From Candidatus Xenobia bacterium (lineage in GTDB: Bacteria; Vulcanimicrobiota; Xenobia; Xenobiales; QWHO01): DNA of 36,522 nucleotides. The stretch spans positions 1-36,522 of the forward strand of contig BTUM01000079.1 of the NCBI GenBank assembly GCA_045863235.1. The letters are read 5' to 3'. This document shows positions 1 to 36,522 of this stretch, piece after piece (within the stretch, counting starts at the first letter, position 1; each line of letters opens with the position of its first letter). Position numbers and translations under genes: made by a program. Below the pieces are notes generated by a model, which worked only from the letters and a program-made list of their open reading frames with translations, was not told the DNA's origin and searched no databases.

Positions 1-389
1 TGGGCGGGTTCGGAATGCCCTCCTTCGGGGGCTTTGGCGGCCAGCTGGGCGGGTTCGGCAACAACGCCTTCTTCGGTCCCACCCCTCAGATTGGCGGTCC
101 GCTTTTTGCCGGCCCGGGGTTTGGCGCGGTGCCCTTCTTCGGCGGCATGACTCCGTTCGGGTTCGGTGCCACCGGCGGTTTCAGCCCCGAGCAACTCTTG
201 TTCGGCGGAGGCACGCCGTTCTTCAGCATGGGCGGCGGGGGCAACTCCTTCATCGGACCGCTCGGCCCTCAGATCCCGCAGCCCTTCTTCAACGCCCCTC
301 CGGGCGCCAGTCTTGGCATCGGGTTGCCGCTGGCGCTGCAGACCGCCTTCCAGGGCCGCACGCAGCTCCCGCCTTTCTTCATCGGCTAA
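1..389 (+). CDS. Gly/Phe/Pro-rich low-complexity protein, C-terminal part (5' end probably outside the window)
   Basis: The frame is open from the window edge (ggc ggg ttc gga atg) to TAA at 387-389. It has GC-rich third codon positions and repeated GFGG/PFFG motifs. Confidence 0.7.
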   Translation, partial: GGFGMPSFGGFGGQLGGFGNNAFFGPTPQIGGPLFAGPGFGAVPFFGGMTPFGFGATGGFSPEQLLFGGGTPFFSMGGGGNSFIGPLGPQIPQPFFNAPPGASLGIGLPLALQTAFQGRTQLPPFFIG

Positions 390-421
390 TGTGCTCGCAC
401 TTTAGCCTGAGCACAATGGTA

Positions 422-1216
422 CTACGTTAAGAAGTTCCTGCCGCCCCAGGTCGTGTAGCCTCCGGGCCGCGACACGAAATCGGCCAGCTCACCCGGCTCA
501 ATGAGGCGGGTGGCGCACCAGTCTGCCAGCACCAGTCCGTGACGCCGGGCCAGCTCGGCCAGAGCCGCACCGTCGCGCCCTGGCGGCTCGATACACAGCG
601 CGTGCACTCTCCCCTCGGGAGCCGTCCCGAACACGAGCAAGCCTCCCTGCGTGCGCCAGGCGAAGCCGTCTGAGACGCTGGCCTCGACCTCTCGAAAGCA
701 GATCCCCGCTCCGGCTCGCGCCGCCGGTAGAACGCTGGCCAGCTCGGTGAGGCGCAGGCTGGCGCCCTCCAGCGGAGCGGCCAGTTGGCGCACGTGCAGC
801 TCGGGGTAACCGGTGCCATTGAAGAGGCCCTTCACCCGCCGGATGGCGTCCATCTCTCGCTCGGCCTCTGGGCGCCGCTCCTCGGAGAGCAGCTCGATCT
901 GGCGCCAATCGTCCTCGTGCAGCCCCAGGCACTGAGGTTTCCAGGGCTCCCCGGCGGGCGGCAGCTCGTTGCTCAGGGTGGGTAACGAGAACAGGATGCT
1001 GCCCGGGTCGACGCTCTCGATGGGGAGCAGCTCCAGCCGCAAGCTTCCTGTCTTGCGAAAGTCGGCCGGCTCGGCCTTCATCACCTGAAAGTCCAGCTCG
1101 CCCAGGTGCATGACCGTGTGCAGCTCAAAGGAGGCCGGCAGCTGATCGCTCTCCACGTCCACGACGGGAAGCTGGTACTTGCCGGAAACGTCCACGAACT
1201 CCACCCGGATGCGCAT
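422..1216 (-). CDS. Hypothetical protein
   Basis: Long ORF with globular composition (SILFSLPTLSNELP, LHEDDWRQIELLS). ATG at 1216 (MRIRVEF) was chosen to avoid overlapping the divergent gene. Confidence 0.7.
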   Translation of the reverse strand: MRIRVEFVDVSGKYQLPVVDVESDQLPASFELHTVMHLGELDFQVMKAEPADFRKTGSLRLELLPIESVDPGSILFSLPTLSNELPPAGEPWKPQCLGLHEDDWRQIELLSEERRPEAEREMDAIRRVKGLFNGTGYPELHVRQLAAPLEGASLRLTELASVLPAARAGAGICFREVEASVSDGFAWRTQGGLLVFGTAPEGRVHALCIEPPGRDGAALAELARRHGLVLADWCATRLIEPGELADFVSRPGGYTTWGGRNFLT

Positions 1217-1256
1217 GGCAGGCATTTTCCCGGCTCGCCTTGTATCCCCTCTGGCT

Positions 1257-1478
1257 TTGCCCCCCGACGTCGCCACACCACCGCGCGGACTGGCCCGACT
1301 GCTGTTCGGGCTCTACTGCCTGCTCTACGCCGTCTTCATGGGCACCAACCTGCTGGCTCCCGGCTTGATGGCTCAGCGGTTGGGCCCCGCCAACGTCGCC
1401 ATCCTGAGCGGTCTGGGACTGATCGTGCTGGCGGTCGTGTTCGCCCTGGCTTACGCCCGCTGGGGAGCGAGCGAGTGA
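1257..1478 (+). CDS. DUF485-like small membrane protein (partner of ActP-type symporters)
   Basis: Two hydrophobic segments (LLFGLYCLLYAVFMGTNLLAP; NVAILSGLGLIVLAVVFALAY). Its stop overlaps the symporter start (GTGA), the usual yjcH-actP arrangement. The start codon is uncertain. Confidence 0.75.
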   Translation: MPPDVATPPRGLARLLFGLYCLLYAVFMGTNLLAPGLMAQRLGPANVAILSGLGLIVLAVVFALAYARWGASE

Positions 1479-3298
1479 ATCCTCTCACGGTTGGCATCTT
1501 CCTGGCCTTCGTGACGAGCACGCTCGTGCTCAGCTGGTTCCTGGGCCGCCGGGCGCGCTCGGCTGAGGGCTACTTCGCCGCTCACGGCCAGGTGCACTGG
1601 TTCGTGAACGGCTTCGCCTTCGCCGGAGACTACCTGTCGGCCGCCTCCTTTCTGGGCATCTGCGGCATGATCGCGTTCTACGGCTACGACGGCTTTCTTT
1701 ACTCGATTGGCTATCTGGCAGGGTGGGTGGTGGCTCTGTTCGTGGTGGCCGAGCCTCTCAAGCGCATGGGACGCTTCACCTTCGCCGACGCCCTCGACCG
1801 GCGTTTCAACTCGCGTGGCATCAAGCTGGCCGGCGCCATCAGCACGCTGGTGGTGTCCATCTTCTACCTGATCCCCCAGATGGTGGGAGCGGGAGCGCTG
1901 ATCAAACCGCTGCTGGGCTTCCCTCATCACGTTGGCGTGCTGCTGGTGGGCGTGGTGGTCACCTTGATCGTGGTGAGCGCGGGGATGGTCAGCACCACCT
2001 GGGTGCAGTTCGTCAAGGGCACTCTACTGGTTGGGTTCTGTGCTCTGCTGACGGGGATGATCCTGATCCGGGGCTTCACGGTGGAGCCGCAAGCGGTGGG
2101 CTACAGCACAGAGACCGAGCTGTCGCAACGCTCCGACCTGCAGGAGAGGCTGGCGCCCGAGGGCGTCTGGGCCACCGCGCCTTACCTGCGTGTCCGCAAC
2201 GCCAGGGGCGAGATCGAATACTGGCGGACCAATCAGGTCACCGGGCCGAAGCACCTGTCCCGGGCCTGGACCTTGACCGAGCTCAAGGCCATCGGACACG
2301 TCGCAGAGCTGCCCGAGGGGCAGACCGCCACCGGCCCACTCGGTCCCATGCAGTTCTTCCGGACGCTCGAGCAGAGCACCGTCATCCTCTGGACTAGAGA
2401 GAAGGTGGGCGACACCACGCTCTTCTACCCAACGCCCACGAAGGGTGCGGATGTGCTGCGCCCGGGCTACAGCCCCACCTTCTCGGGTCTGCGCCAGGAT
2501 GGTTTCACCTGGGCCAAAGTGGACTTCCTCTCGCTCATGCTGGCCTTGTTCTGCGGCACCGCCTCGCTGCCGCACATCCTGATTCGCTACTACACCGTCA
2601 AGAGCCAGGCGGCTGTGCGCAAGAGCACGGTGGTTGGGATCGCCAGCATCGGCGCCTTTTACGTGCTCACCCTCTATCTGGGCCTGGGAGCGATGACGTG
2701 CGGGAACCTGAACCCCTCGGACTCCAACATGGCCGCTCCCCTGTTGGCGCGCAGCTTCTCGGAGGTGCTCTTCGCCCTGATCTCGGCCATCGCGTTCACC
2801 ACCGTGCTGGGCACGGTGAGCGGACTGATCATGGCCGCCAGCGGCGCGGTGGCTCACGACCTGGTGGCCAACTTCATGGGCGTGCAGATGAACGACATCG
2901 AGAAGGTGCGCTTGGCCAAGCTGGCCGCGGTGGCGGTGGGAGCCGTGGCCATGGTGCTGGGGATCCTGTTCCAGAGCCTCAACGTCAGCTTTCTGGTAGG
3001 CTGGGCCTTCAACGTAGCCGCCTCGGCAAACCTGCCCGCCCTGCTGATGTCCCTCTTCTGGCGCCGGGCCACCCACCAGGGGATCATGGCCTCCATCCTG
3101 GTGGGCCTGTTCTCCTCGCTGGGGTGGATCTTGCTCAGCGGCGACACATTTTCCAAGGTCTACGGCTTGAGCGCCACCCAGGCCCCGGTGCCGTTCAGCC
3201 AGCCGGCCATCGTGACCATCCCCCTGGCCTTCCTGGTGCTGGTGCTGGTCTCGCTCTGGACGAGAAGTCCGGCCGTGGGCGCGGAAGGGAGCGCTTAG
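1475..3298 (+). CDS. actP: Cation/acetate symporter, sodium:solute symporter family (ActP-like)
   Basis: Motifs NGFAFAGDYLSAASFLG, FYLIPQMVGAG, GTASLPHILIRYYTV and AIAFTTVLGTVSGL, with many TM helices. GTG start at 1475. Confidence 0.85.
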   Translation: MNPLTVGIFLAFVTSTLVLSWFLGRRARSAEGYFAAHGQVHWFVNGFAFAGDYLSAASFLGICGMIAFYGYDGFLYSIGYLAGWVVALFVVAEPLKRMGRFTFADALDRRFNSRGIKLAGAISTLVVSIFYLIPQMVGAGALIKPLLGFPHHVGVLLVGVVVTLIVVSAGMVSTTWVQFVKGTLLVGFCALLTGMILIRGFTVEPQAVGYSTETELSQRSDLQERLAPEGVWATAPYLRVRNARGEIEYWRTNQVTGPKHLSRAWTLTELKAIGHVAELPEGQTATGPLGPMQFFRTLEQSTVILWTREKVGDTTLFYPTPTKGADVLRPGYSPTFSGLRQDGFTWAKVDFLSLMLALFCGTASLPHILIRYYTVKSQAAVRKSTVVGIASIGAFYVLTLYLGLGAMTCGNLNPSDSNMAAPLLARSFSEVLFALISAIAFTTVLGTVSGLIMAASGAVAHDLVANFMGVQMNDIEKVRLAKLAAVAVGAVAMVLGILFQSLNVSFLVGWAFNVAASANLPALLMSLFWRRATHQGIMASILVGLFSSLGWILLSGDTFSKVYGLSATQAPVPFSQPAIVTIPLAFLVLVLVSLWTRSPAVGAEGSA

Positions 3299-4956
3299 AC
3301 CTTCTGGCGCTGGCGTCGCAGCTTCAGGCGATGACGCTCGAGCCGGGGAGCCACGTTGACGCCCAGTCGGGCGAGCAACTCTTCGGCTGCCCGTCTCCCG
3401 GACTCGGCGCCCCCCTCCATATAGCCAGAGTAGGAGACGCTTGTGTGCTCGCCGGCAAAGAACAGGTTCCCATCCGGGGCGTTCTCGGCCCCCAGCAGCG
3501 TGGTCCACTGGCCCGGTCCGAAGCAGGAGTAGCTGCCCTGGTTGAGGGGGAAGCTGGACCAGACGAAGCGGCGCACCACCCCGGTGAACTCGTTGTTGGC
3601 TCCGGGATACATCTGCTGCACTCCGGGCAGGAAGCCAGCGGCCTGGCCCTCGGGGCTGCCGGCCTCGACCTCGACTCCGGGAGGACCTCCCAGGAAGAGA
3701 GTGAGCGAGCCTCCGTTGCCAGGCTGGAGTTGGGAAGAATCCCAGCCCGACTGGAAGGCGAGATCGGTGAAGAAGAGTCCCGTGAACCCGAGCTGGCGCC
3801 AGTATCGGGTGAGAAAGCCCAGGATCAGCTTGGAGTTGGTTCCGTAGGCCAGGTTGGCGATCCCGGCCGCCACCGCCGGGGGCAATGTGACGTTCAGGCT
3901 CACCCCGCGCAAGACCGAGAAGGGCACGGTCAGGATGACGAAGTTGGCGTTGATGTCCACCGTTCCGCCCGGGGAGTCAAAGGTCATCACGAAGCCATCG
4001 GCCACCTCTCGCAGGGCGATGAGCCGGAAGCCCAGGTTGACCGGCGATGAGCTGGCCAGGCGAGCGGCGATGGCTTGAGGAAGCTGCTGGTTGCCGCCGA
4101 TGATCTTGAAGCGCTGGTCGCTGTCGCCGAAGATGTTGAGCACTCCGCCGGAGGTATCGGGGTCGATGAAGGCCACGAAGTTGAGTGCGGACTGCAAGCT
4201 GGGATCGAGCCCGTACTCGGTTTCGTAGGCCACGTCCAGGATGGTGCGGATGGTGCCCTGGGCGCCGATCTGGTCGAGGTACTGGGCCAGTGACAGATTG
4301 TCCAGGGCGATGGCGGCCGCGTCCTGGGTCTGGAAGTCGATCTCGTCGGGCAACGAGTTCTGGTCGGCCGTGATCTGGGCCTCCAGGGGTTGAAACAGGG
4401 CCACGACCTCGGCGTCGGTCAGGTTGACCCCGCCAAAGAACCAGGTCTGGGTCAGCGAGGCTTCGCTGGGGCTGAGGATGTCGAGCAGTGGCAGGTCGAA
4501 CTCGCCGGCCAGTCGGAGCATCTCCTCGTGACCGCTGTCGATGAACTCGCCCCCCAACTCGGTGGCGATGCCGGGCCCGAACACGTCCGAGACGGTGAAC
4601 ATGCGACCGCCCACGCGGTTGCCGGCTTCGTAGATGTCGGCTCGAAATCCCGCTTTGGCCAGCTGCCAGGCCGCGTTCATGCCGGCGATGCCAGCTCCGA
4701 CGATCGCGATGGAAGGCTGGAGGTTGTCCGGCGGAGGAGCTGTGCGCGTAAACAATGGCGTTGTGCCCCCGCAACCGGTCACGAGCCCCCCGGCGCCCAG
4801 CATCAGGGCACCGGACTTGAGGAAGTTGCGTCGAGAGAGCGACTGTTCGCGCTCGATGGCCAGTAACTCGTCCACCGGCGGGGCCCCAGGCTGGTTGGCC
4901 TTCCGGGCCAGACGGAACATGCGCTGAACGCGCTGCATCAATTCGGTACGCGGCAT
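3295..4956 (-). CDS. Flavin monoamine oxidase family protein with twin-arginine motif and lipobox
   Basis: FAD-binding IAIVGAGIAG...EAGNRVGGR, ELGGEFID and the C-terminal LFFAGEHTS..GYMEGGAESG. SRRNFLK followed by LVTGC. SD GGAGG before the ATG at 4956. Confidence 0.9.
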   Translation of the reverse strand: MPRTELMQRVQRMFRLARKANQPGAPPVDELLAIEREQSLSRRNFLKSGALMLGAGGLVTGCGGTTPLFTRTAPPPDNLQPSIAIVGAGIAGMNAAWQLAKAGFRADIYEAGNRVGGRMFTVSDVFGPGIATELGGEFIDSGHEEMLRLAGEFDLPLLDILSPSEASLTQTWFFGGVNLTDAEVVALFQPLEAQITADQNSLPDEIDFQTQDAAAIALDNLSLAQYLDQIGAQGTIRTILDVAYETEYGLDPSLQSALNFVAFIDPDTSGGVLNIFGDSDQRFKIIGGNQQLPQAIAARLASSSPVNLGFRLIALREVADGFVMTFDSPGGTVDINANFVILTVPFSVLRGVSLNVTLPPAVAAGIANLAYGTNSKLILGFLTRYWRQLGFTGLFFTDLAFQSGWDSSQLQPGNGGSLTLFLGGPPGVEVEAGSPEGQAAGFLPGVQQMYPGANNEFTGVVRRFVWSSFPLNQGSYSCFGPGQWTTLLGAENAPDGNLFFAGEHTSVSYSGYMEGGAESGRRAAEELLARLGVNVAPRLERHRLKLRRQRQKV

Positions 4957-5053
4957 CAGTTCAACCCTCCCATGTCGGGCGGGCTTCGCAATGCTCCCCG
5001 GCCGGCTCCTTCCGGTGGCAGGGACAGGTGCCTCCGGCCTCCAAAACGAGACG

Positions 5054-5362
5054 ATGCAAAACCCTGTGCGCTTCTCCATCGACCGCTACCCCGATCGGGT
5101 CAGCATGAAGGTCTCGCTCACGCCAGACGCTATCGGATTGCGAGCCCGCTATCGGGCCCTGATTGTCCACCTGCACAACGTTCCCGAGCCCATTTTCTGG
5201 GATCTGGGCCGTGAGCTCGAGTTGGAGCGCCAGGTCGACTGCCTGGGAGCTCCGCAGCGAGTGTGCATCACTTGCTACGGGGTGGAGTCCGACAACAGCC
5301 TGCGGCTTGTCTTCCGCAACTGGAGCCGCCCTGGAGATGGCTTTCCCTTGCCCGAGGGCTAG
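5054..5362 (+). CDS. Hypothetical protein
   Basis: ORF MQNPVRFSIDRY... fills the gap between genes and has host-like codon usage. Confidence 0.6.
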   Translation: MQNPVRFSIDRYPDRVSMKVSLTPDAIGLRARYRALIVHLHNVPEPIFWDLGRELELERQVDCLGAPQRVCITCYGVESDNSLRLVFRNWSRPGDGFPLPEG

Positions 5363-5526
5363 ACTCTATCCTGAACGGCCGACCAGGCCAGCGCCGCTCC
5401 CATCAGTGAAGCAACCCACGGGTTGCAGGTCAGCCCTCAGCCAAAGCCGCTGGCCTTGCTGAGATAGCTGAAGCCCAGGCCCAGCAGGGCACCGAGCAAG
5501 ACGATCAACAGTGTCTGCATGCTCAT
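5359..5526 (-). CDS. Putative small membrane selenoprotein, DUF6132-like (MSMQTLLIVLLGALLGLGFSYLSKASGFG-U-GLTCNPWVASLMGAALAWSAVQDRV)
   Basis: In-frame TGA at 5437-5439. Readthrough gives a second TM helix and a U-x-L-T-x-N-P motif, and a SECIS-like hairpin follows. The TAG stop overlaps the stop of the convergent gene at CTAG 5359-5362. Confidence 0.7.
5411..5426 (-). promoter_or_regulatory. Bacterial SECIS-like hairpin
   Basis: GCAACC-CGUG-GGUUGC begins 10 nt after the UGA. The loop starts 16 nt after the UGA and has G at its second position. Confidence 0.65.
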
Positions 5527-5578
5527 TTCAATCAGGTAGACGCGGCCTGGACGGAAAAGATTCTTTTTTTCTAAAGGC

Positions 5579-5607
5579 TTGACATGTCCTGGGTGGATGA
5601 CTATAGT
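5579..5607 (+). promoter_or_regulatory. Strong sigma70-type promoter with an upstream AT-rich (UP-like) tract
   Basis: TTGACA (5579-5584), a 17-nt spacer, then TATAGT (5602-5607). AAAAGATTCTTTTTTTCTAAA lies just upstream. Confidence 0.85.
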
Positions 5608-5612
5608 CCGAC

Positions 5613-6122
5613 AGTCGACGGCGACGTCGACCGAATCGGCCGGCGACACGGCCGACGGGCTGCCAGAGACCGAGACCTGGCAGGGGTAGCGTGCAGACCA
5701 CAGGACGCCGCGTAACCTCGGACGCGAGACGACCGGGGGAGGCCTGGGGCAAAGGCGGGTCCGCGAGGATCAAGAAGCGATGCAAGTCGCGCCCGCTCGA
5801 GTGGAACCAGGAGGGACCGATGAGGATGGAGCCGGTCTACTGACGAAGAGTCAGCGCTCCGGGAAGCGACAGAACCGGCATACCGAGCGTGAGAAGCTCG
5901 GCGGGCTGCCAGAGTCCGAAATCTGGCAGGGGTAACGCGCAGACCAAAGTTGCGTGGCAGTGTCTCGACTGCCTGAACATCGAGGCGGGCCTGGAACCGG
6001 GTCGGGACCGTGAGGAGAACGAGCGAGCTTGCTCGCCACCGACTTGAGGTTGAACCAGGAGAGTCCGGTGAGGTTGGAGCCGGACCGCAAAGCCACCTGT
6101 TACAGGGTGGCTTTTGTGTTTT
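5613..6122 (+). ncRNA. Unidentified structured non-coding RNA with two tandem homologous domains
   Basis: Bounded by a promoter and a terminator, with no credible ORF. It is a near-continuous series of hairpins. Blocks 5656-5700/5902-5946 match at 40/45 and blocks 5804-5837/6052-6085 at 29/34, with compensatory changes. Confidence 0.75.
6089..6122 (+). terminator. Rho-independent terminator
   Basis: AAAGCCACC-TGTTACAG-GGTGGCTTT followed by TGTGTTTT. Confidence 0.85.
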
Positions 6123-6126
6123 CAGG

Positions 6127-6420
6127 TCAATTGAAGGGACGATGAACGCCGGGCGGGGGAGGGGGCGTCTCGGAAAAGAAAATCTCCCACAACTCGCGGA
6201 TGGCCTTGCTACGTGTCACGATCCAGCGGTTGAAGCGGGCCGTTTTCTCAGGGTCCATGTGCTGAAGAATCTCCTCTTGCCGTTGCTCAGCCTCGACCAG
6301 GTCGCAGCCGGTCTCGCGCATGATCTGCCGCAGCACCGCCTCCATGTCAGCCCAGATGAGGAAGCTCGAGAAGCGTCCGAAGTCGGTGTTGTCGGGAAGC
6401 TCGGGCGGTCCGGGTTGCAT
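6127..6420 (-). CDS. Hypothetical helical protein (start uncertain; the ORF is open to 6651)
   Basis: The C-terminal ~100 aa read as a real protein (DFGRFSSFLIWADMEAVLRQIMRETG...). The upstream extension overlaps a gene remnant on the other strand. Confidence 0.5.
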   Translation of the reverse strand: MQPGPPELPDNTDFGRFSSFLIWADMEAVLRQIMRETGCDLVEAEQRQEEILQHMDPEKTARFNRWIVTRSKAIRELWEIFFSETPPPPPGVHRPFN

Positions 6421-6552
6421 CTCGGGGTTGGGTTCGTTTCGGGGAGACACAAACCTGTCTTCAAGGTCCCACCAGGATGGATCCTCTGGGAGCAAGACTC
6501 CCTGTTCACAAGTCGGCAAGGCAGAGTTGGGAGTCGTCCATCTCCAGGCTTG

Positions 6553-6681
6553 AGCCGTGATAGCGTCGCCTTTATGAGCCTGGCCTCCGACCTCGGCCCG
6601 GGCGACGACAACGACACATGGGATGTTTACCTGACGGAGAGAAATGTTCACACGTCCCCGGGGGCCGTGACCGGTTCGTGA
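6553..6681 (+). pseudogene. Isolated fragment of a TolB/PD40-like beta-propeller repeat
   Basis: SRDSVAFMSLASDLGPGDDNDTWDVYLTER resembles the repeat S-x-D-G-x-x-VAF-x-S-x-A-x-NLV-x-GD-x-N-x-x-x-DVF. It is a single copy with no upstream gene body. Confidence 0.55.
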
Positions 6682-6743
6682 CCGGGTGGTGGTGGGCTGG
6701 AGGGTATGCTGAGAGCAGATAAAGATTGCTGGAGGACACCGAG

Positions 6744-7340
6744 ATGATTCAGTCGCTGAACCAGATGAGCCCCCCTCCGGGAGCGCGCGCCCGCCTGCAC
6801 AACAACTCTCAGACCGAGGTCGAGGTTCCCACGGTGGCCCAGGATGCCGTGAGCCTCTCTCAGACCCCGGCCCCCCCGAAGAGCTGGCTGGGTGGCAAAC
6901 TGGCCAAAGTGGCCGTCACCGTAGGGCTGACCGCCGCCGCTCTGGGCGCCTTCACCGGCCCGGCCATGGCCCACGACTGGGGAGGCCACCACCGCCACCA
7001 TCAGCCCCCCGCAGTCAGCTGCCAGGTCCAGACGGGGACCCAGTTTGGCATCGGCATCGATGGCCGGGGCAACGTGGGGGTCTACATCGGGAGCGAAGGA
7101 TATGATCGCTGCACCGGCGTCTACCAGCGCGGAGGAGTGAGCATCGGCCCCAACGGCGTGGGAGTGGACTATGGCGTGTCGGTGCCGGGCTGGGGCGGTC
7201 CCACCACGATGCCGCTGCCCGGACATCGCCACTACCCGCCGCGCACGATGCCCTATCCGCAGCAGCAGCAAAACCAGACCGTCATCATCAACCAGGGCGG
7301 TCAGGTGATCGTGAATCAGGGTGGGGGTTGGTTCCGCTGA
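6744..7340 (+). CDS. Hypothetical exported Gly-rich protein
   Basis: SD GGAGG 8 nt before the ATG. An internal signal-peptide-like stretch KLAKVAVTVGLTAAALGAFTGPAMA precedes a Gly/His/Gln-rich region. Confidence 0.75.
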   Translation: MIQSLNQMSPPPGARARLHNNSQTEVEVPTVAQDAVSLSQTPAPPKSWLGGKLAKVAVTVGLTAAALGAFTGPAMAHDWGGHHRHHQPPAVSCQVQTGTQFGIGIDGRGNVGVYIGSEGYDRCTGVYQRGGVSIGPNGVGVDYGVSVPGWGGPTTMPLPGHRHYPPRTMPYPQQQQNQTVIINQGGQVIVNQGGGWFR

Positions 7341-7392
7341 CCGGGGTACCCGGGAGCTTGCCCGGGCGGCGCGGATGCCGCGGGTCGTGAGT

Positions 7393-8889
7393 TCAGGGGG
7401 AGGTCAGCTCGAGGTAGGCCCGGGTCAGCTCGGGTCCGGGGGGCAGGGATAGCTCGCGCTTGAGGCGCTCGACGAACTGGTGGTAGCAACGCACCGCCTC
7501 GTCGCGCTTGCCCTGGCGGGCCAGCGCCTTGAGCTGCAGCGCGGCCGAGGACTCGCTGGTGGGCTCCAGCTCGAGAGCCCGCCTGGCGGCTTGCTCGGCC
7601 GCACCGGGGTCGCCTGGCAGAGAGAGCGCGGCCAGACGGTCGAGGCATTCCAGCGCCACTTTGAGGGCCGCGGAGCGCACCGGGCCCACCCACTCGTCGG
7701 CACAATCGGGGGCGAACTCACCCCGATAGAGCGACGCGGCGGCGGCAAAGCTGCGGGCCGCATCCTGCTCGCTCGGGGCGGCCAGTGCTTCGCGCCAGGC
7801 CCGCTGCATCTGCTCCACGTCCCACCACAGAGCGAGGTCGGTGTTGAAGCGGTAGCTCTTTTCATCGCGCAGCACCACCTCTGGCAGGTCCAGTGCTTTG
7901 CGCAGGCGGTGCACGCTGGAGACCAGGGCTCGCTGGGCTCGGTCGGCGTCGCTGTCGGGCCAGAACAGGTCGCGCAGCCGCTCCTGAGAGACGCTCTGCC
8001 CTCCCCGGCTGATCAGGTAGACGAGCAACCAGCGGGCCCGAGCTGACTCGAAGGCGGGCGGAGGCACCACCCGACCTCGCACCGAGATGACCGTCTGTCC
8101 CAGCGTGACCAGGCGCAGGCACTCCGTCTCGGGTGTTCCCTCGGCCGGAGCGGTGCCGGACGCCCGCTGAATCTCCTCGAGCACAGTCGGCTCGATGGCC
8201 AGTCCGTCCAGTGAGCGTCCGTGCGCCAGAGCCACGCAGGCGTTCAGCACCTGCTCGGCCCGCCCCCGCGAAGGGGAGCCCAGGGCCAGCAGCAGCCGCA
8301 CCACCGGCTCGAGAGGTTCGACCTCTCCCCCGCGAGAGACTGCGTCACTCATCAGATCGTGCAGTCGGCAGGCCAGGCGCACGGCCTCCAGCTCGTCGCC
8401 GGTCAGGCCCAGGCGCTGGCCGGCGGCAACCGCAACCTGCTCGACCGCCTGGACGTGACTTGCGAACTCGGGATGTTGCTGCAGCTCTTCGGTGAAGGCC
8501 AGCAAGGCCGGCCGCAAGGGGGGGCGGCGGCGTCGCTTGCGCAACTCGCGAATTCGTGCCAGGAAGCCGTCCAGGTCGAAGGGTTTCTTGAGGTAGTCAT
8601 CCACGCCCAGCCGGAGGGCCTGAACGGGGGCTTCCTCGTCGGCGAAGCCGCTGATGAGGATCAGGTGCGCTTCGGGCAAGATCTGACGGAGAGCAGTGAC
8701 CGTCTGGATGCCGTTCATCTCGCTCATGCGAACGTCCGAGATGACCAGATCGAACATCCGCTGGCGGGCTCTCTCCAGCGCCTCGCGCCCGCTGGCGGCG
8801 CTCACCACCGAGAAGCCCTCGCGCTCGAGCAGCATGCTCAGGGTCTGGCGCACCAGGTCGTCGTCGTCCACCAGCAGGATGTCCAGCAC
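7393..8889 (-). CDS. Response regulator: REC, truncated HD-like segment, SARP-type wHTH and BTAD domain
   Basis: REC motifs ILLVDDD, DLVISDVRM and YLKKPF; LACRLHDL; ARWLLVYL...LFWPDSD...VHRLRKAL; LYRGEF; LELEPTSE...ELSLPPGPEL. The GTG start at 8889 is inferred (ORF open to 8934). Confidence 0.85.
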   Translation of the reverse strand: MLDILLVDDDDLVRQTLSMLLEREGFSVVSAASGREALERARQRMFDLVISDVRMSEMNGIQTVTALRQILPEAHLILISGFADEEAPVQALRLGVDDYLKKPFDLDGFLARIRELRKRRRRPPLRPALLAFTEELQQHPEFASHVQAVEQVAVAAGQRLGLTGDELEAVRLACRLHDLMSDAVSRGGEVEPLEPVVRLLLALGSPSRGRAEQVLNACVALAHGRSLDGLAIEPTVLEEIQRASGTAPAEGTPETECLRLVTLGQTVISVRGRVVPPPAFESARARWLLVYLISRGGQSVSQERLRDLFWPDSDADRAQRALVSSVHRLRKALDLPEVVLRDEKSYRFNTDLALWWDVEQMQRAWREALAAPSEQDAARSFAAAASLYRGEFAPDCADEWVGPVRSAALKVALECLDRLAALSLPGDPGAAEQAARRALELEPTSESSAALQLKALARQGKRDEAVRCYHQFVERLKRELSLPPGPELTRAYLELTSP

Positions 8890-8940
8890 GGTCGCGCAGT
8901 TCGACGAGGCGCCGGAGCCGGCCTGTAGAAGCACCCGCCC

Positions 8941-10272
8941 ATGGGACCCGATCCGGCCAGAAGCTGGCGTTTTTCCGTCGCGGTTCTGGCCGTGGGGCTG
9001 GGGCTCTGGATGGCCAGCGGGCCGCTGGTGGCGCCTCCGGCCTTGACCCTGCTGGCTCTGGCCTTGATCGCCATCTATGGCGAGCTACGCTCACTCTACG
9101 TACCCGGCTACGGCGCCCTGAACCTGGGCGAGTGCCTCTATTTCGGGGCCACCCTGTGCTGGGGCCCGGCCACGGGAGCTCTGCTGACCGCCCTGCTGGG
9201 GCTGACCTCCGATCGGCTCAACCGCAAGCGCCCTGTGGTGCTGACTTTCAACCTGGGCTGGTCGCTCGTCACCTTCACCCTGGTGGGGATGGTGGCCCGC
9301 GGAGCCGATCTGTCAGCGCCGGCTCGCCTGCTGGCCGCCGCCCTCACCTACGCGGTGACTGCTGGCGCGCTGCAAGCGGCCGCTCAGAGCTATTTCGAAG
9401 GCCTCTCCTTCCAGCACACCGCCCGGATGCAGTTTCAGGGACTCAAGCTGCAAGTTCCGGCCGTGCTCACGCTGGGCACCCTGTGCTCCCATCTTCTCTT
9501 GTTGGCCCCCTGGGCCGTGCTGTTGATGGTCTTTCCGGTCGAGATCACCTCGGCCTACGTGCGCATTCGCGAGCTGCATACGAGCCTGCAAGCCGCCCAC
9601 CGACAGTTGCAGGAAGCCCAGGCTCGCATGCTGGCCGGCGAGCGCCAGGCCTCGCTGGGCGTGATGGCGGCCGGCGTGGCCCACGAGATCAACAATCCCC
9701 TGGCGGCCATGGCGACGACCCTGCACATGCTCCGCCGCCACCCGGGCGATGCGGCCTGCCTGGAGCTATTAGAGAAAGGCATCGCCCGCTGCCAGGGGAT
9801 CACCACCCGCATGCTGGCCTACTCGCGCGGGCCGGGCACGGGCCAGGAGCGGGCCGATCTGGCCGCCGTGCTGTCCGATGCTCTCTTGTTCACCGAGGTG
9901 CAGCTCAGAAGGACTCCTGATCTGGCCGGCCTTCCCCCGGTGGCCTGCGAGCCGGGCGAACTGGTTCAGGTGCTCACCAACCTGCTCTCCAATGCTCACC
10001 AGGCCAGCCCTGAAGTGGAGGTGAGCGCCCGCGCGAGCGGGGCCATGGTCGAGTTGGAGGTGCACGACTTCGGTCCCGGTATTCCTGAGGAGATCCGGTC
10101 CAGGCTGTTCGAGCCGTTCTTCACCACCCGGCCGGTGGGCCAGGGCACCGGGCTGGGGCTCTTTCTCGCTCGGGGCATCGCCGAGCGAGCCGGCGGAAGC
10201 CTGGAGCTGGCTGCCACCGGCCCGGGGGGGAGCACCTTCCGGCTGTTGCTGCCCACGCTGAGCAACAGATAG
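8941..10272 (+). CDS. Membrane sensor histidine kinase
   Basis: Multi-TM N-terminus. H-box GVAHEINNPL, N-box QVLTNLLSNA, G1 DFGPGI, F-box FEPFFTT and G2 GTGLGL. Confidence 0.92.
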   Translation: MGPDPARSWRFSVAVLAVGLGLWMASGPLVAPPALTLLALALIAIYGELRSLYVPGYGALNLGECLYFGATLCWGPATGALLTALLGLTSDRLNRKRPVVLTFNLGWSLVTFTLVGMVARGADLSAPARLLAAALTYAVTAGALQAAAQSYFEGLSFQHTARMQFQGLKLQVPAVLTLGTLCSHLLLLAPWAVLLMVFPVEITSAYVRIRELHTSLQAAHRQLQEAQARMLAGERQASLGVMAAGVAHEINNPLAAMATTLHMLRRHPGDAACLELLEKGIARCQGITTRMLAYSRGPGTGQERADLAAVLSDALLFTEVQLRRTPDLAGLPPVACEPGELVQVLTNLLSNAHQASPEVEVSARASGAMVELEVHDFGPGIPEEIRSRLFEPFFTTRPVGQGTGLGLFLARGIAERAGGSLELAATGPGGSTFRLLLPTLSNR

Positions 10273-10315
10273 CCGGTGGCCCTGCCTGGCCAGGCTCGCG
10301 CACCTGGCCAGGCGT

Positions 10316-10353
10316 TTCAGGATTCTTTCTCGCCAGGAAGGTAAGCTGAGGCC
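10316..10353 (+). promoter_or_regulatory. Shared leaderless-type promoter motif, copy 1
   Basis: TTCAG-gat-TCTTT-N13-TAAGCT-gaggcc-ATG. Confidence 0.65.
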
Positions 10354-10962
10354 ATGATGCAGATTCGCCCCGAGTTCAAACAGTTCATCGGCTCCAGCTC
10401 CTGGGGCCAGCAGAAGGGCTTCTACGAGCCTACCACCGAGGAGCTTGAGGCGCAGGCCTTCCAACTGCCCGTCGACGAGTCCCTCTACGGACCCATCTCG
10501 CGCAGCCATCTGGACTTCCTCAACATCGGTCACAACGCCCAGGATTTCAACAAGCTGTCTCCACAGGTGAGGGCCAGGGCTCAGGAAGTGGCCGAGCGAG
10601 GCGGGACTTGGGGCGAGATTCAAGAGGCCCATGAGCAGGGCAAGCTGGCCTGCATCCACATGAGCAATGTGGCTGACGCGCACAAGGGTTTGATCGGCAC
10701 GATGCTCGGCCCGCACGGACCGGCTCTGGCGCACTTCATGGAGGCCCTGGCCGAGAAGACCGGAGTCGACGGCCTGGCCAGCCTACGGATCGGGGTAGGC
10801 GGGGTGGACATGGTGGCTGGCGATGTCTACCAGGTCACCCCGCAAGAGTACATGGGCTCCAACCTCAATGGCGTCACGGGTGAGCCGGTGGCCCGCGTTT
10901 ACATCGACATGACCAACGGCACGTCGTTTTTGTTGCCCGACGATAAGTTCCGCGGAGCCTGA
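10354..10962 (+). CDS. Hypothetical protein
   Basis: 202-aa ORF with host-like codon usage, preceded by the shared promoter motif. Confidence 0.8.
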   Translation: MMQIRPEFKQFIGSSSWGQQKGFYEPTTEELEAQAFQLPVDESLYGPISRSHLDFLNIGHNAQDFNKLSPQVRARAQEVAERGGTWGEIQEAHEQGKLACIHMSNVADAHKGLIGTMLGPHGPALAHFMEALAEKTGVDGLASLRIGVGGVDMVAGDVYQVTPQEYMGSNLNGVTGEPVARVYIDMTNGTSFLLPDDKFRGA

Positions 10963-11000
10963 CGAGCAGGAGCCAGGCCCTGGATGGCACACCCATCCTG

Positions 11001-11585
11001 ATGGCCAGGGTGCAAGACTACTTTCTCGGTTTTCTGCTCGACGCCACTCTCGACCGCCCCGCAGCGCGCCAATGTCCCCATGTGGCCGCCCTGCGCCAGG
11101 GTGATCCTCATCCCTGGGTGGCCAACCTGCGTCAAAGGGCCCTGAAGCGTTTCTCTCAGGCCGACTGGCTGGTTTTCGACTGGCTGCGCCAGCCCGAGCA
11201 GCTTCATCGACTGACCACCAGGCCCGAGCCACCTTTTCAGGCGGCTCGCCTGAGCCAGCGCTCATTCTGGATCTTCTGCGCCTGGGCGGGACGCTATCCG
11301 CCCCGCCCCGCGGTGTTCGAGATGGGCCAGGTGCTGGGCGCCTTTCTGGCCGGCAATCACGAAGAGGCCTATACCCAGGACCTGCTGGCGCTGGTGGATC
11401 GGCTCCACGAACAGAGCTCGCCCGAGGATCGGGCCAAACTGCTGGCCGGGCTGGGTCACCTGCTCGAAGGGCACTCACCTCGCAGCCTCAAGGGTCAGGT
11501 GGCGCGCCGGCTGCGCAACGCGTTGACTCCTCAAGAGGGAGCCTTGCTCGAGGATCTGATCGCTCAGCTTTCCAGTTTTTTTTGA
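11001..11585 (+). CDS. Hypothetical helical protein
   Basis: 194-aa Leu-rich ORF, co-directional with its neighbours. Confidence 0.7.
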   Translation: MARVQDYFLGFLLDATLDRPAARQCPHVAALRQGDPHPWVANLRQRALKRFSQADWLVFDWLRQPEQLHRLTTRPEPPFQAARLSQRSFWIFCAWAGRYPPRPAVFEMGQVLGAFLAGNHEEAYTQDLLALVDRLHEQSSPEDRAKLLAGLGHLLEGHSPRSLKGQVARRLRNALTPQEGALLEDLIAQLSSFF

Positions 11586-11608
11586 GCCGTACTGATTATG
11601 CTGGCAGC
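11571..11608 (+). promoter_or_regulatory. Shared leaderless-type promoter motif, copy 2
   Basis: TCCAG-ttt-TTTTT-N13-TATGCT-ggcagc-ATG. Confidence 0.65.
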
Positions 11609-12256
11609 ATGAACGTCAACGCTTATCCGCTTCCCAACCGCAGCGAGCTGCTGTCTTCCCTGCGCACCCACCAGGCCAATGGCACTCAGTCCCCGCTGAT
11701 CGCGGCAGCGGCCAGTTGCCTGGATGAGTTCAAGTCCGAGAGTGGAGAGCGGCTGGTGCAAGACCTCCAGCAGGCTCGCTCGACCACCAGCCTGCGAACG
11801 GCTCTGGGCGTGGCCGCCGGCGGCCTCCTGGCAGCGCTCGGTCTGGGCACCGGGCTGGGCCTGGCGGGTGTCGCCCTGGGCGCCGGAGTGGCCGGTATGT
11901 CCCTCTGGCTGGGAGCCCGCCGTCAGGAGAAGCTGGACAATTTCGGGCTCTTCATCGGTGCCGTCAACCTGCAGCAGGTGGTCGAGGGCAAGTTCGATGC
12001 CCAACCTCAACCTCAATCGACCCGTGCCAGGGCTGAAGCACAGCCGATGCCCGATGGCTGGAAGAACCAGAAGAAACCCCAGAGCGACATCGTCATCGAC
12101 ACGGTTTACGACCCGAGCAGCGGCTCTCACGTGGCCCACACCATTTACGAGTTCCCTCGACCTCCTCAGCCCGAGGCACCCCAGACCCGGACCGTGATCG
12201 ATATGAAGCCCGACGCTCGGGGAACCTTCGTGATGGATCGGGTGTACGAGTCTTAA
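11609..12256 (+). CDS. Hypothetical membrane protein with a glycine-zipper-like hairpin and two C-terminal repeats
   Basis: ALGVAAGGLLAALGLGTGLGLAGVALGAGVAG. The start MNVNAY follows the -10/N6 motif. Confidence 0.8.
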   Translation: MNVNAYPLPNRSELLSSLRTHQANGTQSPLIAAAASCLDEFKSESGERLVQDLQQARSTTSLRTALGVAAGGLLAALGLGTGLGLAGVALGAGVAGMSLWLGARRQEKLDNFGLFIGAVNLQQVVEGKFDAQPQPQSTRARAEAQPMPDGWKNQKKPQSDIVIDTVYDPSSGSHVAHTIYEFPRPPQPEAPQTRTVIDMKPDARGTFVMDRVYES

Positions 12257-12290
12257 GCTATCTTTCAGAGGCCTGGAGTAGGTTCTTGCA
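12253..12290 (+). promoter_or_regulatory. Shared leaderless-type promoter motif, copy 3
   Basis: TTAAG-cta-TCTTT-N13-TAGGTT-cttgca-ATG. Confidence 0.65.
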
Positions 12291-13544
12291 ATGATCAAGC
12301 AAACGACAGTCAGCCAGAACGACATTCGCCAGCTCTTTGGCGGGCGAGCTCCGGTCGTGGAGGGCCCCGAGGTGGAGATCCAACACGGCCGCCACGCCCT
12401 GGACCTGCCGGCGGGCTCGGACACCCGCTTGTTGGGCGGCGACCCGCTGCTGGTCACCAGGACCGACGACGGTCTGGTTGCCCGCGATCCCGATTCGGGA
12501 GAGGAGCGCTGGCATTACAAGCCTCCCGAGTCGGGTCGTTTCAGCTGGGCTGCCTCTCAAGATGGCCAGTTCCTGGCCGTGCGCCAGCGAAACCAGATCG
12601 AGGTGGTTCGCGCCGATGAGGGGAAAGGGGTGCAGACTCTGGCCCTGCCTCCCGAGGCCGAGTACAGCACCGATCCGGTGGCCAACACGCATACGATCAA
12701 GTTCGGGCCCGAGCACACGCTGATTGCCGACTACAAGGCGATGGGGCGCGATGGGAGTCGCAGCTGGGCCGAGCACAACCTGGCCTTCTTTGACCTGGAC
12801 ACCGGCCAGGGACCGGCCGTGGCCCACATGGGCTCGGTGGGCCACATGGCCTTCGAGCCTCAGGTCGCTCCGGACGGGCAGACCCTGCTCTGCGATGACT
12901 CCTACGGCCTGAAAGCGCTGGACCTGACCAGCGACCAGAAGCTCTGGCAGCGAAATGACGTGCGCCACGTGAAGTCAGTGGAGGCTGATGGCCAGGGACG
13001 CCTGGCAGTGCTGCACTCGGGCGGCCTGGAGATACTCGACCAGGAGACCGGCAAGACTCGGATTCTGGCCAAGAAGGGCTGGCTGGCCGACGAATTGCAC
13101 GCCCAGGATGAGCGGCTGCTGGTGCAGGACTGGCGCCACGAGAGCATGACCTCGGTGCGCTGGGACGGGTCGGAGGAGTGGAATCTCAAGCTCCCCGCGA
13201 AGACGACCTTCAAGCAGGTCATCGTCACTGACGACCTGATCTACGCTACCGCAGCCTCCGAGGAGGAAGGCTACCAGGTCCGCCTGCTGCTGGCCGACCC
13301 CCGCACCGGCGACGTGCTGGCCCAGAGTCAACTCCTGGGCCACCTGCGCCACGGATTACCGATGTTCCAGGCCCAGGAAAAGGTCTACCTGGCTCTGGAG
13401 GATGGAGCCATCTCCTTCTCCCCCGCGGATTTGAAGCTTGACCAGCTGAAGAGCGATGCCGCCTTGTCCGAGCGACCCGTAGGCATCGAGGTGGGCAACA
13501 ACTTCGTCCAGGTGGGTGGGGTGCGCCTGAAAGCTCGAGGCTGA
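12291..13544 (+). CDS. PQQ-like beta-propeller repeat protein
   Basis: Blade motifs LVARDPDSGEERW, LKALDLTSDQKLW, LEILDQETGK, WDGSEEW and LADPRTGDVL. Confidence 0.8.
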   Translation: MIKQTTVSQNDIRQLFGGRAPVVEGPEVEIQHGRHALDLPAGSDTRLLGGDPLLVTRTDDGLVARDPDSGEERWHYKPPESGRFSWAASQDGQFLAVRQRNQIEVVRADEGKGVQTLALPPEAEYSTDPVANTHTIKFGPEHTLIADYKAMGRDGSRSWAEHNLAFFDLDTGQGPAVAHMGSVGHMAFEPQVAPDGQTLLCDDSYGLKALDLTSDQKLWQRNDVRHVKSVEADGQGRLAVLHSGGLEILDQETGKTRILAKKGWLADELHAQDERLLVQDWRHESMTSVRWDGSEEWNLKLPAKTTFKQVIVTDDLIYATAASEEEGYQVRLLLADPRTGDVLAQSQLLGHLRHGLPMFQAQEKVYLALEDGAISFSPADLKLDQLKSDAALSERPVGIEVGNNFVQVGGVRLKARG

Positions 13545-13574
13545 CAGCGGCGCTCCCAGCCGGGATCGGCACAT

Positions 13575-14273
13575 TCATGCAAGCTGATTTCGAACGGCCT
13601 GAAAGCACCTTTGCAGCTCTCGGCTGGACTCGAAGGCGCAGCGAATCTGCCAGAGGATGAGTTCCATTCCGCCAGGGATCCGAAAGCCTCGAGCCAGAGA
13701 CATCTGCACATCAGGGCAAGCGTATTCGGCCAGAAAGGGAGCCACCAGCTCACTCGAGCGACAAGACAGCTCCAGCAGCAGAATCAGAAGGTCGTCGGCC
13801 TGGCGCGCCTCGGCCCCCAGCCCGGGATCGTGACGGGCATCGAAGTCGAAAAGGCGACAGCGCTCCCCGTCATAGAGCAGGTTTCCCAGGTGGGGGTCGC
13901 CGTGCGACCAGCCCTCCAGTTCGTGGCAGCGGCGCAGTTCGCGGGCCGCCAGGCGGACCAGACTCGAGTCCAGCCGCAGGCTTCGCAAAGTTTGGCCGGG
14001 CAGGTGGCGGATCTCCAGGGAGCGCACCCCCGCGGCCCGACAGTGGTCCGGACCGTATAGCAGCTGGTAGCACGCGATCTCATGCCGCTGCCAGTCAAGC
14101 GGTCTGAGGAAGAAATGAATGGGAAATCGGCCCCAGCGCAACACCACATTACTGACGGCTATGGCCAGGCTGGCACCGGGACGGCGCGCTTTGAGCCACC
14201 AGTTGCCCCGTCGTTCGAGCCGGTTGAAGCGTATTCCAGATAACCGGTAGGCCAGCGAAGTGGTGCCTTCCAC
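13575..14273 (-). CDS. Protein kinase-like / phosphotransferase family protein
   Basis: Catalytic loop HGDPHLGNLL, metal-binding LFDFD and N-lobe WLKAR. Confidence 0.75.
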   Translation of the reverse strand: MEGTTSLAYRLSGIRFNRLERRGNWWLKARRPGASLAIAVSNVVLRWGRFPIHFFLRPLDWQRHEIACYQLLYGPDHCRAAGVRSLEIRHLPGQTLRSLRLDSSLVRLAARELRRCHELEGWSHGDPHLGNLLYDGERCRLFDFDARHDPGLGAEARQADDLLILLLELSCRSSELVAPFLAEYACPDVQMSLARGFRIPGGMELILWQIRCAFESSRELQRCFQAVRNQLA

Positions 14274-14358
14274 TCAGGGGTTCACCTCGTCTCAGAGCCA
14301 GGCGCAGAGAGTCGGGCAAATTGCCGCGACGCGAGCGTGCGAGGTGGAACAGTGATCT

Positions 14359-15462
14359 TCAGGAGTGGGGTTGCTCTCCTCGCCCCATGGCCAGGATGGC
14401 GCTTGACTGGCGGTCGCGCACGAAGAACTGGAACGGGTGGTCGGGCTGGTTGCTGGCCACCCGGTCGGTGACGTAGGGGGTCGGGGCAAAGACCACGGCC
14501 GTGACGGCACTGGCCTGCACGCCGGCCTCGGTCACCTCCACCGCCGTCTGGTTGAGCACCCGGCTCATGGAGAGCTCGGGGCTCGCGCTCATGGCTGAGA
14601 AGTCGGCCTGCCCGGCGGTAAATGCGCGAGACAGGCCCATGGAGCTCAGGGCGTCGGCCAGGTCGAGCTTGCTGCCCACCTGGAAACGGGGCAGGCTGAC
14701 CTCCACGGGGGCGACCTTGATCTCCTTCACCCAGCCGGCAAACTTCTTGGCGTCCAGACCTTGAGTGATGCGGCTCAGCCCGGCTCGCTCGCGGGGCAAC
14801 ATGAAGCAGACCGACATGGTGTTTCCCTGGCATGGCACCTCCAACAGTTGGAAGAGCTCGTTGCCCATGAAACCGAGGTTGCCCTTGAGGTGCATGAAAG
14901 GGTCCTGAGTGACTCGTCCGGACGGGTTGGTGATCGGCTTGAGCTGGAACGGGCACTCCCACGGGCTCGAGAAGGTGACCGAGCTGACCAGCACCAGCCG
15001 GGTAGCGTCGTTCAGGGCCCCAGAACCGAACAGGACCGGTATCCTCTTCTGGGTTGCCGTTTCCACCCAGGCATTGACAGGATTGCGCTCCGAGCCATCG
15101 GGATTGTCGAGGGGCCGGGCCGTGGTCTTGAAACTCTCCTCCAGACCGGCCAGGTAGGCCGGCTGAAAGGGATGCTGAGGGTGGTGCCAGAGGCTGTTCT
15201 GGAAGGGGAGTTTCATGAGGTGTTTGCCAAGCTGGCGAGCCCAGGGATCGGTCAGAAAGAGAGGCCGGCCCATATCGGCGGTGGTCTGACCGCGCGAGCC
15301 CAGGAAGGCCATCGCCAGAGCGCCGGAGAGAGCGAGCGGCGCCATCACGGCATTTCCGCCTGGAAGCTGGGGGTAAACCTCAAAAGCGAGGCGGCTTGTG
15401 CCGCTGATCACCATCTCGCTGGCGGAGGTCACCAGGGAGCGAAGCTGGCCAATAATCTTCAT
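14359..15462 (-). CDS. Serpin (serine protease inhibitor) family protein
   Basis: VNAWVETATQKRIP, TRLVLVS..F...W, LPRF, the hinge EVTEAGVQASAVT and DHPFQFFVRD....IL.MGR. Confidence 0.92.
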   Translation of the reverse strand: MKIIGQLRSLVTSASEMVISGTSRLAFEVYPQLPGGNAVMAPLALSGALAMAFLGSRGQTTADMGRPLFLTDPWARQLGKHLMKLPFQNSLWHHPQHPFQPAYLAGLEESFKTTARPLDNPDGSERNPVNAWVETATQKRIPVLFGSGALNDATRLVLVSSVTFSSPWECPFQLKPITNPSGRVTQDPFMHLKGNLGFMGNELFQLLEVPCQGNTMSVCFMLPRERAGLSRITQGLDAKKFAGWVKEIKVAPVEVSLPRFQVGSKLDLADALSSMGLSRAFTAGQADFSAMSASPELSMSRVLNQTAVEVTEAGVQASAVTAVVFAPTPYVTDRVASNQPDHPFQFFVRDRQSSAILAMGRGEQPHS

Positions 15463-15731
15463 AGGACAGGAGTTATTGCATTCGAGAGTCCGATGTTCCT
15501 GTCAGGACGCGTTTTTGGAGGGCTTGCCCCAATGTCATTTCCGGCTGAAGACGAACCTTGTTGTGGTCCGGAAGGATCCTTCCGGTCCCTTGTGGATGTG
15601 GATCTTCATTGTTTGAGATGGCCGAGAGGCAACCCGCGAGCAGGCTAAGATGACCGGACAACAGCAACGAGCCCGTCCCCTGCAATGGTCCGGGAGGGTG
15701 GCCGCCAGAGTCGTCAAAGCAAATAGGCCTG

Positions 15732-17012
15732 TTGGTCACCCTGGAGCACACATACCGCTACGCGGCTCCCTCCAGCGCGGCGCCAGGCAGGCTCCACCTG
15801 GCGACCGAGCTGCCCTGGTTCTTTCAGGGCAACCTGACCGCTCCCCGGCGCACGGCCGATCTGTTGCTGGCCCTTTCGCGGGTGGTGCGCTCTCGCTTTC
15901 ACACGCCTGCGGCCATGCTGGCCCGCATCCTGCGCGAGGCCGACCCGGTCATCACCTGCGGGGTCGACCGGCTGCGGCTGGAGGGCTTCTCGGCCTGCTG
16001 TGGAGCCTACGCGCGCGTCGACCTGCTGCCGGCTGCCCTGGACGGGGCTCTGCTCTCGCACGGAACCACCAACGTCGATTTCAATCCCGAGATGCGGGCC
16101 GCGCTGACCGCTCTGGGCGAGGGCGAGCGCTGCGCGCTGACGGTGGGGCGCGAAGGGATCGAGCTGGCGGGAGTGAGCGAGAAACGAGTCCCCCTGCCTT
16201 TGCGCTGGCTGAAGGGATTCGTCGAGGCGCAGGCCCACCAGGCCCGCATGCAGCTCTTCTTTGACATCGACGCCAGCGAGACGCGCCGCTTTCTGCGCGA
16301 GCTGAGAGGCGAGTCTTCGGGCTACGTGGTGAGTGCCGGGCGGGGCCTTCGTCTGAGCCAGGTCAAGGCCCCTGGCGCGGTGAGCGTGGCCGGGGTCCAG
16401 CGCCTGAAGGTGCTGCAAGACCTGGCCCGCCACGCTCGCGGTCTGCGCGTCTACGGGCATGACGGGGGAGCCTCGGCTTTCGAGTTGATCCTCCCCGAGG
16501 CGCGCTTTCACCTCGTGCTCAGCCCCGAGGTGTGGCGCGGATTCTCGGGCGAGGGCCAGGTGCTGGGGCCGCTGCTGAGCCCGGCCGATAGCGAGCGTCT
16601 GCGCCAGGCCTTGAGCTGGCAGCCGGTGCTCTCGGTGGAGGAGCTGAGCGCGCGCTCGGGCCTGGCCGGACCTGAGGTTCTCTCCGCCCTGGCTCACCTG
16701 GGCAGCCGGGGCGTGGTGGGCTACGACCTCGAGTTGGGCGGGTGGTTCCATCGCACCTTGCCTTACGACTATAGCCTGGTCGAGGAGATGCATCCTCGCC
16801 TCAAGGCGGCCCGCAAGCTGGTCGAGAGCGGCGGAGTGAGGCGCGAGGGGGAGCAGGTCTGGGTGCGCGGCAGCCAGGTCGAGCATCGGGTGCGCTCGGG
16901 CCGCTGCACCTGCCCCTGGTTTGCCGCCCACCAGGGCGAGCGTGGGCCCTGTAAACACGTGCTGGCGGCGCAGCTTCTGGAGGAGGGGGAGGATGAGCCC
17001 ACAGGAGCTTGA
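15732..17012 (+). CDS. SWIM zinc finger domain protein
   Basis: C-terminal CTCPW...RGPCKHVLA. Also DPVITCG..RLRLEGFSACCGAYARVDL and GTTNVDFN. The start codon is approximate. Confidence 0.85.
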   Translation: MVTLEHTYRYAAPSSAAPGRLHLATELPWFFQGNLTAPRRTADLLLALSRVVRSRFHTPAAMLARILREADPVITCGVDRLRLEGFSACCGAYARVDLLPAALDGALLSHGTTNVDFNPEMRAALTALGEGERCALTVGREGIELAGVSEKRVPLPLRWLKGFVEAQAHQARMQLFFDIDASETRRFLRELRGESSGYVVSAGRGLRLSQVKAPGAVSVAGVQRLKVLQDLARHARGLRVYGHDGGASAFELILPEARFHLVLSPEVWRGFSGEGQVLGPLLSPADSERLRQALSWQPVLSVEELSARSGLAGPEVLSALAHLGSRGVVGYDLELGGWFHRTLPYDYSLVEEMHPRLKAARKLVESGGVRREGEQVWVRGSQVEHRVRSGRCTCPWFAAHQGERGPCKHVLAAQLLEEGEDEPTGA

Positions 17013-19509
17013 GCAGGCCATCCTGAGCGGCGAGCAGGCGGTGGTCGAGTGCCTGCAGGCAGCCGATGAGAGTGAGCGGCGGGCAGCCGCGCCGGTGGCC
17101 GTTCGTCTGTATGCTGCCTGGCGGTCCGACCCGCTGGGGGAGAGCAAGTCGCTGGGGGGGCCGGCAGCCCTGGCCCTGCTGGGCACTGCCAGCCTGAGCG
17201 AGCTTCGCAAGGCTCACCTGGATGGGGTCTGGGATCATGAGCGGGCGGTTGCGGTTCTGCGCCAGCGCCGTCCCGATTGGCTGCCCGCCTGGGTGGCCTG
17301 GACGCTGGAGAAACAGCCGTTCATCTCGCGCTGGGGGCTGGCCCGGCGCCTGGAGCGCGAGGGGCTCATCGCCCGCCCCGAGGGGGAGGGCTACTGGCTG
17401 GGGATGATCGTGGGCACCGCCAGGAACGGTGCCCTGCGGATGCTCGAGCTCGATCCGGAGTTGCTGGAGCTGGTCTGGAAGCTGTTCGAGGTGGAGGGCA
17501 GCGGCGAGTTCAGTCTGGCCGCCCACGACAAGTACACCCGCGAGCAGGACAGCTGGGCTCATGCTCTGCGTGAACTGGCCGCTCAGGGGTGTCTGGACCG
17601 GCAGCGCCTGCTCGACGCCAGCCTGCAGGCCCTGGCGCGCGACTTCGAGCAGTTTCGAGCGGGCTGGTTCTCGCGTTTTCACGAGTCGATGCAGCCCACC
17701 CCGGAAGAGCGAATGGCCCGTCTGGAAAACTATCGAGGCTTGCTGTCGAGCCGCATTCCGCCCACCGTCACGTTCGCTTTGAAGGCGCTGGCCGAGCTGA
17801 AGGCCGATCCCGGCGAGCACCTGGCCCCGGCCCTCAACGCCCGGGAAAAGGGCACCGTTCGGCTGGCCCTCAAGCTTCTGGCCGGCAGCCAGACCCCCCG
17901 CAAGGCCTTCCTGGCGGCCGAGGCGCTCTCTCACAGCGCCGCTGAGGTGCAGAAAGAGGCCTGGTCGTTGGTGAAGCGTCACGGCTCGCCGGCCGACACT
18001 GAGCTGCGCCGGGCGCTGGAGGAACGCCTGGGGAGCCTTTCGGCCACCCTGGCTCCGGACGTGCGCGCCTGGCTGGGCGCTCCCGAACCGGCTCGAGTCG
18101 CCCCCGCGCCGGAGCCTGTCAAGCCCGAAGAGCCCGTGCGGGTGCGAGGTGTGGCCGATGTCGAGGAGCTGCTCGAGCTGCTGGCCCGTTTGCTCGAGAC
18201 GGGAGAGCCCGCCCTGGATCTCGAGCGGGCCATGGACGGGGTGTCGCGCCTGTCGAATCAAAAGCCTGGCAAGGCCGGAGAGCCGCTCTTGAAGCGAGCC
18301 CGCCAGAAGCTGGCTCGACCGGGAGGGCGCTGTCAGGCCGAGATGGCCCGTCTTGCCCTGGCCTGGCTCGCCCGCGAGCAGGTGCAGCGCCCGGAAGAGC
18401 CGATCACGCTGGGTGCCTTCTTGAGCGCCCGGGTGGAGGAGCTGTGCGCTCGCGTGCTGTCCGGCCAGGCCGGACCGCTACTGGCTCTATCGAGCTGGTC
18501 TTCGCTGGGGATCGAGCCGTCCGACCTGGCGGCGCGCCTGCCGGGGGGGCGGCTGGACCTGATCCAGGCTCTGCACCGCCTTCTGCCCGGCCCGCCGGAG
18601 ACGTTCCGGGGGGTGGCGGGCGAGGAGGGGGCGGCGCTGCGCTTTGCCCTGGGCGGCGACGAAAAGGTCGATTCCGGCCCCGGCCTCTGGGCGGCCGCCG
18701 CCCGGATGTTGAGCAAGACCAGCCCCTCGGCCAGCCTGTGGGCGGCCGCCGCCCGAGTCCGTTGCCCGGACAGCGACTGCCCCGAGGTAGAGGCCCGCTA
18801 CCCGGGCCTGGGCCGGGCTCTCCAGAGCAAGCTTCGCATCGTCCCTCGTCACGGCCACCTCTGGGTGGAGGCCGAATGCCCGGCTCAGAGCTCGCTCGAG
18901 CTGCCTGGCCAGCAGATCTGGCTCAGGCCAGGGAACGATACTCCTGCCGACCGCCGCTGGCAGGCCACTATCTGGCCCGCCGGGCGCCAGGCCTGGTGGG
19001 CTCAGGGATGCCATGAGCTGGGCAACAACCTGGACTGGTGGGAGGCCGACTGGGCCGACATCGTCTACCTCGAGAGCCTGCTCGAGCCCCGTCCTCTGGA
19101 TGCTTACGGGCGGCGCCTGCTGGCCCTGGGACTGGCCGCCAGGGAGCCGGGTCAGTCAGGCATGTCGGTGGATGCGCTGGCCAGAGCCCTGACCGAAGGC
19201 CGGCTGACCGGGGTGGAGCTGGCCGACAGCATGGCCGAGGTGGCCGAGCTGGCCAAGCCTGGTCGCTGGGCTCGCACCCTGGGCACGGTGGCCCGGCTCT
19301 CTGAGGCGCATGCCGGCCAGGTGCACGCCGCGCTGGAGCGCTTGCTCGGTCAGGCCCCTCCGGCGGGCGAGCTGATCGAGCTGCTCGTGGAGCTGGGAGC
19401 CCGGCTGGGTCGTCCGCTGACCGACCCGGCTGCCCGCCGGGCTCTCGAGCAGGTCAAGGGCAGCGGAAAAGCCGCCAGGCTCGCCCGGGTGGCCTTGGCG
19501 GAGGATTGA
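16993..19509 (+). CDS. Large helical-repeat protein, DUF6493-like, coupled to the SWIM gene
   Basis: ATG with SD GGAGG overlaps the end of the SWIM gene. Motifs VWKLFEVEG, LDRQRLLDASLQALARDF and GWFSRF. The family name is from recollection. Confidence 0.7.
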   Translation: MSPQELEQAILSGEQAVVECLQAADESERRAAAPVAVRLYAAWRSDPLGESKSLGGPAALALLGTASLSELRKAHLDGVWDHERAVAVLRQRRPDWLPAWVAWTLEKQPFISRWGLARRLEREGLIARPEGEGYWLGMIVGTARNGALRMLELDPELLELVWKLFEVEGSGEFSLAAHDKYTREQDSWAHALRELAAQGCLDRQRLLDASLQALARDFEQFRAGWFSRFHESMQPTPEERMARLENYRGLLSSRIPPTVTFALKALAELKADPGEHLAPALNAREKGTVRLALKLLAGSQTPRKAFLAAEALSHSAAEVQKEAWSLVKRHGSPADTELRRALEERLGSLSATLAPDVRAWLGAPEPARVAPAPEPVKPEEPVRVRGVADVEELLELLARLLETGEPALDLERAMDGVSRLSNQKPGKAGEPLLKRARQKLARPGGRCQAEMARLALAWLAREQVQRPEEPITLGAFLSARVEELCARVLSGQAGPLLALSSWSSLGIEPSDLAARLPGGRLDLIQALHRLLPGPPETFRGVAGEEGAALRFALGGDEKVDSGPGLWAAAARMLSKTSPSASLWAAAARVRCPDSDCPEVEARYPGLGRALQSKLRIVPRHGHLWVEAECPAQSSLELPGQQIWLRPGNDTPADRRWQATIWPAGRQAWWAQGCHELGNNLDWWEADWADIVYLESLLEPRPLDAYGRRLLALGLAAREPGQSGMSVDALARALTEGRLTGVELADSMAEVAELAKPGRWARTLGTVARLSEAHAGQVHAALERLLGQAPPAGELIELLVELGARLGRPLTDPAARRALEQVKGSGKAARLARVALAED

Positions 19510-19599
19510 GCCCCTCGAAGGCGGCGCGCACAGATTTTCGACATGTGCGCGCGGAGCTGACCCCGATCATTGGCTGGCCTCCGAATCCATTCTACCGTG

Positions 19600-20094
19600 G
19601 TGACAGTGCAAGACCTGGAGACGTTTCACTTCCGGACTTCCTGGCGCTGGTTCTGGCTCATCGCGGGACTGGGGTTGGCCATGGCCGCTTACCTGGCTCA
19701 CCTGGGTCTGTGGGGCCTGAGCGTCATTCCTCCGCAGATGAACGAGCCCGACCTTCGCTTTACCGTCGGCTACGTGCCTCTGGGACTGGCCGCGGCACTC
19801 TTGCTAGGACTGGTTCCCCTGGCCCGGTTGCGAGGAGCCAGGGAGTGGGAGCTGGTCCGCTCGGGCCTGAAGATGCACCGCTCGCGAGGCACCTACGTCT
19901 TTCGCTGGGAGCAAGTTCGGATCTTTGCTCGCCGAGGCGGCCGCGTGCTCGACAGCGCCCTGATTTCGGACGGTCACCGCAACACTCGAGTCTATCGGCT
20001 GTTCCTGCCCGGTTATGACCGGTTCTGCCGCCTGGTGGTGGACAAGGCCCGCCAGGTTGCGGCTCGCCAGGGAACGGTCGACCTGGACGCTTGA
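19600..20094 (+). CDS. Hypothetical membrane protein (two TM segments plus a PH-like beta domain)
   Basis: Two hydrophobic segments, then ...YVFRWEQV... The start is uncertain (19570-19606). Confidence 0.65.
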   Translation: MTVQDLETFHFRTSWRWFWLIAGLGLAMAAYLAHLGLWGLSVIPPQMNEPDLRFTVGYVPLGLAAALLLGLVPLARLRGAREWELVRSGLKMHRSRGTYVFRWEQVRIFARRGGRVLDSALISDGHRNTRVYRLFLPGYDRFCRLVVDKARQVAARQGTVDLDA

Positions 20095-20136
20095 CTTGAG
20101 TTTCTCTTGCTCGCCTCTGCGATGCGGACGAGCACC

Positions 20137-22362
20137 TCAGGTCCGCTTGCGCATGCGCAGGGGCACCGAGCCGATGGCCAGCCTGTCGCCCACCAGCCCC
20201 ACCGTCTGACCCAGGGCCGAGCCTTCAGCCGAGTATTCCGATTCGCGCAGTCGGTCGAAGGCAAGCTCCACGGTTTTCTCGGCCGGGGTGCCGGTGACGC
20301 GCAGCTGCATGATGTGGCTCTCGAGCGAGTTGGAGAGCACGTCGAAAGGGACGTCCTGGCGCAGGGTGCCGCTGTCCTGCCACACCTGGAGGCGCTCGAG
20401 CGCCTTCTGCAGGCCCTGGTAGCTGCCAGTCAGGTAGTGGGAGTGCTCCACCCGGGCGATCCTGTCGGCCAGCGGGATCTCCGCCGACAGGCTCCCGGCC
20501 GCCGCGCCGGCCACCGTTGCGCGGACCATTTCGGACAGCTCTTCTGGAGAGGGTCGCTTCTCTGAGCGGGACAACTCCTCGAGCAGGGCGGGCAGGGTCA
20601 GCGCCGCTTCAGGTCCGCTCTCGCGCAGCACCGACTGGACGGTCTGGAGGATCAGCTCTCTCGGATAGCCCAGCCTTCGGCCCAGGCGCTCGGATTCTCC
20701 CAGCGCCGAAACGGTCTCCACGATGGCCTCCGGAGTCAGTCGGGTCACGAGATCGCTGTTGGGCCGATCCCGGAAGGCCCCTGACAGGTCCAGGGGCTGG
20801 TCCGTGAGGAGCGCCTCGGGAAGCTGGCCTGGCTGACGGTCCCCGATCAGTCGGGCCGCCCCCACCCAGGCAAGCTTCTGGCTCTCGAACTCCTGGCGGC
20901 GCTCGGGGGTCACCTTGCCCTCCTTGACCCGCCCATCCAGCAAATCATCGAGGTGGCGCAAACCCCCCACCGAGCCGGTGAAAGCCAGGCTCTGCTCGAT
21001 CCGGCTCAAGAGGTCCTGGCAGCCATCCCCGCTTCGATACGCAGTGCGAGCGTGGGAGAAGAACTGGTTGCCCAGGTCCTTGGGGTCGTGGCGCTCGGCC
21101 CACCGGTCGGCCAGGTCGGCCAGCAGCGGGGCTGGCTCGTCCCCGCCCAGGAGCAGGCAAGCGGAGAAGGCGTCGCCGAGCGCATTCTCGCCATACTGCC
21201 CGAGCCGTCTCTCCAGGTCATGAAAGGTGTTGGCCAGGCGGTCGAGCGTCTGGCCAACGCTTTCGCCCTCTCGATGCTGGAGATGCAGGTTGTAGCCGAT
21301 GGTGGCGAGCCGCTCGGTGGGCACGTCGGTGGCCAGCAGCTCGTCCACGACTCTGGGCAGGCTCTTGAAACCCGGTTGCCATTCTTTGAGCGGGTGGGAG
21401 ATGTAGCCGACCACGTGGCGCTGCTCGGTCACTTTGAGGCCCTTGCCGGCCAGCTTGTCGATCTGATCGAGCTGGCGCTCGATGGCCTGGAAAGCGTCCT
21501 CGCCCGGGTCGCGGTAGTTCTCGGCCGCATGGCGAAAGACTTCCGGGTCGGGCTTGTAGCTCGAAAAGACCTTCTTCTCGGCCTCCTGCAGCTTCTCGAT
21601 CCGGGGACCGAGCCTCTCGCTGGCCTCGAGGGCCGCCTCCAGGGGCTGGTCGGGGCCCAGCAGGCTGGCCATGAAGAGCGTGAGCCGGGCTCCCTTGTAC
21701 CAGTTCTGGGGCGGTCCCCATCGGCGGGGCTCGCCCTTCTCGTTGTGGGTGTAATCGCGGTCGATAGCCTGGCGCACTGCCTGGCGGTGCGGAGCAGGAA
21801 CCCGGGCCAACAACCTCTGCAGGCTGCAGGCCAGATAAGGGTCGCCGTAGTCGTGCAGTAAGCTGAGGAACTCTGCTTTCTGCTCGGGCTGATCGGCCAG
21901 CACGCAGTTCACGACGGCCAGCGCGAACTGGGCCCGGCTGAAGTCGCCCCAGCCCCGGCTGCCGGAGGTCCGACCGCGGCACTGGCCGAGCCTGTCGAGC
22001 ATGGCCAGGAAGTCAGCCGTCGCCTGCTCGAGGGGCTGCTTGCGGTACTCGACGTCCACCTCGACGTCGCCGCCGATGTAGCGCATGCCACCCTCACCGC
22101 TGGACATCTCCACCAGGAATCGGGCCGAGTCGACGGCATCGCTGGGGTTCAGTCTTTCGGTCAGACGGGTGGCCAGTTCGATCCGCTCCTGGCTCGAGGT
22201 CAGGCCCGGATGGCGGACGTCGGCCAGTTTCTTGAGCTGCTCAGGGGTAAAGGTGGGCTTTGGTGGGGGGGGCTCTTCGGCCGCGGGACGTGTCCCAGTG
22301 GCGGACAGAGGCTGCCTGGCCCCGAGATAGCCTGCCTGCTGCTGGAACGCTGAGATCCTCAC
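20137..22362 (-). CDS. Large hypothetical alpha-helical protein
   Basis: 741-aa ORF with host-like codon usage and a Pro-rich disordered N-terminus. The GTG start follows the shared promoter motif. Confidence 0.8.
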   Translation of the reverse strand: MRISAFQQQAGYLGARQPLSATGTRPAAEEPPPPKPTFTPEQLKKLADVRHPGLTSSQERIELATRLTERLNPSDAVDSARFLVEMSSGEGGMRYIGGDVEVDVEYRKQPLEQATADFLAMLDRLGQCRGRTSGSRGWGDFSRAQFALAVVNCVLADQPEQKAEFLSLLHDYGDPYLACSLQRLLARVPAPHRQAVRQAIDRDYTHNEKGEPRRWGPPQNWYKGARLTLFMASLLGPDQPLEAALEASERLGPRIEKLQEAEKKVFSSYKPDPEVFRHAAENYRDPGEDAFQAIERQLDQIDKLAGKGLKVTEQRHVVGYISHPLKEWQPGFKSLPRVVDELLATDVPTERLATIGYNLHLQHREGESVGQTLDRLANTFHDLERRLGQYGENALGDAFSACLLLGGDEPAPLLADLADRWAERHDPKDLGNQFFSHARTAYRSGDGCQDLLSRIEQSLAFTGSVGGLRHLDDLLDGRVKEGKVTPERRQEFESQKLAWVGAARLIGDRQPGQLPEALLTDQPLDLSGAFRDRPNSDLVTRLTPEAIVETVSALGESERLGRRLGYPRELILQTVQSVLRESGPEAALTLPALLEELSRSEKRPSPEELSEMVRATVAGAAAGSLSAEIPLADRIARVEHSHYLTGSYQGLQKALERLQVWQDSGTLRQDVPFDVLSNSLESHIMQLRVTGTPAEKTVELAFDRLRESEYSAEGSALGQTVGLVGDRLAIGSVPLRMRKRT

Positions 22363-22400
22363 CTGTGCAGCTTACCCCTGCACGCGAAAAAAGGTCTGAA
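22363..22400 (-). promoter_or_regulatory. Shared leaderless-type promoter motif, copy 4
   Basis: Minus strand TTCAG-acc-TTTTT-N13-TAAGCT-gcacag-GTG. Confidence 0.65.
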
Positions 22401-22504
22401 CGCGAACAGACTGACGCAGGTGTCGAAGCAGACTCAATGACCACCCCATCTTCGAGCTCGCCGTCTACAAATGGTGCCCCCCGGCAGCAAGTCACAAGCA
22501 GGAG

Positions 22505-22612
22505 TGGCACACGTGCCAGTTGTGGGAGCTGGCACAAATCGTGCCAACCTCCGGAAGCTGGCACAAGCTGCCACCTCCAGAAGCGGCAGACGAAGCTGGC
22601 ACAAATCGTGGG
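22505..22612. repeat. Cluster of four TGGCAC...TGCCA palindromic repeats
   Basis: tggcacacgtgcca at 22505, tggcacaaatcgtgcca at 22530, tggcacaagctgcca at 22559 and tggcacaaatcgtggg at 22597. Confidence 0.75.
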
Positions 22613-22650
22613 AAATCATAGACATAGCGCACCCTTGGAGGACTCTTGCG

Positions 22651-23184
22651 TCACTCTGCTAAGTCCCAGGCACCCGGACCGGGTGGCCGGGGGCCTTCTT
22701 GTGGGCCGGGGCCGCGCCGGCCCGGTCCATCGGGCGGGCCAGGCCGGCGCATCGGCCGCTCGCGGGGAGGGGAGAGCTCGCGCAGCTTCTGTTGCTGGGT
22801 CGGGGTGAGCACCGCTTTGGTGGCCAGGCGCATCTCGAGTCTTTCCATCTCCAGGGCGGCGTGGGTGGACTCGGCCTGAGCCGCCAGCTTGCGAGCCTGC
22901 TCGGGGTCGGGCTTGTCTTGACGCATCAAGACCTCCAGGTCGAACTTCTGCAACTGCAGCCTGCCCTTCAGCTCGATCATCTTGCGGACGTGACGGATGG
23001 CGATCTGGTTGAGTTGCTCGCGTTGCTCCTGAGACAAGCCGAGGGGCGCTGCCAGGCGGTCGACGTCCATCATCGAGATCTCTGGCGGACCAGGCTCCGG
23101 GCCACCTTCGGGCCCGTCCTGGGCCCAACCGGCCATTGTCAGGCAGGCCAGCATCGTTCCTGTGAGGATCCATCGTTTCAGCAT
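22651..23184 (-). CDS. Spy/CpxP-family periplasmic protein
   Basis: Signal peptide (..AGWA/QD), two LTxxQ-type motifs (LGLSQEQREQL, VLTPTQQQKL) and SD AAGGAGG. Confidence 0.85.
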   Translation of the reverse strand: MLKRWILTGTMLACLTMAGWAQDGPEGGPEPGPPEISMMDVDRLAAPLGLSQEQREQLNQIAIRHVRKMIELKGRLQLQKFDLEVLMRQDKPDPEQARKLAAQAESTHAALEMERLEMRLATKAVLTPTQQQKLRELSPPRERPMRRPGPPDGPGRRGPGPQEGPRPPGPGAWDLAE

Positions 23185-23331
23185 GCGCTCCTCCTTCGAC
23201 AGAGTTCCTGAACTTCAGACGGGTAGACGGGCAAAACGTTACATCACAGTTCGTTTCGGGTCTGTGAGGGCCTGCCCTCGCCGGGCTCTGACTCGTTCTC
23301 CGGCGGGCGCCCCTTCTCAGAGACACCCGAC

Positions 23332-23440
23332 GCTAATGTGCTCGCACTTTGGTTTTGCACATTAGCACAATCTGACGAACGCGCCGGAACTGCGTTCCAG
23401 CGCGTTGTAAAGTGCAAGACCAAAGGCCTTGCACTTTAGC
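23332..23440. repeat. Nested inverted-repeat element; its first 19 nt are identical to 385-403
   Basis: Inverted pairs ctaatgtgc/gcacattag, aacgcgccggaac/gttccagcgcgtt and taaagtgcaag/cttgcacttta. Confidence 0.7.
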
Positions 23441-24014
23441 TTCGACCCGACGCCTTCAAACGCACAGGAGTGGTCCATAGAAAGATGCGACGACCCGAGG
23501 ATTCTATGACTTTGTCGGGCACCCAACCTTCCATGTCGTAGATGTGCGATACAACCTTGGTTCCACGTCTAAGCTCGCTGAGAAGTTTGGGCTGTAACTC
23601 GCGGTTGATTCGTGGAGAGAGGAAGAGGGTAACCACGCTGGCATCCTTGAGATTGACGTCGAAGAGGCTGGTATGAATAAACTCAGTTCGATCTTCCACT
23701 GATTGCTTTCGAGCATTGGCGCGACTGATTCTTACGAGGTCCTCGTCGATCTCCACCCCTGTTGATCGGGCCCCTCTTCGGGCCGCGGCAATGGTGATTC
23801 GTCCGTCTCCCGAACCCAGGTCATACACCTTCGATTTGGCGTCTACCTCGCCCAGATCCAGCATCAATTCCACAATTTCGGGGGGAGTGTCGACGTAAGG
23901 GACGTCGGCAATGTCGACTTTGTATTTTGTGCTTCGCCAGGCTGCTAAGGCGACGCCAATAAGGATCAAAAGCAGGATGGACTTTCGATAAGGGCGAGAG
24001 GACTTCAAGCTCAT
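23436..24014 (-). CDS. Class I SAM-dependent methyltransferase with N-terminal membrane anchor or signal
   Basis: DVPYVDTP, VYDLGSGDGRI, GVEID, ASVVTLFL and VVSH. GC content is visibly lower than in the flanks. Confidence 0.9.
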   Translation of the reverse strand: MSLKSSRPYRKSILLLILIGVALAAWRSTKYKVDIADVPYVDTPPEIVELMLDLGEVDAKSKVYDLGSGDGRITIAAARRGARSTGVEIDEDLVRISRANARKQSVEDRTEFIHTSLFDVNLKDASVVTLFLSPRINRELQPKLLSELRRGTKVVSHIYDMEGWVPDKVIESSGRRIFLWTTPVRLKASGRS

Positions 24015-24167
24015 GTTTTCTCCTGGACATGAACTTCAACCAAAATTCCAATTTACCGCCCTCTTCACCAAACTCTCATATGAAAGCATTTTAATCTAAT
24101 CTTAACCAGAGCGGAGATTTTAGGGAGTATTGCTGGCCCGGGATGCCCCACCATGTCAAGGGAACGA

Positions 24168-24611
24168 TCAGGGACTGCGAACTTCGTGCGTCGAGGGAGC
24201 CAGCCGTCTGAAGTGGGAGACGTTGAGAGTGAGCAGCTCGGTCGCCTTACCGAGCAAGGCAGCTCGAACGATCAGGGCGTCATAGACGGTTCCGCCCGCT
24301 ATACCCCGTGCGCGGCATTCCTCCAGCACCGACCAGTAGTCGGCGCCAGTCAGCTCGACGATGTGCTTGTCTTGGAGATTGCCCTGCACCAGGCGGTGTG
24401 CGGCGGCGGGCGCCAAGCGATGAGGTGGCGGAAGCCGGGTCAGCACCGAGTAAACCTCGGCCAGCGTGTGGGCCGCTGCCAGGATGGGAGTCCTGCCTGC
24501 GATGCAGTCTACCCAGGCCTGACGACACCTTGCATGGTCTTCGTGCCAGGGGAATCGCTCTGTCAAGATCCGCCATCTCGCTGACCCGCAATCAGGCTGG
24601 ACACCGGGCAC
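24168..24611 (-). pseudogene. PIN-domain (VapC-like) nuclease, apparently missing its N-terminal DTS motif
   Basis: HEDH, HTLAEVYSVLTRLP, GGTVYDALI and LLTLNVSHF are present. There is no in-frame first-strand Asp and no antitoxin gene upstream. Confidence 0.6.
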
Positions 24612-24636
24612 GCTGTCTTCCCAGAAGCCGGTCCTC

Positions 24637-27725
<3,089 letters not shown>

Positions 27726-27747
<22 letters not shown>

Positions 27748-28799
27748 AGCTGCTCCTTGAGCCAGTCGAAAAGATAGAGCGAGTCACGCGGTCCGGGGCT
27801 CGACTCGGGATGATACTGCACGCACTGCACCGGCAGGGTGCGATGCCGGAAGCCTTCCAGGGTGCCGTCGTAGAGGTCGATGTGGGTGGCCTCGAGCTCG
27901 GCAGGCAGGCTGTCGGGATCGACGGCAAAGCCGTGGTTGTGGCTGGAGATCTCCACCTTGCCGGTGGTGGCGCAGCTGACCGGATGGTTGCCGCCCCGGT
28001 GGCCGAACTTGAGCTTGAAGGTGCGCGCTCCCAGGGCCAGGGCGGTGAGCTGGTGCCCCAGGCAGATGGCCAGGGTGGGCAGGCCGCTGGTGACGAGCTT
28101 TTTCACCTCGGGGATGATGTCGGTCAGGGCGGCCGGATCGCCCGGCCCGTTGGAGAGCACCAGAGCGTGGGGATTGCCGCGCAGGATCTCCTCGGCTTTC
28201 GTGCCGGCCGGGTAGACGGTCAGTGCCATCCCTCGCTCCACCAGCTCGCGCAGGATGCCCCGCTTGACGCCTAGATCCAGCACGGCGACCTGGTGAGGTC
28301 CATCTCCCATGCGGTAGACCTGCTCGCAGCTCACTTCTTTGGCCAGGCCCAGACCCACCATGCTTGGCTGGGCCTGAAGCTGGTCCATCAGGTCCTGGTC
28401 GGCCGGGCCGATGGCGCAGCGCTGGGCTCCGTGGTCGCGGATGTGGCGCACCAGGGCCCGCGTGTCCACCTCCGAGAGGCCGGCCACCCGGTGCTCCTCG
28501 AGGTAGCGGCGCAGGCTGAGGCGACTTCTCCAGTTGGAAGGCGAGGGCGACTCCTCGCGCACGATCACGCCCTCTACCCAGGGCCGGCGCGACTCGCCGT
28601 CCTCCAGGGTGATGCCGTAGTTGCCCATCTGGGGATTGGTGAAGACCACCACCTGGCGGCGGTAGGAGGGGTCGGTGAGGATCTCCTCATAGCCCGACAT
28701 GGACGTGTTGAACACGATTTCGCCGAAGGCCGGGCCGGGATGGCCGAACAGCTCGCCTTCAAAGCGGGTGCCGTCTTCCAATAGCAGGGTGCCTTTCAC
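27726..28799 (-). CDS. carA: Carbamoyl-phosphate synthase small subunit
   Basis: [35 protein letters not shown] and QYHPE. Confidence 0.98.
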
Positions 28800-29233
28800 A
28801 GGTAGGTCCTCTCGATCTCGCGCCGGACGCGCTCCTGGTCGTGTGGGCTTGCCAGCAGCACGAGCACGGTGTCGTCTCCGGCCAGGGTGCCCACCACCCC
28901 CGCTGGAGGGTTCTCATCCATGGCGATGGCCACGGCGCTGGCGCGTCCCACCCGGGTCTTGACCACCAGCATGGCGGCCGCAGGCTCGACCCCGGCCACG
29001 AAACCCTCCACCAGCTGGGGGGAAGTCTTGGGCTGCTCGGGGGCGGCGTAGCGGTAGCCACCCTCCGGGGTCGGACGCTTGAACAACCCCAGCCTCTTGA
29101 TGTCGCGCGAGATGGTGGCCTGGGTAACCTCCACCCCACGCTCCTCCAGGCCTGCCACCAGGTCTTGCTGGGTCTCCACGGCCTGCTCGGCGATCAGGGC
29201 CAGGATGGCGCGGGCACGCTGACGGGGAGTCAT
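28796..29233 (-). CDS. argR: Arginine repressor
   Basis: TQQDLV...VTQATISRDIKRL and GTLAGDDTVLV. The ATG at 29233 overlaps the argD stop. Confidence 0.95.
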   Translation of the reverse strand: MTPRQRARAILALIAEQAVETQQDLVAGLEERGVEVTQATISRDIKRLGLFKRPTPEGGYRYAAPEQPKTSPQLVEGFVAGVEPAAAMLVVKTRVGRASAVAIAMDENPPAGVVGTLAGDDTVLVLLASPHDQERVRREIERTYL

Positions 29234-30420
29234 CCAGCCAGTACCCTCCCGAGAATCTCCAGAGCCTCCTCCACGTCCAGTTGGGTCACGACCAGCGGGG
29301 GGGCCAGGCGCAGGGTGTGCGAGCGCACCGCATTGAGCATGAGCTGTTGCTGCAGGCAGGCCAGCTCCACCGGTTTGGCCTCCACCTCCAGCTCGACGCC
29401 CAACAGCAGGCCGGCGCCGCGGACCTCCTTCACCTTCGGCAGGGCCTTGAGCCCGCCCACAAGCTGGCGGCTGCGCAGCTCCACATCGCTCAGGAGCTGC
29501 TCCACCTCCTCGAGCACCACGTTGGCGGCGGCGCAGGCCAGGGCGTTCCCGCCGAAGGTGCAGCCGTGGGTACCTGGCACCAGCACCGCGGCCGCCTCGG
29601 CCCTGGCCAGCACCGCTCCCACCGGAACCCCGCCGCCCAGACCCTTGGCCAGCGTCACCACGTCCGGCAAGAGGCCGTGGGAGTGGAAGCAGAACATCGC
29701 CCCGGTGCGGCCCACCCCGGTCTGGACCTCGTCGAGCATAAACAGGGCCCCGTGCTTGCGGCACATCAGCTCGAGGCCGTGCAGGAACTCGAGCGTGCCG
29801 GGTACGATTCCGCCCTCGCCCTGGATGGGCTCGACCAGCACGGCCGCCACATCCGGCCCCATGGCTTGTTGCCAGGCAGCCAGCTCGTTGTAGGGCAGGA
29901 AGGTGAAGCCCTCGGGCAGCGGCTCGAAACCCTTGTGGTAGGCGGGATTGCCGGTGGCCGCCAGGGCCCCCATGGTGCGCCCGTGGAAGCTGTTCTCGGC
30001 TACCAGGATGCGGTGGCCCCGGCCGTGCTCGACGGCGTGCTTGCGGGCGAGCTTGAGGGCCGCCTCGTTGGCCTCGGCACCCGAGTTGCAGAAGAATACC
30101 CGGTCCAGGCCCGAGATTCGGGTCAGGGCCTGAGCCGCGCGGATCTGCTCGGGTAGCTGGTAGAGGTTGGAGACGTGCAGGTAGCGCTCGGCCTGGTGGG
30201 TGATGGCCCGCACCAGCGCCGGATGGGCGTGGCCCAGCGAGCTGACGGCCACTCCGCCGATGAAGTCGAGGTAGCTCTTACCCTCCACGTCGAAGAGGCG
30301 GGCGCCGCGCCCGTGGGTGAAGGCCACCGGGGCCCGCTTGTAGTTGGCGAACAGGCACTCTTCGGCCTCTCTGGCGTAGTGCTCGTTGGTTTGCATGGTG
30401 AGACTCTCCCAGGTCAGCAT
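29230..30420 (-). CDS. argD: Acetylornithine aminotransferase
   Basis: FFCNSGAEANEAA, FHGRT, EPIQGEGG, DEVQTG and TLAKGLGGG, in operon context. Confidence 0.95.
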   Translation of the reverse strand: MLTWESLTMQTNEHYAREAEECLFANYKRAPVAFTHGRGARLFDVEGKSYLDFIGGVAVSSLGHAHPALVRAITHQAERYLHVSNLYQLPEQIRAAQALTRISGLDRVFFCNSGAEANEAALKLARKHAVEHGRGHRILVAENSFHGRTMGALAATGNPAYHKGFEPLPEGFTFLPYNELAAWQQAMGPDVAAVLVEPIQGEGGIVPGTLEFLHGLELMCRKHGALFMLDEVQTGVGRTGAMFCFHSHGLLPDVVTLAKGLGGGVPVGAVLARAEAAAVLVPGTHGCTFGGNALACAAANVVLEEVEQLLSDVELRSRQLVGGLKALPKVKEVRGAGLLLGVELEVEAKPVELACLQQQLMLNAVRSHTLRLAPPLVVTQLDVEEALEILGRVLAG

Positions 30421-31172
30421 GGGGCTCCTCCGGTGATCAGCGTGCCCTCTCGGCCCGCCAGGCCTTCCAGGAGCGAGGCTCCAGCGCGCAGGATCTGGGC
30501 CGGAACGCCGCTCCGGGCGGCTTCCTGGCACGATCGCAGCTTGGGGATCATCCCTCCGGTGGCGGCCCCGTTTGCGATGAGGGCGTCGGCTTCCTGGTCG
30601 GTCAGCTCTTTGAGCACGGCACCGTCTTTCATGACTCCCGGCACGTCGGTCAAGAACAGGATGCGCTCGGCTTTGAGGGCCCGGGCCACAGCGCCGGCAG
30701 CGGTGTCGGCGTTCAGGTTGAGCCGCTCGCCCTCGGGACCCAGGCCGATGGGGGCGATCACGGGTAGATAACCCGCTCCGAGCAAGAGCTCGAGCAGAGC
30801 CACGTTGACCCGCTCCACCTGACCCACCTGGCCGAGCTTCTCACTCACCCGGCTGCACTCGAGCAGGGCCCCGTCCACGCCCGACAGGCCGAGGGCGCGG
30901 CAGCCTCGCAGCAGGCTGACCAGGGAGGTGTTGATCTTGCCGGCCAGCACCATCTCGGCCGCCTCCATGGTGACCTGGTCGGTGACCCGCAGGCCGTCCT
31001 CCCAGCGCGCCTCGTGGCCCATGGTGGCCAGCAATCTGGAGAGCTCGGGGCCGCCCCCGTGCACCAGCACGGCTTGATGGCCGGCCTGCTGAAGCTTCTT
31101 GAGCTCGCTATTGAGGCTGGCCAGCTCGGCCGGGCTGAGTGAGCTGCCGCCGAACTTGAGCACCAGCCTCAC
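30414..31172 (-). CDS. argB: Acetylglutamate kinase
   Basis: VLKFGGS, VHGGGP, GLRVTD, NLNAD and GGMIPK. Confidence 0.96.
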   Translation of the reverse strand: MRLVLKFGGSSLSPAELASLNSELKKLQQAGHQAVLVHGGGPELSRLLATMGHEARWEDGLRVTDQVTMEAAEMVLAGKINTSLVSLLRGCRALGLSGVDGALLECSRVSEKLGQVGQVERVNVALLELLLGAGYLPVIAPIGLGPEGERLNLNADTAAGAVARALKAERILFLTDVPGVMKDGAVLKELTDQEADALIANGAATGGMIPKLRSCQEAARSGVPAQILRAGASLLEGLAGREGTLITGGAPC

Positions 31173-32320
31173 GAGAGGTAGCTCCCGTTGAGCCGGACGT
31201 AGGCCTCGTTCAGGTCGCAGGTGAGCACCCTGGCGCGTCCCTCGCCCAGTCCCAGATGGCAGCCGATCTGCACTTCCTTTTGCTGCATCGCGCTGGCGGC
31301 GGCCTCCCAGGTGCCGCTCACGAAGACGCCCTGCTGCACGATGGTGACGCCTCCGAAGGAGAGGCTGGTGCGCTCTTCCTCCATCTCCACCCCGGCCCGC
31401 CCCAGGGCCGCCAGCACGCGGCCCCAGTTGGGCTCGCCTCCGTGAATCATGGTCTTGACCAGGAGCGAGCTGGCCACGCAGTAGGCGGCCTGCTTGGCCT
31501 CGGCGTCGCTGACCGCGCCCTCGACGGTGATCTCAACCAGCCGGGTGGCCCCCTCTCCGTCCTGAACCACCTGGCGCGCCAGGCTGCGGGCCACGGTGGT
31601 GAGGGCCTCGGTCAGCTCGTTCAGGTTCACCTTGCCCCCCGCCGTCCCGTTGGCCAGCACCAGGGCGCAGTCGTTGGTGGAGGTGTCACCGTCCACGCTG
31701 ATCGAGTTGAAGGAAAGGTCGATGGCCGTGCGCAGGGCCTGCTGCAGGTCGAGCGGCGACACCGGCGCGTCGGTGGTCAGAAAGCACAGGGTGGTGGCCA
31801 TGTTGGGGTGGATCATGCCCGCTCCCTTGGCCATTCCGCCCACGGTGTAGGGGCCGAATTTGACCCCGGCCGTCTTGGGGAAGGCGTCGGTGGTGGTGAT
31901 GGCCAGCGCGGCCCGCTCGCCGTCCTGGCCCAACTGCTCGGGCAGGCGCTTGATGCCGGAGCGCACTTTGTCCATCGGAAGTGGGTGGCCGATCACCCCG
32001 GTGGAGGCCACCAGCACCTGGGCTTCGGGAACCTTCAGCGCCTCGGCCGTCAGCGAGGCCATCTCGCGAGCGTCCTGAAAGCCTTGAGCGCCCGTGCAGG
32101 CGTTGGCGTTGCCGCTGTTGACGATGATGGCCCGGGCGATGCCGCCCTTGACCTTCTCGCGGCTGTACTTGACGGGCGGCGCCTTGACTTTGTTGGTGGT
32201 GAACAATCCCGCCACCGAGGCCGGGGTCTCGGAGAAGAGCAGCATGAGGTCATCCTTCTCGGGCTTGATGCCGCAGTGCAGCGAGGCGACCGCAAAGCCG
32301 AGGGGGGAGGTGATGTTCAT
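31169..32320 (-). CDS. argJ: Glutamate N-acetyltransferase / ornithine acetyltransferase
   Basis: NSGNANACTG, ASTGVIG, KGAGMIHPNMAT, DGDTSTND and DGEGAT. Confidence 0.97.
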   Translation of the reverse strand: MNITSPLGFAVASLHCGIKPEKDDLMLLFSETPASVAGLFTTNKVKAPPVKYSREKVKGGIARAIIVNSGNANACTGAQGFQDAREMASLTAEALKVPEAQVLVASTGVIGHPLPMDKVRSGIKRLPEQLGQDGERAALAITTTDAFPKTAGVKFGPYTVGGMAKGAGMIHPNMATTLCFLTTDAPVSPLDLQQALRTAIDLSFNSISVDGDTSTNDCALVLANGTAGGKVNLNELTEALTTVARSLARQVVQDGEGATRLVEITVEGAVSDAEAKQAAYCVASSLLVKTMIHGGEPNWGRVLAALGRAGVEMEEERTSLSFGGVTIVQQGVFVSGTWEAAASAMQQKEVQIGCHLGLGEGRARVLTCDLNEAYVRLNGSYLS

Positions 32321-32333
32321 GGGGTGGTTCCTT

Positions 32334-33317
32334 TCACGGGTAAAGCCCCGGACTGAGGAGACCTTCGGTCTCGCTCAGTCCGTGCATCAAATTGAGGTTC
32401 TGGATGGCCTGGCCGGCGGCGCCTTTGACCAGGTTGTCGAGGGCGCTCACCACCACCGCCAGTTGCCGCTCGGGGTCGTAGCGCACGGCGATGTCGCAGA
32501 AGTTGGAGCCGGCCGTGGCCCGGGTTTGAGGCAGCTCGTCCTGGTCGAGCAAACGCACGAACGGCTCGTGTTCGTAGGCTTGCTGGTAGAGGGTTTCGAC
32601 GGGCTGGTCGACCCGGGCATAGCAGGTCGCCAGGATGCCCCGGGTCATGGGCGCAAGGTGCGGCGAGAAGAAGACGTCAGCCTCCAGCCCCTGCTCGATC
32701 TCGGGCTGGTGGCGGTGGGTTCCCAGGTTGTAAGGCCGAAAGTTGTCGTTGACGTGGCAGTAGTGGGTGGTGGCGCTGGCCGTGCGCCCGGCTCCCGAGA
32801 CTCCTGACTTGGCGTCCACGATCAGGGGACCTCTGGCCAGGTGCGCCAGCGGCTTGAGGGCCAGGATGGAGGCGGTGGGATAGCAGCCCGGGTTAGCGAT
32901 CAGGCGGGCCTTCTTGATCTGCTCTCGGTTCAGCTCGGGAAGCCCGTAGACGGCCTCGCGGCGCAGTTGTGCGTACTCGTCCCGGCCGTAGTGCTTCTCG
33001 TGCTGGGCGTCGTCCTTGAGGCGCAGGTCGCCGCTCAGGTCGATCACCTTCAGCCCCTGGTCGAGAAGCTGCGCCGCCAGCGGGGCGGCCTGGCCGTGGG
33101 GGACGGCCAGGAAGGCGGCCTGGGCCTCGCCGGGTGCCTCGACAGCCGGGCGGATGGTCAGTCCCGTTTGCTTGCGCAGGTTGGGAAACAGGGCCTGGAG
33201 GTCTCTCTCGGCGGTGCCGTAGAGGCCGGTGAGCTGGACATGGGGGTGAGCGAGCAGCAAGCGGATGAGCTCGCCGCCGGTGTATCCCGAGGCTCCCACG
33301 ATGCAAACCTTGAGCAT
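32334..33317 (-). CDS. argC: N-acetyl-gamma-glutamyl-phosphate reductase
   Basis: GASGYTG, IANPGCYPT, SGVSGAG and DNLVKGAAGQA. Confidence 0.97.
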   Translation of the reverse strand: MLKVCIVGASGYTGGELIRLLLAHPHVQLTGLYGTAERDLQALFPNLRKQTGLTIRPAVEAPGEAQAAFLAVPHGQAAPLAAQLLDQGLKVIDLSGDLRLKDDAQHEKHYGRDEYAQLRREAVYGLPELNREQIKKARLIANPGCYPTASILALKPLAHLARGPLIVDAKSGVSGAGRTASATTHYCHVNDNFRPYNLGTHRHQPEIEQGLEADVFFSPHLAPMTRGILATCYARVDQPVETLYQQAYEHEPFVRLLDQDELPQTRATAGSNFCDIAVRYDPERQLAVVVSALDNLVKGAAGQAIQNLNLMHGLSETEGLLSPGLYP

Positions 33318-33320
33318 GGC

Positions 33321-33358
33321 TTTGTATGTTTATACGTGATGGTGAATAAAAATGCAAG
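33321..33358 (-). promoter_or_regulatory. Tandem ARG boxes overlapping the argC promoter
   Basis: Minus strand ctTGCATttttATTCAcc-at-caCGTATaaacATACAaa. The -35 TTGCAT, 17-nt spacer and -10 TATAAA lie inside the boxes. Confidence 0.88.
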
Positions 33359-33401
33359 AGCGGAAGGGTCGGGAGGCGCAGGCCCAGTTCCGCTCCGCCG
33401 G

Positions 33402-33992
33402 TCAGCGCTGCATCACCACCAGGCGCCGTTGGAAAGTGGTCAGGTCGGCCAGCCTGAGCCCCTGCTCTTGGGCCCGGCGCTGAAACTCCATCCTTCGCTC
33501 ACGCCAACCCTGGCAGGGGTGCTCGTCGATCAGCTTCAGACCCAGGTCGCTCAGGTCGAGCCGCTCCTGCTCCACCAGGCTGAAGACCAGCCGGGCTCCC
33601 GGCTTGAGGATTCGGCCCGCCTCGCGCAAGGCTCCGCCCAGGTCGTTGGAGTGCCAGAGTGCGTCGATGCTGAGCGCCCCGTCAGCCGAGGCTTCAGGCA
33701 AATCGGTGGCGTGAAAGTCGCGCTGCAGGTAGGTGGCCGGGTAGCCCTGAGACTGCTCTCGGGCCAGTCCGACCGCCTCCCGGGAGAGGTCCAGGCCCAG
33801 CAACACCGCTTTCAGCCTGCGAGCGACCCATAGCCCCGGTCCACCCCGTCCGCAGCCCAGGTCCACCAGCAGCCCGCCCGGCCGCAGGCCGATGTGGTCA
33901 GCGACCCAGCCGAGCTCGCTCAGCGTGATGTCGCTGGTCGCTCCCGGCACGGCCTCGGGGCCGAAGACCTCTCGGTAGATCGCGTCAGACAG
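33402..33992 (-). CDS. Class I SAM-dependent methyltransferase
   Basis: LVDLGCGRGGPG, GLDLS and RILKPGARL. The frame extends upstream of the GTG at 33950 as LSDAIYREVFGPEA, so the start is uncertain. Confidence 0.85.
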   Translation of the reverse strand: MSDAIYREVFGPEAVPGATSDITLSELGWVADHIGLRPGGLLVDLGCGRGGPGLWVARRLKAVLLGLDLSREAVGLAREQSQGYPATYLQRDFHATDLPEASADGALSIDALWHSNDLGGALREAGRILKPGARLVFSLVEQERLDLSDLGLKLIDEHPCQGWRERRMEFQRRAQEQGLRLADLTTFQRRLVVMQR

Positions 33993-34188
33993 TTTCGGCG
34001 TCGCGTTTGGCCCCGCCCAGGAAGACGCGCACTTCCTCTTCCCGCATGGTGGCCTTCGGTTTCTTGCGCAGGTCGCCTTTGGGCCTGCTCTCCCGGCCCC
34101 AAGCCATCTGGTTCTCGGCCCTGGCCGAGGTCAGCCCGCGGCGGGCGGTCTCCAGAAACTGACTGCGGGTGACCTGTCCGATGTCCAC
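33985..34188 (-). CDS. Small hypothetical protein (67 aa)
   Basis: Preceded by the shared promoter motif at exact spacing. The C-terminus resembles the shared terminal motif. Confidence 0.55.
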   Translation of the reverse strand: MDIGQVTRSQFLETARRGLTSARAENQMAWGRESRPKGDLRKKPKATMREEEVRVFLGGAKRDAETV

Positions 34189-34226
34189 CGTGCGATTGTG
34201 CCACCGAGGACTGAAAGAAGCCTGGA
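34189..34226 (-). promoter_or_regulatory. Shared leaderless-type promoter motif, copy 5
   Basis: Minus strand TCCAG-gct-TCTTT-N13-CACAAT-cgcacg-GTG. Confidence 0.6.
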
Positions 34227-34298
34227 TTCGGAGGCCTTCCCCGGGTAGAGGCTCTGCGCTCGAAAAGACTACCGTGTCCTGAGGGCGAACTGTCCCCC

Positions 34299-35501
34299 AT
34301 GGAGATCCGCTTCAATCTGCCCCAGGCCGCCTCTCAGCCCGTGCAGCGCGTTGCTGGCGGGACGGGTCAGCCGCCCAACCCCTCCGACCAGGTCACCCTG
34401 CTTGCTCGGCAGACCGGGGTGACTCGCACCTCGGTCAGCGAGGTCAAGACCGAGAGCGGAGTTGAAGCCGAGGTGGTGCGCACCCAGCATGGAGTGGCCC
34501 TGAACGCCTCCTTGCCGGCAGGGCAGCTCTTGCCTCTCCCACTGGCCATTCAGGTGCTGCAGGGGCCGGGCGGGCGGGTGACGCTGCAGGCGACCCGGGA
34601 TGGGCAGTCCGTACCCACGCGTCTGGCCGGTGACGGCAAGGTCCTGGTGCAACTCGACAACGATAGCACGGCTCCTCTGGCCGTTTTCGATCCGGGCACC
34701 CTGTCCTTCGGGTTGGCTTCGGCGCAGATGCACGAAACGATCCTGGCCGATGGAACGACCCTCATCCAGAAGGGAGACCTGGGGGTGCAGCGCAAACCGA
34801 CCGGTGAGCTCAGCGCCACTCGCGGGCGCACGCCGGTGAGGGTGCTGGCCGACCAGGGCGGAGAGTTGACCCTCCAGCAGAGTCTGCCTCCGGCCGGGGT
34901 CCATCTCACCGAGTGGGTCCACAGTCCGGCTGCCCGGCCCTTCAAGCTGGCCCCCTTCTCGGCGGCTTTGCCCGGCGCCCTCTTTCCTGGCCTGGCGAAG
35001 GCGATTGCCCTTCAGGAGCTCAGGGACACTGCGCGAAGCGCGGAGAGGCAGCTCTTTCTGGGTCGTCACGTGGTGCTGGCCGGCAAGGAGGCTGGTGCCC
35101 TGCTCGAAGAGCTCAAGCACTCCCATGCGCTGCTCAGGAGCAAGGAGATCGATCTTTCCGGCATGCACCCCGACGTGGGTCGGCGCGGTCCACCTGAGCG
35201 CGATCCTGATCGGGTCCTGTTTGGTTATCAGGGGCCCAGGGGCTACGTGACCGGACTGGTCGAAGAGGCGATGGCCGAAGGCAGGCCGCTGGTGCTCAAG
35301 AATGTCGACCACCTTCCCCTTTCCACGATGGAGAAGCTCCTGGGTGCGTCCCGCGGCCACCTCGAGCGCCCCCAGGAGAAACCATTCCGGCCACCCGAGC
35401 GGGTGCGGGCTCACCCGGGCTTCCGGCTGGTCTTGCTCTCGCAACTGCCACCTGCCCGACTTCAGATGCTGAAATCGTCAGGTTTCTCGCTGTTCGACTG
35501 A
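34299..35501 (+). CDS. Hypothetical protein with a degenerate MoxR/dynein-related AAA+-like C-terminus
   Basis: GLVEEAMAEGRPLVLKNVDHL...VRAHPGFRLVL resembles AAA_5 domains but lacks an intact Walker A and Walker B. Confidence 0.7.
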   Translation: MEIRFNLPQAASQPVQRVAGGTGQPPNPSDQVTLLARQTGVTRTSVSEVKTESGVEAEVVRTQHGVALNASLPAGQLLPLPLAIQVLQGPGGRVTLQATRDGQSVPTRLAGDGKVLVQLDNDSTAPLAVFDPGTLSFGLASAQMHETILADGTTLIQKGDLGVQRKPTGELSATRGRTPVRVLADQGGELTLQQSLPPAGVHLTEWVHSPAARPFKLAPFSAALPGALFPGLAKAIALQELRDTARSAERQLFLGRHVVLAGKEAGALLEELKHSHALLRSKEIDLSGMHPDVGRRGPPERDPDRVLFGYQGPRGYVTGLVEEAMAEGRPLVLKNVDHLPLSTMEKLLGASRGHLERPQEKPFRPPERVRAHPGFRLVLLSQLPPARLQMLKSSGFSLFD

Positions 35502-35584
35502 ACGAGCGGGATGATCGCCCGGGATGACCCCGTGGCGGCTGAGCCCGGCCGCCAAATGCGGGACCCGCGCTGTCAGCGGCCCAA

Positions 35585-36522
35585 CGCCAGGGCTACGAGG
35601 CCGGCAGGCACGGCCGGCCAGGCGTCAGGGCCACGAGGCCGGCCAGGCACCAGGGCTACGTGGCCGGCCACGGCCGGCCACACACGGCCAGTCACGCACG
35701 GCCGGCCAGGCGCCAGGGCTACGAGGCCGGCCACGCACCAGGGCCATGAGGCCGGCCAGGCACCAGGGCTACGAGGCCGGCCACGCACGGCCGGCCACAC
35801 ACTGCCGGCCAGGCGCCAGGGCCACGAGGCCGGCCAGGCACCAGGGCTACGAGGCCGGCCACGCACCAGGGCCATGAGGCCAGCCACGCACCAGGGCCAC
35901 GAGGCCGACCACGCATCAGGGCCAGGAGGCCGGCCACACTACCAGGGCCACGAGGCCGGCCACGCACCAGGGCCACGAGGCCGGCCACGCACCAGGGCCA
36001 GGAGGCCGGCCACACCAGGGCCACGAGGCCGGCCACGCACCAGGGCCACGAGGCCGGCCAGGCACCAGGGCTACGAGGCCGGCAGGCACGGCCGGCCCGG
36101 CACCAGGGTCACGAGGCCAGCCACGCACCAAGGCCACGAGGCCGGCCAGGCACCAGGGTCACGAGGCCAGCCACGCACCAAGGCCACGAGGCCGGCCACG
36201 CACCAGGGCTACGAGGCCAGCCACGCACGGCCGGCCACACACTGCCGGCCAGGCGCCAGGGTCACGAGGCCAGCCACGCACCAAGGCCACGCACCAGGGC
36301 CAGGAGGCCGGCCAGGCACCAGGGCTACGAGGCCGGCCACGCACCAGGGCCAGGCGCCAGGGCCAGGAGGCCAGCCAAGCACCAGGGCCAGGAGGCCGGC
36401 CAGGCACCAGGGCCATGATGGCCGCCCACGCACCAGGGCCATGAGGCCAGCCACGCACCAGGGCCATGAGGCCGGCCAGGCACCAGGGCCATGATGGCCG
36501 CCCACGCACCAGGGCCATGAGG
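35585..36522. repeat. GC-rich 25-bp minisatellite, consensus CAGGGCCACGAGGCCGGCCACGCAC, running off the window end
   Basis: Dozens of degenerate head-to-tail copies with no unique spacers. The unit length is not a multiple of 3. Confidence 0.95.

Follow-up and report, generated by a model that had tools for sequence, protein, structure and literature searches.

A tiny, predicted membrane protein related to DUF6132, with a conserved in-frame UGA, is very likely a bacterial selenoprotein

In the window, that is, the whole 36,522-nt stretch of Candidatus Xenobia contig BTUM01000079.1 (assembly GCA_045863235.1) analyzed here, we identified a 55-codon gene on the minus strand (5359..5526), which starts with an ATG at 5526-5524, has a second ATG at 5520-5518, and ends with a TAG at 5361-5359. 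The frame contains a single UGA, at codon 30 (5439-5437), and with TGA rendered as U, the translation from 5526 to 5359 is MSMQTLLIVLLGALLGLGFSYLSKASGFG-U-GLTCNPWVASLMGAALAWSAVQDRV-stop, a DUF6132-related protein of 55 aa. The predicted selenocysteine occupies the column of the invariant cysteine of the family, within the motif U-G-L-T-C-N-P, and is followed by a partner cysteine, Cys34 (5425..5427, minus strand), in a U-x-x-x-C arrangement. The TAG shares bases with the stop codon (5360-5362) of a convergent 123-aa ORF (4991-5362). The original prediction, made from the letters of this DNA, had proposed both this readthrough frame and the overlap of the two stops, and each is borne out by the sequence. 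It had also anticipated that standard gene callers would truncate the gene, and the copy in the protein database, a 70-aa product with an upstream start that terminates at the UGA, confirms this truncation. A single-sequence search with the window protein retrieved this UGA-ended call as its sole match.

The gene stands alone, with no functional neighbor beside it in the window. Contigs assembled from the RNA runs of four studies span the gene with the UGA and the hairpin described below unchanged; such contigs are silent on strand and expression, and the ends of two of them, at 5524 and 5518, are at best a faint sign of a leaderless start. Divergent from the gene, we observed a non-coding region (5579-6122, plus strand) with a fold z of -2.5 that comprises two units in tandem, each about 270 nt long. 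Its segment 5579-5607 reads TTGACA-17-TATAGT, and a hairpin resembling a terminator lies at 6089-6114. No Rfam match was obtained for this region, copies of which are present at 16 places in the source genome and at 11-14 places per congener, one adjoining selD. The depth of matching contigs climbs into the thousands for two RNA runs (X2 and X5) and into the hundreds for a third (X3), compared to about 4 over the gene, these values being sums that include other organisms. The region is a candidate for an abundant, multicopy non-coding RNA.

The AlphaFold model of the window protein is a helical hairpin (pLDDT 82.9) with predicted helices at residues 3-26 (5449..5520, minus strand) and 36-52 (5371..5421, minus strand). 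Helix 1, which includes the conserved G12 and G16, is clearly hydrophobic (Kyte-Doolittle values up to 2.05), and the short, Gly/Ala-rich helix 2 is moderately so (about 1.1). A sequence search against the PDB returned nothing below an E-value of 0.15.

Among 27 members of the family, DUF6132 (PF19628) was the only recurrent Pfam match (17/27 at E ≤ 0.1, best 1.8e-6). The window protein itself scores 15.1 bits against PF19628 (E 0.018), below the gathering cut-off of 23.2 bits, and is therefore filed here as DUF6132-related, not as a formal member; P0014, a match of the same profile search, which yielded 260 representatives at E ≤ 0.001, scores 49.8 bits. For a Cys ortholog, the top Atlas matches were DUF6132 clusters (score 0.88-0.89, to be taken as leads), and one Atlas cluster of DUF6132 Cys forms is automatically named 'YtxH domain-containing'. 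The window protein shares with the DUF6132 Cys forms its size and two Gly-rich helices flanking a C-x4-N-P loop, more precisely C-x-x-x-[SC]-N-P, with U at the Cys column; it differs from them in having Sec in place of the invariant Cys and the partner Cys at +4 instead of -5. In an alignment of 100 Cys-form proteins picked from the search hits, no columns are invariant other than G12 and the Cys matching the UGA. The link to DUF6132 made in the original prediction was correct, as was its placing of the UGA on the Cys of C-P-I-T-S-N-P, with the refinement that the window protein, staying under the Pfam threshold, belongs to a DUF6132-related subfamily.

To survey the phylum, we built a profile from 27 homologs and ran it over 401 genomes. 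Matches were found in 33 genomes at 36 places, comprising 32 TGA-form genes (in 31 genomes), two Cys-form genes, and two paralogs with neither residue; the Cys/UGA pairs that the original prediction had proposed to look for at this column thus exist. The two paralogs (L074 in G019 and L075 in G023) also lack a partner Cys, and both genomes carry a Sec form as well. The Cys forms belong to G047 (CPITCNP) and G048 (CSTGACPITSNP), and no selA, selD, or selB match was found in either genome (G047 is 86% complete). For tRNA-Sec, the search of G047 gave a marginal match (51 bits compared to a cut-off of 47). Across 61 relatives, the TGA form is present in 27 of the 42 selA-bearing genomes (two with selA fragments only) and in none of the 19 without selA; the genomes in these and the following counts are related, so that the counts are not independent.

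Beyond the phylum, we searched GTDB with a TGA-anchored DNA pattern that fixes several post-UGA positions. The pattern retrieved at least 119 loci, of which 118 among those listed were confirmed by HMM, some being genes of the phylum set; before counting, we removed L143 and L279, which the HMM did not confirm, as well as a Cys locus present in duplicate. The listed UGA-form loci span about 17 phylum-level groups (80 titles, grouped by name), and none of the 118 has a stop within 22 codons after the UGA. In the phylum set, codon-position entropy downstream of the UGA is 0.94/0.77/1.65, a coding-type pattern, so conservation continues past the UGA in the homologs. Of the genomes harboring the 118 listed loci, 50 were tested for Sec genes: 46 encode selA and three of the other four encode selB, so that 49 of the 50 have either. 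The UGA form is thus restricted to Sec-decoding genomes, the sole exception among these 50 being G403 (1.7 Mb), in which searches for selA, selB, and tRNA-Sec found none. Alignment A3 took in 83 of the 117 Cys loci. In a FastTree tree of 209 short rows, there were 22 Sec/Cys changes and 9 changes of partner side (shuffled means of 68 and 67, respectively); rows of this length do not resolve the sequence of events, and the tree was therefore set aside.

The partner cysteine lies on one side or the other of the central residue. Among the 118 listed Sec forms, it is only downstream (+4) in 81 and only upstream (-5/-4) in 36, with one form having neither and none having both; in the Cys controls, it is upstream in 116 of 117. 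Four phylum members without the +4 Cys carry a Cys at -2 (three sequences were read; the fourth comes from the same family and shares the downstream sequence). The one-sided placement of the partner and the -2 replacements argue for a two-chalcogen site. In the Cys forms, Lys and Arg residues are concentrated at the termini (about 4.2, compared to 0.65 in the loop), suggesting that the loop faces out and, in those Cys forms that are fused to thioredoxin, would lie on the face opposite the fused domain; this bias is weak in the Sec forms (44/117 show none) and absent from the window protein. One Sec form (L240) has a C-terminal extension of at least 116 codons, cut by the end of the locus, and is probably a fusion.

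The source genome (G000, 97.6% complete) encodes the complete Sec machinery for which a check had been suggested, namely, selA, selB, a UGA-containing, Sec-type selD, and tRNA-Sec with the anticodon TCA. We found ten further candidate selenoproteins in this genome, namely, SelD, FDH, three thioredoxins, and SelW-like, HMA-like, Prx-like, MsrA, and Trx-like proteins, with family matches for SelD, FDH, the Prx-like protein, and one thioredoxin, and the others named by motif. Several of these candidates have G-U loops resembling that of the window gene, for example, CGUGC in Prx and GGUCU in FDH. The HMA-like metal-binding domain protein (G000:C16:54909, plus strand), assigned by motif, contains G-M-S-U-G-A-T-C, another U-x-x-x-C. 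Three apparent UxxxC candidates were discarded as gene junctions or shadow frames, and coding scores computed across the genome to detect UGA readthrough were too noisy for the window gene to be ranked. Elsewhere in the genome, an in-frame TGA breaks a pilin-like N-terminus (G000:C45, minus strand, 0-based strand position 54721).

Immediately downstream of the UGA of the window gene, we identified a proximal SECIS-like hairpin (5411..5426, minus strand), GCAACC-CGUG-GGUUGC, with stem arms at 5426-5421 and 5416-5411 and a loop at 5420-5417 that lies 16 nt past the UGA and has G and then U at its positions 2-3. The bacterial SECIS model, as given in the legend to Fig. 2 of PMC13188914, has a loop of 3-9 nt, a stem of 4-16 bp, a G in loop positions 1-2, a spacing of 16-37 nt, and a folding energy of -7.5 kcal/mol or lower. 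Scored with our own scripts, the window hairpin fits this model (4-nt loop, 6 bp, G at position 2, spacing of 16 nt), as had been proposed, with a borderline energy of -8.5 kcal/mol in a 30-nt context and -7.3 kcal/mol for the bare hairpin. Its stability is no better than chance (z of -0.1 to -0.9) and its pairing probability varies with the stretch folded, from 0.14 to 0.99 (0.69 in an 84-nt context). Taken alone, the hairpin is thus not significant, and it is the comparison between genomes that carries the case. All five genomes of the genus have retained it, G004 with a compensatory change from C-G to U-A, and a proximal hairpin with a GU loop is found in 35 of the 118 listed Sec genes compared to one of the 117 Cys genes (55/118 and 12/117, respectively, under a looser version of the model). 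The canonical hairpin of the window gene is, judging by these predictions, a minority SECIS type in the family.

Taken together, the open frame, the conserved UGA, the Cys that relatives have in its place, the Sec machinery, and the model-fitting hairpin leave little doubt that the 55-codon gene is real and make it very likely that it encodes a selenoprotein. The three outcomes that the original prediction had listed as refuting it (a genome without Sec machinery, homologs with a residue other than Cys at this column, and conservation ending at the UGA) were each checked, and each check came out in its favor. If the UGA were instead a true stop, yielding a truncated peptide or marking a pseudogene, with the downstream frame being incidental, the poor score of the post-UGA codons in a genome-trained coding model (-5.0) and the lack of significance of the window hairpin alone would be expected; however, the recurrence of the UGA at one and the same codon across about 17 phylum-level groups, the frame open for at least 22 codons with coding-type entropy in the listed loci, and the replacement of the UGA by Cys in genomes without selA have already largely refuted this reading, which we consider highly improbable. 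Decoding of the UGA as Trp, Cys, or Gly through a variant genetic code or by a suppressor tRNA, in favor of which one could invoke the Trp at this column in 5 of 150 database homologs (TGG codons and table-4 calls being alike possible), is hardly credible given that TGA is the main stop in the source genome (ending 1861 of 2923 long ORFs), that the only UCA-anticodon tRNA called there is SeC (one tRNA has an unresolved anticodon), and that the UGA form tracks selA/selB and carries SECIS-like hairpins missing from the Cys forms. The homologs with Trp are P0027, P0034, P0060, P0127, and P0151, in which this residue is possibly the gene callers' table 4 rendering of UGA. In the window gene, SelB would very likely bind the CGUG loop and insert Sec at codon 30.

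The majority of the listed Sec genes (83) lack a proximal hairpin. In these genes, nt 11-18 after the UGA can form a helix with nt 48-55 (71.4% paired; none of 500 shuffles was as high), whereas the same test in the Cys controls gave 56.0% paired, with 23 of 500 shuffles as high. Beyond this spacer helix, a distal hairpin whose loop reads G[G/U] is present in 74 of the 83 genes, compared to 5 of 115 Cys genes and 10 of the 35 Sec genes that have the proximal hairpin, and in 70 of the 74 the loop starts 66-67 nt after the UGA; in a stricter, fixed-register test, the respective counts in the two sets of Sec genes were 65/83 and 4/35. The distal stem, in which nt 60-66 would pair with nt 70-76, is 82.6% paired, with two-sided changes at all seven pairs and a covariation score of 0.588 compared to 0.247 for shuffled sequences. 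Registers slid along the sequence reach at most 56% paired, and the register, having been derived from the same sequences, is favored in this comparison. The position of the distal hairpin is fixed relative to the UGA, not to the stop codon, which it often straddles. It is absent from the genus of the window gene, which uses the proximal one.

Two other interpretations of these structures were rejected. A terminator role does not fit the distal hairpin: a U-run is present in only 5 of 65 cases, and 24 of the 65 hairpins are located within the coding region, their distance from the UGA being unchanged. The spacer helix alone does not qualify as a SECIS, its apical loop having no G motif and RNAalifold, applied to the spacer region, yielding no consensus and failing to recover the spacer helix; the spacer and distal helices both dominate the ensemble in only 43 of the 83 sequences. 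Unlike in the SECIS model with its spacing of 16-37 nt, the G-loop hairpin of most relatives lies at 66-67 nt, behind a spacer helix. From these patterns of pairing and covariation, the SECIS of most relatives is probably this predicted distal hairpin, which the spacer helix would loop back toward the UGA and the ribosome. The Cys form of G047 (L032/L080) has kept the potential for the spacer helix and lacks the distal hairpin, which, together with the marginal tRNA-Sec match in a genome with no match to selA, selB, or selD, would fit a recent Sec-to-Cys reversion. In selD genes (L111, L112, L122, and G000:C23:78959), we observed two adjacent hairpins after the UGA, the second with a GUU or GUA loop ~34-36 nt downstream of the UGA, resembling a short version of the spacer-plus-SECIS layout.

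As to function, the genomic context of the family may point to thiol chemistry. The commonest neighbor is thioredoxin: among loci of at least 3.5 kb, 13 of 74 Sec loci and 23 of 38 Cys loci have an ORF with a thioredoxin motif no more than 1.5 kb away, the other 61 Sec loci having no thioredoxin within this distance, and in G030, G045, and G048, thioredoxin is encoded directly upstream of the family gene. Furthermore, 11 of the 14 long homologs scanned carry a C-terminal thioredoxin fusion above the Pfam cut-off, and one other is fused to rubredoxin. Other recurrent neighbors are FmdB zinc ribbon, DUF302, OsmC, ArsR, YgaP-TM, CsoR/RcnR, TauE, methyltransferase, and rhodanese-like genes, the last identified from sequence rather than by HMM. 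In two loci (L078 in G023 and L087 in G017), the Sec-form gene is immediately upstream of ccoG. From the neighbors and fusions, a thioredoxin-coupled redox role at the membrane, in thiol or persulfide handling, has roughly even chances of being correct. The same balance applies to the assignment of Sec30 as the reactive center, with Cys34 resolving it as a selenenyl-sulfide, within a thiol/persulfide module that would include thioredoxin, rhodanese, and CsoR/ArsR-type sensors. In such a scheme, the Sec30/Cys34 loop would act as a redox switch recycled through thioredoxin, and with the loop on the face away from the fused thioredoxin, as the charge bias of the Cys forms suggests, the protein could serve as a pared-down redox relay in the membrane.

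The transmembrane domain of CcdA/DsbD has a Cys pair near Pro in the membrane and is linked to cytoplasmic thioredoxin. The present family is similar in its membrane-associated Cys pair near Pro and its link to thioredoxin, a likeness of working principle only, and differs from CcdA/DsbD in that its members have two helices only and none of the 27 matches the respective Pfam family. CcdA/DsbD-TM, YeeE/YedE, and Mer transporters are all absent from the 13 Pfam families matched by the 27 members at E ≤ 0.1.

Rather than cycling between redox states, the U-x-x-x-C of the selenoprotein might bind or pass on a soft metal or metalloid (Cu, Hg, or As), a possibility to which we assign a minor share. 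CsoR/RcnR-family genes are located directly downstream in four phylum loci and six listed GTDB Sec loci, the surroundings repeatedly include ArsR-family regulators, an ArsM-like methyltransferase, and FmdB zinc ribbons, and the HMA-like protein of the source genome has the same motif; yet thioredoxin prevails both as neighbor and as fusion partner, the rhodanese-like, YgaP-TM, TauE, and OsmC neighbors indicate sulfur or thiol chemistry, and no Mer-type family was matched by the 27 members. A somewhat less probable alternative is an oligomer of the selenoprotein that would transport selenium or sulfane sulfur through the membrane or along it, resembling the Cys loops of YeeE/TsuA. The neighbors are indeed typical of persulfide-handling operons and canonical forms have G-C-x-[ST]-G ahead of the invariant Cys, but the cysteine of G-C-x-S-G is lost from the window protein and no match to PF04143 was found among the 27 members; a search for a YeeE (PF04143) gene in the source genome likewise found none. 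Returning to the redox reading, we consider a conserved, UGA-decoded gene for a two-helix membrane protein, in which Sec30/Cys34 likely form a redox switch recycled via thioredoxin, a highly probable overall explanation. For the DUF6132-like proteins at large, we lean slightly toward widespread, uncatalogued selenoproteins that would form a minimal, thioredoxin-coupled relay (C-x4-U or U-x3-C, reversible) and mostly depend on the distal SECIS, lineages such as the genus of the window gene having switched to the proximal one.

The window gene has in common with catalogued bacterial selenoproteins an in-frame UGA for which orthologs have Cys, a partner Cys, and a hairpin of the SECIS kind. Nevertheless, the family is not among the 119 families in Table 1 of the 2026 catalogue (PMC13188914), which has no DUF6132 entry and no UxxxC motif, and a term search did not find it in the deep-Sep supplements (PMC12013277); the comparison also drew on the accessible parts of BSepDB (PMC13326102) and PMC4513850. 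NCBIfam 20.0 has no model for the family (no match better than E 0.055), and a full-text literature search found no paper naming the DUF6132/PF19628 family, although other recent candidate lists could include it. The same search found no paper on a distal bacterial SECIS. The protein encoded here, very likely a selenoprotein, belongs to a widespread family of tiny, predicted membrane proteins that is missing from the catalogues checked.

To conclude, the bacterial selenoproteome would gain a broadly distributed membrane mini-protein, and with the likely active residue and its partner marked in a family of unknown function, that function becomes directly testable. The two SECIS layouts on one gene offer a natural comparison. 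In BSepDB (PMC13326102), a canonical SECIS is reported to be missing from 12.6% of the bacterial selenoprotein entries. If confirmed, the distal SECIS would break the rule that the bacterial SECIS directly follows the UGA, and the combination of a spacer helix with a distal hairpin could account for part of these SECIS-less entries (roughly 13%). These findings would be relevant for the prediction of Sec genes and for engineering Sec insertion without a SECIS in the codons just after the UGA.

What the first reader, a model, noticed from the sequence alone, without database searches (positions are those of the whole stretch)
5579..6122. Stand-alone ~500-nt structured RNA made of two homologous domains
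Seen directly: a near-consensus TTGACA-N17-TATAGT promoter with an AT-rich upstream tract, about 500 nt with no credible ORF, then an intrinsic terminator facing a convergent gene. It is therefore not a 5' leader. The region holds two ~246-248-nt units with the same order of elements: a variable hairpin (tcggccg/cggccga vs ccgagc/gctcgg); CTGCCAG-loop-CTGGCAG; GGGTARCGYGCAGACCA; a variable hairpin (cgcgt/acgcg vs ggcagt/actgcc); a CCTGG...CCAGG helix enclosing a multibranch (gcggg/cccgc vs gtcgg/ccgac, with GNRA loops cc-GCGA-gg vs cc-GTGA-gg); and a last hairpin, gaccg/cggtc vs gtccg/cggac, with loop TGAGGWTGGAG. Stems change sequence while keeping pairing, and junctions stay conserved, which indicates selection on RNA structure. 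I do not recognise it as rRNA, tmRNA, RNase P, SRP, 6S or a riboswitch. Inference: an abundant, possibly undescribed ncRNA class such as a protein sponge or scaffold, or a precursor processed into two paralogous RNAs.
Basis: partly seen in the sequence, partly recalled or inferred. Interest (0 to 1): 0.9.

Follow-up and report, generated by a model that had tools for sequence, protein, structure and literature searches.

The report
New modular tandem-repeat RNA family
This is a gene for a roughly 510-nucleotide non-coding RNA built from two copies of an intricately folded, pseudoknotted module; it belongs to an uncatalogued family of repeat-built RNAs (1 to 12 or more modules per transcript) seen only in one lineage of the little-studied phylum Eremiobacterota, and its function is still unknown.

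Summary
Window 5579-6122 has a TTGACA-N17-TATAGT promoter, two homologous ~230-246-nt units and an intrinsic terminator. No credible ORF lies in it. Rfam gives no match, even at E<=10.

The locus is not unique. The genome holds 27 copies of a 65-nt core module at 8 loci, 7 of them with a promoter-like site and all 8 ending in a terminator-like hairpin. The family occurs in 20 of 44 genomes of one class. Record titles place that class in Eremiobacterota/Vulcanimicrobiota. It was not confirmed elsewhere. Arrays reach 12 or more units.

Covariation supports eight helices and two pseudoknots per unit. RNA-library contigs of three studies match the locus exactly and bridge both units. Many metagenome contigs start at the predicted 5' leader.

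Function is open. My best guess (0.4) is a multivalent binding platform, a decoy or scaffold for one cellular factor. Rivals are tandem small-molecule aptamers, a processed or self-cleaving precursor, and a self-assembling architectural RNA. CsrA, ProQ, RRM, PUF and Ro were not found; Hfq is present. No paper describing it was found.

The parts
5555..5575 (+). A/T-rich tract upstream of the -35 hexamer (UP-element-like)
   Evidence: Read directly. Similar A/T-rich tracts lie upstream of the promoters of several paralogous loci.
5579..5607 (+). Sigma-70-type promoter: TTGACA (5579-5584), 17-nt spacer, TATAGT (5602-5607). Predicted start at about 5613-5615.
   Evidence: 11 of 12 positions, 1 site found against 0.1 expected; both hexamers are invariant in G001 and G002 while the spacer varies at 5 sites. 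Six other loci of the family carry a promoter-like site, five of them TTGACA-N17-TAnAnT or close to it.
5614..5631 (+). 5' leader hairpin GUCGAC-GGCGAC-GUCGAC (P0 of unit 1)
   Evidence: Conserved at the 5' end of the first unit of paralogous loci. 23 of 25 metagenome contigs inspected begin with a comparable leader.
5614..5839 (+). Unit 1 (full unit: core module A plus module B)
   Evidence: nhmmer hit 5613-5839, E 3e-45. Alignments A1 and A4.
5636..5655 (+). P1 hairpin of unit 1 (variable sequence, pairing kept)
   Evidence: helix 1 is 100% paired.
5655..5719 (+). 65-nt conserved core of unit 1 (match to model R1)
   Evidence: R1 hit of 73.8 bits.
5660..5683 (+). P2 hairpin CUGCCAG...CUGGCAG of unit 1
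   Evidence: 4 of its 7 pairs show changes on both sides across 50 units of two families.
5684..5699 (+). Pseudoknot PK1 of unit 1: G5684 and G5685 (junction GRGGUA) pair with C5699 and C5698 (P3 loop GCAGACC)
   Evidence: the R-Y pair is G-C in 89 and A-U in 24 of 113 distinct modules, with no exceptions. One search gives 41 G-C and 9 A-U of 50.
5689..5708 (+). P3 hairpin of unit 1 (GCGUG / loop CAGACCACAG / GACGC)
   Evidence: the central pair is G-C 51, U-A 34, A-U 16, C-G 8 (MI 1.56).
5710..5738 (+). H-type pseudoknot PK2 of unit 1: P4 (GCGU 5710-5713 with ACGC 5722-5725) interleaved with P5 (CCUCGG 5716-5721 with CCGGGG 5733-5738)
   Evidence: P4 has 3 of 4 pairs, and P5 3 of 7 pairs, with changes on both sides. 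They are 94% and 96.5% paired.
5743..5811 (+). Module B of unit 1. Helix P6 (CCUGG 5743-5747 with CCAGG 5807-5811) encloses a multi-branch junction with GNRA hairpin CC-GCGA-GG (5761-5768) and a variable hairpin.
   Evidence: P6 is 100% paired, with 4 of 5 pairs changed on both sides. The GNRA hairpin pair is C-G in 36 and U-A in 5.
5815..5837 (+). P8 terminal hairpin of unit 1, GACCG-AUGAGGAUGGAG-CCGGUC, with a purine-rich, Shine-Dalgarno-like loop
   Evidence: helix 8 is 99% paired, with 4 of 6 pairs changed on both sides. A related loop, (C)GCUGGAGUGGAGGCGG, is kept in families f2 and f5.
5840..5854 (+). Short linker hairpin CUGAC-GAAGA-GUCAG between the units
   Evidence: Read directly. 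It is specific to this locus and I did not test it by covariation.
5859..6085 (+). Unit 2 (full unit). P0 5859-5878, P1 5883-5901, P2 5906-5929, PK1 5930/5931 with 5945/5944, P3 5935-5955, P4 5957-5972, P5 5962-5986, module B 5990-6060, GNRA hairpin within 6007-6016, P8 6063-6085.
   Evidence: nhmmer hit 5860-6087, E 3e-52. Structure.
5901..5966 (+). 65-nt conserved core of unit 2 (match to model R1)
   Evidence: R1 hit of 74.1 bits.
6089..6122 (+). Intrinsic terminator AAAGCCACC-UGUUAC-AGGGUGGCUUU followed by UGUGUUUU
   Evidence: 10 pairs. All 8 loci end in a comparable hairpin whose stem covaries: GCCACC/GGUGGC, AGCUACC/GGUAGCU, GCCAUCC/GGAUGGC, GCCGUCC/GGACGGC.

Best explanation
SHOWN. Window 5613-6122 is an independent gene for a ~510-nt non-coding RNA. 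It runs from its own sigma-70-type promoter to its own intrinsic terminator.

The RNA belongs to an uncatalogued family with a fixed layout: promoter, 5' hairpin, 1 to 12 or more tandem structured units, then terminator.

Each unit holds a nearly invariant 65-nt core. The core is hairpin P2, junction GRGGUA, and hairpin P3, whose loop GCARACY pairs back onto the junction. An H-type pseudoknot (P4/P5) follows. Full units add module B: a multi-branch junction with a GNRA hairpin, and a terminal hairpin with a purine-rich, Shine-Dalgarno-like loop.

INFERRED (about 0.4). The RNA works as a multivalent binding platform. Every core module is one high-affinity site for the same cellular factor, most probably a protein or ribonucleoprotein. 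Strongly transcribed arrays would titrate, store or cluster that factor. Valency would be tuned in evolution by gain and loss of modules. The partner is unknown.
For: Gene status:
- The promoter and terminator are present.
- The promoter hexamers are conserved while the spacer diverges. The transcribed part has 17 variable sites in 510 nt, against 16 in the 34 nt at 5561-5594.
- The downstream gene is convergent.

Family:
- There are 27 core modules at 8 loci in this genome. Seven of these loci have a promoter-like site and all eight end in a terminator-like hairpin.
- The family is found in 20 of 44 genomes of the class: f1 4/4, f2 14/16, f5 1/1, f3 0/19, f4 0/3.

Structure:
- In 50 cores, 92% of cells are paired, 10 of 14 pairs change on both sides, and 0 of 500 shuffles reach this.
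- In 41 full units, 97.6% are paired, 21 of 39 pairs change on both sides, and 0 of 500 shuffles reach this.
- The pseudoknot pair is G-C in 89 and A-U in 24 of 113 modules.

RNA evidence:
- 10 of 18 holder runs are RNA libraries.
- Contigs of three RNA libraries from three studies match 5659-6010, 5677-6010 and 5692-6010 with no mismatch and bridge both units.
- 23 of 68 short metagenome contigs have their first core 50-85 nt from their 5' end. 23 of 25 inspected start with the leader and no promoter. One starts about 8 nt after a predicted start site.

For multivalency (inference):
- Copy number per transcript varies from 1 to 12 or more.
- Core-only 'half units' and near-identical 106-nt core units are amplified on their own. 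This points to the core as the working unit and to selection on its number.
- No neighbouring gene recurs. In 6 of 8 loci the next gene is convergent, which argues for action in trans.
Against: - No partner was identified. CsrA, ProQ, RRM_1, TROVE/Ro and PUF were not found in a genome that is 97.6% complete. The PUF control rang nowhere, so that result is uninformative.
- Hfq is present, but it also occurs in 9 of the 24 genomes without the RNA. An Hfq site would not need such an elaborate fold.
- Two pseudoknots and about 20 invariant junction and loop nucleotides per core are more typical, by general knowledge of riboswitches and ribozymes, of small-molecule aptamers or catalytic RNAs than of known bacterial protein sponges.
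- One family member sits in leader position before an ECF transporter gene.
- Only assembled contigs were available, so transcript ends, strand and processing are not directly shown.
Confidence: 0.4

Rival explanations
1. Tandem small-molecule or ion aptamers. Each core would be a riboswitch-like ligand pocket. The arrays would act as trans-acting sensors or as a buffer for the ligand, and the single-unit member upstream of the ECF transporter gene would be a cis-acting riboswitch of the same class.
For: - The core is compact and pseudoknotted, and its invariant nucleotides are concentrated in junctions and loops.
- In genus g1 a single unit with its own promoter-like site and terminator lies 60-70 nt upstream of, and on the same strand as, an ECF transporter S-component gene (PF12822, 1.5e-24). 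I saw no promoter-like site in the gap.
- That linkage is kept in G000, G001 and G004, whose proteins are 72-96% identical.
Against: - 7 of 8 loci have no downstream gene to regulate, and 6 face a convergent gene.
- Orthologues of the transporter in g4 and f3 have no such RNA: only 3 of 28 loci were hit, all in g1.
- I found no conserved alternative (antiterminator) pairing. Terminator stems covary freely while P8 stays fixed.
- No Rfam riboswitch family matches, even at E<=1.
Confidence: 0.2
2. A precursor that is cut into unit-length RNAs, either by cellular RNases or by a self-cleaving activity of the module itself (a new ribozyme class). The unit-length RNAs would be the active species.
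For: - The layout is head-to-tail, with short hairpin linkers between units.
- The double-pseudoknot complexity fits catalysis as well as binding.
- In one size-fractionated RNA library, a contig of a paralogous unit runs from the base of P8 straight into sequencing-adapter sequence (table 7). This is a weak hint of a frequent RNA end upstream of the terminator.
Against: - Contigs from three RNA libraries bridge the unit 1 to unit 2 junction without mismatch.
- Metagenome contigs span 5 to 12 units.
- No known self-cleaving ribozyme family matches.
- Units within an array have diverged to 70-80% identity and include core-only forms, so no single product is defined.
- Contigs cannot show RNA ends, so the question is open rather than answered.
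Confidence: 0.13
3. An architectural RNA. The repeated modules would dock on each other, for example the GNRA loops of module B into helices of neighbouring cores. The array would then fold or multimerise into a large defined particle, as reported for some large bacterial RNAs such as ROOL and GOLLD (recalled, not checked in a paper here).
For: - A conserved GNRA (GYGA) hairpin is present in each full unit; its closing pair covaries, C-G in 36 and U-A in 5.
- Rigid multi-helix modules are repeated in series.
- The RNA is widely present in RNA libraries.
Against: - Core-only units lack the GNRA hairpin yet are amplified.
- My mutual-information scan of the core found no covariation for any inter-module contact. 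Everything beyond P2, P3 and PK1 looked like shared ancestry.
- ROOL, GOLLD, OLE, raiA and HEARO, which I recall are Rfam families, did not appear among the Rfam matches.
Confidence: 0.12
4. A selfish or neutral repeat (a REP-, MITE- or satellite-like sequence) that happens to be transcribed, or an unrecognised coding or cis-regulatory region.
For: It is multicopy in the genome. One array holds near-identical 106-nt copies that broke the assembly.
Against: - Each locus has a terminator-like hairpin and 7 of 8 have a promoter-like site.
- Compensatory changes maintain 8 helices over family-level divergence.
- The transcribed part is far more conserved than its flanks.
- Copies are 64-83% identical rather than near-identical.
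- ORFs are short, unconserved and without Pfam hits, 0 of 6.
- The one pattern match in viral contigs was not confirmed by the model.
Confidence: 0.03

Closest known systems
CsrB/RsmX/RsmY/RsmZ-type sponge RNAs (multivalent decoys of CsrA/RsmA); known from the literature, recalled
   Same: Stand-alone, promoter-to-terminator RNA genes present as several paralogues per genome. They are built from a repeated binding element whose number varies. Purine-rich GGA-containing hairpin loops are present in module B.
   Different: The repeat here is a 65-255-nt multi-helix, double-pseudoknot domain, not a ~20-nt GGA hairpin. The GGA in the P8 loop is not invariant: GAGGAUGG alternates with GAGGUUGG and GUGGUUGG. 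No CsrA gene was found. No Rfam Csr or Rsm family matches.
Large 'ornate' orphan bacterial ncRNAs (OLE, GOLLD, ROOL, raiA, HEARO); Rfam families, names recalled
   Same: Hundreds of nucleotides, many covarying helices, pseudoknots and invariant junction nucleotides. The distribution is lineage-restricted, the RNA turns up in RNA libraries, and the function is unknown.
   Different: None of these families matched in the Rfam scans. Those RNAs are single large folds, whereas this family is a concatenation of a small autonomous module with 1 to 12 or more copies per transcript and 27 per genome.
Type III toxin-antitoxin antitoxin RNAs (ToxI, CptI, TenpI); recalled
   Same: Tandem direct repeats of a pseudoknot-forming RNA element lie between a promoter and a terminator. 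At one locus (contig C12) the terminator is followed by a same-strand gene.
   Different: The repeats are 3-7 times longer. No toxin endoribonuclease gene follows. The flanking genes are unrelated housekeeping or unknown genes, and 6 of 8 downstream genes are convergent.
Tandem or two-domain riboswitches (glycine; NAD+-I nadA with two homologous domains), and riboswitch-containing trans-acting RNAs (EutX/Rli55, SreA); recalled. The NAD+ paper PMC7749635 was seen only as a search listing.
   Same: Homologous structured domains stand in tandem, conserved nucleotides cluster in junctions, and the RNA could act without a downstream gene.
   Different: There is no expression platform and no regulated gene at 7 of 8 loci. 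Copy numbers are far above two. No Rfam riboswitch matches.
NORAD (mammalian lncRNA with about 12 repeated units that sequesters PUMILIO); recalled, analogy only
   Same: A long RNA made of about 250-300-nt repeat units, each carrying binding sites; valency is the point of the architecture.
   Different: NORAD is eukaryotic, so there is no homology. No PUF protein was detected here, although that search had no positive control.

Membership tests
Any Rfam 15 family (4227 models) | Covariance-model score at or above the family's gathering threshold | tested here: not met
   No match in the whole window, in 8 paralogous loci totalling 64.6 kb, or in 4 array loci at E<=1. At E<=10 the six best hits on 5450-6250 score 13-20 bits against cut-offs of 35-55, and the top three (RNAI, Phe_leader, SNORA64) fall on the terminator hairpin.
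CsrB/Rsm sponge RNAs | A cognate CsrA/RsmA protein is encoded in the genome | tested here: not met
   PF02599 has 0 matches in G000, which is 97.6% complete. The control rang in 3 reference genomes.
CsrB/Rsm sponge RNAs | Many short hairpins presenting an invariant GGA in the loop | tested here: not met
   Only one loop per full unit (P8) is GGA-like, and its first GGA is replaced by GGU or GGC in 7 of 14 units of this genome. Core-only units lack it.
Riboswitch (cis-regulatory aptamer) | Located in the 5' UTR of a regulated gene on the same strand | tested here: not met
   In the window the next gene is convergent. Over all 8 loci, 6 downstream genes are convergent, 1 is a same-strand ORF without a family hit, and 1 (C12) is a same-strand ECF S-component gene.
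Riboswitch (cis-regulatory aptamer) | An expression platform with mutually exclusive terminator and antiterminator pairing | tested here: inconclusive
   By eye I found no conserved alternative pairing. Terminator stems covary independently of P8. I did not test this with a dedicated algorithm.
Riboswitch (cis-regulatory aptamer) | Specific binding of a small ligand | not testable with these tools
   This needs in-line probing or ITC.
Type III TA antitoxin RNA | The repeat array is followed, past a terminator, by a toxin endoribonuclease gene (ToxN, AbiE or CptN type) | tested here: not met
   37 flanking proteins were scanned against Pfam and none belongs to such a family. The window's own neighbours were also scanned.
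Self-cleaving ribozymes (hammerhead, twister, pistol, hatchet, HDV-like and others) | Match to a known ribozyme model | tested here: not met
   None among the Rfam hits at E<=10 or E<=1.
Self-cleaving ribozymes (hammerhead, twister, pistol, hatchet, HDV-like and others) | Site-specific self-scission | not testable with these tools
   Only contigs were available. They bridge unit junctions, which shows that uncut forms exist but not that cleavage is absent.
tRNA / tmRNA / 6S RNA | Detection by ARAGORN or by the 6S model | tested here: not met
   ARAGORN finds 0 genes in 5400-6300. The best 6S-like match in the genome lies elsewhere, at C34:8852-9026 (35.5 bits, below the cut-off of 46.4).
Protein-coding gene | A conserved open reading frame | tested here: not met
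   The longest ORFs are 52 aa on + and 85 aa on -. 0 of 6 have a Pfam hit. Homologous units differ by indels that are not multiples of three.

The most novel reading that the evidence does not exclude
This would be a new class of bacterial long modular RNA. A small autonomous double-pseudoknot domain (65-106 nt) is concatenated 1 to 12 or more times per transcript and about 27 times per genome, and each copy captures one molecule of the same ligand. The RNA would then be a tunable-valency decoy, store or scaffold, a bacterial counterpart of repeat-built eukaryotic lncRNAs such as NORAD. Alternatively, and more novel still, it would be an array of small-molecule aptamers serving as an RNA-based buffer or sensor without any attached gene.
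Probability: 0.35. Interest if true: 0.9.

Novelty: categorically new. Interest (0 to 1): 0.8.

Why it matters
Eremiobacterota (WPS-2, Vulcanimicrobiota) is a globally distributed phylum that has barely been cultivated, and none of my five literature searches found a description of this RNA. This family would give the phylum a signature RNA. It has all the hallmarks that have in the past led to new riboswitch, ribozyme or RNP classes: many invariant junction nucleotides, two pseudoknots per module, heavy covariation, and wide presence in RNA libraries.

Its architecture is, to my knowledge, without bacterial precedent. An autonomous structured domain is multiplied in tandem, its number differs between loci and species, and some arrays exceed 2.8 kb. 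If the modules bind a protein or RNP, this is a new global regulatory axis in bacteria that lack CsrA and ProQ. If they bind a metabolite, it would be the first gene-free aptamer array.

The core is small enough (65-106 nt) for immediate biochemical and structural work.

Tried and rejected
- **Rfam.** I searched at gathering score and at E<=10 or E<=1 and found nothing meaningful.
- **tRNA/tmRNA.** ARAGORN found none.
- **6S replacement.** A separate sub-threshold 6S candidate lies elsewhere in the genome.
- **CsrA sponge.** No CsrA was found.
- **Other RNA-binding partners.** No TROVE/Ro, ProQ or RRM_1 was found. The PUF search is uninformative because its control rang nowhere.
- **Hfq as partner.** Hfq is in 19 of the 20 genomes with the RNA; the exception is 64% complete. 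It is also in 9 of the 24 without it, and related genomes are not independent, so this is only compatible.
- **A conserved neighbouring gene.** 37 flanking proteins plus the window's neighbours were scanned. They belong to unrelated families, and an all-against-all BLASTP of 67 flanking ORFs gave one weak pair.
- **Riboswitch of the ECF S-component gene.** The linkage exists only in genus g1: 3 of 28 orthologue loci have the core. TPP riboswitches seen in three f3 loci are not adjacent to that gene.
- **Phage or mobile origin.** There was 1 pattern match in viral contigs, and the model did not confirm it.
- **Spread outside the phylum.** 13 of 54 pattern loci in genome contigs gave no model hit (Pantoea, Enterobacter, Paenibacillus and others) and 3 scored only 21-27 bits. 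I treat these as chance.
- **A third pseudoknot.** Pairing between the P2 loop (NCCG) and the G-rich tract 5' of P2 looked plausible by eye, but the mutual-information scan gave no support.
- **Resemblances by eye.** I noted likenesses to the B12 box, 5S rRNA, the tRNA D-arm and the PyrR site. These are recalled motifs, they are not conserved in family f2, and Rfam does not support them.
- **Folding energy as a strand test.** Both strands give z of about -2.6 to -2.8.
- **Read laying.** In runs X12 and X16 the flanks 5200-5639 and 6124-6500 had no cover, and in X9 only a low-depth contig covered 5284-5592. By the tool's own caution, uncovered parts are no evidence. Run X1 covers the whole stretch at about 4x and may contain DNA. 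Contig ends at 6010 and within P8 coincide with sequence shared by paralogues, so they are probably assembly breaks rather than RNA ends.
- **Earlier notes of this scan.** Three look-ups returned nothing on this genome region or sequence.
- **Mistyped references.** Searches failed on mistyped references and were corrected.
Full report
**1. The observation**

- A sigma-70-type promoter has TTGACA at 5579-5584, a 17-nt spacer and TATAGT at 5602-5607. It is the only such site in 5300-6400, where shuffles gave 0.1. An A/T-rich tract precedes it.
- A 10-pair terminator hairpin at 6089-6114 with a T-rich tail closes the region.
- It faces a convergent 174-aa ORF at 6127-6651 on the minus strand, which matches no family.
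- Between promoter and terminator lie two homologous units, 5614-5839 and 5859-6085. Their mean column identity is 78%, with direct repeats 246 and 248 nt apart.
- ORFs inside are 52 aa or less on the + strand and 85 aa or less on the - strand. None of the six tested has a Pfam hit.
- Minimum free energy does not tell the strands apart (z -2.55 and -2.76). Strand assignment therefore rests on the promoter, the terminator and G-U pairs.

**2. It is not a single locus but a family**

BLAST, nhmmer and a covariance model show that the unit is multicopy in the window's own genome. That genome is G000 (8.36 Mb, 166 contigs, 97.6% complete), and the window is contig C79.

There are 27 credible copies of a 65-nt core at 8 loci:

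| Locus | Core copies |
|---|---|
| C79 (the window) | 2 |
| C59 | 5 |
| C43 | 3 |
| C23 | 3 |
| C6 | 3 |
| C111 + C13 | 9 or more |
| C35 | 1 |
| C12 | 1 |

- C111 and C13 are almost certainly one locus. The assembly broke inside a run of near-identical 106-nt units.
- Fourteen of the copies are full units of about 230 nt. The rest are core-only 'half units'.
- Six loci carry a TTGACA-N17-TAnAnT promoter or a close variant (CATAGT at C111). C12 has a weaker TTGAAT-N17-TAGCTT.
- Most transcripts open with a short 5' hairpin, and all loci end in a terminator hairpin of the type AAAGCC(N)-loop-(N)GGCUUU, whose stem covaries between loci.
- The next gene downstream is convergent at 6 of 8 loci.
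- Flanking genes are unrelated to each other: amine oxidase, clostripain-family peptidase, DinB-type polymerase, CHAT protease, an AIR-synthase-related protein, tRNA-guanine transglycosylase, a GGDEF protein and others.

**3. Structure**

*The core.* I aligned 50 cores from two taxonomic families (alignment A3).
- The proposed pairs are 92% formed.
- 10 of 14 pairs show changes on both sides.
- No shuffle of 500 reaches the observed values, and sliding the partners by 1-3 columns drops pairing to 24-45%.
- The core is hairpin P2, the junction GRGGUA, and hairpin P3 with loop GCARACYNNAG.
- The R of the junction and the Y of the loop covary perfectly. The pair is G-C in 89 and A-U in 24 of 113 distinct modules, with no exception. 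The P3 loop therefore folds back on the junction to form pseudoknot PK1.
- About 20 positions of the core are at least 90% conserved across families.

*The full unit.* I aligned 41 distinct full units from genus g1 (alignment A4).
- 39 pairs in 8 helices are 97.6% formed.
- 21 pairs change on both sides, and 0 of 500 shuffles reach this.
- P4 and P5 interleave and both covary, giving a second, H-type pseudoknot.
- Module B is helix P6 enclosing a multi-branch junction. The junction holds a GNRA (GYGA) hairpin and a variable hairpin.
- Module B is followed by terminal hairpin P8. Its 11-16-nt loop is purine-rich and Shine-Dalgarno-like: UGAGGAUGGAG here, and (C)GCUGGAGUGGAGGCGG in families f2 and f5.
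- U-G at columns 260-271 in 41 of 41 units, together with other G-U pairs, fits the + strand only.

**4. Distribution**

- With model R1 the family is found in 20 of 44 genomes of the class: f1 4/4, f2 14/16, f5 1/1, f3 0/19 and f4 0/3.
- Copy number is 17-27 in genus g1, 14-23 in g4, 2-7 in g5 and 0-3 in g2.
- In a sample of 151 genomes of the phylum, the only hit outside this class was one weak match at E 4e-4, and the largest family gave 0 of 71.
- Family f3, which lacks the RNA, has small genomes of 1.9-4.7 Mb, against 5-9.5 Mb in most RNA-positive genomes.
- A pattern scan of 185,579 species genomes returned 54 loci. The model confirms 38 of them at 31 bits or more.
  - 17 are titled Vulcanimicrobiota or Candidatus Eremiobacteraeota.
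  - 4 are titled 'EREM-KAN-1'.
  - 4 are titled only 'bacterium'.
  - 13 are titled Burkholderiales or Selenomonadaceae. At least the Selenomonadaceae contig coincides in coordinates with a genome (G009) that the genome tool places in the window's order.
- The remaining 16 loci score 27 bits or less or are not hit at all. They come from Pantoea, Enterobacter, Paenibacillus and others.
- The one viral-contig match is not confirmed.
One 2,859-nt contig consists of 12 units spaced about 255 nt apart and runs off both ends.

**5. Evidence that it is made as RNA**

- Eighteen public runs from 15 studies hold at least half of the sampled words of 5560-6130. Ten of them are RNA libraries, from wastewater, sludge, bioreactor, soil and sediment.
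- I laid four RNA libraries on 5200-6500. Three gave contigs without a single mismatch over 5659-6010 (X9), 5677-6010 (X12) and 5692-6010 (X16). These bridge unit 1 and unit 2.
- Other contig pieces in those runs carry loose ends that match paralogous units of this genome.
- Contigs cannot prove transcription, ends or strand, so this shows presence in RNA libraries and nothing more.
- There is independent, indirect support for the 5' end.
  - Of 68 metagenome contigs shorter than 10 kb, 23 have their first core motif 50-85 nt from their 5' end. In the window the predicted start is 66-68 nt from that motif.
  - Of the 25 contigs I inspected, 23 begin with a leader (5' hairpin plus P1) and carry no promoter.
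  - One begins about 8 nt after the start predicted from the promoter of a related genome.
- The orthologous loci of G001 and G002 show the pattern of a functional gene. There are 17 variable sites in the 510 transcribed nucleotides and 16 in the 34 nt at 5561-5594, and both promoter hexamers are untouched.

**6. What it is not**

- No Rfam family matches at any threshold tried.
- It is not a tRNA or tmRNA.
- It is not the genome's 6S candidate, which lies on C34.
- It is not coding.
- It is not a CsrB-type sponge, because no CsrA gene is found and the GGA motif is not invariant.
- It is not a type III antitoxin, because no toxin gene follows.
- It is not a leader at 7 of 8 loci.
- Five literature searches, including the core sequence as text, found no description. 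For these I saw only listings and abstract starts. Subscription journals are outside the library.

**7. How it most likely works**

*Shown.* This is a family of independently transcribed RNAs made of a variable number of one autonomous, intricately folded module.

*Inferred.* The core is amplified on its own, as half units and as the 106-nt array. Module number varies from 1 to 12 or more, and no gene is linked. I therefore think the module is a binding site and the array a multivalent platform: a decoy, store or scaffold for one factor acting in trans (confidence 0.4).

The partner is unknown. Of the common global RNA-binding proteins only Hfq is encoded, and its phyletic pattern is merely compatible.

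The main objection is that the core's complexity looks more like a small-molecule aptamer or a ribozyme than like a known protein-sponge site. One member (C12) also sits before an ECF transporter S-component gene with only a terminator between them, and this arrangement is conserved within the genus.

The rivals I keep are tandem aptamers (0.2), a processed or self-cleaving precursor (0.13), a self-assembling architectural RNA (0.12), and a selfish repeat or other artefact (0.03).

**8. Novelty and verdict**

As a sequence-and-structure family this RNA has no catalogued relative. As an architecture, I know of no bacterial precedent for a small double-pseudoknot domain concatenated up to a dozen times, with about 27 copies per genome. 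The closest concepts are CsrB-type multivalent sponges, the large orphan RNAs (OLE, GOLLD, ROOL, raiA) and, by analogy only, NORAD.

I rate it categorically new as an RNA class. The caveat is that its mechanism is not established and could turn out to be a variant of a known principle. Interest is 0.8.

Noticed in passing
window 5437-5529 (-): A 30-codon ORF encodes a hydrophobic peptide (MSMQTLLIVLLGALLGLGFSYLSKASGFG) and starts about 50 nt upstream of, and divergent from, the RNA promoter. It could be a small membrane protein. It has no Pfam hit.
   Followed up: partly
G000 contig C12:51134-51340 (locus L117:4120-4440): A single-unit member of the family has a distinct conserved 5' domain, its own terminator and a weaker promoter-like site (TTGAAT-N17-TAGCTT). 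It lies 60-70 nt upstream of a same-strand ECF transporter S-component gene (PF12822, with a weak match to the folate family). The arrangement is kept in G001 and G004 but not in other genera. It may be a cis-acting use of the module.
   Followed up: partly
G000 contigs C111:1-800 and C13:123290-123816: Two contig ends carry the same near-identical 106-nt core-only repeat, and together they look like one locus of 9 or more modules. The assembly appears to have broken or collapsed inside this array, so the true copy number is unknown.
   Followed up: partly
loci L058, L059, L062, L068, L073, L079, L086, L087, L102, L106, L107, L093, L104: Public MAG records titled 'uncultured Burkholderiales bacterium' or 'Selenomonadaceae bacterium' carry strong matches to this otherwise Eremiobacterota-restricted RNA. 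One coincides with genome G009 of the window's order. Their record titles are probably taxonomically wrong.
   Followed up: partly
Read-laying run X9, around window 6035-6083: A contig of a paralogous unit in a size-fractionated RNA library runs from the 3' base of hairpin P8 directly into sequencing-adapter sequence. This hints at a frequent RNA end a few nucleotides upstream of the terminator hairpin. It rests on one contig in one run (table 7).
   Followed up: no
window 7393-8934 (-) and 8941-10272 (+): Divergent pair near the RNA gene: a response regulator with receiver, HD-like, Trans_reg_C and BTAD domains, and a histidine kinase. No link to the RNA was found.
   Followed up: no
G000 C113:6851-7039 (-): The Hfq domain lies in an open frame of 234 aa, and the corresponding frames are 90-457 aa in related genomes. 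Some of these Hfq proteins may therefore carry long extensions.
   Followed up: no
G000 C34:8852-9026 (-): A full-length but sub-threshold match to the 6S RNA model (35.5 bits against a cut-off of 46.4; E 4.7e-5). This is probably the lineage's divergent 6S RNA.
   Followed up: no
locus L017:1380-1920 (G009, genus g2): In genus g2 the core occurs singly, inside a ~500-nt non-coding stretch with other apparently structured sequence and a distal terminator-like hairpin. The consensus scan found no promoter. This looks like a different architecture of the same family.
   Followed up: partly
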